Shown here in pieces: positions 1 through 64,000 of a DNA stretch of 64,000 bases. The notes under the pieces were generated by a model. It was not told the DNA's origin, ran no database searches, and saw only the letters and a program-made list of their open reading frames with translations. How positions within the stretch are numbered: position 1 is the first letter of the stretch; the number at the start of each line of letters is the position of its first letter. The DNA comes from Vitrella brassicaformis CCMP3155. Taxonomy: Eukaryota > Protista > Chromerida. A program made the translations under genes and the position numbers. Where the stretch lies: positions 87,043 through 151,042 of the forward strand of contig CDMY01000242.1 of assembly GCA_001179505.1 (NCBI GenBank). The letters are read 5' to 3'.

Positions 1-1729
1 CCACAAAGATGCACGTGAGTGCAACACCCTGTGAGTGCATCTGCGTTGACCCCGCTACCTTGACTTTGTTTAGCTCCTCCTTCAGAGTGTTCATCTCAAT
101 CGTGCCGGCGTTGGTCTGACACACACACACACACACACCACACACAGAAAATGCGTATGTGTCCCTCTGCGTGGCTGTCGGTCCGCCCACCTCCTTCTCG
201 TACTCGGTCTGCTCCTTCTTGAGCTCTTCTTCAAGCGCAGCCACGGCATGGGCCGCCTCACTGACGGACGATGGATGGATGGATGTGTGTGTGTGTGTGG
301 GTGTGTGGGTGAGCGGACCGTTCTCTCTTTCTGACTTCATTGAGCATCTCCTGCTGCTTCCGCTCCGTCTCCACCTTTAGGTATTTAGAACACACACACG
401 CATACCCATTGGAGAGACACACCCGTGCCGCGCCCGTGTGAGTCCTTAGCGACCTTGTGGACGAGCGAGGTGAAGCTGCATTCCTCCATGATGTCTCGCT
501 TGGTCTCCTCCAGCCACTCCACCACCCGATGACGCTCAGACAACAGCTTGGCCACGTTGCCTGCATCCACACCTCACTGTCTGTGTCTGTGTCTGTGTCT
601 GTGTCACACAGCGAGCAATCTAATACATATATACATATGTACCGGCAGCAGTGGGGTTCTCCTTCAGTGAGCGGCACAGCGCTTTGTTGGACTCGCGCAG
701 CTGCTGAGACACGCTCTGAGGGGGGGGGGGGGAGAAAGACCCGNNNNNNNNNNNNNNNNNNNNNNNNNNNNNNNNNNNNNNNNNNNNNNNNNNNNNNNNN
801 NNNNNNNNNNNNNNNNNNNNNNNNNNNNNNNNNNNNNNNNNNNNNNNNNNNNNNNNNNNNNNNNNNNNNNNNNNNNNNNNNNNNNNNNNNNNNNNNNNNN
901 NNNNNNNNNNNNNNNNNNNNNNNNNNNNNNNNNNNNNNNNNNNNNNNNNNNNNNNNNNNNNNNNNNNNNNNNNNNNNNNNNNNNNNNNNNNNNNNNNNNN
1001 NNNNNNNNNNNNNNNNNNNNNNNNNNNNNNNNNNNNNNNNNNNGGGGGGGGGGGGGAGAAAGACCCGAGGGAGGGAGGGAGGGAGTACGGCATAGCGACA
1101 CACACACACTGACATTCACAGCCCCAGTCAGTGTCTACCTGTATCTGTGCTTGTGTCTTGTTGAAGAGGTCTTTGGTGGTCAGCCCTCTTGCAAACTGAC
1201 TCCGCGTGACGATCAGCTCCTCGTACTGACAGAACGACACGCACACTATGTCACCCTACAAAGATCTTGCATGTCATCGACTCGACTCATCCATCCACTC
1301 TTGTCAGTCACCTGTTTCTCAAGTGCCTTTTGCTCTGTGAGTATCCTGCTGATCTCGTCGCCCATGAACTGACTCAGCTCGTCACGACGCACCGACGCAC
1401 CACCTGCACACACACACACACAGACAGTCAGATCCCTCCCTCCCCTTCTGTGTGTGTGCTTGTCTGTCCGCACCTGCCCCGGCAGTGCCATTAGCCGGCG
1501 GCCCCGTCCCTGTTGGACTCATCTGCAGCTCAGACATCAGCTGCAGCTTGCTCAACGCCTGCAAACCAGCAGAAACCACATCCCCCTCAGTCTTTTCTCT
1601 TGGGGCCCGGCCGTCTCTCCCTTCCCTCCCGACCTCTTCGATGAGTATCTGTGCCCGCAGAGACTCAATGGGCGTCAGCCGGCCCGCCAGGGAGGGCGAT
1701 GCCCCCGCTGGTGCCGCGCCGGTCGCCAT
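1..1729 (-). CDS. IQCG: Coiled-coil axonemal protein, DRC9/IQCG-like (multi-exon, runs off the left edge)
   Basis: ATG at 1729 (MATGAAPAG...). Spliced exons read SQQLRESNKALCRSLKENPTAAG / NVAKLLSERHRVVEWLEETKRDIMEECSFTSLVHKVA / ETERKQQEMLNEVRKRE / AAHAVAALEEELKKEQTEYEKEV. This matches my recollection of the DRC9 motif 'L.ES.K.LCR.LKENP...N..K...ER'. The IQ motif would lie outside the window. Confidence 0.65.
744..1043. other. Assembly gap of 300 N, probably spurious
   Basis: The same string G12-13-AGAAAGACCCG lies on both sides of the gap (721-743 and 1044-1067), inside an intron. Confidence 0.9.
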
Positions 1730-1962
1730 GGCGCCTTCCCTCAGAATCAGGTCAGGCAAGGGATGTGGTGTCTGTGTTTGGTTTGCTCAGGCGACGGGTA
1801 TTGAGGGGTTCCTGCAGTGGCGACGGGCCTACAAACGTCGCGCCTGTCTGCTGCTCCACAAACGACGGAAAAAGGCAGCTTCTCAAGCCAAGCTTCTTTG
1901 GCGTTGACGCCAATGCTCGGGTTTCAAACCCTGGACCCCAGCCTAACCCAAGCACAGAAGAG

Positions 1963-2519
1963 ATGTTTCTCTCTCGTCGTCTGCTGAAGGTCATCCCTGT
2001 GCCAGAGTTCACAACGGGCAGGAGCGCACAGAGGGTCAGTCGCCACACAGCACAGCACAGCACAGCAAACTACGCAGGCAGACAGGCAGATGCGCTGATC
2101 TCTCTTGTGTGCTGCTGCTGCCCTGTGTGTGTGCGTGTGTATGTGGCACGGGACGGCAGGTCAACATGGCGAACGAGGACCGTGCGCGATTTTTCTACTG
2201 GAACCTGATCTCCATCGGCATCACCGCCCTGCCCATCGTCTACCTCTGCTCGGTGAGTGAGCGAGTCAGGCCGGCCATACACGCACATACCAGATCCATC
2301 CGTTTGTGTGTGCGTGTCGTGTCTGTCGTGTGTGGGCTTGCATGTGTGTTTGTGTGTGTGTGTGGTCTCGTTCAGGGGCGTCACCACTTTTCGAAGGAGG
2401 ACGACGAGACCCTTCGACGGTACGACCCAACCGGCTACATCGGCAAGCCGTTCAAACCGGAGTACAGAGACCTCCACCTTTACATCCCCGAGAGGACGCC
2501 CGCTGCAGTTGAAGCTTAG
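1963..2519 (+). CDS. 102-aa single-pass membrane protein with a mitochondrial-type leader (3 exons)
   Basis: Exons 1963-2034, 2160-2252 and 2376-2519 are all phase 0 with GT-AG. Protein: MFLSRRLLKVIPVPEFTTGRSAQR-VNMANEDRARFFYWNLISIGITALPIVYLCS-GRHHFSKEDDETLRRYDPTGYIGKPFKPEYRDLHLYIPERTPAAVEA*. Confidence 0.75.
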
Positions 2520-3433
2520 GCGGCATGATCACCCACGGATGAGGGAGGGGGCTGTTGGCCACTCTACTAAGGAAGAGCAGGTTGTTCTTTGTTTGTGTGA
2601 GAGAGAGCTGGAGAGGGGCGCACGCTGTGTTGGTGCAATCGTGTGTGGGTGCGGGACATCCGTTCGGGAAATTAGGCGCAGAGATCGATCGATCGATTGA
2701 GCGGTCGGTTATGGACAGAGAAAGTGTGTTGATTGGTGTGCTCGTGCATACGCTGTGTGGATTGACCGACACACACAGAGAGAGAAAGGCCTACTGAGTC
2801 TGTTCTGTTGCGTGGCGTGGCATTGGTTAAGAGCATCAGGTCAGTCAGTCACGCATGTGTGTCTGCCCCTCCTCCACGCACGCATACACACACACACCGA
2901 GCCACCACTCGTCTACGCAAAGTGAGTGCAATCCCATGGATCCGATGCACGGAAGCATTCAGCATTCAGTCGTCACAGAGGCACGTCCGCTTAAACACAC
3001 ACACGCTCAACATAGATCGGAAAAGAGATAGGGACAAGACGCCCGCCCGCCTGGCTTCCACTGCTGCTGCATTGCACTTCTGCATTCGTGTCTGTCTGTC
3101 TGTCTGTCTGTTGGGTGTGCTATCTTAGTGTTACCTCTCTCCGTGTGCGCGCAATTAGATATGTACGTGTGTGTGTGTATATGCCACGTATGTATGTGTG
3201 TATGTGTGTGTGTGTGTGTGCATCTCACCTCTTGGCGGGTCCGTCCGTCCGGCGCTTAAAAACTCCTGCATACAACCGATGGATAGATGGGCGATCGGCC
3301 TGCACCATGCACACACACACACACACACACGCGTCCGCCGCCTCTCCCTCGGTGTGCGAGGTGAGTGCGTGTGTGGCCATATATATAACTCACCGTGTTG
3401 TGCGCCGATCCCTCTGTGTGTCAGTAGGTGTGT

Positions 3434-6400
3434 TCACTGGGGCGGTGCGGTGCCATAGCCCAGCGCATCGCACAGACGCTTCTGGAGATCGCCCTTGTTG
3501 CCCCCCACCAGCATATTGAAGCGCTGATTGACACATAGCCACACCACACCAGGGGCAACCACACAGACACACACGTGTGTATGCGCGTGAGTGTTTCGTT
3601 TGCGTGATCCATGTCGTTCGTCCGTTTACCCTGCAGTGATCCTTGAGCTCGGTGACCTGACACCGCCCCCCACGCACACACACAAGGTGTATGTATGTCT
3701 GTCTGCGCAGTGCAGGTGTGACCGTGTTGTCTGTCTCCCTCCCTACCGACCTTCATGTCCATGATTTGTTCCTTGGTCGGCCTTTCAGCGTCCTCGGGGA
3801 TCACAGGCACACCACGGCTGCACCACCGACCCACACACACAAACACACAACACACAGCAGCAGGATGCCACCAAGCCATCAACGAACACTCTCTCACTCA
3901 CTGACCTGCTGCCCTGGCTGCCCTGGCTCTTGCGCCCCGGTGAAGACGTGCGATGCGACGGCTCGTCCTCCTTGTCACCACCAACTCCATCAGCCGTGCT
4001 CTTGGCCGCCGCATCCACCTTCTCGACGGGTGGCATCGGGCTTTCCTTCTCCTTCTGCTGCTCCGTGACGGTCTCCTCTTTGAGGGTCTCCTGCTGCTGC
4101 TGCTGCTGCTGTGGTGCCTGGTTGGGGAGTCCCTCTTGAGCTGTGGCCTCCATGGGCTTGGGGGAAACCTCCTTCTGTGTCTGTGTGGGGGCCGGCTGCT
4201 CAGCGGCTGCAGCAGGAGGGGCCGGAGGAGGCTGCTTGTCTTCATCCATGGGAGCTGGTGCTGGTGCTGGTGGTGGCTGCTGCTGCTGCTTGTCTTTGTC
4301 CTTTTCGCCAATCTCATTCTCGACATGTGGTGGCTGCTGCTGCTGCTGCTGCTGCTCTTGCTGGGTGTCCATGGGCGCGGGAGGGGGCTGCTGACCAGAG
4401 AGAGAGACACACACAGACGAGTGCGTGAGCGTGTGTGTGTGTGTATGTGTGTGTGTATGTGTGTGTGTGTGTGTGTGTGCTGACCTCCTCTGGTTTGCCC
4501 TCGCCCATCTGGGTGTCCCCCTCCTTGTGCTGCTGCCCCTCTACCTCCATCGGCGCCTCCTCCTGCACTGCTGTCTCCCTGGGCTGCTGCTGGTCCTGCT
4601 GGTCTTGCTCAGTGGCGGCCATTCTGTCGTCCTCGGTCTTCATCTCGACGACGCCCTCCTTCTTGTCCTCACCCTGCACACACACATCACGTATCGTACG
4701 TGTGGTGTGCATCATGTGTGTGTGCGGCTGGGCGGGGCGCGGACCTTTTTGTTGTCAGGTTCGAAGGTGGGCTCCTCGACCCGCACCATGCGCACATCGC
4801 CCTCCTCCTGCACACACGACACGACACGACACACAAGGCACAACAAGCATGAGTGTGCGATGCGACCTATCGGCGGGCGTCGTGTGTCAGTCAAATCCAC
4901 CTGGCCGTTTGATTGTTCGCCCTCCTCCATGGTCTCATCGCCTGCCGCTGCCGCTGCTGCCGCACGTGGTGAGGGAGCGGGACCTCCGTATGTCTCCAAC
5001 TCTGCACACACGTGTATGTGCACATAGAGGTGTGTGTTGCGTGGACTCATCCACACCAGACGGCACCCATTTCTCTCTGTCTGTCTTGGTGAGGCGCCCC
5101 CCCCTCCCCCGGCGCAACATACCCGACTCGTCAATCTGCTTCAAAGCCTCCAGCTTGCGCTGCACACACACACACACACACACGCACAAACAGGTGTGGA
5201 TGGATGGATGGACATCTGCCTCCCCCTCACTCTCTCACCTCTATGGCCATCTTTGTGTCGGTGAGTAGCCGCTCTGTGACGCCGTTGTGCTTGGCCGGCA
5301 GGTAGAAGATCGTCGGCTGGGCCCTGTGGACACACACATGGATGGATGGATGGATGGATGGACACACACACAGACGGATGCACCAGGGTGCGGCGCTCGT
5401 ATGTGTGGTGTGGTGTGGTGTGAGGTGGTGACCGTGTCTTGATGAAGTTGCGCATCTTGCTGAAGTGGATGCTCAGTTTCTCGTTCTGACACACCAGCAA
5501 GCATCCGACACGGTCAAGAGGGCTGGGGTGGGCCTCCATCGGTGTGTGGTGGTGAGGGGACGGGGCTCACCCTCAGCTCGAGCTCCTTCTTGTGCAGCTC
5601 GCGGGCCAGCTCGCTCAAACGCTGCTGGTCGCTCGCACGACGATCCTGTGTTTCCGCACACACATGACACGACACACAAGCCTTGGTCCCACGTGCCCTA
5701 TGGTGTGTGTGTGGATATCTACCGTGTTGCCTGGTTTACCTCTGCCTCCTTCCTGGCGTTTTCCTTGAGTGTGAGCTCCTGCGTGTGCGCCTTGGCCACG
5801 GCCTTCTCCTCCAGCATGCGGTGACGCGCCATCTACAGGAGATATTCCGACACCGACGTGTACGTGTGTGTGTGCGTGTGCGTATCTGTGTGTGTGGGGC
5901 TGTGGGGCGGGGGAGGTGCTGACTGACCGCGTCGGACTCCTTCTCGGTCTCGAGCGCGTCCTTGGCCTTCTTCAAATGTCCTGAAGCACAGCGACACACA
6001 GACACACCACAGGCGGACAGATGTACATCGAAATGTGTGTGTGTGTGTGCGTGTGTGTGTGGTTCATACCCATGAGCCCTGCAAACATGTTTCGGTTCCG
6101 CTTCTTGAGCTTGTCGTCCATCTGCACCTTCGGCTGCACCACACAGACCGACACACACACACACACACACAGGGAGGGAGAGGGAGAGGGAGAGGGAGGG
6201 ATGAGGGGCAAGTGTGTGTGTGTGTGGGATGAGGCTCATCACCCGTTCTGCGACGGGTGGTTCGTCCCTGCCATTGCGATCGCCCTGACATCGACACACA
6301 GAGAGCACGTCAGTCAGTCACATTCGTCGTCTGTCACTCATTGTCCGCGTGTGGTGTGATGTGATGTGATGTGTGTATGTTCCCACCTGTGGCTTGGGGG

Positions 6401-7196
6401 GAAGCGACACCGCTGCAGACATGAGGCGTACCTTGGCGTGCGGGCCGTCCTCGTCAAAGTCCTTAAGCACACACACACACACACACACAAATCATAGCAA
6501 GGATGGATGGATGGATCCACCGGCGTGTGTGTGAACAGGCACGCACCCTGCTTCTCTTGTCGCGCATGCTGGGCAGCGACGTGGTCGACAGCTCGCCCAT
6601 ATCACGCGGCGTCACCGTCAGCGGAGGCAAACCTGACACAGCACACAGACATACAGACATACACACAGACAGACATGCATCGCGATCGTGCCGTTCTCGT
6701 CACTGGCTCACGCACCCTCAGTCGAGCGTCCTCTCCCCACTGCAGAGAGCGGCAGCCGACCTGACACACCTGACACACAACACCCATACACACGCACACC
6801 CACTTCCACACGAGAGACACCGCATGTGCCTCACATCGTGTCCGGACTGCCAGCCTGCCTGACTGACCGGCATTGGGTCGTTTGATCCGTCTCTCCAGCT
6901 CCCGCTTCTCATTCACCAGTGCCCGCAGCTCGTTCTCCATGTCACCCACACGCGACGACGGCGCACTGCCGCCACCACCGCCGCCTGGACGCTCACGGTC
7001 CCGATTATGATCTCTCGTGAGGCCTCTATCTCGCTCTCTGTCTCTATCCCGGTCTCGTGGCGAGTAGGAAGGGCCTGCACGGTCCGCTGACACACAGAGA
7101 GAAGAAAGGGACAGCGGATGCAGGCAGGCAGGCCTGAAGGCGTGGCTCTGTCTTGGTTCCGTCTGTGTGGACGCATCAGCCCAGCTCACCCATCAT
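3434..7196 (-). CDS. PNN: Pinin/SDK/MemA-family splicing factor with Q/E/P-rich tail and C-terminal SAP domain
   Basis: Micro first exon ATGATGG|GT at 7196-7190 joins to ADRAGPSY; then RD/RE dipeptides. Pinin hallmarks: KKRNRNMFAGLMGHLKKAK and HFSKMRNFIKT...IFYLPAKHN. The last exons give EQIMDMK|VTELKDHCR|RFNMLVGGNKGDLQKRLCDALGYGTAPPQ* (SAP consensus). Confidence 0.85.
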
Positions 7197-7355
7197 GCGG
7201 CGGTCGTCATCTCTGTGTGGAGGTCCTCTGTCGCCGCCACGCTCACGATAATCACGCTCCGACATCCTTCCCGCGCATATTTGTTACACGGAAAAGACCG
7301 CCCTAAAACCATCGCTCCTTTCTTCCCTGAGAGGCAGCAGGTCGAGAACGGTGCC

Positions 7356-7876
7356 ATGCCCTTGACTGAGCCTCGTATTGCCGTCGACGTTTTGGGCACC
7401 GGATACACAATGAGTCTGGGCGTCGACGAGAACACCACAGCCAGGGACCTGATCAGGAAGGTCGGCGGACGGACACAACGGAGATGCAGCACAGAGCTCT
7501 GTGCGTCCGTCTCTGAGCGTGTGTCGTGTTCTCCGCGTGCAGATCCACACATTCACAAGGCAACACTGTCCAGAGAGGCACTTCGAGATGGATCTCTATG
7601 TCAACATAAGGCCGGTGCTGCACGAGGACATCAAAATCAAGGACAACTGGTGAGTGACAGACAGCTGTGGTGGCACATACATACAGAAAAACACCACGAC
7701 GGCAGGACAGGAGCGTATGTGTGTGCGTTTCCTGTCTGTCTGTCTGCCTCAGCGAGGATACGGATAAATCTATGGCGGTCCCTCGCACGACAACGTCAGC
7801 CACGCTGGTGCCCTCTCGGCAGTGGACGCGTTGGCGGCGGACGTACACGCCTTTGGGCGAGGATGAGTCGAGATGA
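7356..7876 (+). CDS. Divergent ubiquitin-like (beta-grasp) protein, ~111 aa, 3 exons
   Basis: Exons 7356-7460, 7543-7649 and 7753-7876 are in phase. IAVDVLGTGYTMSLGVDENTTARDLIRKI...MDLYVNIRPVLHEDIKIKDN follows the ubiquitin pattern. No terminal GG. Confidence 0.6.
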
Positions 7877-8713
7877 AGGAGTGGGACCGGCGCAGCTGTG
7901 ACCGGCCGCGTGGGAGTGAGGACACTGCCTTATGCCCGAGTCACTCGCCCATGCAGACACACAAACAGACAGACGGGGATGGGTACTCTTCTCTGTACAA
8001 GGGCTGGCTGACTGACTGACTGGCTGACTGACAAGGGGGGATGCTCAGTGCACCATAGAGTAGAGTGTGCGCATGGCATGCCCATGTGCTCTGTGACGTT
8101 TCCCTTTGACTGAGGCGCCAAGTAGTTTTTATTCGGTTCGTTCACGGGCTTTCTTTCTGCCCCCAATGCTTGCTTTATCGTGTGGGTGTATGGTGTGGTA
8201 TGCGTGTCGGCTTGGCTTTATTGGATTGCATCCATCAGACAGACACAGAAAGACCATTGCTGATGTTAAGTGCATCTATCTATGCATCCATCCATCCGTG
8301 AATGCATTTCAAGGACGTGTGTGCGATGCGCACGGATGGACACCATATACCCACAGGCAGCATGCATTCTGTCACCAGCAACGTCCCGCGTTCCGTTCAG
8401 CAGCGTACACATACATGGGGCGCTCCTTCGTGTGTGAGGGTGCGACGGGCGGGTGAGTGAATGAGCCTGCTGCTGGTTGCTGGCCAGCCGATTCAGCCAC
8501 CCGCCCGTGGCATCAAGAGATATGCGGTGGCCCGATGGCCGCTCCAGCCATGCGCACCGCGGCAGACTCACCCACACACACGTAGCTATATACAAGTAGG
8601 AAAAGAAGCGAGATAAAGAGCCGTCAGTCGTTGCTCTCTCTACCGTCCTAGCTATCCATCCTAATCAAACCCGTCATGTCATACCCGTCCGCTCACCCAC
8701 CCCACCCACCCAT

Positions 8714-8764
8714 AGAGTGAGCGTGAGGGAAGAGTGAGCGTGAGGGAAGAGTGAGCGTGAGGGA
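8714..8764. repeat. 17-bp minisatellite x3 (AGAGTGAGCGTGAGGGA)
   Basis: Three exact tandem copies read directly. Confidence 0.9.
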
Positions 8765-8845
8765 GGGAGTCGATCCCCTATGCTCTAGCGGGTGGCATCA
8801 TATATGTAGACGAATGCACGCAAACACCATCCTCCTCTCCTGCGC

Positions 8846-8881
<36 letters not shown>

Positions 8882-8959
8882 GACATACACACACAGTCCG
8901 TCGACCAATTAATTGATGGAGAGCCTGCCTTCACCTGTCTGTCACTTCCTTCTTGTGCT

Positions 8960-9588
8960 TCATGCTGCGGGAGCTGCAAAGAGTATCATGCACACTCCCA
9001 CAGCCGCCACCCCGAGCGCAGTGCCGACGACACACACTCCACACACCGCGAGCATCGTCCCCAAGGCCTGGCAAAGGCAACAACGATGGAGGCCGATTGG
9101 AGGGCGCGGAACAGACGAATGAGCGAAAGGTGCGGCCATGACTGACCTGGATAGCCATGTTGTCCGTGGTGGAGGGCAGGGTCGGAGCGCCGGGGGAGCT
9201 GACGGGGGTGGGCCACGGCTCGGCCACGAGGGCAAACACATCCGAATCCTTACTGCAAGAAAGGAACACACAAGGTCGACCACATGTGCACGCATCTTGA
9301 GTTGTCTGACTTGCCTCGTGCTCGTGATGATCTCAGTTTCGTCCACAATCTCGCCATTGCGCGTCAGGTGCTTCACCGTCACTCTCAAAGCCTGGTTCAG
9401 CTGCACTCAGACACACAGCGAACACTCACTCTCACAGACACACAGAGGCAGAGTCTCTGCGTGCAGATGCACACCTCTTGGATGTACTGCTTGGCCGTCT
9501 TTCGGTCGTCAACGGGCAGCAGGATGGCCAGCCCTGGGACGCCGGTGGCCTCACCCGCGCGAAGCCTCAACATCTGGGTGACCGGCAT
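8960..9588 (-). CDS. Ubiquitin-like domain + Pro/Ser/Thr linker + C-terminal membrane anchor, 137 aa, 4 exons
   Basis: Exons 9588-9475, 9400-9315, 9252-9147 and 9067-8960; the second intron is GC-AG. Protein: MPVTQML...LLPVDDRKTAKQYIQE-LNQALRVTVKHLTRNGEIVDETEIITSTSKDSDVFALVAEPWPTPVSSPGAPTLPSTTDNMAIQ-ALGTMLAVCGVCVVGTALGVAAVGVCMILFAAPAA*. Confidence 0.65.
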
Positions 9589-9802
9589 GGTGGGGAAGCT
9601 GCTGGGGTAGAAAGATGGTGTCGAGATTCGTCTGTCTGCGAAGGTGGCGTGCCCGCCGCTTACCAACACAAGACAGGCGCATCTCACAGCTGAGCTTGCA
9701 GATGATTCCGATCCCTCCTTTTCTTTCTGTGAGTGTATCTGGCGGCAGATCTGTGAAGACTTGAGGCGAAACTGTCGATAGATACCTTGACGGCCGCTTC
9801 CG

Positions 9803-11351
9803 ATGAGAAAGCTGAAAGAGAAGGTGCGGAGAGAGATGAATGTGCACACACACGGGCCATGACACAGGGCAGACAGACCTACGCACATCTGACGACCGAA
9901 CAACTTATTCAGATCACTTTGTGTCTGTCCATCAGGAGCCCTTGTCGTCAGAGCATGACGATGGCGAGTCGGCGGCTGTGGATGGATCCCAGCACGACTA
10001 CGGTGCCGAGGCTGCTGCCAACGCCGAGATTGCAATGGCTGTCCTCAACAACGGCACCGGCGATGAATGGTCGGCACACTCATACGTCACACATCGTCGG
10101 TTGGTGAAGCGGTCTCTCTCTCCTCGTGTGTGCATCTCATCTGCAGGAGTGGTGTGGGTGTGGGTGTGGGAAGTGCTATGAGGCCCGCACACAGGGTGGA
10201 GAAGAAAACGAGAGGCTATGACGACAGGGACCTCGGCTTCCATCCCAGGTGCGCGTGGGGGGGCTCCCAAACACACATGCGATGCGGTGCGTTCTCACCA
10301 TCTCTCGTGTGAATGTGTGTGCGTGTGTTGGTGAAGGTACGACCCCCTCAAGGCCGACTCGCGTCAGTATCTGCTGCACCCCACTCCTTCTGCTTCTCCT
10401 GCCGCTGCTGATGCTGCTCAGCAGCAGCACAAGGAGCCGAAAGCCAAGAAGAGAAAGACCAAAGCGAAGAAGGAACAGGATGATGAACCGATACAACACG
10501 CCGACAAGGGCAACGAATCGACAGAGGTGAGTATGGGTCCATCCATCCGTCCATGTGCCGTCGACTCTCGACAATACTTGGCGTGGTGTGCATTGCATTC
10601 ATACGTGCAGCAAGAGGCATTGGCGCCGGCACCACCAGACGCACAAGCAGCAGTGGCAGCAGCGGACACGGCCCACGTCCGTCTGGAGGTGCATCCCCTC
10701 TTCGCCTCCATGTTCAGAAAGGCCAACCAACCACACACACAGGACGACCAGCAGACAGGTACGCATACGCACATCCGCATAGGCACCTCCTCTCACTGAT
10801 GCGTGTGCCCGTTGTGTGTGCAGCAGGTGATCTGAAGCAGCAGCAGGGAGCACCACGACGGCAGAAGGCCTCCCGAGAGAAGGGCGACACACAGACGCAG
10901 CCATCAGCTGCAGCTGGGTCGGGTGGCGAGCTGCAGTGGGCGGCATCCGTGTTGGGCGAGGGGGTGCTCGACGATGCTAAGGGCGAGAAACCCAAGAAAA
11001 GCCGGCACAAGAAGCCTCCTTCAGACGGGAAGAACGCTCTCACAGGTGGGCAAGGGCAGCGCCACCACCCATCCACACGCCCCTTCATCCATCCATCTGT
11101 CGGCATGATGAATGAATTGGTGTGCAGGTCGCTGGGGGTGCGCGGACCCCCCTCCCTGCCCAGTCGGCCCCCTCAACTGTCGGCCCTTCTGGCGGACTGA
11201 GAGCTTAGATGCAGTGGAGGCCCAGTGGATGGCGCGGCGCCGGGCACTCACGGCCGACTATAAGTCGAAACACAAACAGGCGCTGAGGAGCCAGAGGAAC
11301 AGGGGCAAGGCTGGTGGTGGTCGTGGTGGTGGTGGTGTTGAGCCCGACTGA
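9803..11351 (+). CDS. NOL8/Nop8-like nucleolar protein (C-terminal motifs only; no RRM seen)
   Basis: Exons give MRKLKEK|EPLSSEH..., RYDPLKADSRQYLL, and terminal RPFWRTESLDAVEAQWMARRRALTADYKSKHKQALRSQR. These recall the NOL8 YDP motif and FWR..W.AR..L..D..KHK.A.R C-terminus. Internal exon bounds are approximate. Confidence 0.5.
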
Positions 11352-11864
11352 CCCGAGTGTGAAAGAGTGTGGGGATGTTCCATGGGGGCATCGGTGGTTC
11401 ATGAGAGTGACCAACAGACACACACACACACACGGATTATGCATGTGTGTATGGGTGGGTTGTCTGTCGGAAGTGAGTGATGGATCGATTGGCTGGCTGT
11501 ACAAGGGTTAATGTATGTATGTATGCAAACGTCATCAACGGCACAGACAGACAGAGGCATTGGTCATGTCATGGCCTCATGGTCACATCTGTGTCATGCA
11601 GTCAATGACTACATAGAGAGAGTGTCTTGTGGTGTGGGTGGGATGATGCCGCGCACTGGTCCGTCATCGATCATCTAACGTATCAGCTGCACTGCAAACA
11701 CATCGCAACCCACAAATACACAAAGGGGCCGTCGCTCCTGCCTTTCAATCTCACCTCACCTGTGTTGTGTTGTGCGTGGCGACGTGGTGCTGTATTGTCG
11801 AATCAGCCACTGCCCACCTGCACACATACCATACAGGGGCGAGCATAGCGTACCCGGTTCCGCG

Positions 11865-11895
<31 letters not shown>

Positions 11896-11942
11896 ACAGC
11901 CACGCATGAGTGTGTCGTGTGCCCGCCCCGCCACGCCCCGCC

Positions 11943-12065
11943 TCACCCACCCACCTGCCACACCTCCATCTCGGTGCATGTGAAGGTGGACGTCTGCGCC
12001 AGTGTGCCGCTGCTCTTCTTATTGAATCTCCCCTTGAAGCCCTCCGACAGCTCATCCCTCTCGAT
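11943..12065 (-). pseudogene. C-terminal fragment of a TLDc domain (3' half of an interrupted exon)
   Basis: IERDELSEGFKGRFNKKSSGTLAQTSTFTCTEMEVWQVGG* aligns with the TLDc ends of the paralogs in this window. Confidence 0.85.
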
Positions 12066-12978
12066 GGGACCCCACGCGAATGAGTGTCGTCGAACTGTTA
12101 CGAGGGGGGAGGGGCCCCCGAGTAATGGGAGGCGATCGGCCAGACGGAGAGCATAGGAAAATGGCGGGCAACAAATATACACAGTTTGTCGAGAGTGATT
12201 TTTGGTCGCCTTGAGGTTGAGTGAGGTTGAGTACGTATCGCAGAAGGGCTGGACAAGAGGAGACGGCAGAGGTTTCGGCAGAATTCACGTGTGGCGCACA
12301 GAAACTGGCTTAGTTCCAAGTTTATCGTTCTGTTTGCTGAGTGCATGCGGCGAGTGTTGGGGAATAGGAAGCCTGCAATTACAAAGCCTTCGACGAGAGG
12401 AGCGATGCAATCCCCCCGGGCCTTAAAGGGCAGACGTGTAGGGATTCGAGGCAGACGATGATGCATAGGACGACGAGCGTATGTCGGTAGGACGGCAGGC
12501 ATTGGTATCGGTGGGTCTTTGCAAAGGGAGACTGCGCGCTGTCATGATGCGGAGGCGTGTTATGGGGGCGTCTTGCCTCAGAAGTGGACTGACCTTTTTG
12601 TGTGGTTCAAGCTGTTTCAGTGACCGTTGTCGTCTTGTGCGGTGACTTGTGGCTCGAGAAACTTGTGTATATATATGCTCAGTCGCCCTCAAAATACGCC
12701 GGAAGATGTCCAGAGAGTACCTCAGTCTCTCACTGATTTCGCATCGTCAACGCACGTTCGACTTGCGCCTGCATCTGCGTAGGCCGCAGACGTATAGAGT
12801 AATTACGTACGGTCATCTTTGCATTGATTGATTTATCGTATTGCGTTCGCAGGATATCGATCAGATAGATCATCGGCATTCGTTGCCATGTGGTGAAGGT
12901 GAAGCCTACACAACCACACAACCGTGCGCTGCAGATGTGGATGTGTGTGTGTGTGTGTGTGTGGTGTCTTTCAGCCTT

Positions 12979-15900
12979 ATGGAGAATGATCAGCTGTCAC
13001 TGTCTAGTGGCGATTTCGTTGACGGATCGTCGGACTCGGATGATGATTTGTCGGCTGGTAACCGTCACGAGTCAGATGATGATTTTGTGCCCGAGACGTC
13101 GAACGAACCTGAGGAGTTTCAGACTGATGCGGCAGACCACGATCCTGAAGATGGGGAACAGCATGAGGAAGAGGAGCCATCTGATGAGCCAACAGCAGCG
13201 GCCGGCACTGGCAGGTCACAGCCATGTTGTCTCAATTGTGGGCTTCCTGGCCACAATTGTCGTACCTGTCCACTGGTGTGTCAATTGTGCGAGGACCCGG
13301 AATGCCCGAAGGGCCGCCGCTGCCCTAAGTTCAATCAATATCGGGCTTATCGACGCCCTGCAGTGCAACGACAGCAGCGTTCAGCAACCACCACTCGGTT
13401 CGTTCTCGACGACGCAGCAGCCAACCATGCGTTTGCAAGCGGCTGCTGTCACAATTGCGGTGGGGTGCCCATTCAAGGCTACCACATTCCGATGGTGCTA
13501 TTGTCGGTGCCTTTGAGTGCTCTTCGGCATCGAATGTGGCAGGAATCGCGAAGTGGTTTCCTTGGTCGCTTCGAGAGGATGCAAAACATCCGGCAGGCCG
13601 AGTACCAGCTGTGTGAGGAGTGCGCTTGTCACCTGTCGACTATGGATGGCCATCCGGCATATCGAAGTGTGAAATGCACGAGCTGGAGTGTGATGTGGCC
13701 CGCCGTGATTGCAGATAGCATCGGCAGAGGATCGATTGCGGATGCGATGAAGGTGTTGGATCTTCCGCCGCCATCAGTCACGGCATTTTGGGCGTCTGCT
13801 GCGCAGTTTTTCGACGTGTATAGCTTCCAGCATGGCCAGAGGGTGCTTCTGTCGTCTATTGGCCTCTTCGGTGCCGTCCCGATGTAAGTGAGTGAAGTCT
13901 CGGTTGATATGATGTCCACACTGTGTCTCTATGCAGTCATCCTATGAATCGACAGTCAGTGTTTCGAGACATGACAATCGAGAGGCCAGCGGCTATCGAT
14001 GCGATAGAGGGCCCCGCTCGCGACAAGTATTTGCAAGCGCGTGAGGCGTTTGACAAGCACCTTTTCGAGGTACGATATAATTTCGGGTATCCACGTTCGA
14101 GACGATGTGGGTCTGTGTGTGTGTGTGTGTGTATGTATGTGTGTGTGTCATCCAGGTGCGGTGCCCTCTGGGCTGTTGGGAGTTCATCGAGAAGACGTGG
14201 GTGCATCCTTTGGGACAAGTGTGGCATCTTGTCGATCGCAGCTACAGCGGGAAGCACACCATCGTGACGGACGGCTTTCGCACAGACTGGCTATCTTCGG
14301 ATATCGACCCGCGATTCTTCTCGTGGACGGTGACGCCGTGTCTCGTTTGGGACCGCAAGTTAGGCTTGGCCTACTGTTCCTGTCACGAGCATCCAAACAT
14401 GAGGGAAGTGGGCAAGAGGTTCTTCTTCCACGTCCCGAGAAACCCCTTCATGCCCGGCATCGTGACTCCTACGGATGCCGACCGCCTTGCAAGAGTCGTC
14501 GCGCAGCCTCACTACTTCAAGTCCCGGCGTGTTGGGCCAAATTGTGCTACGACGAGCATGTTGCATCTCAATGTAAAGTACGATGGTGTATCGTCCTTCA
14601 GTTTGGCGTTACGGGGCCGATTCGATCGTCGAGATCCTCGTCTCTATGCTCTGGAAGGGTCCATGTTGAGCTGCCATCGCCAGCTGCGTGAATATCATCT
14701 TGTGGATGAGGACCCTGATCACGTCTTTTGGGTCGAGGAGCAGATGGCGGGCTACAAGCGAGAGTATGCAGCCGAGTCGGCTCGCGCGGCTCGTGAGCCT
14801 TTTCATGGTGTAGAGGGCTGTGGAGGTACTTATATGCCGCTGAGCGATGCGCAAGATGACTTCACTGCCTTTATGGCCACGGACTCTATCGATGCGGACG
14901 ATCGAAACCAGCCGAGACATCAGGGAGATCAGTCGGGCGCCCGGCAGAGGCAGGATGAAGGACAAGATGATGATAATGATAATGATGGTGATGCTGATCG
15001 TCCGGGCGATGTTGACAATCGACCTGATGGTCGCCGCCATCAGCCATCCCAGCGGCCCATCATCCTCAGGCCCCTGTGTCTCGTGCATCCAACGACGCCC
15101 CACGGAGCGACTGTCCGCCCTATCCCATGTCTGAATCATCCGTTTGGCGACCTCTATCTATTTGCCCGACTTGTGACAATGTCGCCAGCATTGTGGCGCT
15201 CCATGATTCAGTGTGTGAGACAGATACAGCCACCATCGAGGCCTCGCGATGGTGCGTCATTGGATTCCAACGCCCACCCATCTGCCGTCGATGTTCACGT
15301 TGGAGAGCGGCGGTGGCTGACTGACGCTGTCAAGTTTGTTACGAGCATCGTCGAAAAGCAGGCAGCGAGCAGTGTCCGGCAGCATGGGAGAGGGCGACAT
15401 ATGGCCACCAGCTTCCCCAATTTTACATCCGCATTCATGAACGCGCCTGGTCGACAGCCCTTTTCACCCAACATGGTCCTGAGTGGGATGATGTCTTGGG
15501 AGAGTGTGCTGAATGTGCCGTGGTTGGGTTCGCGAGGCGAGGGTGTCTCACTTGAAAGCATTCGGCATAGCCTCGGAATCAGCCTGCAGAGCCAGAGCCA
15601 GTTTTCACGCGACTTGAGGACGGCGCATTTGCAGAGCTTGCCGGCGCCGTCGGTGTTGCCGAAGGTGTTGTTTTTTATGAACAGTCAACGTCCACAAGGG
15701 GATGGTGTTTCATCGGGTGAGTCAACAATAGAGGTGATTGGTGTGGCATCTTTTCACACGACTTTGAATTCTGCAGACGCATTGGAGCGAATCGTCACGA
15801 CCTTTGATTTTCGCAACCAGCAGGCCTACGATCTTGTCGGTATCGTCTCTGTGCTCCCTCGTGATGCAACTCATCGTCTAACACGTGACGAGCTGCGCTA

Positions 15901-17035
15901 TGGAGCTGCCAGCTATCAGGCAGCAGCCCTTCTGCGGTGGGGCGCTGACCATCCTGGCTGGTGGTTTGCCAAAGACGGCCGACAGCCTCAGCGCGCATGC
16001 AGTCTCTCAGCTGAGACACAAGCCAAAGAGTGTGCCCGGCAGGTCCTTTCCTCTTGGACTACGATGATGTTTGTGCGTCGAGCTGCTCAGGTCCCGGACG
16101 ACATGCTTGAGCGGCAACGGGAGCTTCTTGCTGGCCAGTCCGTCGTCAAATGTCGAGATCATGATCGTTACTTTCTCGTGGCCGTCTCCCCCAAGTCTCC
16201 GCTGCAGGAGGTGTTGTCGTGCTGCTGGCCGCCCTTCGATGCCAGTCAAGACAGTGTCCGTGTGCGCCCGGCGACTTGCAATGCCAAAGTCGTCCGCTAC
16301 TCATGCCCTCACAAGTCCTTTTGGGGGAGCTCTATGGGGCGGTGTTGCCTGGTCGACCTCTGCGCAAAGCATTTCAATCAGCTGAGCACGGAAGTGGCAT
16401 TCTCTGACGGCAGCGATGGCATGTCTCGGTCGATGTGTATGCGGCCACGGCCTGAGCCCCAGCCTCGTACATCGCAACCCAACACATCAGCAGCTGCACG
16501 AGCCGCCCCGCCGTCCACGCACCCAGCAGCACCCCCACCACCCGCACAAGCTGACGATTCAGGTGACGATGAAGAGGAGGCGGTCCATGCGGAGCAAGAG
16601 TGGGAGCAGATCAATCAGGCGCTGCGCCAGGAGCCTTTGGATGAGAAGCCCTTCGGTCCGCAAGACGCAGATGAGGAGGCGGAACATGCGACATGGCAGC
16701 AGCTCGTGGATGATGCGGTGACCAACGTGGGACCAGTTGACTTCGGCACCGACAGCGCCGCCAAGGACCGCTACCTAGACACCGACAGCAGTCAACATGC
16801 TCTGTATGCTGTGAGCCCGTCTGGCGATCGCATCTGGGCTCACTGCGTCTTGAACCACTATCTGAGGCTACGCCGTGTTGTCGGTGACCTCGTTCGAAAG
16901 CTTCTCGAACTCGGCAGCTATGTTCTGACTCGCACTGCACCTGTTGTCAATGGCGCACCCATTGTTATGACGCAGATCTGCCAAGCCACCTGCAGCCTCT
17001 CTTTCGGCGGGTGCGTGCGTACCATTTCCGGATGA
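12979..17035 (+). CDS. ~1305-aa Cys/Zn-finger-rich protein encoded by the insertion (3 exons)
   Basis: Exons 12979-13883, 13937-14069 and 14156-17035 join in phases 2 and 0. Acidic N-terminus; CCHC knuckle CLNCGLPGHNCRTC; further clusters CHNCGG, LCEECACHL, CPLGCWEF, CSCHEH, CRDH...CC...C...C...CC...LCAKHF. No HUH, helicase, RT or DDE motif recognised. Confidence 0.8.
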
Positions 17036-17400
17036 AGGCGATGACGACCAGCTTGTTTTCGTCCTTGACCGCCTCTGACACGAACAACAGACATGGAGGG
17101 CTGGAACCCACCGTCCTTCTACATCTCCTCTTACTAAGCGCTGCACAATTGCGGATCGTTTTAACCGGCATCGTGGCGTGATGCCGTCCTGCTTCTTTCT
17201 CTTCGTCCCCCCGTTGCGAGCCTCACTCTGAACTCGCATCGCTTTTCTTCGTCTCGTTCATTGATGTATGTCCGCGCTTTTCACTCTCGTCTCTCCACTA
17301 CACATCCAACGCTAGCACTGCAGATACAAGCCTGCATCATGTGGACGTAAAGGTATATGTTGGTTGGCAACAGAGATATGTAGCGAAACAGAGACACGTT

Positions 17401-17533
17401 AAGCTTTCGTGTGCATCCATCAGACGAACACTCACGTGTGAGTCAATACGTAACACGCAATACGAAACAGTGTCAAACACGCTAAACTTTCGTCTGCATC
17501 CATCAAACAAACACTCATGTGTGAGTCAATACG
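17401..17533. repeat. Two imperfect ~50-bp direct repeats, each with an ACTCAC/GTGAGT palindrome
   Basis: AAGCTTTCGTGTGCATCCATCAGACGAACACTCACGTGTGAGTCAATACG versus AAACTTTCGTCTGCATCCATCAAACAAACACTCATGTGTGAGTCAATACG. Confidence 0.8.
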
Positions 17534-17633
17534 ACACAGTGAAAACCAAGCGGGGGGGGAGGAAGACACAATGTCAATTCGCCCGCTGCCGTTCATCCGC
17601 CGCGAGCTCCGCCAAAGCTCGCCGCCATCCTCT

Positions 17634-18085
17634 TCGATCCACTGCTGGCATCTGCTGAGGTCGGCCGCCGGACCAGAGAAGGCGATGGCCAACCACAGAC
17701 ACGCAGCACTGCAAGCGATGCCAGAGTGTCCACTGCTGCGTGTCCACCAGCCAGACGGACTTCAGCTGTCATTCATCTCATTTGCTGTGCTGTGTGTTGT
17801 CAGGCCAGCTTGGCGCATCCTTTGTCCGGATGGCGTCTGGCGTGGCAGGAGAGGGCTCTCCAACTGAGCGTGTTTGGCCACGAGTGAGCGCCCCAGCCGA
17901 GTGCGGAGAACGGCAGTCGAGAGGTCTATCTGCCTGAGGAACGTTGCTGTGCATCTGAGGATGCCGACCTCCCTGTCTTCGTGGATGGCGTCTCGCTTCT
18001 CGCGATGGATGAAATCTATCGATTCGTTCCCTCTTGCCGGAGGGATGGGCTGCCGGCTGCTGGGCACCGTCACATCATTCCCCAT
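17634..18085 (-). pseudogene. Chimeric pseudogene: truncated inverted paralog of the 18231 gene fused out of frame to ~30 codons of TLDc
   Basis: MGNDVT...SIDFIHREKRDAIH...EVGILRCTATFL...VLRTRLGRSLVAK..AQLESPLL, then WLVDTQQWT, then GIACSAACLWLAIAFSGPAADLSRCQQWIE. Confidence 0.75.
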
Positions 18086-18230
18086 CGCCTCACATCCGCC
18101 ACCTCTGCGAGATCAAATGGCAGGAGCGATCGCGGCAAGAGGGAGAAAAAAGGGAAGGAAACAGGCCACCTGTTCATCTGTCAGCGAGTCGGTCGCTGAG
18201 CAACTGATTTCATCCGTGAGTCGCCGGAAG

Positions 18231-19777
18231 ATGGGCAATAGCCACACTGCGGACAGATCTGGCGCCACCATCAATGACGAGTCACTTGATTTCCTCCACA
18301 AAGCCGACAGGGACGCCCTCCACACGTATGTATGCGAAGCACAAGCACCCGGCGATAAAAGAGCTCCATGAGCGCACTTGGGTCTGTGTATGCTGTGTGT
18401 GTGTGCAGCCGGTTTGAGGTCGGCAGCCTCAGAGCTACGGCGCATTTCCTCTGGGAAGTCGACTTCTCGCCATATGTCCTCCGCACCCGACTCAATCGCT
18501 GCCTCGTGGCCAAGGGATTGCAGGCCATCATCGCATTTGACGCTCAGCTGGAGAGTCCTCTGCTGCTGAAGGCCATCTGGCTGGTGGACACGCAGCAGTG
18601 GACCGAGGTGGTCAACGCGCTGAAGTTGGCGGCGCAGCTCGGCTTCTGCACTCTGCCGGTCACCATCAGTTTGCAAGACATCCAAAGGCACACGACCAAA
18701 CAGGTGGCCGGGACGGAGGGCAGAGGCCAGGAGGGATGGCTCGATAGCTGTGTGGTGTGTCTGTTGCTGCAGGCGTATTTGGCCGAGCCGCGTGTTTTGG
18801 CGCTGTGGAAGATGATCGGTCGACACGTCGTCTTCGGCGGCAACTACGGCCGTTTTGAGCTGTTCGACCAGCAGGGCGGCGTGCGCGCCCTGCGTGACGA
18901 GCCGGGCTACGAGCTGTCCATCAATCCCCCCCTCCCCGCCACCCACCCATTCCACCCTCACACCATCAACGACAACCCGCCCGTCAGTTCCTTAATCCAC
19001 CTGAAGGGGGGCAGCTGGACGTCACTACCGGACTTGGCCACTTTTGCCTCGGCGTCGGCGTTCATCATGCGCATCATCATCGCGATGGCCCTTCCAGTGG
19101 AGAATTGGGGCAAAACTCCTTGGGTTCACGGGAACCGGTACACATGACACACCACACTCAGACACACAGATCCATTTATGACGGCCTCTCCTCTTTGTGT
19201 TTGTTTCTTCAGGCATGCTCACGGCGGTGTGCTGGACGGCCCCCTCAACCACTCGCCCCACCAGCCGCCCGACGGATGCACAGCCGTCGTGGCGTTCAGG
19301 ATGGACGATATGAATCCCCCTCTAGAGGGTCGCCTTCTGCTGCTGACCTCGTTCGACATGCCATTCGTCGCATGGGTCGTTCTCGTCAGCCGTGCTGACA
19401 CGAACATAGGTGAGACAGAGATGGCAGGTCCTCTGTGCTGATGATTGAGCCATTGTTTGACGTGTGGTGTTTCGCTGCATACAGTGGGTGTTTGTGTTTC
19501 CACCACTGAGCCGCCAGTGAGTGGTGCATCGGATACCTTCAAGGACCGCCGGCCGACTGCCGCCCCTCTGGTGCGCGGCCTGCTGAGCAACACCATCGCA
19601 GACATGATGATCTGCCAGAAAGAGAAAACTAAAGCAGTGAAGGTGGGTGCCTGTCAGAGTGGGGTGCAATGCGTGGTCCCTCATCCATCTCTCGGGTTTG
19701 GGTGTGTATATTGTGTTGTGTGCAGCCTGCAGGCGGACGAGGCGAGCTCTCGTGACGTGTGTGTAGTGTCCCCTTAG
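18231..19777 (+). CDS. Lineage-specific protein of unknown function with an N-myristoylation-like start
   Basis: MGNSHT... The intron 18326-18408 is phase 2, followed by a long open exon (FEVGSLRATAHFLWEVDF...PWVHGNR) and further GT-AG exons. The 3' end is approximate. Confidence 0.65.
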
Positions 19778-20289
19778 TTGGACCGGATGAGCGTGAGAGG
19801 GGCTGTGGCTGGTGCGTCACCGAGTCTATGGATGGATGGATGGATGTCGGTGGACGCCTCATGTGTGTGTACAGATCAACCATTGCATGCATGTTTGATA
19901 CACTCTACACCGTCCACAAACCAATGAGTCGAGGGGTGGATAGTTGGATGGCTGCACATGGGTTGATGGCCAGACAGACAGACAGACAGACATTTATGTC
20001 GTCATGACATGGCACGAATGAACGAATGAATGGGTCGTCAGCACATGCACCGTAGACATGCAGGCAAATCCATACACTCAGTCCGTCAAAGAATGGCATG
20101 TGACTACTTACTACTTTGAGAGAGCGGTTGGGCCTCTGCTCTGCTCTGTGCGATCACCTCAACACATCCACTACCTAAACCACACCAACACAGACACACA
20201 GGAAACAGTGAGGGTATCACCGTCAGTCACGAGTGCCCTGCTCTTTTGCATACCTGCTGCGCCCGTGGTGTCTTCGACGTTAGGTATGG

Positions 20290-22371
20290 TCAGCCGGTGG
20301 AAATCTGCACATCCATCCATCCATCCACAGACACGCGGATCGACACTTCCACACAGATGAGTGTGTGGTGACGGCCACCCACCTGCCAGATTTCCATCTC
20401 ATCGCACGTGAAGGTCTCGGACTTCGCCAATGTGCCGTTGCCCGTGCTGTCCCTCCGTCCCCTGTACCCCTCCGAAAGGCACTCCTTATTGATGCCCTGG
20501 TGGCACCGACTGAGGTCGGCCGCCGGACCAGGCTGGCCCCACCCCAACCACAGGTGCCCGCAAGCGATGCCACCCATGGCCACTTTCGCACGGTAGTCCA
20601 TATTGTGGGCCTTCACCACCCCCTGTGTGCCGGCCACCCCCACCGACTGCCTCCTCTCGGGCAGCTCGATCTTCGTCGGCGTCTCGTACGCACCCGACAG
20701 TGCATAGAAGAAGACGGGCGCCTTGTAGATGTTGGCCTTCGTGGGGTCCTTGGGCGGGTCGAGTGGGCTGTCGATGAAGCAGCCAAATCGGTGTGCGTCG
20801 CCATCTCGGAGGGCAAAGAGGAGGCCGCTCTTGCCCGCCACGCACTCGAGCATCTTAGGGAAGGCATACGTGTCGCGACTACCCCTGACGGACGACACAC
20901 AACACACACACAGAGACCCGAAGGCAGATCTTTCAGGGCCCCCTCGTTGCTGTCTGTGTGTGTGGCTCGCTGACTTGTATACGAGTGACGGCATTGGTGA
21001 GGTCTTGCCCGTCATCTTGAGCAGCTCCGCCATCTCGTCGTCAGTCTCGATGACGAAGCCGCCCCCCGCCACGCCGCTGAAGAAGGGCTCGTACTTCAGC
21101 CCATACATCTCAGTGTCGCCCTGTATCTGCCTGCAGTTGCTCGCCGTCGGTGACTTGACGATGCTGCCGGGCGGTGCGCACCGCCGTCTGCGGGCGAAGT
21201 CGATCACCTTCATGAGATGGTTGGGGCGGATGCACGACACACTCGAACCGCTGCAAGGAGGATGGGAAGGACGTACTTATGACGATTGTCCCTTTGGCTC
21301 GCTTGTGGTGTGTTGCCCACCTGTGGAAGGTTGTGTAGAGTCGTTTGTCGCGGCCAACACGCGCCAGTGTGGCCGCAGTGGTCGACACTGTCTTGTCCAG
21401 GACGCGCACACTCCTTATCTCGTCCACCCCTCCTCCCTGCCCCCCCTCCTCAGTGGCCAGCAGCGGCTTGACGGTCTTGTGGAAGTTGGCCAGGCCGCGC
21501 TGCACCTCGCCCAGCCGCCCCACTGACGCATCCAGGCTTGCAGTGCTGCTCTTGACTGTCGCCATGTGGTCGCCCTCCTCACCCTCCTTTCCCTCATCTT
21601 CATCGTCTTCCTCGCCCTCCTCGCCCTCCTCCTCCTCGCTCTCCAGCTCCAGTGCATCGAGTTGCATGTGGTCGTCATCGTTGGTGTGCGCGGCCGTTTC
21701 CGCGGGTGCGTCGATGTCGAGGCCGGTCTTGGTTGTGAAGAGGAGATGGTGCCAGAAGAGGGATGAGCTGTCGGTGTCGTGTGGAGGGGTCAGGAGGATC
21801 TCGTGGCTCTCGCCCTGGGCGTCAGCAGCACCGACACCGGTGACCTCGTCACGCAACCCGGTGAATGAAAGAACAGGCAACGCACAGCATGCATTCGGCT
21901 AATTCTATGTGAGTTCATCTACCCTCTCCCCCCACTCTCGACCCACCATTCCATATACACTGGATCAGCGTTGAGGAATGGCCGGCCCTCTGCGTCCTTG
22001 GGCAGCCCATCCAGATGGTACAGCAGCAGGTATGCGATGATGCTCTCACTCACGCCGGGCAGCAGCAGAGGCTTGCGCGGCACACACAGCACCGTCCCGC
22101 CCACATTGATCTCGATCTCCCCATCCAGTCGCCCCGTCACCATCAGCTGCCCTCCATTCCTCGTGATTAGGTCCTTGATCGTCTTGGCTTGCTGCCGCAG
22201 CTTCTTGCGCATCTGTTTGGCTGATTTCTGTATGGCGGCGAGTGCCTCATCGGCCTCCTGCAGCTCTCTATCAATGGTCGGGCGACAGATGGACGGGAGG
22301 GGCTCAAAGTCATCGCTGCCGTCCGCAGGCGACTCGGGCGACTCCTGCGCCTTGCGCTTCTTCGCAAACAT
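20290..22371 (-). CDS. BTB(T1/KCTD-like)-BTB-TLDc protein, copy 1
   Basis: MFAKKRKAQ... EIEINVGG...LPKDAEGRPFL (BTB); acidic linker; second BTB-like SVRVLDKTVSTTAATL; TLDc LLFALRDGDAHRFGCFID...FFYALSG...FTCDEMEIWQV. Confidence 0.8.
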
Positions 22372-22465
22372 GGTGAACTTAAACGCGCCGAAGGAGAAGG
22401 TCACCGGCGGGAGCGGTTCACCAAAGGATCGGAGGTCGAGAGAAACAGAACAGCCGTTGAAAAAG

Positions 22466-23043
22466 ATGTCGATATCTGACGTGTACAGAGAGATAGACAG
22501 GGCGCTTGACCTGCTCAACCATATCATCGACCGCAATGGACATCACAACCAAGAAAGATGGGTACTAAGCAACGGAGAAAACATACAGGCAAAGCAGCCG
22601 ACCACTCACCGCCTCCCTTTCGCTGCCTGCTGGCTGATACTGCTGCAGTAACCCACCGTTCCATCGACGCATTTTACGTCCCTTCCCCTCCCAGGCCGCA
22701 GCCCCTTCTGCTGCCCAACCACGTGCACGACACACAGGGCCGCAACGTCGGTGACATCGGCTGCAATGTGGAGCACCTGAACCATCTCCTGTGGCAGCTG
22801 AGAGAGGGGGGAGGGGAGAGGGCTGAGCACAAGTCAGCTGTGTGGTCCCCCTCTTATCATGGGAGGAGGCCGGTTGCAAGCGTGGAGATGGGTGTGGGTG
22901 GGGCTGCAAGTGCTTTGCAGTCTTATGTGGATGGGTATCGTGAGCAGCTGGCTGTGCTGGAGGAGTGGCATCGGCCACAGGAGGGCAGCAGCAGGGAGGG
23001 AGAAGACAGGGCGGGCGAGGAAAACAAGAGGGACACTCAGTGA
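22466..23043 (+). CDS. Possible short gene of unknown function
   Basis: Two microsatellite-free open blocks (MSISDVYREIDRALDLLNHII...; VTHRSIDAFYVPSPP...YREQLAVLEEW...), but I could not join them in phase. Confidence 0.3.
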
Positions 23044-23247
23044 CCTGTCAGTGGCCTTGTGTATGTGATTTGTTCATTGTGTCTCTCTGGTCAGTAGCCA
23101 TGGATGTAATTGACCTATGTACCTATGAATGTATGTATGTATGTCTGCATTAAGCAATCATGCATATCATGACCTATGCATCCATCCATCCATCCATCCA
23201 TATGACTCTACACGGACCAGTCGCTCATATCTACCCATCTACCCACA

Positions 23248-25855
23248 TTACTGCTTTGTCTTGACGTGTCTCTTGGCCCACGTGATCACGTGCTCGAAGA
23301 ACTGGACTTGCGCAGAAGTCCCGCAAGGAGGCACCATCTTGATGCCGTTCTTGTCCATCAGGGCGTGAGGGTCCTGGCAGAATTCCCTCCCCAAGTTGAT
23401 GATGTTGGTGTCTTTGTTGTTTTTGCTCTTTGCGTGTGCGTTGATGGCCCCGTAGCACGATATCCGGGGGTTGTTGATGAGGTTCCCCAGCTCTTCGTCT
23501 TTCATGGCGTTTTTCACCGCCTGCGTTGCACCGGTCATGTGTATGTCATGACACACACCATGAGACAGACAAGTACATGCATGCACCATCCATTTTCACG
23601 GGTGGCTCACTTACTTCCCGCCGAGTTCCATCGCGTCCTCGCCTCTCCTGTATGTTCTGCAGGGGCACTCAGCGGACTGCGAAATAGGGCCTCCGGTGTG
23701 TGGCGCGCCAGGGAACAGGGCGTAAGAAAGGTCAATCTGCCCAGACAGATGTGCATGCAGGTATCAATCAATACGTTGTGTGTGTACGGATGCGCCCATC
23801 TTTGTGTCTCCTACGAGGGCGAGATCGCCGGCCTTTGGAGGATAGAAGCCCACCAGCTGCAACGGTCAATATGGGCGGACACGAGTGCCTCTGCTGCTCA
23901 CTGAGAGACACGCCCCGGCCCACCGGCCCACCTGTTCTCCGCTTGGAGTCTTCAGCTTGACTGCATATCTGTTTGGGTCGTTCGCCGGCCCTCTCGCCCC
24001 CTTGCGAAAAAACAGCACGTTGCCGTCCTGACATGAATGCATAGACATACAGACACCCCGTCTCTGCCCTGTTCTGTGTCGTAGTCGTGTGAGTGTGCCT
24101 CTCGTACATGCATGTCGCAGTGGTGGAAGTTGACACTCTGCAGCTGCAGCCCGGCCTGAGCGTATGCCATCGCCAGATATGCACCCTGGGGAATCGTGTC
24201 TCCACTCTGAATCGAATGGAATCGACGCATGGCATTAATGCGACAATGCGTATGCGTGATTAGGCCGGTCGCTCACATCTGAGATGGTGAGAGGGTTGTT
24301 GGCTTCGGCTGATGGCATCCCGCTTGTCAGTATACGGTATCTTATGGCATCCAGCTTCTCAAGCTCAGGAAATCTGACAAACACCAATAGCAGACACACA
24401 CAGTACAGCAACATCGCACCTCGTCTCTTCTTCCTCACTTGTGAGCAGCTCCCCCTTGCCGCTCCGTCGGATCATATACACTCTTGGAACCCGTGGGAAG
24501 TTGCCTGAGGCATAGGCTGCGCCAATGGATTTGATGGCTGCGGGCCTGCCGGCGTCGGTGTCCGTGAGGATCTCCCAGAGCTTCTGGTAGTCTGCCATTC
24601 AGAGAAGGACCGTAGGGATGTGCTCGGTGTTGACATACGTGGGTTTAGACATATATGCATCTGTGCGTGCACACTTCTCTTCTCGTCGTTGAGCGCCTTT
24701 CTCATTTGGGCGATCTTGTTTTTCCCTGTTGCGAGGTCGTTCTCGGACAGCTCTGCTCGCAACAAATGAGAGAGGCACAACACATGGGCGTACGATTGTG
24801 TGCTTGCTGTGTGCCGGCTGCGTGCCTACGAGTGGTCATCGATCGGTGGGCGTCTGAATAGCTCATGGTGTAGGTGGTTCCTACATAATGCAGACAGATG
24901 CATTGCATGCACAGCGATCTCTCCAATTTGATTCGTTTATGACCTTTGGTCTTATTTCGGTACTCTCGAGACACACACAGCAGAGACACAATCAGAGAGA
25001 GGGAGACACAGCACCTCTGGGTTCTCCGTCCGTGTGTATGCGTGTGCTCACCTTTGTTCTCCCTTTTGAAGGTTGCATTGTCGCCCAGCACACCCTTGAG
25101 AGCCACCTCGACATCCTGCGCCACAACACCTCCCACAAGCGAGTACTTCTCCATCAGCGTATAGCCCGGTGTCCCTGCAGCAACAAAACCGCACACCCAT
25201 TCCAGAAGGAGGAAACACGCGACGGAACTTCTCGTGTCTACGCACCATGCTTGAGGGTGCAGAAGAGGACGAAGCCAGAGGCGCCGGACAAGAACTGGAT
25301 GTTGTGCCTTATCTTGTCGATGACGAGGGATATGGTGGATATTCTGTCTTTCTCCGCCTTCTTCCTCAGGGTGACCGTCATACTGGTCGCCAGAGCGGCA
25401 CGATGTCTCTTCCAAAAGGGGTCGAGCGTCTTGGTGTCCGTGGCCATGTCTGCATGTGGAGAGCGAGAAGGGGAGAGAGACATGATGCGTGTGGGAGGCA
25501 CACTGTCAGGCAGTCGGTGACTTACCCTGAATGTGACAAAGGACAAATTCCATCCTGTGAGGATGATCATCATATACAGCAACAAGGTGAGACATGACGC
25601 GAGCCCCAATCGTCTCTCTGTTTACCCGCAGATATCCTTGATGAATTCATCAAAGTGCTCGTCTGGGTGGAAGTACAGCTCCTCCTTTTTTTCGCCACTC
25701 GTCACACCAGCCCGGGCGGCCGAATGGTTCGCAGCACGCATCGACCACGAAGACCGGGTGAGGCGTAAGCTCATCTTTCTTCTCCGCAATGCCATGGCTG
25801 GAGAGAGGAGGGCGGCGGACAGGAAGAGAAGGAACTTCAAGACGAGGTGCGGCAT
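23248..25855 (-). CDS. Secreted protein of unknown function (~12 exons)
   Basis: Signal peptide MPHLVLKFLLFLSAALLSPAMA, then a run of GT-AG-bounded coding exons ending ...FFEHVITWAKRHVKTKQ*. No domain recognised. Confidence 0.65.
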
Positions 25856-26062
25856 TGAGGTGGTGGGATGACAGGAGATGGTCGCCTATGATTTTGATGG
25901 GTCAACTACCACAATGTGGGAGAGACGGGAAGGCGGGTCTTGGGGGCGTGGGGGGCGTCTGGCTCGCCGTCTTAGGGGAGTTCCCCATCCCGAAGATTAT
26001 GTAATGAGCCCTCTTCTGTCCTCCCACGAGTAATGAGTTCGCCACCAGCTGGCTCTACGGCA

Positions 26063-27099
26063 ATGCATCTGTCCGTCATCCTTCGCTTCACCGCCTTTTT
26101 GATGGCCGTCACACACTGCCATGCACTCTTCCCGCCGCCACTGCAAAGAGCCTCCAACACGACTCATCTTCACCCATATCGGCTCTCTCCTTCCCAGCGG
26201 ACGGCCTTTGTGATGCTCGGCACGAGGAGGCGCCTGCACAGAGGGCCGTTCAAAGGCCGGGACCAAGGCATATTCCACCGGAGGCCTATTGTCGAGGGCG
26301 ACACATTCAAGGACTGTAAGCTAGCCCTGTCCGCATGTGCCATATGAATGCATTGTGTGTTGTCTTCCTTGTGTTTTTGTGCCCGCAGGTGAGTACTACA
26401 TGCCGAATAAGTGCGACCCCGAGTCCAGAGAGGCGCCATGCACGTAATGACGGACGGATGGATCGATGGATGCCAGGCTATGTGGCAAAGCCCTTCCTCC
26501 CTCCTTCTCCCTATATGTCTCTCTCTGGATGCTTGTTTCAGCGCGTGTTGGTCGACGTGTGCAAAGACTGCCGACTGCAAGTCGCACATGGTGCTGTCCA
26601 ACCCAAAGGAGTGGAAACTCGTACCAGACGCCAAATACGTGAGCCAAAACCAAACCACCTCCAGGATGCACATGACATGCGGTTGCCCTCATCTCCATCC
26701 CCGTTATCATGCATGTTTCTCTCCATGCATCCATCAGTCGAAGACTTGCGGCAGTCCGTTCCAGAACAAGTTCCGCACTCTCTGCGTCACCGAGGCATGT
26801 GACCCAGAAAAGGACAACTGCGGGGTATGGCAGTGGATCCCCCCGACACAACACACACACACTGGACATCCACTCACTCGTCCACGAACACCTGTCTCTC
26901 CCTTGTTTAACAGGGCCCGGTGACTCGCGAGGCGCGCGAGAGGGAAGAGTCTGATGAGGAAGAAACGAAGGCAGTCAAGGAGAAGACAGCGGGGGGCAAG
27001 AAGAAGGAGGAGGGCTTCAACATGACACCCATCTACATCGGGGTGGGCGTGATCGTGATCGTCTTCCTTGTTGGCGTCATCTTCCTCTTTAGAGGCTGA
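26063..27099 (+). CDS. 225-aa protein: signal peptide, basic transit-like leader, 10-Cys domain, C-terminal TM
   Basis: Exons 26063-26315, 26389-26443, 26542-26638, 26738-26824 and 26914-27099 are all in phase. Ends PIYIGVGVIVIVFLVGVIFLFRG*. Confidence 0.75.
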
Positions 27100-27307
27100 G
27101 CTGAGCTGACGGACATACATAGAGGCAGGCTATGTGTGATGTAGGGCATTATGCAGTCAGTAATCAATCAATGAGGAATCCTGTTTACGGTCCGTCTCGC
27201 TATATATGTTCATGGACACATCGATACACACGAATCACGCATCGGGCTTGCTCGTGTCTGCATCGGGCACTGGGGGCTTCTCGGGCATGGCCATCAAGAA
27301 GGTCTGC

Positions 27308-28543
27308 TCACCTGACGCACACAAAAGAAAGAACACACATGCTTGCACGCGGCTGCGTGGCCCATGAATCCACCCACTCACCAAGAATGGGGTTGAATCC
27401 GGCGTGATTCCTGTAGGCTAGATTGGTCGCACGGACCTTCTCGCGATACTGCATACGGCCGGCCACAGAAAAGCATGCCGGACTGCTCTCTTTCGCCTGT
27501 GGGGAGTGCACTCGATCCACTCACTCACCTGCGCCATCAGGTCGGCATGCTGCAACCTCCGGCCCTCCTCACTTTGGTCATAACGCAATGTGACGATATC
27601 GAACGGCGCCCTGAGTTGAAATACGGACGCACACACGGGAATATTGTGGCCGTGTCTCCCTCCCTCTGTTGCTGTCTGCTGGGCTCACCCACCCCGATCT
27701 GTTTTTGAATGCCTTCTGTGAGTACATCTGCAGGTTCTGCACACGCTGCTTGTCACACTGCACACAACGCAGACAGACAGACAGACAGACAGGCAACCCG
27801 CACGCACATGTGCAGCAAGCAGTGCGCATCCGTGAATTCGTATGTAGGTAGCTGTGTGTGCGGACGGACCTCTTCCCTCTCCTCCATCCGTCTCCATCTC
27901 TGCTCCTCGCGGCTTTCGCGGCTCATCCTGTCGCACAGCCATACATGTACGTACAATACACTGGGGGGATGCCCTCATGTCCTCTCTCCCGGCTGGCTGC
28001 AGACAGACAGACAGCCTCACCGTACCGTCTGTTCTCGTGGAACTGGTCCCTCTTTCCTTGTTCCCTCTTCCTGTCCTCCCTCTCCAACTCGGCCACCTCA
28101 GCCGTGCGCACAAAACGATCAATGGCTGCACCGCACCAAACAGACGCATACAAATGGACGGACGGAAGTATACAGACAACTGTACACACCCGCGCATTAT
28201 ATATCTGATGTGCCTGCCTGCCTGCCTACGGTTGGGCAGTGTTGGGTTCTTGGGGTCGTCTTTGATGGGCTGGATCAGATTGCCCGGGTCCTCATAACGA
28301 TGAAAGCCGCCTGAAGACAGAGACAACATGAAGCAAGCGGCCGACCACCTGTCCATCCATCCATAGTGTCTCACCTGTTCTGTTTCTGAGCCGTTCCTTC
28401 TCGAGGCTCTCTCTGTCGCGCAGAGCGTTCCGCTCCGCGCGAGTCCTGCAGGCAAGAGGGCAGTGCAGTGCAGTGCATGCAGACGTCCATGTGCTGTCCG
28501 TCTTTATGTCTGTCCATGTGTGCTCTTACCTCGGCTTGATCAT
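27308..28543 (-). CDS. Conserved-looking coiled-coil protein, possibly flagellar
   Basis: MIKPR|TRAERNALRDRESLEKERLR... and C-terminal APFDIVTLRYDQSEEGRRLQHADLMAQ...YREKVRATNLAYRNHAGFNPILGE. The 3' end is approximate; the flagellar link is inference. Confidence 0.55.
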
Positions 28544-28810
28544 GGCAAAAACGACGAGTGGAGAGCAACGAGAGCAACTACGGAGAGCAACGCCCCTCGA
28601 GAGGCCCCAGCAGACAACCTTCGAACCGTCAGAGACCGTTCAAAGGCCGTTCGTATGTCCCTGTGCTATCCGTCGGTGCTGGCGGCCTCTGAAGCCTCTG
28701 ATCCTCTTCATCAAGCCTCTGATATTTCCCCTCTGCGAGATAAGCTCGCAAAAGCGTGTGCGAGCTTCTGAAGAGCCGCGAAGAGCGCCTTTCCTTTTTC
28801 CTTTGACAAG

Positions 28811-32159
<3,349 letters not shown>

Positions 32160-33921
32160 CGTATTATCCATCCTTGGGGCTGTCGGGGCGCGTTTGTGAG
32201 TGTGTGTGTCTGTGTGTATGCCTGTATGTCCCGTAGGCAGTAGGTAGCGACCCGACCACCAGCAGCCAGCCACATCACACCACACCACACCCCCAGCCGC
32301 CACACCTTGTGTGTGTTGTGCTCACTGACGATTTTCGTTCATTCCTTCCTCCATTATCCGCCATCTGTGCATCTATCCTCCGGTTTGGTTGTCATCGTGT
32401 GTGATACGTGCGCCTTGGTGCATCTCTGCTCGGTGTGCCCATCATCTTGGGGTAGTGGACGGCCGTTTCGTTGCAGTGAGAGCTGCTGACGGGGCGCACG
32501 TCCACTGCTGGCGGATGATGGGCACTCAGGGCACCGCACACCCACAGACAGACAGACAGACAGACAGACAGGGTAAGCCAGGTTTGACGTATACATGCTT
32601 CACTTGCTGTGCCTTGCAAACGTATTCATCGGCTCAGGTGTGCTTGCTTGGTGCTTCGAGTACCGCCAGCAGACGGCCGGTTCACTGCCAGTCGATTGGT
32701 CCATGAACCTCACGTATGCTGGGGGTCGGCGGAAGCACGAGCAAACACACACACACGAGCCAGCCACACAGCAGACAGACAGCATTGACATCCCCTTGCA
32801 CAGTTTTTTCGGTGCACGCGACGCCATGGAACGCAGTTTTGACGGCACGTGTGTGTGTTGGGTTGGGTTGGGTTGTTGTGTGTTTTCGTCCCGTTTTCGT
32901 TCCCTCTCTCCCTGTGCCTGCCTGCCTGCCTGCCTGAATGGCTGGCTGGCTGGCTGGCTGGATGGATGGATGGATGGATGGATTGGCGGTATTTGTGGTG
33001 GCCTCCTGACATACCAGCCCCTCGATGAGTGTGTGTCTGCCTCCGGTGCCCCGGTAAATGTCGATATGATGCGGCCTGCCTGCTTGCTTACCTGACAATT
33101 ACGGATGTGTGTGTGTATGTGTATGTGTGAGGGCATCTTATGGACGGATGTGTGTCTATCTTGGTGGCTGCGGTTGTCCATCAGACATGGCACTGTGATG
33201 CACGGTCAGATCTCCCATGCGGATGATAGGATGCACGGCTCATTTCAGCTGTGCGTCCCTTCGTCTGCAACGGCGATCTCACCGGCATCACAGTGACTGC
33301 CAAGGACAGACCAATGAGACCATCGGCAATCAATCGCGTGATGCCCATGCATGCCCATCCCAAGCAAACAGTTTCACCGTTTAACCCAACGCCTGAGAAT
33401 CCGCAAAACCGTTGAGCGAGGAAGCGAGCTCACGAGAGATTTCGCTTCACCTTGCACGGCCGTGCATCCCTCCAGGCATCCCCACATCGCCTCGGCGGCT
33501 CGCCGATCCGCCTCGACGCCGCAGGAGCGCCTCCTTCTGATCGCTAATCGCAGGTGAGCGCAGGAGAGGGCGTGAGGGTGCCGCTGTGGGCTGCTGTGGG
33601 TGGCTGTGGCGTGTGGAGGGTGTGGCGTGGTCGAGGGGGGAGCCGTGTCTCTTCTGGCGTGGTGTCGGTTGTTGTGCGTTACTTGCCGTTTGGTGACGGT
33701 TGAGAGAGTCTCGGTTGGTTGACGCTGCTGAGCTCGGTTGTGTGTGTGCCTGGATGTGATGTGTGTGCTGGGGAATGGGAGGCTCACCTGTGTTGTGTTG
33801 GTTTGGTGTCCTGTTAGGTGTGTGTTTCCTGTCTGTCAAGTTTCTTTGTTGGTTGCCGTTGGTTATCGTAGCTGCTTCGAGTTGATTGATTGAAGGAGAG
33901 TTGTTGTTGAGTTGAGAGGAG

Positions 33922-34503
33922 ATGAGTACCGGTCAGTCAGCTGACAGGCGCACACACCACATATATATCGCCTGTCTGTCTGTCTGGATGTGGCCGTGTG
34001 TGTGTGTGTGCAGGTGAAGACCAGACGCCCGACAGTGACCACCATCACCTCCCTCTCCACCCCCACCACCACCATGATGGTCTGCCGTTCCTGCCCAGCC
34101 AGCTCTCTATGATGCCTGACGGATACACCGGTAAGTAAAACACCACACCACGATCACAATCACAATCACACACATCCGTTGTGCATCTTCTGTGTTGATG
34201 TGCGCCATGCACGCACCCACACACGCAGATCTGCCCCCGATTGCCGCGCCATCGCCGTCGCTCAGGTACTAGCGGGCACCGGACACGCACAGAATGCCTG
34301 TGACCACACAGATTGTGCATGTGGATGGCGTCCATCTCGTATAGGGACTTCACTCGTGGTGCGTGGACGGCCGAGGAGGATGCGACGCTGGCCGGACTCG
34401 TCCAGACCCTCGGGGCGCGCAAGTGGAGCGAGATCGCCAAACGAATGCCCGGTGCGGACAAGGGAGCGTTTCTGCCTTTCAATGCATTGCTCCCATCCCT
34501 GGA

Positions 34504-34535
<32 letters not shown>

Positions 34536-37500
34536 GTCAGGTCGTATAGGCAAGCAGTGCCGTGAGCGTTGGCACAACCACCTCAACCCCAATGTCAAGA
34601 AGGAGCAGGTGCGCCAGGCAGCCAGCGAGAAGAAGCACATCCAGCCAGCCATCCAATCATCCATCCTTTTCGTGTTCTGATGTCCGACTGGTTGCGTGTG
34701 TGTGTGTGGTGTGTATTGTATTGTATTGTATTGTGTGGTCAGTGGTCGGAGGAAGAGGACGTCCACCTGATGGAGCTGCACGCCAGGCTCGGCAACAAAT
34801 GGTACGGACGCCACACACACACACACACACAGACACGTGTGTGCGATGGATCTATGTGTGTGTGTGTGTGTGTGTATGCCTCGGTCGGGGATCCATCCAC
34901 CAGGGCGGAGATATCGCGTCACTTCGACGGGCGCACCGACAACAATGTCAAGAACAGATGGAACAGCACACTCAAGTAACCCCACACACACACCAGCACC
35001 CACACAAACACGCCCACGATTCTTTCTTGGCTCATCATCCACGCGTCCGTCGATGCGATGCAGGCGTAAGGTGGCGTCGCTCTTCAACGATCCCGACAAC
35101 CCCAAGCACTCCAGGGTCCGTCCATCCAGCCAGCCAGCAATCCAGCCATCCAGAGCATCCAGACATCTCGTGTGGACACGTGTGTGTGTGTGTGTCTCAT
35201 TTCAATCATCGTTCGTCGTTATCTGTCTGCAGGCGCTGCGTGAGGCCTGGCCCCGTGTGAAGGACCTCTATGAGGGACGGGTGAGCGTAGCGACCAGCCA
35301 ACACCTGACCTGCACACCAACACACGTGACGTAGCAACATCCATCACGGTGCAATCAGTGCATTCATGTGTGTGTGTGTGAATGTCTGCAGGGCTGCACC
35401 GAGTCGTATTTCTCGGACTTCGTTGACCCGGCCAAAGGCGGCGCTGAACGGGCAGTCGTTCCCTCTGAGGTGCGCACTTTCATTCCCCTCCCCCACCCCC
35501 ACCCTCCCCCGACCCTCTCCCTCTGTGTGTGCAGGGTCAGGGTCGTCCGCCGACGCGCCACCGCAACGCCAATCGCAAGAAGAAGCGCTCCGACGACAGT
35601 GACGAAGACGATGCCAGCAATAAGGGAGAGGTACGAGCACACTGACACAGAGAGGGGGAGGGAGACACACACATATGTGTGGATACGTCACGTCTTGTCT
35701 GGGCGTGCGCTGCAGGGTCTTCCGTCGCTGACGCTGCCGATCCCGTCAGTGCACTACGGTGGAGAGGAGGGCGGGGCACACGTGGCGAAGCGGCTGCAGA
35801 AGATGCAAGGAGTGGTACATGCATAACCAACCACCCCCTCTCCCCTCCACACAGCCGTCTGTGTGTCTGTCTGTGTCTGTCAGGCTGCGCATCCGTATGC
35901 TCAGTGGGGCAGCATGGTGCATCCGCCGTCGTCTGGTTCGTACGTCTTGTCTCCGGTGGCCCAGCAGAACGGCACGCCCACACCGCAGGGACACCCGTCA
36001 CCATCCACTTACCACCCGTTCGCCGCCATGGTGAGTCGCCACGTGACGACAAGTGTTGTGTTATGCATGTGTGTGTGTGTGTGTGTGTGTTGCCTTGGTC
36101 AGCCGCCCCCTCTGCAGCACCAGGCGCTCATGGCTCTGCTCACCGGCCACTCGCTCTCCGCCGACACCAGCAAAGGAGGTGGGTATCCATTCACCCTTAC
36201 ACGCCTGCCCTGCCTGATGCACTCACCATTGATGGCGGTTCTGTGGCCCATTCGTTTATGCAGCCGCGGCTCTGCCCCCCATCGACCCCGATGCCCTGGC
36301 GCAGGCCTACCACATGGTCCTCACTGGCACCACCCAGCAGCAGCAGCAGCAGCAGGCAGCTCCTGCGCCGGCGGCCGGGAGGAGCGGCGACGGACAGACA
36401 CAGACACCGCAGGGGAAAGATGAGACGTACGTGCGGATGGACACACACGTGGATGGAGGGGGACGCGGGCATATGCGCTTGTGTGTGTGTGGTGCTATGT
36501 GTGTGTCAGGATGGGCGGCGCGGCTGCGAGTAGTAGTGTGGTTGTGAAGCAGGAGCCCGTTGACGATGATGTAAGAGAGTCCCCCACTGGAGAATCTTTC
36601 ATCTTTCCTTCACACACTTTCACATGTATGTGTCTGCAGGTGGCTGCCCCTGCTGCCACTGGTGCTGGTGCTGGTGGTGCCGCTGGGGGGGAGGGAGACA
36701 AGAAGGAGGAGGACAACAACGACGAGGACCAACAACCAAACAAGGACACACACAACAACACCTCCTCGCCCCAGCAAAAGCAGCGCAAGATCCCCGCCGC
36801 CACCGCCGCCAACGACCAGCAGCAGGCACAGCAGGCAGAGCAGGCAGAGGACCACACCAACGAGGAGGAGCTTTCCGAGAGGGCCAAAATGATGAGAGGT
36901 ACAGTACCACACACAGGCGCCAACCCACCCCCTCCCAAAGACCCACATTTGCTGTGTACCATGTGTGTGTGCAGGAGGACTGCGTGGCGGCGCACGTGGT
37001 GGTGGTGCTGGTGGTGGTGTTGGGGGCAGTGGGGCCGGGGCGTCGGGGGACGGAGGTGCGTGTGAACAGATGGCCAACCGCCCACACACTTGTGTGTATC
37101 CCTCTGTGTGTGTGTGTGTGGACATGTATGGTAGTGTCGTATCCGGGGGAGGCGGCTGACTCAGGTGGGTGTTGGGTGTTGCACATCCATCCATCCATCC
37201 ATCCGTCCATCGGTATGTATGTGTGTGTGTTCAGCGACTGCTCATCTGAAGCAGCTGTTGCTTGCATTCGGCACCCAGTTCCTGCGGTCGGGCGAGGACA
37301 CTCGGGCGCCATACACGCCGCCACACCTGCTCAAGAGTAGTGACGATGATTGGTCAGTCAGTGAGAAAGAGAGAGAGAGAGGAACAGGAGAAGTGCATCA
37401 AGCTCTGTGTGCGTGTGTCCCACCCTACACACACAGGTTTGTGCAGTATCTGAAGGAGCGCGGGATTCCTCCTCAATACGTTGCCATGGTACACACACAC

Positions 37501-38691
37501 ACATACACACACCTCCCACACACAAGCAGGCAGAACACACTAATACTTACTTCCACGGTATATATCTGTGTGTGTCTGGTGTGGCCCCACACAGCGTCCC
37601 CCGACGCCCAAGAAGCGGCCCGAGGCTCAGCAGCACAAGCAGGACAGCAGTGCTAAGGACATACACAAGAAGCTCCTGAGGTGTGCACCAAACACACAAC
37701 ACACAAATCGATATCGGCGCATCCATGTGTAAAGACGTCTGTGTGCGTGTTGCCTTAGGTTGCTGATTGGCACGGCCAGCGAGGAGGACACCTACGAGAA
37801 GGTGCGTGTGTGTGTGTGTCTGTGCGCCAATATCCCTATGTGTGTGTGTGCGCGTGTGTGTGCAGGGTTCGCTGGAGGACACGGTCATGACGTCCATCCA
37901 GGAGCTCAACGGCAAAGTCAAAAAGGTCCGTCCACATCCTCTCTCTCTCCCTCCTCTCTAGACATACATAGTTCATTGTGTCTGTAAATGGTTGTGTCAA
38001 TGTAATTAATGTGTGCAGAGCACAGGCAAGAAGAAGAAGGCCACCAAGAAGGCCGCCGCTTCCACCACACAGCAGAGGTAAATAGGGTACCCACAAATAT
38101 TGTATACACACCCACCCGCGACAATGCCCACATACACGTGTGATGTGTGATGTGTGTGTGTGCAGGCGTTCGTCCAAGACCAAGAAGGGCAAGAAGCCAC
38201 ACCGGCAGCAGCAGCAGCAGCAGCAGGTGCGGCAGAAGGACGATGAGGAGATGGAGGCTTACATGGACGAGGGAGACGAGGTATGCACCACCCCAGCCCC
38301 ACACCGACCGAGACACACACATTCTTGTACCTCCCTCCCCATGCTATGTCCTCACTCATAGGTGGACCACGAGGTGGCCCAGCTGCTTCTCCAGATGCGC
38401 AACAACAGTAAGTACCACACACTGCACACACTGACGCCCACCTGGATGTGTGTGTGTGTGTGTGTGTCTGCAGGCAGTAGGGCCAACAGGCGAGGAGGCA
38501 GCAAGGACGCAGTCGAGGTGGGCGGTGAGCACGACACACACACATCCATCCATCCATCCATGAACGGAGACATCATGCGTGCGTGTGTGTGTGTGTGTGT
38601 GTGTGTGAAGGTTGAGGGGCCCGAGGAGGTGGGGAGTCAGCAGAATAAGGAGACGGTGCTGGTGGAGGACGACAGGCACCACGACGAATGA
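33922..38691 (+). CDS. R2R3-MYB transcription factor with a long low-complexity C-terminus
   Basis: GAWTAEEDATL...KWSEIAKRMPG|RIGKQCRERWHNHLNP and WSEEEDVHLMELHARLGNKW|AEISRHFDGRTDNNVKNRWNSTLK. The start ATGAGTACCG|GT joins in phase. Confidence 0.9.
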
Positions 38692-39610
38692 CTCACTTCT
38701 CAAGTCACCGATTGGTTGACAGACAGATCCTCACGCGCACACACCACACCACCACATCACATCACATCACATTGCACACACACACACGGGGAGGGGAAGG
38801 CAGACACAAACAGGTCCTCTCCACACCACACCACACACACGCGTACCCTCACACGTAAGCTCAGCTCGTTTATTGCATGCCACCCATCCACCCAGTGACC
38901 GATGTGATGGATGGATGGATTGACCGATTCATGTCTCCCTTCATGCCTTACTGGCGGAGCGGGGATCGCATCGTATCGGATGTGTGTGAGTGTGAGTGTG
39001 TGTGTCTGTCTGTGTGTATTGTATGTACGTATGAGTACCATTAATGAACATCTCACCATCCATCGATCGCTGGGCCGGCTGGATCGCTCGCTGGCTGGCG
39101 TGCGCTGCGCACCTGTGCATTACAATACAGGTCGGTTCGGTGGGGTGGTGGGGCTGGGGCGGGATGGATGGATGGATGGGGGCACACCAGTCAGTCAGTC
39201 AGTCAGGTCGCCTCTGACTGATGATGAATCCTTTTTCTACTTGTATGTATGTATTGTATGCATGTGGTGTGTGGGGTGGGTGTGTATCTATGGTCTGTCT
39301 GTCTGTCGGTCTGTGTGTGTGTGTGTGTCCTCTCCCTCCCCATGCACGTTTTCCTCGCTCTGTGCAAATTAAGGACGGGACGGCCGGGCGGGGCTCATCG
39401 GTGGCTGGATAGATGGATGGATGGATGGACAACGGACAAACGATGAATGTCAATTTCGGTGAAAGCTTCTCTCTGAATGAATGAAGACCTCTACACCCTC
39501 ACACACGCACACCCCATCAACAGTCAAGTCACCAACAGGCTGCTGGGAGCTGTGAGTGAGATGTGCTGAGGTGCGGTGCGCTTGAGGCCGGTTGTGTTGT
39601 GTGTCGTCAG

Positions 39611-39744
39611 TCACGACCGCTCGTCACGCCATGCAGCCGGGAGGGGACGACTGACTCATCATCGGCCGCTGCGCCGACGGTGGTTTTTCGCTTCTTCGAA
39701 CCAGCTGGCGCTGCTGCTGCGGCCGACATCGTCAATGGCCTAAG
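39611..39744 (-). pseudogene. Orphan duplicate of the 5' end of the BTB-TLDc gene at 45329
   Basis: Near-identical to 45211-45344 (MSAAAAAPAGSKKRKTTVG...), offset 5600 bp; the rest of the gene is absent. Confidence 0.85.
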
Positions 39745-39752
39745 TCCAATGA

Positions 39753-39810
39753 TGTGCAGGGTTTGAACCCTTGTGCCTCAGTAGGGTCAAATGTGCAGGG
39801 TTTCAAACCC
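39753..39810 (+). promoter_or_regulatory. Recurrent TGTGCAGGGTTT(C/G)AAACCC-type palindromic motif (telo-box-like)
   Basis: Two copies here; related copies at 45640-45681, 47590-47616 and ~1919-1931, each shortly upstream of a plus-strand start. Confidence 0.45.
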
Positions 39811-40167
39811 GCCAGCAACAGCAGTGCTAGTGCAGTGCTTGCCGCTCGCTTTTCTTCCTTGTGTGCTCGTGTGCTTACCGTTGTCAAGACGGTGTTTCAA
39901 AAAAAGTGGGAAAACAGCTGCGCTGCTTCGGTGGAAAACGGAGCCGTTCAGAACGGAGGTCGCCTTCAACCTGGCCGAACCTCGCACGCCCTTTTTCAAG
40001 AAAAGAAAAAGCGAATCCATCGGTTCAGGTGACGTATCTACGGCAGGAAGAGCCCTCGGAGTGGCTGATCTGACGTCCCCTCCACCCCCTGTGTGTGCTG
40101 TGTGTGCTGTGTGTGATTTTGTCACCCACGGTGTGGTGCTGGCTGCAGGCCGCCGATAAGCAAGAGG

Positions 40168-41490
40168 ATGACGTCGGTTCGGATGTTGCTGGCGGGTTTG
40201 TTGGGCGTGTTGGCCGTGGGCCTGCTGGGCCTTCCCCTCACCCACGGCAAGAACCTCTACACCCAGGAGCTCCACGACGACAGTGAGGGATGGATGGATG
40301 GCTAGATCTATTGATCTATGGACGTCGTGGAGGCTCTGTGTGTGGTGTGGATGGATGGATGGATGGCTGCAGCGACCATGGAGGAGCGCATGGACGCCAT
40401 CAATGATATCCATAACAACCCCAGTGCCTTCGTTGAGACTGGTGCGCAGATACAAGATGCGCCAATGCCGGCCCACCACCGCCACTCGACATCCGTGCCA
40501 TTCCGTGGTCTGATGAATGTGTGCATATCTGTCTGTGCGTCTGTGTGTGTGCAGGGTCCTCATCGGGTGCCCATCTGCAGGTGTCGTTGGCCGCCATCCA
40601 GCAGCAGCTGGAGCGAGGCACGGCCAGCCACAAGGCCGCCATAGCGGTGCACCAGGCTGCCATCGTCACACATCAAGAGGCCCTCAACGCCATGGAGGCC
40701 GCCGAGCAAAACATGAACGCCCTCACCGACAAAGCGACCAGCCGCGGTGTGGATGGATCATCGACATGTGTGTGTCGTGTATCTGTGTGTATCTGTGTGT
40801 GTGTGTGTGTGTGTGTCAGGGCTGTGTTCGTACAACGGCTCCGTATTCTGCAGTTTAGCCCTCAAGGGGCGAATTGTGGGATGGGGTGAATTGTGGCACC
40901 GGCTGCAAGTGCTGGAAGCACAACTGCATCGTGAGTACACATCTTTGACGACTGGCAGCGACAGACAGACAGACAGACGCGAAGGATCTCTCTCTCTCTC
41001 TCTGCGTGTGTGTGCGTGTGTGTGTGTGGTCTTCAGCCTAAAGCCGATTACGTCTTCTTCGTGGAGGAGGTCAAGACCATACGCACACACATGTCATTGT
41101 CTGTCTGTCAATGAGTGTGTCTGTGTGTGTGCAGGAGAAGTCCAAGCACCGGCGTAGGATGGATCATCGATGTGTGGTGGTGTATCTGTGTATCTGTGTG
41201 TGTGTGTGTGTGCGTGTGTGTGTGCGTCAGGGCTGTGTTCGTACAACGGCTCCGTATTCTGCAGTTTAGCCCTCAAGGGGCGAATTGTGGGATGGGGTGT
41301 TTTGTGGCACCGGCTGCAAGTGCTGGAAGCGCAACTGCATCGTAAGTACACATCTTTGATCACTGGCAGCAACAGACAGACAGACAGACAGACGCAAAGG
41401 ATCTCTCTCTCTCTCTTCTGTGCGTGTGTGCGTGGTCTTCAGCCTGAGGCCTTATATTATCATTATGTTTATTATTCTACGAATACTTGA
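40168..41490 (+). CDS. Secreted protein with a coiled segment and two Cys-rich repeats
   Basis: Signal peptide MTSVRMLLAGLLGVLAVGLLGLPLTHG; phase-1 exons; duplicated GELWDGV(N/F)CGTGCKCWK(H/R)NCI. Frame continuity needs a 37-nt intron or a frameshift. Confidence 0.55.
40745..41445. repeat. Tandem duplication of an exon-intron block, period 411 bp
   Basis: Exon starts at 40820 and 41231 with near-identical exon and flanking intron sequence. Confidence 0.9.
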
Positions 41491-43397
41491 GGCGGTGAGC
41501 GCGTCTGCCGGCCGGCCCGGGCAGGTGGGTGAGAGACCAGAAACAAACAAAAAAGACAGCAGACAGACAGACAGACAGACCTCTGTCTATATATCAGCAG
41601 CGGCACAGACATACAATACAGCATCAATCCAATCCAATCCAATCAGGCGTTTGTGCGTCTGTGTCTCTGTGAGTGTGCAGGTAGATATGTAGCTGTAGCC
41701 TACACACCGACGTGGCTAGGGAGGGGGAGAGAGAGGGGAGAGAGCACTTTACTTTTTGCTGACAGCATCAGACAGACACCTCACCTGTCCGGCTACACCA
41801 TTTCTTTTCAGACGGGCGGGCGGGCACACACACAGAGACAGAGAGAGAGAGAGAGATTGACACACACAGGATTTTGCAATGTGTGTGTGTGTGTGTGTGT
41901 GATTTGGGTGATCCACTGTGTGTCTGGCTGTCTGCCTGTCTGGCTGCGCATCCAAGTGTGTGTCCGTTGCGTTGGTGGAATATCCTTTGATGGACGGACC
42001 GATTCTTTGCGTGACGCCCTGTGTTCATCTGTTTAAGCGGTCCATACGGCGAGGACGAGTCAGTAGTTGAAGCGTCGACAGTCGACTCATGTCTTTCCCA
42101 CAACAAACACCCCATCCACCGCCACACACACAATAAGGCGGACGATGGTCCTCCTGCAATGGTGAGCCTTTTGTCTGATGAAATGCCATTTCTCCTCAAC
42201 ACTCAGTGACCAACCAACAGGCCGACACCATCATGTCTCTTGAGGCCGGCATGAGTTTCGCTGCATCAGGAGCCTTGGCAGTCGGCATGTTGTGTGGGCG
42301 TCTCACCCTCTATGTGATGCCGTCGGGCCCGCTCAGCCGACCACCACCTGCACACACACACAAACACACATACACGAACAGACACGGACGGGTAAGCATA
42401 GCGCTGCCCTTTAACACACAAGCCAGCCATCAGTGTGTCGTGTCCTCTTTCCGTCCCATGGCCTGTTGAATGTGCCATGTTTCCATCGGCCGACCGAGGA
42501 GACCATCGCACACACACAGCAGACCGACACAAACAAAACCACACCAATGTATGCAATGATGGCCCATTAATGGCGTGTCTGTCTTGTCTGAGCATGTGCC
42601 TCCGTCGTGAGACGCACGTCGATGCTCTTCGTGCTGGGCGGTTGTTCGTGTGTCTGTCGCAGAGTCGTGACCTCATCGATGGCCTGGTGTCTCGAGCTGA
42701 GACGCCATGGTCAGGTGGCGATCGGCTCGTTGACACACGAAGAATGAACGACACACGCAGACAGACACACAGACACACAGACAGAATGGATGGATGGATG
42801 GAGTGAGTGAATGTCAGGCACTTTCTGGTGATCGAAGTGACGAGTCCGTCAAAGAGACAGTCAGGGCACACGCGCTGCCCTGTCAGGCCACAATGACGCA
42901 CAGATAAGACGTATTGATTTGAACCTCAAGGTGTCTCAGCGGTTTTCCTGCTCCGATTGTGTGTTGTGAGTGAATGTCGGGATGTTTCTGATTGATTATC
43001 GAAGTGACGAGGCCTCAGTCGAAAAAGGTTGACACGCACACACATGATCATGTCTGCACATGGACACGAATGAGTCATCAGTCCGTCATGCTGTCGGGTC
43101 TGAGTCAGTCGCTAGGAAGCTGGCTACACACTGCCGCCATCAATCAAGCTGCAGCAATGCTCCTCCTCCCTTCGTATACACATACTACCTGCAACACACA
43201 CACACACACAGAGAGAGAGAGAGGAAAGCGGCGGCTTGCCTCGTGTGTGTGATGATGTGTGCTGCAGTGTTGTGTCACCGGCCTCTGCCGCCGTCTATGT
43301 GTGCTGTCAGATCGGTTCAGCCGCTGCCCACCTGCACACAGAACACATACAGCAGCGCTACCGACAGCCAGCCAGCCATATGTGCCCTCCATGCCCC

Positions 43398-45329
43398 TCA
43401 CACACACACCTGCCAGATCTCCATCTCATCGCACGTGAAGTCGAGGGACTGCGCTAGTCTGCCGTTGCCGCGCTTAGTGACCTCCCCTCTGTAGCCGGGC
43501 GAAAGGCCATCCGCCTTGATCCACTGGCAGCTGCTGAGGTCGGCCGCAGGACCAGGTTGAGCCCACCCCAACCAGAGGACTCCAGCAACGCGACCGATGC
43601 GGGCATTTGCACTCCAGTCCATGTTGCTTGCCTTCACCGCCCCCTGTGTGCCGGCCACCCTCACCATCTGCCACTCCTCGGGTATCTCGATCTTGGTCGG
43701 CGCGTCATACGCACCCGACAGCGAATAGAAGAAAAGGGGCACCTTGTAGCCGTTGGTCTCTGTTGGGTCGTCTGGGGGGTTGATCTCGCCGTCGATGAAG
43801 CATCCGAAGCGGTGTGTGTCGCCATCTCGGAGGGCGAAGAGCAGGCCGCTCTTGCCCTCGACGCACTCGAGCATCTTGGGGAAGGCATACGTGTCACGAC
43901 TGCCCCTGACAGACGACACACACAGAAGGACAATGTGGTCTCGGCCTGTCATCTGCCTCTGGCGTGTGAGTGCTTCATCTCACTTGTACAGCAGTGATGG
44001 CGCTACAGCGATCTTCTTGTCCGTCATCTTCATCACCGCCAGCCACTCGTCGGCCGTCGTGATCACATCGGACGCTCCCGCCGCCCCAGCGAGGGGCGGC
44101 ACCGTGTTGAGGCCGTACATGCCCAACTCGACGGCGAACATCTCCTTCTCGTGCGGCGCGATCACCGGCGGATGCACGAACCTGCAAGCCGGCATCACGG
44201 TCAGCCGGCGGCCGAAGTCGACGATGAGTCGGAGGAATTTGAGGGACGCCTGGCGTGCCTCCTGGTCGGGCCACTCATCGCTGGATGAACACACATACAC
44301 ACAGATACCAATGGCTTCTCCTTCCTCCTCTCTGCTGCCTTACGGGTTGTAACGCTTGACGAGGGCATGGTTGCGTCCGAAGGGTGCGATCGTACGGCGG
44401 AGCACCGACACGTCCTCATCGCGAACGGTCAGTGTCATCACCCCGGTCTCCTCACCGCTGCTGTCCCCCTTGACGAACGGCCGGATGGCCGCCACGAAGG
44501 CCTTCATCTCCTCCTTCTGCTTCTGCAGGCCCTCGAGCAGACTCTCGTAGCGCCTCATGTGCTCATCTATCTGCCGAAACACCCCCTTCACCCCGCCCTC
44601 CCCGTCCCCTCCCTCCCTCTGCCCCTCTTGGCCGCTCCCGTCGGCCATCTCTACATCCCGCTGCTCGCCTCCCCCGGCACCATTTGCCGATGCTGCTGCC
44701 GACGAGCCGGGTGCTCGCGGCTGCTCCTCGATCTCGATATCACCGCCCAGCTTGTTTGTGATGAACAGCGAGTGGTACTCGGAGTATGAGGGATCCTCAC
44801 TCTCGGGCGAATGGATGGCGATCTCGTCCAAGTGAGGGCTCTGTAGCAGCTCCAGCTGGTCACTCAGCCAGGCGAAATAGGGCGGATGCATCTCGAGGAA
44901 TGGCAGACTGTTGGCGTCCTTGGGCAGGGCGTCGATGAAGTGCAGCAGCAGGGTGGAGAGGTACGTCCGCTTCGTCTTAGGGTGCAAGAGGGCTAACACG
45001 GGAATCGACATGACAGTGCCGCCCACGTTGAGCTTGAGCTTGCCGCTGGTCTTGTGCGGCTCCACCGTGCCGCCGTTTGCGATGAAGAGCTGCTTGATCT
45101 CCGCCGCCAGCTGCTCGATTTCGCCCTCTGCCGCAGCTGCTGCCGTCTTGAACACGCCACGAAGGCCATCCATGCATCCTGCCGCCTGCTCAACCACCGC
45201 ATCGACCTCCTCACGACCGCTGGTCACGCCATGCAGCCGGGAGGGGACGACTGACTCATCATCGGCCGCTTCGCCGACGGTGGTTTTCCGCTTCTTCGAA
45301 CCAGCTGGCGCTGCTGCTGCGGCCGACAT
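43398..45329 (-). CDS. BTB-BTB-TLDc protein, copy 2
   Basis: MSAAAAAPAGSKKRK...KLKLNVGGTV...LPKDANSLPFLE; second BTB-like TLTVRDEDVSVLRRT; TLDc HRFGCFIDG...FFYSLSG...FTCDEMEIWQV. Confidence 0.82.
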
Positions 45330-45852
45330 CGTCAATGGCCTAAGGAAATACGTTATGCTATGCAGCTGGGTTGGTTGGTTGGTTGGTTAGTGTGTTTAAC
45401 GAGACTCGTGTCTGTAACCCTGGAGGGATCCTGTTGTCTCACGCACTAAACTAGCAGCATGTACATGCAAAGCATGCACACGGCCTGTCTACCCCTCCCT
45501 GCACTGGCACCGGCGGACAAACAGATGGCAGCAGAGAGCACTGGCTGCCTTGTAGAACGTTGACAAACACCGATTCCGGCTACATACACAAGAACGGGCG
45601 CTGTCGCCCAGCAAGAGCCATGGCAAGTGTACTGGGTGTGATGTGCTGGGTTGTGAACCCTTGTGCAAGGGTTTTGAACCCGATCACCCCAAGTCCCCAA
45701 CCCGACCCGAGCGACTGTTGACCAACCGTCTTGACCAGGGTGAGCACACGAGCACACACACACACACACATTCCACCAATTGATCACGACAGCCGGCAGG
45801 CACGGCTCGTTGCTGATGGCGTTTCTCTCTCTGAGATGTGTGGTGTGTGCAG

Positions 45853-47253
45853 ATGTTTCCTTTTGCCCGACGAGTGCGTCCTCTTGCCCTGAGGCGACTC
45901 GCAAGCAGCCACCTGCAGACCCTACCCACGATCGGCCGCGCCTTCTCTTCCGCCGCCGACGTGATGCCGCAACCTGGACAGCGCTTTACAATTGACGGCC
46001 CTCCGGAGGGCAAGGGGTATTATCCTATCGAGTATGCGGTGAAGCTGCCTGACCTGACGGAGAAGGAGATGAAGGAGATTTCCAGGCGACTCGGTGCCGA
46101 GTATCTCTCTGTGGCGCCATCTGCACGACAGCACAGCTACCCTCCCAAGGGCGTCCGGCACCAGGGAACCCCGTGTGTCAACCTCGTGTGTGAAGGAAGC
46201 GGGAAGCCGATTAACGTGCTCTTCGTCGTTGACACGACCGCCGTGTGGACTTATTTTACCAAGGAGGCCAGAGAGCTTCTGCACCCGGACCGTGTTATCT
46301 CGCCGCTTTTTCGGATTCGGATTGAGGATCACCTGGGCAAGGATCTGCTGATCGAGTGTGCGGACTTGTTCGGTGACTTCGAGCACATCAACATTCTGGC
46401 AACAACCGCGATGGCGAAGCTCGGGTGGTGGCCGGTCGTCGACTGGGGGAGAGGCTCGTTTGTCATGGCCCCCGTGAGTATTGGCGAGCGTCAGTGGGGG
46501 CCAGGAGTTTGGGCGGGCTGGGATGGGGAGGGTCTGCAGGTGGCTGCTCGTGAGCCCCTCACGAGCAGCAGTGCCTTGTCTTCCGCCCCGAACGTGAAGT
46601 CGCCAGCTGGACAAGTGCTTCATCGAGAGGAGAAGGTTACATCTTTCGATGGCCCTGCGGAGGGCAAGGCGCGTTATCCTCACGAGTATGCGGTGAAGCT
46701 GCCTGACCTGACGGAGGAGGACATGAAGGAGATCTCCAGGCGACTCGGTGCCGAGTATCTCTCTGTGGCGCCATATCCACGTCAGCACAGCTACCCGCCC
46801 GAGGGCGTCCTGCACGTGCCCCTCTATCGCCTGTGCGTCAACCTCGTGTGTCGCTGGGATCCCCTCCACGGGGGATTCGGGAAGCCGATTAACGTGCTCT
46901 TCGTCATCGACACGACCGCCGTGTGGTCCTACCTGAGCAAGAGGGCCATGGCTGCGCTTCTCGAGAAACCCATCGACAGCGATGCCATCGACAGCGGTGC
47001 CCTCCCGTCGACCGTGACGGTGCGGATTGAGGATCACCTGGGCAAGGATCGCCTGATCGAGTGTGCGCAGTCTTTCGGCGACTGGGAGCACATCAACATC
47101 CTGGGAACAAAAGCCATGGGGAGGCTCGGGTGGTCACCGCTCCTCGACTGGGATACGGGATTGGTAATCATGGCCCCGGTGAGGATCGGTAAGGTCCGGT
47201 GGTGGCCAGGAGTTTGGGCACAGATAGATAGCGGAAAATGGAGCTGCAGCTAG
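45853..47253 (+). CDS. Intronless 466-aa protein with two tandem retropepsin-like domains and a mitochondrial-type leader
   Basis: Leader MFPFARRVRPLALRRLASS. Both repeats carry NVLFV(V/I)DTTAVW(T/S)Y and INIL(A/G)T.AM..LG, in place of the hhhDTG and hhGxxhL motifs. Confidence 0.7.
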   Translation: MFPFARRVRPLALRRLASSHLQTLPTIGRAFSSAADVMPQPGQRFTIDGPPEGKGYYPIEYAVKLPDLTEKEMKEISRRLGAEYLSVAPSARQHSYPPKGVRHQGTPCVNLVCEGSGKPINVLFVVDTTAVWTYFTKEARELLHPDRVISPLFRIRIEDHLGKDLLIECADLFGDFEHINILATTAMAKLGWWPVVDWGRGSFVMAPVSIGERQWGPGVWAGWDGEGLQVAAREPLTSSSALSSAPNVKSPAGQVLHREEKVTSFDGPAEGKARYPHEYAVKLPDLTEEDMKEISRRLGAEYLSVAPYPRQHSYPPEGVLHVPLYRLCVNLVCRWDPLHGGFGKPINVLFVIDTTAVWSYLSKRAMAALLEKPIDSDAIDSGALPSTVTVRIEDHLGKDRLIECAQSFGDWEHINILGTKAMGRLGWSPLLDWDTGLVIMAPVRIGKVRWWPGVWAQIDSGKWSCS

Positions 47254-47650
47254 ACAGTCAGCTGGAGAGCCAGGCACTCATGTGTGTGTATCATATGGCA
47301 TGCGACTTCTTTATCGGTGTCCGATTGGGTGCTGCTGTGCTGCTGCTGTGCTGCTGGCCTGTTCATATAGCCTTGATGTGGCGTGTGTGGCGTGTCCATG
47401 TGTGTCGCCCTGTGCTTGGTTTGTGTTCGAGACTGTCAGTTAGGAACATTCTACTGATGAACCTTCATGGCACATTCATATAATCCATCTGTCGACTCTG
47501 TCTATCCATCATGCAATGCAGCATAGTCATTTGCATTCGATCTGCAATGCATATACACACGCCAACTGTCTGTTGCCTTTCCACCGTGCGGTCAAATGTG
47601 CAGGGTTTCCAAACCCACCGGTCACCCCAAAGATCTGCGAGAGATCATTG

Positions 47651-48999
47651 ATGTTCGCTCCGCTTATCCCGCTGCTCTTTCCCGTCACCGCCTTTCTCTC
47701 ATTCCCCTGCAATGGGCATGCCCGTCCATCACCATCCGGCTTCGTCGCCCATGCACCCGTACGTCCGTTTCGGCAGCTGCCATCTTTCCTGAGGGCGACA
47801 GGTGACCACACAGACAGCAGCAGCAGCAGCAGCGTTGTGCCACAGGCTGGTCAGAGAGGCTGGGAGGAGATCCGGAGGGGCGAGCCGCCGTCATTGCCTC
47901 TGTCGAAGCTGCCGCATGCCGACGCGGTGGACGAGGATGCCTTCTATGCGATGAATGCCTGGGAGAGAATGGCACTGGGGCTATTCAGGTCAGTCAGGGA
48001 ATGAGAGAAGCCTTTCAAGAGGGTGTGGGGTGGTCATGGATTTGTGTGCGTGTGTTCAGGGAACAGGTGCAGCGGCAGATCGGCTATGCGTCGCCCATGG
48101 AGGGCTATGACGGCCTCATTGACGAAGCCAAGTGAGCCACACGGACACACAGACACACACAGACACACACGTGCCTGCCACCTGACTGAATGTGTGTCGT
48201 TCGTTCGTTTGTGTCAACAGGCACTTCATGTTGGTGCAGAATGCGACCACGTCGCTGCAGGAGGCCATGGTCCTCAACGTGCTCAGGTCCCTCTCCGGCC
48301 CCCTCCTGCCCATCTTCTTCCGCACATTCGTCGCGCCGTGGCCGTACGGACCGCTCATGACGTCAATCGTGAGCAGCCGATGTGGGTGGACCTATATCTG
48401 TGTGTGTGCGAGGGTTGTGTTGTGTGTGGTCATTCGTGTAGGTGACGCCCCTGCTGCTGTCGTTTCTCGTTGGGCCGGTGGAGGTCAACAGAAGGGAAGA
48501 CGGCCGGCTGGGGGGCGTCTTGGTCAAGAGGTGCAGGTGAGCACATACACATGCCTTCGAACGGACAGACACGAAGGTCTTAAGACACAGAACTCCCTGT
48601 GTGTGTGTGGTGTCCCGTGTGTCAACCGACAGGTTTCTGGCGGCGACCAAGTGCAAGGGTCTGTGTCTGAACATGTGCAAGTCGCCCGCACAAACGTACT
48701 TTCGCGACGTACTCGGCCTCGACATGACCATGCGGTCAGTCAGTCACCCCCTCCCCCCATACGCACACACCAACACGCACACGAATACGTTCGATTCATG
48801 CGTTTGGTTCCCTCCCCTCCTCTTTGCTGTCTGCAGGCCCAACTTCGCCACGTGTGAGTGTCAGCTGTCGTTTGGCCTGGCCCCGCCGCCCATAGAGGAG
48901 GACGTGTCGGTGCCGAGCGACTGCCTGGGGCAGTGTGGGTGGAAGAGCCAGCTGATGCAGAGGCCCGGGGATAGGGAGATGATCTGCTCACGCAAGTGA
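47651..48999 (+). CDS. D27: DWARF27-like beta-carotene isomerase (DUF4033), plastid-targeted
   Basis: VTPLLLSFLVGPVEV...GVLVKR|CRFLAATKCKGLCLNMCKSPAQTYFRDVLGLDMTMR|PNFATCECQLSFGLAPPP is the D27 Cys motif. Signal plus transit-like leader. Confidence 0.88.
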
Positions 49000-49475
49000 G
49001 GGACGTGTGTGCGAGGGGGTGAGGGGGTCGGTTTGTTGATAGACAGACGATGGATGGATGGATGGATGTGATAAGGTAGGCACTTAGTGAATGCACAGAC
49101 GGTACAGATGTGTGCAGAGAGGGACATTCATTTGAGAGATTGGTGTGTTTTTGAGTCAACCACGGCATAGGCAGCACTGCACTGCACAGCAACGCAGGTC
49201 AGTCAATGCAAGACATCGTCTGTCTACTCACATCAGCCAGCTGCCTAACCACCACCACCCGAGCTGCACACACCATGCACCACTTACACAAGACGATTAA
49301 AAGCGGTGCAAGCATTTTGTTTCCGGTCCAATGGACGTGGTCAAGCTACACCTTGTCGCCTGGATCAACGAACGAATGTCTCTCTCTGTCAGCCATCCGC
49401 CCATCAATCAAGCTTGCTACTGCTCTGCTACTCCTCTGCCGCCATCCATCCATCAGTGTGTGCGTGTGTCTACGT

Positions 49476-52369
49476 CTAGAGCACGTCGTCGTCCTCCTCG
49501 TCCTCGTCATGGTCGTCGATGCCACCACCAACACCACCACCACCGGGGCGCACCGGCCGCATCCCACGGCGGTCCCCACCCTGAACCGGCACCTATGTAT
49601 AGGACACACACACACACAGAGTGAGAGAGGGGGAGGGGCATTCATTGTGTGTGGGGGGAGATGCGGGGGGTGTGGCTGTGTGGTGTACGTACGTCATCGC
49701 TTTCTCCCTCGTCTTCGTCGAGTAGGTCGTCCTCCTCTTCATCCTCCTCCTCTGTCGACTCGTACGGCGGGCGGCGGGCGGCCAGGCCGCCTCCTGACAC
49801 ACACACACACATACACATACACACACATTCACATAGAGAGTTTGTCTGTGTGTGTGTGTGGATGGGAGAGGTGGCCGGCCACACTGACTGACTGACCTGT
49901 GTGCTGTTCGTCTATGTCGTCATCCTCATCTGCTTCGTCGCTCTCGTCACTCTCTTCGCCGTACATGCTGCCTATCACCTCCCCCTACACACATATGAAT
50001 GGCTGGCCGGTTGGGCATCAGACTGCCTCTTTCAGGCACGCTCTCTGGACGCACCGCACCTGTCTGCCGCCCCTCTCCCTGGGCGCCGGTCGTCGCGGCC
50101 TCTCGGCGTTCATGGCCGCTGCGGCCATTGACGGGTGGTCCTCGTCTATCGACTCATCCTGGTCAAACAAAGGCTGAGCGAACCACACCCACACACACAG
50201 AGAGAGATGTGTGTGTGTGTTGGGGAGGTGTTACCTCATTGGCGTTGATTTCGGTCTCGCCACGGAGGAGCCGCCACTCCTGCCCATCCATCCATCCATC
50301 CGTTCATGTGGGTATGTGTCTGTGAGTGGTACGACATCCATCGTGTGTGTGGCGTGGCGCACCTCCTCCCTGAGCCTCTTTTGCATCTTCTTCATGCGCC
50401 GTTCGTTCTCGTCCATACGCAGCTGCTCCTGATAGGCACACAGTCACAAGAACATTCACACATGGCGACACACGCATGGCATGCATCGAATGCATTCACT
50501 GACTGACCTGGCGGTTCATTTCGTCCAGCTCGTGCTCGAGATGGTCCAAGTTGCTGCAGCAATGCATCCATCCATCCGTCCGTCATGAAAAAGATACCGT
50601 GTGTGTGGATGTGCACACCTGATCGATTTGTGTGTGTGTGTGTGTGCGTACCGCTGTCGGTCTACGTATAGGCCGTAGTAGTGCCTCAGCTCCCTCTCGT
50701 GGCGCTCATACTCCTCCAGAAAGGCCGGACGCACCTTTACACACACACAGTCACACACACACACACACACACACACGTGTGTGGTGGTATGGTTAGGCTC
50801 ACTCACTCACCCCAGCCATGTTCTGTAGCCTCTTCTCAGCTCGCTCGACGTCGGCCTGTTTCTTCTTGATCTGGCTGCGCAGGCGGGCCTCGTCCTTCTC
50901 GAGCGCAGCGCACATCGACCTGCACACGAATGCACAAACGAACGTGTTAAGCTGTTCTGATGATTAGCGGATGCTTGTCGGATGCTTATCTTACTTCATC
51001 TGCTCGAGGCTGTCTGTGTCGCTGCGCATCATCCGCTTGATGGACTTTTCTATGAAATCACGCCTGCAGCCCAGCCACACACGAGTTGTGCTGGGAGTGC
51101 GTCTGCCAGCCCTGCGCACACGCACTCACTCAGTGGTGCTATCGAGGTTTCGGCTGATGCTATCCAGGAAGGCAAGAGCCTGCACACGCACACATATTGA
51201 TGTACCTCAGTCTCTCTCTGTCTTCACATAAGTGCACACCTTTTCCCTGGCCTCTCTGTTGTCGCCATCCCTCCCCAGCAAGTCGTGCAGCCGCGCACCA
51301 GACTCAACTATCTAAATGTGAAAACGCCACACACACAGAGATGCATAGCGTACACCCATACTCGCTCGTCGGGGGATGAGTTGATAGACAGACATACCTG
51401 TGAACTGAGTGCCTTTGCCGCTTTCAGGTCCGCCAACTTGCCCGCCAGCAGATGGTCGGGCGGCGCTGCGCACACAGAACATCACAAGCCAACACACACA
51501 CATACACTTTGACAGATGAATGCGATTCTGGTGTGTGCCGACCTTCGGTGGATCCGCTGAGGCTGCCCGCCGGCTGTGATGGGTTGCTTGTGTCGGTGAC
51601 GGCCCGCATGCCCTCGTACAGCATCCGGGCCACCTTGACCATCTCCTTAACCGCGTACATGTCCGCACCTGCACACACGAGTGACTGAGTGAGTGAGTGG
51701 CACAAGTTGGGTGCATCGCATCAATGGGGGCCGATTCGTCCGCCCGGCTGCCTGCCGACCGTATAGGCGTTTGGGGTTCATCTTGATGCGCGTCTTGACA
51801 GCTACCACCTGCACACACACACACACCACGTGTGGGTGGGTAGGTCGAACCATTCGCTGTTTTTGTTCTTCCTGTCAGGCTTGCCTCGCATATCTTCTTG
51901 ACGAACTCAATCCGGTGCGGCTCGTCAGTGATGTCGTCCGGGATGCTGCACACACACACACACAGACAGAGCACCACATTGAGCGGACGTTCGTCCCTGC
52001 CCCTTTCACGTATGTGTGTGTGCGCACTTGACAGTCGGGTCCAGCCGATGGCACAGCCAATCCTGCATTCACGACACACCACACTTCACTTGCGGGCACA
52101 TCTATCGCAAGGATCTGGGCGTGTGAGATAAATGACTGACTGACCATGATGTCGGCGACGAGCTCGAAGTTTGGCGTCCTGAAGTTGTCAAGGGATATCA
52201 GCCGGGGATACCCCAGGTGACGCAGGTACTCCACAAACGACCTGCATCCATCAATTGGGCGCAGTCGGAAGCAGAAGAGAACAAAAGGACGACAGCATGA
52301 TATCGGCACTTTGCCGAATCTTTCTGTGTATGTTGATAGATTGATGCACCTGATCTCACGGTATGACAT
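49476..52369 (-). CDS. CLUAP1: Clusterin-associated protein 1 / IFT38 (IFT-B subunit)
   Basis: MSYREIR|SFVEYLRHLGYPRLISLDNFRTPNFELVADIM, KRLY..|ADMYAVKEMVKVARMLY, RPAFLEEYERHERELRHYYGLYVDR, and an acidic tail. Confidence 0.93.
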
Positions 52370-52918
52370 GGCTGCAGCGGGGGAGCTTTTCGGGGAAAGA
52401 AATTGAGGGCGGAATCGCGAGCCTTTTTGGCGAGATTTCGTATTCTCGCCTCGCGGAGACGGCGATCAGAGCCATCAATTAAAGCAGTTCACCTTCCCTC
52501 GTCGTGCATCCTCAATGGAGCATTTCCCTCACCTCTTTTTCCAATCATTTGCCCGCAACTTGAGGGCTTTCCGAACGGCAGGTGCCGCTCTTTTCATCTG
52601 CTCATTCCTCAGCAGCAGCGCTTCGTGGACCGCCTCTGGTGCAGCTGATTCGCCCGCCCCAGCCGCGGCAGGTCTGGAGGCGTCTGTAGGATTCGGTAGC
52701 GGAGGACAACTTGGCGTCTACGCAGACGACGAGTGCAGGTAAGGGAGCGACCACCAAAGGAGAACCCACCTGAGGCGACCACCAAAGGAGAACCTCACCT
52801 GAGGGAATGGTACAATTGTTAACGATAAGGTGATGAGGCACAGCCAGCCGTCCATCTGTGTGTTTTCGTGCTGATGTGCGAGATGAAGGGCCGGGACAAC
52901 TTCAACGAGAAGCGCGGA

Positions 52919-53163
52919 AGCAGGCTGCGGCTGCGGCTGGGCTTGCAGCTGCGACCATGCTCAAGAAGCGAGGCTACGACGTGACCATCCTGGAGGCGCG
53001 TGAGAGGTGGGCCAGAAACAGAGAGAAGGGGAGGGGAGGCAGGTGCGTGCACAGACGTGTTTTGTCAAATGTGCGTTGTGTGTGATGTGGATCGATGGGT
53101 CAGGGTTGGCGGCAGGATACAGACGCAGAGATTCTCGCAGAAACGGGCCTGCCAGAGACCAAC
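52919..53163 (+). pseudogene. Fragment of a flavin amine-oxidase-type FAD-binding N-terminus
   Basis: AAAAAGLAAATMLKKRGYDVTILEARER|VGGRIQT resembles GAGxxGLxAA..L...G.DV.vLEARdRVGGR. The GxG is degenerate and there is no continuation. Confidence 0.6.
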
Positions 53164-53496
53164 GTGAGACCTACACACGTGCCTGCACCAACATAATGCG
53201 TGTGTGTGCGTGTGTGCCGTCCATGCAGTATGACCTCGCCGCCAAACGCATGTGACTACTGTCAGACTACGTGAGTGAGAGACAAGGCTGCACATGCATA
53301 GCGCATACAGACAGTGAAAAGGACGCCAATGCGCAGATACATATGGATGCCCGTGTGTGTCAGAGATGAGATTTTTCCCCGAGACAGGGTGGGCGAGGAA
53401 AGATGGGGAGACGAAGGAACAAGGCAGCGCTTGGTATTCTTGCTTACCCCCCATGATTGAGTTGGTGATTTCTCGGCTGTTTCTCCTCCTTTTCGG

Positions 53497-54178
53497 ATGA
53501 GCGAGCGTGTATCGGACTACACCCAACCCCCTCCACCTACCCTCATCCCGCGAGACGGCGGCGGGCCCCCCTGTTGCGCATGCAACGAGAAAGGGACGTC
53601 TGCGCTGTCCACATGCAGCCGACGATGTGACTGCCGGAATCACAAGCGCCTCTGCACTAACTGTGTCAACTGCAATGCGTGGGGGAGGGAGGGGAGGGTT
53701 TGCGGGACTGGGGTGTGCTGATGGGGCGGGGATTGATCCCTCCTCCCCTTGAGCCTGTTTGAGTCTGCGTGCTGATGGGACTGTATTTGTATGAGTATCA
53801 CGGACACACAGACGAGTGTTACGGTTAATGACAGTTCCCCCCCAAACAAGGCAGCGCATGTGTGACGGTGAGTGCCCCTTCTGTTTGTGTGCAGGTCGGA
53901 CACATGGGACGGTAAGAGGTGCACCGACCGCCGCAACGCTTTTCTCGTCATTTTTTGTCTCAGAGGGCCTCAAGTCTTACATTGAGGGCGTGGTGACAGG
54001 CGGCCAGATCGCCTTCGCATTGGCTCGGGAGGCAGGCACTCAGAACTGGCACGACAACATCACGAAGTGGCAGCTGCGTCTTCTGCAAACCCTGAATCCG
54101 GCACCGCTCCTCGTCACCGTCGTCGGCATCATCGCCATCGTCATCAAGATGATGATACGCATCATTTGGATGATATGA
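53497..54178 (+). CDS. Possible short gene: CXC-like Cys cluster and a hydrophobic C-terminal exon
   Basis: CCACNEKGTSALSTCSRRCDCRNHKRLCTNCVNCN; a later exon ends PLLVTVVGIIAIVIKMMIRIIWMI*. Joining of the two is uncertain. Confidence 0.3.
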
Positions 54179-55068
54179 AAGGTATATGAATATGGGCATA
54201 TGGTATATGGGCTTGTGTGAGCGCTTAAGGCCATGTGTGTGGTGTTTGCGCTGTGTGCAGGTTCCTCTCACACACCCGGACACAACCAGGATCTCACGGT
54301 GGTCGGTCGTCATCTGCGAGCGCACGCCGCTGCATTCGTCGCAATCAAGCTGCCTCATCGCCTGCTGCCTGCCCTCTCTCGTTTCCTCACCGAGGCTGCT
54401 GCATCCGGCTCACCCCCCCGTCCCAAGCCCCTCAGTTGTGCACTGCCAACGGCCAACCACAGCAGGCCGCCACTACGATGCCGCCCCCTCCCGAGGCGAA
54501 GCGCATCGTCCCTGCTGCTGGCGCGCCCTCATCCACCCCCACATGCTGCCGATTCTGGTGGCGGGAGTGTGGTCGGCGGCGGGATTGTATTTCCCGACCA
54601 CTGAGGAATATACGCCCACCTAGTACACTTCTCCGCCCGAGACCACTACACGAATACGGTGAGAGGCAGATGTCATCGATGTCCTAATGCGTTGCATACA
54701 TGAAGATGCACCGACATGAATCATTTCGTCGTCGCTTGGTTGTGGGCTTGGTTGCTTGTGTTTGTCCGGCAGCACGTGACCATTAAGCTGTGGCACTACC
54801 TGCCATTCGTCGTGCAGTATCTCAAGCAGAACGGCAACCAGATAGGAGAAACCGAAGACTGAAAGTAAGACAACCGGCACATTCACGCATAGTTCTAGTC
54901 ACAAAAGCACTGTGCGGTGTTGGTGTGTTCTTTCTCTTCGATGTCAGCTACGAGTGGGTATTTGTCAATTCAATATGCCACGTAATTCTTTTGACTCAAT
55001 CAATATGTCACCTGAAGTGCGGTCTATCACAGCGTGTGGGTGTCGTGTTGTGAATTGTGTGTGAGCAG

Positions 55069-55457
55069 GTCTGGATACCACGGCCCAGAGAGTGCGGGTA
55101 GAGGAATTTCAATCTCTGGCGGTGGTGAAGTACCTGGTGCGCAGTGGAAACATCGTGCTCGAAGACGAAGTCATCAAGAGCATCAGGCAAGGCCCCTCAA
55201 GATGTGTGCACATGTGGTCGACCTTGTATGTTCCTTTCTTGCAGTAAGGATTCGGATGTGTTTGTCGTCATGGCCAAGCCGTTGCCCACCCCCGTCAGCT
55301 CCCCCGGCGCTCCGACCCTGCCCTCTACCACGGACAACATGGCCACCCAGGTCAGTCATGGCCGCACCTTTCGCTCATTCATCCGTTCTAAACCCTCCAT
55401 CGTTGTTGTCTTTGCCAGGCCTTGGAGGGCTTGACCGGGGCGCGTGCGGGACACTGA
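55069..55457 (+). CDS. Ubiquitin-like paralog of the 8960-9588 gene, lacking the membrane anchor (5' exon uncertain)
   Basis: LDTTAQRVRVEEFQSLAVVKYLVRSGNIVLEDEVIKSI-S-KDSDVFVVMAKPLPTPVSSPGAPTLPSTTDNMATQ-ALEGLTGARAGH*. Shares the GC-AG intron (55187-55244). Confidence 0.6.
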
Positions 55458-56234
55458 TTTGGCGCGCGTACCACGACAGGAAAGCCATCGAGCCCTTCGC
55501 CACAGCGCTGGGCATGGTAAGGTTGAGAGCATGCATGGTGCTCGAGGGTTCGTGGTAAAGTCAAGCGAATCCTCTTCAAAGGCACCCTTACTCTCTCGTC
55601 TAACGTATGAGGTGTTCCACTTCGTATCGCGAAAAGATCTTCTCAAATTGTAAGAGGATGAAAAGAAGCATTCTTGATTTGTAGTCACGCTACATTTGTG
55701 TGTGTCTGTGAATGTGTGTGTACAGAGAATGGTTGCTGGATGTCTCACGTTTTGCGCGTCGGAGTTTATGGCGTATGTATATGGTTTGGATCAAGAGCTG
55801 ATGGGGGTTAGGTAAGAGGCTATCGAACGTACAAATGTATTCGTCTCATTGTTGCCTCTCTCTTTCTTGCTGTGTGTGTGTGTGAAGTGTCGTTGCATAT
55901 GTGTGAGATAGCATATCTCCTCGCTACCTGGTGCTACCGCACCAACAAAAAGGGCAGGAAGTGACAGGTGAAGGCTCTCCATCAATTGGTCGACTGACTG
56001 TGTGTGTATGTCTGTCGGTCTGTCTGTCTGTCTGTCTGTATGTGTGTGTGTGTGTGGCTGCAGGTCAGCGCTGCTGTTGGGCCACACAGATCGCTAACTA
56101 TGCGACCGTAACTATGCGACCGTGTATAACACAACACACACACACACACACACGAATGACACACACAGGTGTTTCTGGTGTGTATGTGTCTCTGTGTGTC
56201 TGTCTGTCTTTGCTCTCATGGCCACACACAACAG

Positions 56235-56323
56235 GCGCATGGCCGTCTGGCGCTGGCATTGGACGCAGTTGGCAGGTATGGCGAGGCGTACAAGAGCCTG
56301 GCGACAGCCTGTGATCTCGATCC
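56235..56323 (+). pseudogene. Single TPR-like exon
   Basis: AHGRLALALDAVGRYGEAYKSLATACDLDP fits the TPR pattern; no complete gene could be built. Confidence 0.45.
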
Positions 56324-57000
56324 GTCACACACACACACTAACTCGTATGTGCCCGTTGGTGGGTTTGTCAGGAACGAGTTTGAGCTGCAAAGGCTCGTTG
56401 AGCTACACTGTGAGTGCATAGACTCACCACCTGTCCACCAATCCACATTTCTCTCCTTTTCAGGCTGTTCCGTGTGGGCGCGCGCCGCCGGCGGCCAACC
56501 ACCACCAGCAGCAGAAGACAGCGTCAACAATATCATTGAGACACAGGAGGTCCGTCCGTCCTATGCACCGACACTGCAGGCCCTTGATTGACATGCAGTG
56601 TGGGTGTGCAGCGGATGGCAGTCCTGACGTGCTGAGCTGCCAGCTGGGCGAAGAGGGTCGTCGCAACTCGACTGCAAACGACCCGAACCCAAAGACAAAC
56701 AGGGCAAGTGACCTTCAGTGGGGAGAAGTCTGCAGGAAGACCTTGACACATTCGAATCCGTGCTTGGTAAGAGGAGCATAAAGCCTGAAGGATTCGTAAG
56801 CCATCATGGAGGCTGAGATAAGATGCACTTGTGTATGGTGGCTGACCCTGTCTCTTTACTTCCATATTGATTCATCAGGTTTGCATCCACTTATCGCTGT
56901 CTACATTTTATATCCCAAGGGCTCTTATATCTCAACAACGCGCTGTCGGTGCTGCCACAGTGTCTACACGCCCAACGAACCACGGGATTCTCTTTCACAG

Positions 57001-57230
57001 TGAGCCGGAATCGATGCAATTCGATGTGGAGGGTGTGACAAAGCAGTTCCAGGCTATGACTGTGGAGGAAGCGCTAGAATGGGTCAAATTTGAGGACTGG
57101 AAGAAGGCTTGGCCGGTTTATTACCGCGTGAGAACGGGCTGTACCATGGAGCCAATCACGGCCATCCACAATCAAATCTGCACCGATGTGGTGGTGAATG
57201 AGATAGTCCTGATTGTCGATGAGGCGGACA
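57001..57230 (+). pseudogene. Exon ending in a Walker-B-like motif (P-loop NTPase fragment)
   Basis: AG-bounded exon ...VVVNEIVLIVDEAD|GT. No Walker A found nearby. Confidence 0.35.
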
Positions 57231-57764
57231 GTAAGACGTTGGTTTCAGACCTGTTGCCTTCGTGGGGAGGTACCAGTAGACAGAGATGGACTGCACACGA
57301 AGGAATCTTGAGTTTTGTGTGTGCTTGTGAGAGAGCAGGTCCACGCGCACACACACACCCTCCAGCCAGTGTGTACCCCTCTCTCTGTGTGTGGTGTGTG
57401 TGTGTGGGGGGTGTGTGTAGGAAGAGTACGACTCCGGCCACCGCCGTAAGACCGCCGAGACACAGTGCCTTTTCGAGCGCCTGGGGGCCATCCTCATCTT
57501 GCACCTTGGATGTTCCCGAGGTTCCCAACGATTACGCCAGCTTTGGCCTCGACACGATTTGCGTTTCGCATCCTCTAAGCAAGTGGACACGATGAGCACG
57601 AGAAGCCTGGGTGACATCATAGAGTGAGCACCAGCATATCAGCCGTGTCGTGTTAGTGCTTTTGCCTTCAGATGAGCAGCCAGCATGAAAGGTCAGCGGC
57701 TCTCTGACCTGTGCCGCGGCATCTCTCTGACCTGTGCCTGCTTTTGTCCGCATTCGTCTGCAGA

Positions 57765-58764
57765 ATGAGTGAAGAGCTGCTGGTGCTTATGCCGCTGCCG
57801 CGGCAGGTAATACCCCACACCCCAGACATCGTGGGCATTCATCTGTCTGTCTGTATCAGGTCGTCAGCCGTCCGTTACCGGCGCCACCTTTATCACTCCC
57901 TCGCCCCCTGCTGACCGCCATGCAAAGCGTGTCATGGGAAGCAGCGAACACCAACTCGCCAGGCGCCTTCGTGTAAAAAAATACATACACCCCACGCGTG
58001 AGACATAGGCATTAACACGTATGTGTCTGGATGCCTCTCTATGTGTGCTGTTCAGGCGGCAAGCAGTGACAACGAGTTGCTCGCGGCGGAGAACGCGAAG
58101 CTCAAGGAGGTAAATGAAGCTTCGGCTTCTGCTGCGCAACGGAACAGTCGTGGATGTAGCCCTGGCGTGGGAGGCGCCAGGACAGCGCCTCGAGGAGGCA
58201 GCGATGATGATCGCGGCGAGCTGCGCGCTTCCGCTGTACGGCAAGAAGGGCAAGACAGCGGCCAGCCGGGCAGCCCCCGTTGGCTGTCTCGGCTCCATGC
58301 AGCCTCAGAGCTTCCCCTACATCACATCACGCTCTGGCAGACGTCGACGAGGCCAGTCAGCCACCACCACGCCGTCACCGTTCAAGATAGACCTCGTCAC
58401 AGGCGAGGTTATCATCCTTCTAGATCAACTGGCGAAGGAGCGGACGACCAATCCGACTCGGTGGCAGCAGAATCCAACAGCGCAGGTGATGGAAGCTGTG
58501 TTCAACGAATTCAAAAGCCGGAGCGACTTGATGCCCTTCCTCCGCTCGCCGGAGGCGGATTTTAAGGAGTTCTTGACTGCCGACTGTCGAAAAGTGCGAA
58601 TGCGCGACGAACACTCAGATCTGGGTCCCTCTACATTAATTTTTCTTCCTACAGGCATCCACAAAATTTGCCTGCCGGCCCCCGGTTGCACTCTCGGCTC
58701 CGGCTGTGTCTTTTCTCCTGGCGCTACGGATTCTGAGTCTGTTGCTGGTGCCCTCGACGAGTAG
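57765..58764 (+). CDS. Protein with a possible KilA-N-like DNA-binding segment
   Basis: Short exons MSEELLVLMPLPRQ and AASSDNELLAAENAKLKE, plus a long open exon containing FKIDLVTGEVIILLDQLAKERTTNPTRWQQNPTAQVMEAVFNEF. Confidence 0.4.
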
Positions 58765-60364
58765 CTTGACCGTTAGGCGAGGTACCTGGGAAGGAGGGAG
58801 AGAGGTAGAGAGGGAGGGAGGGAGGGAGGGAGGGGGGGGGGGCGGGACACATGGAAAGGAAGAGCATTCTTGAAAATGTCAATGAAATACTGCAGACTAG
58901 GGGTCTGAAGGTAAGGCATGTGAGGGCATAATGAAACCGGTCGAAACAAGTAAGCACCAGCTTTGGCTGGGCCCAGAGGAGCAAGGTCAGTGGCAACATA
59001 TTCCCAGTTTGTGTCTCCGTGTCTCATTTGTCTGTCGGTGCGTCAGATTGGTGACAGCATCGCTGTGTACATTTTATATTCGACGACTAATCATCTCCCC
59101 TTGACCAACGCACGTCGTCAGAGGAGGGACGACCAGATTGCACGAGGCCTCCTCAGCGCTGACGAGCTCAAGTCTATGGGCTTTGCCGCAGCTGGGTGAA
59201 GGCATCACGACTGACCGAGGGCTTTCAGCACTTGTAACGACCAGATTCTGACGACTGACTTTTCGGGTGCTTTGAGGTGACTAATTGAGAAGACGGGGGT
59301 TTTCATCACCGGCTTCGCTATCCTGATGGCCTCGATGGAGGCTTGCATCACATCAGGGGAGCCTACCCCATCTCCTCCTCCTCCTCCTCCTCGAAGTCCC
59401 CCAACACCACTGTTCGATCGCCATCGGCACATGCGATATTTTTGTGCGAGGATGGGAGGAGAGGGCCAAGTACGTACTGGGTGGGTCTGAATATGTCGCT
59501 CGCATCGAGGAGCAGCTCATCAAGCTGCCGCTGCGGAGCCTCAAACGTGATACGAGCGACACAATAGCGGTGGCACGAATCCAGAGGAGTGACTGAAATG
59601 AGACATGAGCTAGTAAGCTGAAGCAAACGTCCTCACGAGCTGTGTCTCTGTGTCTGACGTACCTGTATGTCCATATGATAGAAGACTTTCTCTGCTGTCA
59701 TTCTCCGTAGGTTTGGCATCAAGATCGACAAGAGCTGGCCAGGGGAGCTGAAAGCATGAATTTCAACTGCGTGGCGCATCATTCTGCCTGCCTGCCTGTT
59801 CGCCGCGACGCCACAAGCGATGGTTGCCCTTCCATGGGAAGTGACGGGTGTCCTGGGCCATTGATTACATGTCATTGCTAGCCGCCGTGCATTCATCGCT
59901 GCCTACAATTTATATCCGTGGACTCGGCAGCTCCAGGAATAGTACTTCGACACCATTTAAGAATGCCATTGATGGTGATATGTGGCTGCCTACATCTTAT
60001 GTAATACATATCACCTACATAAGCGACACGTGAAGAGAGTGACTTACGCCGTCTGTATGGATGGACGAATGGATCGGTCGACGAATGGGTCTTCGCTAGG
60101 TGTCTCCGGATGTGAGCAAGGCAGATAAACTCTTCAGTGGGATCCGTGCATCCGCAAGTCAGCTCACATATTCAGTCCGTCAAATTGACGAAGGTCATAC
60201 ACACAATCTTTGGCCCTTCATGAATAAACACACCGTGACCATCCAACGACCCAGGTCCGGACAGAGCCCCCAGCTCATCCACAGAGACCCAAAATAACTC
60301 ATAGTCACACTCTGCCCAACCACACACATACAACATATTTTACACCATCAACACGCCCATCCAT

Positions 60365-62391
60365 CTATCTCCCGCCCCGAAGAGGCAGGCAGCTCATGAA
60401 GCTCCAGCGCTTCCTCGGCCGACCCCCAAGTGCAGGGTGCGCTGCTGCCGCATTGGATCGGCAGCCCCTGCTGCCGGTCTCAACATGCCACACCTCCAGC
60501 TCACTGCAGGTGAAGTTCAGGGACTGCGCCAATGTGCCGCTGCCCCGATACCGCGCCGGCAAATGCTCCTTTTCGATCCACTGTTGGCAGCTGCTGAGGT
60601 CGGCTGCCGGACCCGAAGTATGAGCAAATCCCAGCCACAAGACTCCTCCAGCGCCACCGCCACCGATGCGCACATTCGCAGTCGGCAACCCCGCTTTGCT
60701 CTTCACCACCCCACTTGTGCCGGCCACATCCACCACCTGACTCTCTGAGGGTAGCTCGATCTTGGTCGTACGCTTATAGGCGCCAGACAGCGGTGGGCCC
60801 GTGGTGGGCAGCGAAAAGAAGAAGATGGGAACGCGGTATATGCCGCTCGTCTTAGTGGGGTCTTGTGGCGGGGTGAGTGGCCCGTCAACAAAGCAGCCAA
60901 ATCGGTGGGTGCGATCCTTGACGGCGAAGAGCAGGCCGCTCTTGCCTGCCACCTTGTCAATGAACGCCTTGTACTCGAAACCGTCGCTGCGAGACCTGAC
61001 ATACACAGCACACGGCGCATAGAGAAGGTCAAAGGGATTTCGTGGATGGCTTCTCACTTGAAGACGAGCGACGGCTTGCAGATGGGTTTGTGGATCATGT
61101 CCAGGACGGCCACCCACTCGTCTGCGGACTTGATGATCCACCCAATGCCCGCCGGCAGATCAACGGGCGGCGAGTACGAGTAGGAGAGGCCGTACTGACA
61201 CAGACAATATTGACACAGACCAGATGTGACCGACCGGCAAGCCACAATAGCAAACCACTCAGACTTACCATCATGAGATCCTCTTTGAACAGCCCACACT
61301 CGCTGTCCTCCATCGCTGGGGGCCGTACGAATTGCCCCGCTGGCATGGTGCCGCCGATCCGACGAGCGAAGTCGACTGTGTTGACAAAGTGACGGGTGGG
61401 GGTCTGACGCACTCGACGGTCACCCCAACAGGGCGGAGTACTGAACACCCACACAAACACATAACAGAACAGCTCACATGTGACCCTCTGTGTGTCGACC
61501 TCTCTGTTTCTGCTGTGCCCGCCCACTTTGAGAATCGCGTGAGCAAAGGGTGATCACTGCCAAGTCGCTGCAATGTCCGCTTCAGCATGCTCACCTTCTT
61601 GCCGAGCACTTCCAGGCTCAGCACCTCCACGTCACCATCGTCCTGGCCCTTCATGAATGGCTGCATGGCCGAGAAGAATCCCGAGAGCTCCTCCCTGCCC
61701 TTTGTGAGCCTCTTCATGAGCCTCTCCAGCTCACCCAGCGACTCCTCGACGACATCCGCAATGGCCTTGTCCTTCCCATCGCATGCCGTGCCATCGAGAT
61801 TGGGCGTGACGGCACCGCTGCCCTCCTGTGGCAGAGCTGGAAACGACGAGAGCGTGCGCATGAAGAGGGCGTGATACTCGTTGTAAGCTGGGTCGGATGC
61901 CTTGGATGCCGGCAGCTGGACAGTGTCGGTGCGGTTGGTCTCGTAGAGAGTCAGCCCGTCCAGAAAGGCCTCGAAGTATGCCGGTGACACCTCCAGATAA
62001 AATTGCCCGCCTTCGTCTCTCGGGAGTGCATCGGGGAAGCAGAGCAGCAGGACCGCAATGTACCGCCGCTTGATGAGCTGGAGAGCGCTACGAGATACAG
62101 GGAACAACACTCCACCTGTCGATTGCACACACGCACACACACCAAACCAAACCGGTCACACAGTTAGTAGTGCCAGCGCCTCTCTGGAGTGTTTTTTGCC
62201 TTGCCCGCATTGATCAGCATCTCCCCACTGGCAGAGGTCTCCTGCAGAGCTTCCCTTTTGGCAGCAACGAAGCGTGAGATCTCATCCGTGAGAGTCGTCT
62301 TGGCGCTTCTCAGCCGCTCGAACGACGCATCGAAGGCGCCACCGACACTCTCGCACCCCGTGAGCAGCCTGAGCACCGGATCCTCCTCCAT
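60365..62391 (-). CDS. BTB-BTB-TLDc protein, copy 3
   Basis: MEEDPVL...LINAG|GVLFPVSR (GC-AG intron 62204-62116)...LPRDEGGQFYLEV; SLEVLGKKVSMLKRTL; TLDc HRFGCFVDG...FTCSELEVWHV. Confidence 0.8.
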
Positions 62392-63111
62392 GGCTGCCGT
62401 GTCCTGCGGCTGCCTGAAGCATAACGTGACACAGATTCCTCACGGTTTTGCTCATCTGTGACAGAAGAAGATGCCTGCTGCCTTACCGATCACCCCTTCT
62501 TCTCGGTGCGCATGTTTTCGTGGTGGTGGTTAAGGCATGTTTTCTGGCTGAATTGTGATGCGAGCTTTGAGTTGCGAGGCAGCAGCGGTTTCAAGGGAGC
62601 ACCCTAGGAGCCAAGTCCTCTGTGTCTGTCCAGGAGAGACGCAGACACGCAACACAGACACGCAACACGCGGAGGGCAGAGGCAGCAAACAGGTGGATAT
62701 GCAATGCGCTGCGAACGACGGCAAGTCCATGCATGCAGAGTTCTTTTAGTTTCAGCGAAAGCGTGAGCAACGTCGGAATCGTGGCGAACGTTGCTCACGG
62801 CGGATAAACTCCCGACCCATGAATCCTCACTCAAGACAGCTCACATATTCAGTCTATCAAATTGACGAAGGATCGTCAAATTATTACAAAGGATCCAATC
62901 TTTGGCCTTCAGAATAGACACCCACCCGACAACCCAGGAACAGGGCTTCCACAGAGACCCAAAATTACTCACAACAACACTCTGCCCAACCACACACATA
63001 CAACACATCCTTCTGGACAGATACACTGCATAAACGACAGTGCCTTTCGCCGCTATTTTACACCATCAACGCGTCCATCCATCTATCTCCCGCTCCGAAA
63101 AGGCAGACAGC

Positions 63112-64000
63112 TCATGAAGCTCCAGCGCTTCCTCGCGGCCGATCCCCAAGTCCAGGGTGCGCTGCTGCCGCATTGGATCGCCAGCCCGTGCTGCCGGTCT
63201 CAACATGCCACACCTCCAGCTCACCACAGCGAAAGTTCAGAGACTGCGCCAGTGTCCCCTGGTCATACTTATTGATAGCCGCCCCCGTGTAGCCCGCCGG
63301 AAGGTGCTCCCGCGGGATCCACTGTTGGCAGCTGCTGAGGTCGGCCGCAGGACCTGGCTCACCATAGCCCAGCCATAGGTGCCCGCGAGCGATGCCCACG
63401 TTGGCAGTCGGCAGGTCCTTGTTGTCCTTGACTACCCCCTGTGTGCCGGCCACGTGCACTCCGTGCCTGTCCTCAGGTATATCGATCTTGGTTGGGGCAT
63501 CGCACGCACCCGAGAGCGAAAAGAAGAAGACGGGCACCTTGTAGTTGCGGCTCGTCTTAGTGGGGTCTTGTGGCGGGGTCAGCGGCCCGTCAACGAAGCA
63601 GCCAAATCGGTGGGTGCGATCCTTGACGGCGAAGAGCAGGCCGCTCTTGCCCGCCACCTTGTCAAGGAACGACGTGTACTCGAAACCGTCGCTGCTGGAT
63701 CTGACATACACAGCACACGGCACATAGAGAAGGTCAAATGAGTCAAAGGGATGGTTGCTCTCACTTCAAGGCCAGCGACGGCTTGCAGATGGGTTTGTGG
63801 ATCATGTCCAGGACGGCCACCCACTCGTCTGCCGACTTGATGATCCACTCATTGCCCGCCGGCAGATCAACGGGCGGCGAGTACGAGTAGGAGAGGCCGT
63901 ACTGACACAGACAATATCGACACAGACCAGATGTCACCGACCGGCAAGCCACAATAGCAAACCACTCAGACTTACCATCATGAGATCCTCTTTGAACAGC
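63112..64000 (-). CDS. BTB-TLDc copy 4, 3' part (5' end beyond the window)
   Basis: Near-identical linker exon and introns to copy 3; TLDc ...FRCGELEVWHV. Confidence 0.8.

What the first reader, a model, noticed from the sequence alone, without database searches (positions are those of the whole stretch)
12979..17035. Intact ~1305-aa multi-Zn-finger cargo protein with no recognisable transposase
The element keeps a stop-free, three-exon gene with host-style (GT)n introns. Its motifs are LCEECACHL..WPAVI..FW, SVFRDMT..VRCPLGCWEF, CSCHEH..HVPRNP..DRLARVV and HCVLN. From memory they resemble the N-terminal part of giant Helitron-like Rep/PIF1 polyproteins seen in diatoms and invertebrates (not verified). 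The ORF stops where Rep would be expected to follow. An intact ORF without catalytic domains implies a recent internal deletion, a two-component system, or domestication.
Basis: partly seen in the sequence, partly recalled or inferred. Interest (0 to 1): 0.75.

Follow-up and report, generated by a model that had tools for sequence, protein, structure and literature searches.

The report
Truncated Helitron-like transposase gene remnant
The 1305-residue open reading frame is real, but it is the front part of a rolling-circle (Helitron-like) transposase gene whose catalytic parts were replaced by a backwards piece of a thioredoxin gene, so it is a broken transposon copy rather than a cargo gene.

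Summary
A stop-free three-exon ORF of 1305 codons lies at 12979-17035 in Vitrella brassicaformis, and its two introns match annotation CEL95992.1 and a 50%-diverged paralogue.

It sits in a 5.58-kb element (12061-17639). The ends are sharp, there are no inverted repeats, TCGAT lies at both ends, and there is a 3' subterminal hairpin. The genome holds about 25 copies, mostly internal-deletion derivatives.

The protein is not cargo. It is homologous (48-55% identity) to the first ~1250 residues of a longer gene on contig C13. That gene continues into an HUH/Y2 Rep-like region, a PIF1 helicase and a GIY-YIG nuclease.

A profile search of 1.8 billion proteins found relatives of its conserved Cys/His core. 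Among them are proteins of 1800-2500 aa carrying Helitron_like_N, PIF1 and GIY-YIG.

Homology stops at ~16876. There the element continues into an antisense, intron-containing thioredoxin gene fragment (16872-17246), and the last 52 codons are read from it.

So this is a non-autonomous chimeric Helitron-like copy. Another first-stage note on this same stretch (s1-216035) gave the same reading.

Whether the truncated protein is made or kept by selection is open. The official model adds a frame-shifting 58-nt intron.

The parts
12061..17639 (+). Whole mobile element, 5.58 kb; the longest of about 25 copies in the genome
   Evidence: Sharp loss of similarity at both ends in 12 fetched copies. The genome holds 25 left ends and 24 right ends.
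12061..12417 (+). 5' terminal block starting TCGATGGGACCCC; the best conserved non-coding part (91-97% identity between copies)
12979..13883 (+). Exon 1: acidic start, a CX2CX4HX4C pattern, and the LCEEC...WPAVI...FW motifs shared with remote relatives
13884..13936 (+). Intron 1 (53 nt, GTAAGT...CAG)
13937..14069 (+). Exon 2 (44 whole codons; the D[IM][ST] motif is conserved in paralogues and relatives)
14070..14155 (+). Intron 2 (86 nt, GTACGA...(TG)n...CAG)
14156..17035 (+). Exon 3 including the stop codon (959 codons)
14156..14875 (+). Conserved Cys/His core of the N-terminal domain. C3, C7, R42, D44, C76, H79, H92, P94, P97 and G144 are invariant or nearly so in 30+ relatives. No known fold was recognised.
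14544..14601 (+). 58-nt intron used only in public model CEL95992.1. It removes conserved coding sequence, shifts the frame and gives a stop near 14668.
16872..17246 (-). Fragment of a thioredoxin gene in antisense orientation: 5' flank, exon 1, intron 1, exon 2, intron 2 and part of exon 3. WCGPC is degraded to WCSAS.
   Evidence: 72% identity to C269:91922-92307. The C269 gene passes Pfam Thioredoxin at 43.8 bits.
16877..17032 (+). Last 52 codons of the ORF. They have no counterpart in the paralogues and are read from the antisense strand of the thioredoxin fragment.
17316..17639 (+). 3' terminal block shared with the deletion derivatives. It holds two tandem 83-nt units (17394-17549).
17602..17622 (+). 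Subterminal hairpin: a 7-bp stem (GCGAGCT/AGCTCGC) with a 7-nt loop, 12-17 nt before the end
   Evidence: The stem is kept in most copies while the loop varies. Fold energy is -8.1 kcal/mol with z-score only -1.4.
11947..12060 (.). Left flank: interrupted host sequence, continued at 17640-17676. Its uninterrupted paralogue lies at 20375-20531.

Best explanation
The ORF is the N-terminal ~1250 codons of the transposase gene of a Helitron-like rolling-circle transposon. In full-length relatives this gene encodes, in order: the N-terminal Cys/His domain, a Rep HUH/Y2 nuclease, a PIF1-type helicase and a GIY-YIG nuclease.

In this copy everything after codon ~1253 has been lost. It is replaced by about 375 bp of a thioredoxin gene in reverse orientation, followed by the element's normal 3' end. 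The frame runs on for 52 codons through that foreign DNA to a stop.

The element is therefore non-autonomous. It could move only if a related RepHel protein supplied in trans nicked at its TCGAT-bearing ends, unwound one strand as far as the 3' hairpin and inserted it at another TCGAT. These steps are inferred from the Helraiser model.

The truncated protein, if made, would carry the presumed DNA-binding part without any catalytic part. The frame is most likely still open because the truncation is young.
For: Shown by tools:
- Gene model and junctions.
- Element ends and about 25 copies with varied internal deletions.
- 48-55% identity to C13, C314 and C541 up to window ~16876-16903 and not beyond.
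- The C13 gene continues into PIF1 (28 bits against a cut-off of 25.9) and GIY-YIG (33.1 against 22.6).
- The C13 exon with the HLH and Y..K/Y motifs aligns to P0014 residues 930-1214 (E = 1e-6). The alignment starts inside that protein's Helitron_like_N match.
- Profile search: 33 hits. P0007, P0014, P0017 and P0029 carry Helitron_like_N, PIF1 or GIY-YIG behind the shared N domain.
- The thioredoxin fragment begins exactly at the point where homology is lost.
- Window-private divergence of the non-coding blocks is only 1.7-3.4%.

From the literature: the N-terminal 489 aa of Helraiser are needed for ssDNA binding and cleavage (PMC4778049).
Against: - No autonomous copy with the same ends was found in the assembly. 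All Rep/helicase copies belong to the C13 or C314 lineages.
- The Rep identity of the C13 lineage is indirect. Pfam and PDB sequence searches are blank, and hhalign against canonical Vitrella Helitron Rep gives only E = 0.004 at 8% probability.
- The 3' end lacks CTRR.
- The thioredoxin fragment is only 72% identical to the nearest genomic gene. This points to an old capture or a missing source.
- At 3% neutral divergence an open frame of this length has a probability of only 0.014. Some constraint on the truncated ORF is therefore not excluded.
Confidence: 0.8

Rival explanations
1. The truncated protein is kept by selection as a trans-acting factor. It could be an end-binding repressor, like the KP protein of deleted P elements (comparison from my own knowledge). 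It could be a partner of a separately encoded RepHel. Or it could be a host-domesticated DNA-binding protein.
For: - 1304 codons are open although window-private divergence in neighbouring non-coding DNA is 1.7-3.4%. Neutral decay at 2-3% leaves a 1-6% chance of no stop, before counting indels.
- All invariant residues of the N-domain core are retained.
- The thioredoxin fragment is 28% diverged from its nearest relative, which fits an old chimera.
- Both introns are retained and annotated.
Against: - The copy is unique. No second copy carries the same junction.
- It sits inside an interrupted host exon, like a plain insertion.
- Window-specific changes in exon 1 are 19 synonymous to 40 non-synonymous, close to neutral.
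- The tail is antisense junk.
- The public model splices out conserved coding sequence and truncates the protein.
- The private divergence may date from before the truncation, when the lineage was still autonomous.
Confidence: 0.14
2. The protein is itself an unrecognised transposase with a cryptic nuclease or recombinase. It would suffice to move the TCGAT-flanked family, for example by Crypton-like recombination at the 5-bp core.
For: - It is the only long ORF in the longest copy of a family of about 25 copies.
- The assembly holds no RepHel with matching ends.
- The same 5-bp sequence lies at both ends, with one copy at the empty site.
Against: - No Pfam family was found.
- No known fold was found for the best-modelled 240 residues.
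- In every longer relative the homologous region sits in front of Rep and helicase within the same gene.
- Its last 52 residues are antisense thioredoxin DNA.
Confidence: 0.04
3. It is a host zinc-finger gene captured as cargo by the element and unrelated to transposition.
For: The element has demonstrably captured host DNA, namely the thioredoxin fragment.
Against: - All homologues found are parts of Rep/PIF1/GIY-YIG polyproteins or fragments of TE copies.
- No cellular gene family was hit.
- The ORF begins directly after the element's 5' block, as a transposase gene does.
Confidence: 0.02

Closest known systems
Non-autonomous Helitrons carrying captured gene fragments (HLE1-type Helitrons; Helraiser/Helibat as the studied model)
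   Same: - The ORF is homologous to the front of RepHel-type polyproteins.
- The element starts with TC and has a hairpin shortly before the 3' end.
- It has no terminal inverted repeats.
- Many copies are internally deleted.
- It holds a DNA-level, intron-containing capture of a host gene fragment.
- If the cut is placed at TCGA^T, insertion can be read as falling between A and T.
   Different: - The 3' end is ...CTCTTCGAT(C), not CTRR.
- The same pentamer TCGAT lies at both ends and once at the empty site.
- Relatives carry a C-terminal GIY-YIG nuclease and a large N-terminal Cys/His domain with no Pfam model.
- The Rep region is too diverged for PF14214 in the Vitrella copies.
HLE2 (Helitron2/Helentron), including the Sphagnum family with a GIY-YIG domain reported in PMC11417382
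   Same: A RepHel element that also carries a GIY-YIG domain has been reported once.
   Different: - No short terminal inverted repeats are seen here.
- No T|T insertion signature is seen.
- No AP endonuclease is present.
- In the relatives found here GIY-YIG is fused in the same protein as PIF1, rather than described as captured.
IS91/ISCR and Replitrons (other Rep-mobilised transposons)
   Same: - Insertion is orientation-specific at a short fixed target.
- Short direct repeats lie at or near the termini.
- A palindrome lies near one end (PMC10288648).
   Different: - Those elements lack the fused PIF1 helicase.
- Replitron Rep has a single catalytic tyrosine (Y1).
- No sequence similarity was tested or found.
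KP-type truncated transposases of internally deleted P elements (from my own knowledge, not tested here)
   Same: An internal deletion leaves an ORF that encodes only the N-terminal, presumed DNA-binding part of the transposase.
   Different: - P elements are a different transposon class (DDE-like, THAP domain).
- Repressor activity is unknown here.

Membership tests
Helitron-like elements (RepHel rolling-circle transposons) | Encodes a Rep HUH nuclease with two catalytic tyrosines | tested here: not met
   Nothing was found in the window ORF, and PF14214 has no match on contig C242. Relatives have it: P0029 at 30.5 bits (over the cut-off), P0014 at 28.2 bits, and the C13 exon aligned to P0014 with HUH and YxxxY at E = 1e-6.
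Helitron-like elements (RepHel rolling-circle transposons) | Encodes a PIF1-type SF1B helicase fused to Rep | tested here: not met
   Absent from the window element. Present in C13 (PF05970, 28 bits against 25.9) and in P0007, P0014 and P0017.
Helitron-like elements (RepHel rolling-circle transposons) | For a non-autonomous member: sequence derived from an autonomous element's gene or ends | tested here: met
   The ORF is 48-55% identical over ~1250 residues to the front of the C13, C314 and C541 genes. Its core domain is found in RepHel-GIY-YIG proteins. No autonomous copy with the same ends was found.
Helitron-like elements (RepHel rolling-circle transposons) | 5' end TC, with a hairpin shortly before the 3' end | tested here: met
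   All copies start with TCGATGGG. A 7-bp stem lies 12-17 nt before the end and is kept in most copies. The fold z-score is only -1.4.
Helitron-like elements (RepHel rolling-circle transposons) | 3' end CTRR (HLE1) | tested here: not met
   Copies end in ...CCTCTTCGAT(C).
Helitron-like elements (RepHel rolling-circle transposons) | No target-site duplication; insertion between A and T (HLE1) or between T and T (HLE2) | tested here: inconclusive
   TCGAT lies at both ends and once at the paralogous empty site. This can be read as a 5-bp duplication, or as insertion at TCGA^T where the element's own 3' end repeats the target.
Helitron-like elements (RepHel rolling-circle transposons) | Capture of host gene fragments at DNA level | tested here: met
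   An antisense thioredoxin fragment with two introns lies at 16872-17246.
HLE2 / Helentron | Short terminal inverted repeats and an AP endonuclease domain | tested here: not met
   The ends are not complementary when the 13 aligned ends are inspected. Relatives carry GIY-YIG, not Exo_endo_phos.
Crypton (tyrosine-recombinase transposons) | Encodes a tyrosine recombinase | tested here: not met
   No Pfam match at E <= 1. Short direct repeats at the ends are the only shared trait.
DDE / KDZ transposases | RNase H-like DDE domain or KDZ/CxC domains | tested here: not met
   Pfam is blank. The model of exon-3 residues 1-240 matches no known fold. Residues 240-907 could not be modelled (pLDDT 31), so a fold-level test of that part is missing.
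Retroviral-type CCHC zinc knuckle | CX2CX4HX4C that binds zinc | tested here: inconclusive
   The pattern is present in exon 1 (CLNCGLPGHNCRTC). Pfam reports no zf-CCHC. In C13 the His is Tyr, and remote relatives keep only CxxC.

The most novel reading that the evidence does not exclude
The N-terminal Cys/His module, cut off from its nuclease and helicase, is kept intact by selection. It would act in trans as an end-binding regulator or partner of a so far undescribed alveolate lineage of Helitron-like elements (Rep + PIF1 + GIY-YIG, with TCGAT-flanked ends).
Probability: 0.14. Interest if true: 0.6.

Novelty: new variant of a known kind. Interest (0 to 1): 0.35.

Why it matters
For the finding as posed, the result is deflationary. 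The 'cargo protein without a transposase' is a truncated transposase gene in a broken, chimeric transposon copy.

Two by-products may be useful to transposon specialists.
- The ORF defines a conserved Cys/His N-terminal domain with no Pfam model and no recognisable fold. Its invariant residues are CPxGC...RxD...C..H...HxPxNP. It marks a lineage of RepHel proteins that carry a fused GIY-YIG nuclease. This lineage occurs in Vitrella, in Perkinsus olseni and in unnamed metagenome contigs.
- The family has clean, atypical ends: TCGAT on both sides, one copy at the empty site, and no CTRR.

Together these would let one test how a Helitron-type Rep chooses its cleavage sites, and what the large N-terminal region does.

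Tried and rejected
- Pfam on the three exons: no match.
- Word-index protein search with exon 3: no match.
- ESM Atlas: no usable hit.
- AlphaFold2 of exon-3 residues 1-907 with 10 rows: pLDDT 31, unusable.
- AlphaFold2 of residues 1-240 with 34 rows: pLDDT 69.9, but Foldseek/PDB gave nothing at E <= 0.001 and VIA-align gave at best Z 4.4.
- Rep test on C13 by Pfam and by PDB sequence and profile searches: blank.
- hhalign against canonical Vitrella Helitron Rep: weak (E = 0.004, probability 8%), hitting only the tyrosine motif.
- Search for the family's ends in the C13, C314 and C541 loci: none found.
- Terminal inverted repeats and LTRs: none. The repeat finder returned mostly (TG)n.
- dN/dS of exon 1 against three deletion derivatives gave 0.56, 0.28 and 0.99, too short and too mixed to decide.

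Not done or not possible:
- The spliced protein was never joined.
The 3.6-kb copy on C33, and the copies on C827, C458, C275 and C811, were therefore not read.
Full report
**Observation.** The window is part of contig C242 of a 72.7-Mb, 1064-contig assembly. Protein look-ups identify the organism as Vitrella brassicaformis CCMP3155.

Reading the DNA gives three exons:
- exon 1 at 12979-13883
- a 53-nt GTAAGT...CAG intron
- exon 2 at 13937-14069
- an 86-nt GTACGA...(TG)n...CAG intron
- exon 3 at 14156-17035

Each exon lies in a different frame, and together they give 1305 codons without a stop.

The public model CEL95992.1 (312 aa) contains exactly these two junctions. A paralogue on contig C13 is only about 50% identical in protein. 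It has introns at the same two positions, with other lengths (57 and 73 nt) and unrelated sequence. The gene structure is therefore real.

The public model differs in two ways. It starts at an internal Met, and it removes a further 58 nt (14544-14601). That stretch is conserved coding sequence in all relatives. Removing it shifts the frame to a stop near 14668. I could not check which form is expressed.

**The element around the ORF.** A DNA search of the genome and alignment of 12 fetched copies place the left end at 12061 (TCGATGGGACCCCACG...) and the right end at 17639 (...hairpin...CCATCCTCTTCGATC). The flanks are unrelated in every copy.

The genome holds 25 left and 24 right ends. The window copy, at 5.58 kb, is the longest. 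The others are internal-deletion derivatives with different breakpoints, for example 12586/17538, 12724/17335 and 13566/17387.

There are no inverted terminal repeats. A 7-bp stem lies 12-17 nt before the 3' end and is kept in most copies. Its fold energy is unremarkable (z = -1.4).

TCGAT stands at both ends. A paralogous, uninterrupted copy of the flanking host sequence at 20375-20531 has a single T(T)GAT at the corresponding place. The pentamer is therefore either duplicated on insertion, or it is the site cut both at the element's end and at the target. I confirmed the interruption but did not test the TLDc identity.

**What the protein is.** Pfam, the word-index search and the ESM Atlas gave nothing.

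Within the genome the ORF has paralogues on C13 (mostly open), C314 and C541 (both with stops), at 48-55% identity. Closer fragments (70-83%) lie on C380, C365, C729, C430, C212 and C952.

On C13 the gene does not stop where the window ORF stops. It runs on through two more introns into a region with the motif order PTYFYTVTLN, EFQ..G.FPHLHG and NVQIV...YL.K|Y.AGAEE. After that come a PIF1 helicase (28 bits, over the Pfam cut-off) and a GIY-YIG domain (33.1 bits, over the cut-off).

The Rep reading of that middle region could not be shown directly by Pfam or PDB sequence searches. It was only weakly supported by hhalign against canonical Vitrella Helitrons.

It is supported indirectly. A profile of exon 3 and its paralogues, searched against 1.84 billion proteins, gave 33 hits. 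Among them:
- P0014 (2201 aa): the shared N domain, Helitron_like_N (28.2 bits) and PIF1
- P0029 (1812 aa): Helitron_like_N at 30.5 bits, over the cut-off
- P0007 and P0017 (about 2500 aa): PIF1 plus GIY-YIG in one protein

The C13 exon aligns to P0014 residues 930-1214 at E = 1e-6. The alignment begins at the HUH motif inside the Pfam match and includes YxxxY. Its one large gap coincides with the C13 intron.

The relatives come from metagenomes and from Perkinsus olseni (KAF4716680.1).

These are CxxC...AWP...W in exon 1, D[IV]T in exon 2, and [VI]RCPxGCxE[FY]...RxD.L...C..H...HxPxNP...D.LA in exon 3. Residues C3, C7, R42, D44, C76, H79, H92, P94, P97 and G144 of exon 3 are invariant or nearly so. 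Weak collinear matches to P0007 continue through the rest of exon 3.

A model of exon-3 residues 1-240 (pLDDT 69.9) matches no solved fold.

By analogy with Helraiser, this region is most likely the DNA-binding part of the transposase. In Helraiser the N-terminal 489 residues are needed for ssDNA binding and cleavage (PMC4778049). This is an inference, since no sequence similarity to Helraiser was shown.

**Where and how the gene is truncated.** Similarity to all paralogues ends at 16876-16903 (...WAHCVLNHYLRLRR).

From 16872 to 17246 the element is 72% identical to the opposite strand of a thioredoxin gene on C269. The match covers 5' flank, exon 1, intron 1, exon 2, intron 2 and the start of exon 3. 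The C269 gene passes Pfam Thioredoxin.

The last 52 codons of the ORF are therefore antisense thioredoxin DNA. After 69 nt of unknown origin, the family's common 3' block begins at 17316.

The copy is thus a chimera: 5' end, then truncated transposase gene, then captured host gene fragment, then 3' end. This is the usual make-up of gene-carrying non-autonomous Helitrons.

No other copy shares these junctions.

**Is the open frame meaningful?** Bases private to the window copy make up 1.7-3.4% of the non-coding blocks.

For this ORF, 3.6% of single-base changes create a stop. The chance of staying open under neutral decay is 0.24 at 1% divergence, 0.06 at 2% and 0.014 at 3%, before counting indels.

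Window-specific changes in exon 1 are 19 synonymous to 40 non-synonymous, near neutral.

Differences between copies in exon 1 include only in-frame indels of 18, 27 and 3 nt. This suggests that much of the divergence arose while the lineages were still coding for working elements.

The simplest reading is a truncation late on this copy's branch. The 28% divergence of the thioredoxin fragment from its only genomic relative does not fit that comfortably. It needs either a missing source gene or an older chimera. I therefore leave about 14% for a truncated protein under selection.

**Comparison and novelty.** The element works like a non-autonomous Helitron. It fails two canonical HLE1/HLE2 features: it has no CTRR and no terminal inverted repeats.

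Its lineage combines RepHel with a fused GIY-YIG nuclease and a large N-terminal domain. My literature searches turned up no description of this N-terminal domain. They gave only one report of a GIY-YIG domain in a RepHel element, in a Sphagnum HLE2 family (PMC11417382).

Short direct repeats at the ends of Rep-mobilised elements are known from Replitrons and IS91 (PMC10288648).

I rate it a new variant of a known kind. The specific finding, an intact ORF without a catalytic domain, is explained in ordinary terms.

**Limits.**
- The spliced protein was never joined for a search or a fold. All searches were run exon by exon.
- No expression data could be consulted beyond MMETSP-derived ORFs of other, degenerate copies.

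Noticed in passing
L034 (C13:1-9000) and L037 (C13:8000-17999): A near full-length relative of about 10 kb. In order it holds the N-terminal Cys/His region, a Rep-like exon set, a PIF1 helicase and a GIY-YIG nuclease, with several introns. Its ends were not found, and it does not carry the TCGATGGG / CTCTTCGAT termini.
   Followed up: partly
window 12417/12418 versus loci L022, L024-L029, L033: Eight of the 12 fetched copies carry an extra 320-350 bp exactly between the positions matching 12417 and 12418. The window copy and L023, L030, L031 and L032 do not. This is either a nested insertion in one sub-lineage or a deletion in the other.
   Followed up: no
window 17866-22000: A different, abundant repeat or gene family lies directly downstream, with dozens of matches at 72-86% identity on many contigs. 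It includes the uninterrupted paralogue of the sequence that the element split.
   Followed up: no
window 17394-17549: Two tandem 83-nt units (82% identical) lie in the element's 3' block. Deletion derivatives align to either unit.
   Followed up: no
G000 contigs C366, C200, C571, C227, C219, C347, C239, C326: Canonical Helitron Rep domains (PF14214, up to 180 bits) occur elsewhere in the genome. Vitrella therefore hosts ordinary Helitrons beside the GIY-YIG lineage.
   Followed up: partly
G000 C314:17780-18193 (within L039): A decayed canonical Helitron_like_N match (37 bits, 4 stops) lies in the 11-kb gap between the N-terminal region and the Rep-like region of the C314 paralogue. It is probably a nested insertion of an ordinary Helitron.
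   Followed up: no
L053 (C269:90422-93807), about 1570-2200 +: An apparently intact multi-exon thioredoxin gene (WCGPC motif) is the only genomic relative of the fragment carried by the element, at only 72% identity.
   Followed up: partly
proteins P0003 and P0060 (MMETSP transcripts of Vitrella): Degenerate copies of the family, on C541 and in a frame-shifted exon-1 copy, are represented in transcriptome-derived ORFs. At least some family members are therefore transcribed.
   Followed up: partly
window 12936-12974: A (TG)n run followed by TTTCAG ends 4 nt before the ATG. It looks like the 3' end of an intron in the 5' untranslated region, so the true first exon may lie upstream.
   Followed up: no

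Follow-up and report, generated by a model that had tools for sequence, protein, structure and literature searches.

A predicted mitochondrial tandem retropepsin-fold protein with D-T-T triads in Vitrella brassicaformis

The locus, its transcript and its internal repeat

The window analyzed here is a 64,000-nucleotide stretch of contig CDMY01000242.1 (positions 87,043 to 151,042) of Vitrella brassicaformis CCMP3155, and coordinates below are those of the window. Positions 45838 to 47253 are open throughout on the forward strand, and the first ATG, at 45853, gives a protein of 466 amino acids (Table 1). The ORF belongs to a genuine nuclear gene that V. brassicaformis transcribes. Over a 5'UTR exon the transcript-like contig L002 agrees with the window at every base; it then skips an intron and resumes at the ATG, and its 5'UTR contains an in-frame stop, which fixes the start codon at 45853. 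Logan contigs extend further upstream than 45654, those of runs X4 and X7 cover 45603 to 45738 and stop at the donor site, and in the RNA-like runs X1, X4, and X7 the intron has a depth 10 to 30 times below that of the exons. The description of the gene as intronless in the earlier note therefore holds for the uninterrupted coding sequence, but not for the gene as a whole.

L002 matches the window exactly except for one repeat collapse, a jump of 654 nt that keeps the frame and falls within a repeat of 90% identity. In run X4 an exact 267-nt contig (46441 to 46707) crosses from module 1 through the linker into module 2 at a depth like that of its flanks, and a variant of it is found in run X3; runs X1 and X7 have no contig over the linker stretch 46496 to 46623. 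Transcripts of both the window gene and its paralog are present. Searches of the neighboring ORFs against Pfam and of 45200 to 45900 against Rfam gave no match. We take an antisense ORF of 389 amino acids (45922 to 47091, reverse strand) as a by-product of the GC-rich repeated coding sequence, as all homology is on the forward strand.

Table 1. Features of the tandem gene (window coordinates)
Feature	Position	Strand	Basis
5'UTR exon 1, minimum extent	45654..45739	+	L002 bases 1-86 identical to window
5'UTR intron, 113 nt, GTGAGC...TGCAG	45740..45852	+	Exactly what L002 skips; adjoins ATG
Coding sequence	45853..47253	+	466 codons plus stop, no intron; in-frame stop upstream in mature 5'UTR
Predicted mitochondrial presequence, about residues 1-32	45853..45948	+	Composition; GRAF|SS fits R-2/R-3 cleavage motif
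Module 1, retropepsin-like domain plus family N-terminal extension, residues 57-206	46021..46470	+	HMM without Vitrella rows, E 2.5e-28
Module 1 triplet D127-T128-T129 (family consensus D-T-G)	46231..46239	+	Motif position and family alignment
Module 1 INILA, clan AA 'ILG' motif with Gly to Ala	46387..46401	+	Column Gly 98% conserved in family
Linker, residues 225-262	46525..46638	+	Between modules; exact X4 contig across
Module 2, retropepsin-like domain plus family N-terminal extension, residues 275-436	46675..47160	+	HMM E 5.2e-37; AF2 model; retropepsin fold matches
Module 2 triplet D353-T354-T355	46909..46917	+	Motif position and family alignment
Module 2 INILG ('ILG' motif)	47092..47106	+	Helix after motif at model residues 158-164

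The protein is an internal repeat, and the two copies of about 200 amino acids proposed from the letters alone, each with hhhDTTA and INIL(A/G), are confirmed: residues 17 to 224 and 238 to 459 are 56% identical (BLASTP E 1e-79), DTTA lies at residues 127 and 353, and HINIL lies at residues 178 and 413, the next residue being A in the first module and G in the second. DNA repeat blocks within the ORF are 78 to 90% identical at spacings of 633 to 705 nt, and dS between the modules is ∼0.36. Linker residues ∼238 to 254 derive from duplication of a distal part of the leader (repeat D4, 45927 to 45980 versus 46560 to 46613; BLASTP). An in-frame internal duplication in the Vitrella lineage made the two modules, and it preceded the copying of the whole gene to a site ∼50 kb away.

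The locus lies amid repeated segmental duplications, and the paralog L001, which was assembled independently, shares the two-module ORF of the window gene. Both paralogs retain open frames of ∼470 codons with in-frame indels only, and a 1-nt deletion has put the leader of the paralog out of frame with its ATG. Between the two genes dN/dS is 0.48 to 0.65, and it is about 0.5 to 0.76 in every comparison; polarized changes on the window lineage comprise 13 synonymous and 31 nonsynonymous substitutions, with the same ratio in the paralog. These values indicate that selection on the window gene is relaxed and its constraint weak. A retroelement origin of the protease was rejected, since the duplication that the locus shares with L001 takes in neighboring cellular genes and no reverse transcriptase or integrase was found near the locus.

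Residues 1 to 36 include six arginines, no Asp or Glu, and no hydrophobic core (maximum Kyte-Doolittle value 0.64), and the predicted cleavage site is read from the textbook MPP/Icp55 motifs. On this composition, a mitochondrial location of the protein is plausible. Basic leaders free of acidic residues are also seen in several non-Vitrella members of the family described below, e.g., Panagrolaimus P0022.

A retropepsin-like family with altered triads

The window protein matches neither Pfam (including PF00077, PF13650, PF13975, and PF08284) nor PDB sequences, and language-model features indicate the retropepsin clan. A profile search recovers a eukaryotic family without a Pfam model, with 134 representatives at E<=1e-3 from nematodes, chytrids, Mucoromycota, and Vitrella, and with the consensus L.D..(n)EYLS ... 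R(L/M)..NLVC ... NV.FLVDTGSP.TYLS ... VNVLGMD, in which DTGS/DTGA and VNVLG stand out. The family domain consists of a clan-AA-like core and a conserved N-terminal helical extension of ∼50 residues, and an HMM built from the 127 non-Vitrella rows matches both modules with the extension included (HMM positions 20 to 174 in module 1 and 20 to 169 in module 2). PF13975 is matched at E<=0.01 in 11 of 61 homologs, and P0036 alone passes the Pfam gathering scores, for PF13975 and PF13650. Against PDB, the sole match of the family profile is ApRick (the Rickettsia APRc), at an E value of 0.59 and over the DTG stretch. Our search for a characterized member (e.g., in C. elegans) found only unnamed proteins, and these belonged to C. 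tropicalis, C. brenneri, Caenorhabditis sp. 36, Ditylenchus, Acrobeloides, Panagrolaimus, Synchytrium, and Phlyctochytrium.

P0036 is a separate tandem in one continuous ORF, with modules that are 37% identical and are sisters in the tree. Its fusion is independent of the one in the window lineage, and this recurrence speaks for a domain that functions in pairs. P0136 (509 amino acids, modules 93% identical) was considered as a third independent tandem and rejected, as tblastn finds a pair of gene copies at a distance of 1.7 kb, which a predicted intron has linked, and as the MMETSP transcript P0004 encodes one module with its own C-terminus.

In a full-length MAFFT alignment all 112 single-domain homologs fell on module 2, with junk on module 1, and module 2 was therefore modeled alone. 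The AF2 model has a pLDDT of 85 and a pTM of 0.83 (a run on a five-row, Vitrella-only alignment gave a pLDDT of 30). Its elements run strand, psi-loop, strand, helix, hairpin, ILG, helix, strand, which is the acid-protease half-barrel of the DTG/ILG template (Andreeva) described for the retropepsin fold (PMC2642776). The top 50 Foldseek matches are all aspartic proteases, with a probability of 1.00 for ApRick, and VIA-align gives Z scores of 8.5 for ApRick, 7.5 for XMRV PR, 7.2 for the RVP domain of Toxoplasma Ddi1 (TgDdi1), and 6.8 for EIAV PR; the best Foldseek E value (2.4e-3) and the best Z (8.5) are moderate as fold-match scores. In the Atlas, the family's own clusters match at a TM of 0.83 (rmsd 2.1 to 2.2 over 158 to 159 residues), and bacterial Asp_protease_2 clusters rank next. 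We infer the same fold for module 1 from 65% identity and the HMM match. The AlphaFold and Foldseek check suggested at the outset thus found an acid-protease fold for module 2, and the retropepsin-like assignment stands on the DTGS/VNVLG consensus, Pfam matches in homologs that range from subthreshold to significant, the AF2 model, and the fold searches.

Both psi-loops carry D-T-T-A in place of the catalytic D-T/S-G, and since the family consensus is DTG, the substitution noticed at first reading is genuine. The homologs, when checked for DTG, give a divided answer: the consensus is DTGS and the full D[TS]G is present in 59 of the 127 other representatives, but in none of the V. brassicaformis paralogs examined, in which the triads are DTTA, DTTS, ATVT, NTGV, VTGP, and QTGT. 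Across those 127, the Asp is present in 90 and the triad Gly in 82, and conservation reaches 89% for the fireman's-grip Thr and 98% for the ILG Gly. The window protein retains the grip Thr and the ILG helix, has lost the ILG Gly in module 1 only, and has replaced the Pro that follows the family DTGS. The window gene and its paralog together have four modules; all keep the Asp and the next Thr, with invariant motif blocks. Such retention of both Asp residues could reflect selection for catalysis.

A proposed single-chain pseudo-dimer and its alternatives

The reading that we favor, with somewhat better than even confidence, is that the gene encodes a predicted mitochondrial tandem retropepsin-fold protein, a single-chain pseudo-dimer that acts as a noncatalytic or barely active binding pseudo-protease. 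After import and removal of the leader, the modules would associate by way of the interface that retropepsins normally use to dimerize, presumably forming one peptide-binding cleft. Peptide-bond hydrolysis is expected to be lost or very slow because D-T-T is present in both psi-loops, the triads of the Vitrella paralogs are degenerate, and constraint is weak; the mature protein would then serve to bind peptides or proteins. The earlier note left the choice between a pepsin-like protease and a pseudo-protease, and the evidence leans to the latter, with the Gly replaced twice, degenerate paralog triads, frequent loss of the Asp within the family, and relaxed selection.

It is possible, if unlikely, that the single chain is a working aspartic protease, a pseudo-dimer of the pepsin type that evolved independently and processes or degrades proteins in mitochondria, with Asp127 and Asp353 as the putative dyad and a Thr at the Gly position that the enzyme tolerates or that adjusts its specificity or pH optimum. 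Plasmodium HAP is an example of an aspartic protease that remains able to cleave despite an altered triad. The fold is retropepsin-like, the tandem provides both halves of one active site, the gene is expressed, and Asp and Thr are kept in both modules of both paralogs. However, D25, T26, and G27 of HIV-1 protease tolerate almost no substitution, the Gly being essentially immutable (PMC13098228), the canonical triad survives in no Vitrella paralog examined, and loss of the near-invariant ILG Gly in module 1, replacement of the Pro after DTGS, and weak purifying selection also speak against activity. The boldest form of this proposal, a catalytically competent natural double retropepsin with a DTT/DTT site in mitochondria that is a young, independent rerun of the pepsin duplication and fusion, in a previously undescribed family with more than one fusion (the window lineage and P0036), is improbable.

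A second doubtful alternative is that the tandem is a recent and essentially neutral duplication in a fast-evolving, lineage-expanded family, with modules that pair between chains or not at all rather than within the chain, and that the gene is weakly functional or drifting to loss. The low intermodule dS, the excess of nonsynonymous changes shared by both lineages, the frameshifted paralog leader, and the segmentally duplicated surroundings are all consistent with this, and a dN/dS of ∼0.5 to 0.8 is also as expected for a gene drifting towards loss. Against it, the long frames remain open in both paralogs with only in-frame indels, the motif blocks are unchanged in all four modules, both paralogs are transcribed, and the unrelated member P0036, an old tandem by its module divergence, is still open, so that the tandem form can persist. 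It is highly improbable that the two-module ORF is an assembly artefact of a single-module gene resembling the 248-amino-acid transcript ORF P0003: although the transcript-like contigs L002/P0003 and P0002 encode one module and the linker is without a contig in two runs, the jump in L002 is typical of a de Bruijn collapse, P0002 joins parts of the window gene and the paralog in a chimera, and the X4 contig, its X3 variant, and L001 all support two modules.

In the standard account, two-lobed pepsins arose by duplication and fusion of a homodimeric retropepsin-like gene (PMC2642776). As far as our searches of the literature show, young natural single-chain double retropepsins are absent from the described repertoire. 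The window gene and the independent tandem P0036 are such duplication-fusion intermediates, and they would allow us to ask what comes first after fusion: lobe asymmetry, the loss of a catalytic loop or of both, or change in the linker. Should the protein be no more than a pseudo-protease drifting in a single alga, its interest is confined to specialists in protein evolution. The analysis also reveals an unannotated eukaryotic family with the retropepsin fold, more than half of whose members lack the catalytic triad yet keep the dimer-interface Thr, a pattern that points to widespread nonproteolytic use of this fold.

Comparison with known systems

The closest relatives in fold are the clan AA retropepsin-like proteases, including ApRick (5c9b), the Ddi1 RVP domain (7d66), XMRV (3nr6), and EIAV (2fmb), which share the domain fold (Z 6.8 to 8.5 over 89 to 109 residues) and the element order of the DTG/ILG template (PMC2642776). 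These are single domains that form obligate homodimers, have DTG or DSG, and are without the N-terminal extension, whereas the window protein has two domains fused in one chain, DTT, the conserved extension of ∼50 residues, and no significant sequence match to the clan AA retropepsin Pfam models or PDB sequences. Engineered tethered HIV-1 protease dimers (PDB 3ka2, 'covalent dimer'; rank 29 among the fold matches of module 2) likewise place two retropepsin monomers head to tail in one chain; their linkers are short, their DTG is intact, and they are products of design, in contrast to a natural fusion with ∼90 residues (linker plus extension) between the cores.

The pepsins (family A1), which are also among the fold matches, have an analogous design of two homologous acid-protease-fold halves per chain, each with an Asp loop. 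The window protein is not a member of A1: a Pfam search gives no PF00026 match, its lobes are retropepsin sized with the extension of their own family, and they are still 56% identical (dS ∼0.36), whereas A1 lobes are ancient and diverged. The fusion is independent of that in pepsins, much younger, and lineage specific. Functionally, possible parallels are Bla g 2 (a cockroach allergen; rank 26), an inactive aspartic protease (PMC9541408), soybean Bg7S (rank 7), and the wheat xylanase inhibitor TAXI (rank 13), acid-protease-fold proteins whose catalytic motifs are altered and which bind rather than cut. These are secreted members of the A1 pepsin family, whereas the window protein is retropepsin derived, tandem, and predicted to be mitochondrial.

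A two-module protein with a retropepsin fold

The gene lies in a single open frame and codes for 466 residues from its first ATG. The two halves of the product, modules 1 and 2, are 56% identical over 227 aligned columns (E 1e-79), four first-half DNA blocks reappear 633 to 705 nt 3' at 78 to 90% identity, and DTTA and HINIL occur in both, bearing out the two-copy structure with DTTA and INIL(A/G) motifs described in an earlier note. Because the repeat unit takes in the distal leader (repeat D4), part of the linker is itself leader-like. An antisense open frame of 389 codons, with no supporting homology, is probably a by-product of the GC-rich, internally repeated coding sequence.

Coordinates of the tandem gene, its protein and related loci
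Feature	Sequence	Position	Remark
Segmental duplication	window	39354-47479	80-88% DNA identity to L001
Segmental duplication, other copy	L001	5701-12114
P0001 locus match	window	45709-47479	84% DNA identity to L001
5' exon	window	45654-45739	identical to L002 part 1
5'UTR intron	window	45740-45852	GTGAGC...TGCAG, 113 nt, absent from L002
Open frame	window (+)	45838-47253
Start codon	window (+)	45853	L002 again identical from here
Antisense frame	window (-)	45922-47091
L002 jump	window	46120 to 46775	654 nt, in frame
Linker-spanning contig	window	46441-46707	exact, 267 nt, run X4
High-depth stretch	window	45600-45663
TLD-like fragments	window	20510-20914, 60573-60952, 63290-63657
Repeat unit	protein	~17-236
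Leader-like linker part	protein	~238-254
DTTA	protein	127, 353
HINIL	protein	178, 413	followed by A and G
Family HMM matches	protein	57-206, 275-436	E 2.5e-28, 5.2e-37
Paralog frame	L001	5809-7239	476 codons open
P0036 frame	L003	266-1297	continuous
P0136 model	L004	3001-5653	509 aa

The window protein has no match in Pfam or among PDB sequences, and word-based searches with it find matches in Vitrella only. An exhaustive profile search with five Vitrella modules as the query (E<=1e-3) yields 134 representatives, mostly of 140 to 250 residues, with the consensus ...EYLS...FP..G...G.N.RLMVNLVC...NVxFLVDTGSPxTYLS...HFxxVNVLGMDxL, which carries both the D-T-G-S/A and the I-L-G signatures that define clan AA under the DTG/ILG template (PMC2642776). 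PF13975 is matched by 11 of 61 members and PF13650 by 6 of 61 (E<=0.01), in most cases with the DTG stretch at the centre of the match and below Pfam gathering scores; P0036, a second tandem of the family, stands above them (38.1 bits for PF13975 and 35.5 bits for PF13650, module 2). An HMM trained on the 127 rows from outside Vitrella matches both modules, which, with the model of module 2 and its fold matches, upholds the proposed retropepsin-like tandem architecture.

AlphaFold2 models module 2 at pLDDT 85.1 and pTM 0.83 with the 134-row alignment (pLDDT only 30 with five rows). The acid-protease fold anticipated for the protein is found in this module: each of the top 50 Foldseek matches in the PDB is an aspartic protease, and the Rickettsia retropepsin ApRick heads the list (E 2.4e-3, probability 1.00). 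VIA-align, which is independent of Foldseek, also places ApRick first (Z 8.5, 109 residues, rmsd 3.6), followed by XMRV protease (7.5), the retroviral-protease-like domain of Toxoplasma Ddi1 (7.2), and EIAV protease (6.8). In the ESM Atlas the nearest entries are unnamed eukaryotic clusters from Nematoda and Mucoromycota (TM 0.83, rmsd 2.1 to 2.2 over 158 to 159 residues), a family match that covers the N-terminal extension; bacterial Asp_protease_2 clusters come next, and a language-model search points in the same direction. Scores against solved structures are moderate, and all lines of evidence converge on one fold. On the predicted model we regard the retropepsin fold of module 2 as established, and by homology module 1 should share it. 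Among the weaker fold matches of model m42f826c7c3a9 is a mitochondrial ribosome protein of Leishmania major (PDB 7ane chain ao; Z 4.8, 100 residues), which may be of interest given the mitochondrial-type leaders in the family; at that Z the match may reflect a common arrangement.

Named members are all uncharacterised and come from Synchytrium microbalum ('Peptidase A2 domain-containing protein'), Phlyctochytrium bullatum, and the nematodes Caenorhabditis tropicalis, C. brenneri, Caenorhabditis sp. 36, Ditylenchus, Acrobeloides, and Panagrolaimus; our literature search turned up no publication about this family, nor one about naturally occurring tandem retropepsins. Some nematode gene models are fused to unrelated domains, such as Hsp70 (Ditylenchus P0049) and Aldedh (C. 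tropicalis P0033), and others bear unrelated automatic names (TNase-like, DUF1758); in family alignment A4 these are probably annotation artefacts.

Among residues 1 to 36 of the window protein, six are Arg and none is acidic (Asp or Glu), and the segment lacks a hydrophobic core, a composition that rules out a signal peptide and speaks against the bipartite plastid leader that a chromerid would be expected to have. GRAF↓SS in the predicted leader agrees with the standard R-2/R-3 motif for mitochondrial processing, and mitochondrial import is our best guess from these residues. Similar leaders occur in some members from other phyla (e.g., P0022 of Panagrolaimus), and other members have a signal peptide or no extension at all.

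Transcript structure and expression

The JGI contig L002 (948 nt, transcript-like) aligns to the window as three separate parts and omits a 5'UTR intron; an in-frame stop in its 5'UTR identifies the first ATG as the start. The gene had been described as intronless, which is correct for the coding sequence but not for the gene as a whole. Further 3', L002 contains an in-frame deletion as long as the distance between the copies of repeat D2 (90% identical), and P0002, the ORF of a second contig, joins the window leader to the second module of the paralog. We read both as short-read assembly collapse and chimerism rather than as single-module mRNAs.

Expression was checked over window 45600-47500 in Logan contigs from four runs, each belonging to a different study; there the gene is split into unitigs at repeated words. 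Run X4 holds an exact contig that passes from module 1 through the linker into module 2 at a depth similar to the flanks, and X3 holds a variant of it; X1 and X7 have no contig over the linker, and gaps of this kind are uninformative. Intron depth is 10 to 30 times below that of the exons in X1, X4, and X7, the pattern that RNA would give, although the type of the runs is not recorded. At the 5' end of this range, a short stretch reaches contig depths of 9,435 (X4), 8,679 (X7), and 473 (X1), against ~10 to 400 over the gene, and at window 45632 the contigs depart from the window into AGAAGCCAGAAGGGGGAAGT. This stretch may be a dispersed sequence of high abundance, or a spliced 5' exon belonging to the minus-strand neighbour, whose expression is very high; Rfam has no match in window 45200-45900.

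Origin and constraint of the tandem

The closest database protein is P0001 (79% identity), an unnamed V. brassicaformis CCMP3155 product encoded at L001 on contig CDMY01000242.1. This locus has paralogs of the window's neighbour genes in circularly permuted order and is thus a segmental duplicate, not the same locus. The window order is 245-aa gene, TLD-like gene, and tandem retropepsin, and that at L001 is tandem retropepsin, TLD-like gene, and 245-aa gene, an arrangement that points to an ancestral array of tandemly repeated three-gene units. More TLD-like gene fragments lie elsewhere in the window. The L001 frame retains both modules, and start codon and leader are in different frames owing to a 1-nt deletion (TTTT to TTT) immediately 3' of the ATG, so that the deposited P0001 model begins at an internal Met and ends in another frame via introns. 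The break marks either a pseudogene in the making or an assembly error in a homopolymer.

In the module tree the first modules of window and paralog pair, as do the second modules, and all four form one clade (99% support); internal duplication therefore preceded gene duplication. dS is ~0.36 between modules and 0.15 to 0.30 between paralogs, with dN/dS of 0.48 to 0.76 in all comparisons. When the other module serves as outgroup to polarise changes, the window lineage has 13 synonymous and 31 nonsynonymous ones and the paralog lineage 10 and 24; constraint on the window gene is weak, and not stronger than on its paralog. Together with the out-of-frame paralog start, this weak constraint is the chief argument for a rival reading, a drifting duplicate that is weakly functional or heading for loss. 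However, ~470 codons remain open in both ORFs, the motif blocks are invariant in four of four modules, and P0036, an unrelated family member in a Logan contig of SRR26782605 from an AT-rich organism, keeps an old tandem. Its modules share 37% identity, are sisters in the tree, and carry DKGS and DTGA; its sequence marks this tandem as independent of and older than that of the window, indicating that the fusion arose at least twice and is able to persist. An apparent third tandem, P0136 (CEM18157.1; contig CDMY01000499.1 of V. brassicaformis), with modules 93% identical, is probably a pair of adjacent gene copies that lie 1.7 kb from each other and that the gene model joins through a predicted intron; against a tandem here, the MMETSP transcript ORF P0004 is a single module with its own C terminus.

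Catalytic residues and proposed module pairing

Over the 127 non-Vitrella representatives, the catalytic column is Asp in 90 (Asn in 18, Val in 7, and others in fewer). The homologs checked for DTG do have it as their consensus, with the Gly kept in 82, but a complete D-[TS]-G stands in just 59. The DTG Thr is at 89%, the ILG Gly at 98%, and several purely structural positions at 94 to 99%. In retropepsins this Thr makes the 'fireman's grip' over the dimer interface, and its retention relative to the full triad suggests that the paired architecture is better conserved in this family than catalysis.

At least eight paralogs are present in V. brassicaformis and group as a single clade in a quick tree (SH-aLRT 95); their triads are DTTA (four modules), DTTS, ATVT, NTGV, VTGP, and QTGT, none of them canonical. 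In the window protein the ILG Gly is lost in module 1, and the family's Pro after DTGS is substituted in both modules. A complete mutational scan of HIV-1 protease places D25, T26, and G27 among the positions with at least 15 null substitutions (PMC13098228). Hydrolytic activity is thus probably lost or very weak; an enzyme that still cuts peptide bonds, for which the Asp retained in both modules speaks, is unlikely given this intolerance and the degenerate triads in all Vitrella paralogs examined. The window protein is most likely a young, weakly constrained, predicted-mitochondrial, single-chain pseudo-dimeric pseudo-protease of an undescribed eukaryotic retropepsin-fold family.

In a full-length MAFFT alignment all homologs fall on module 2. 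The two subunits of a retropepsin dimer have their termini side by side. Tethered HIV protease dimers (3ka2) have two monomers covalently joined, and ~90 residues join the cores of the window protein, a geometry that by analogy would be permissive for intramolecular pairing. The tandem would be a natural analogue of the fusion that formed pepsin, of moderate interest and of higher interest if the protein proves active.
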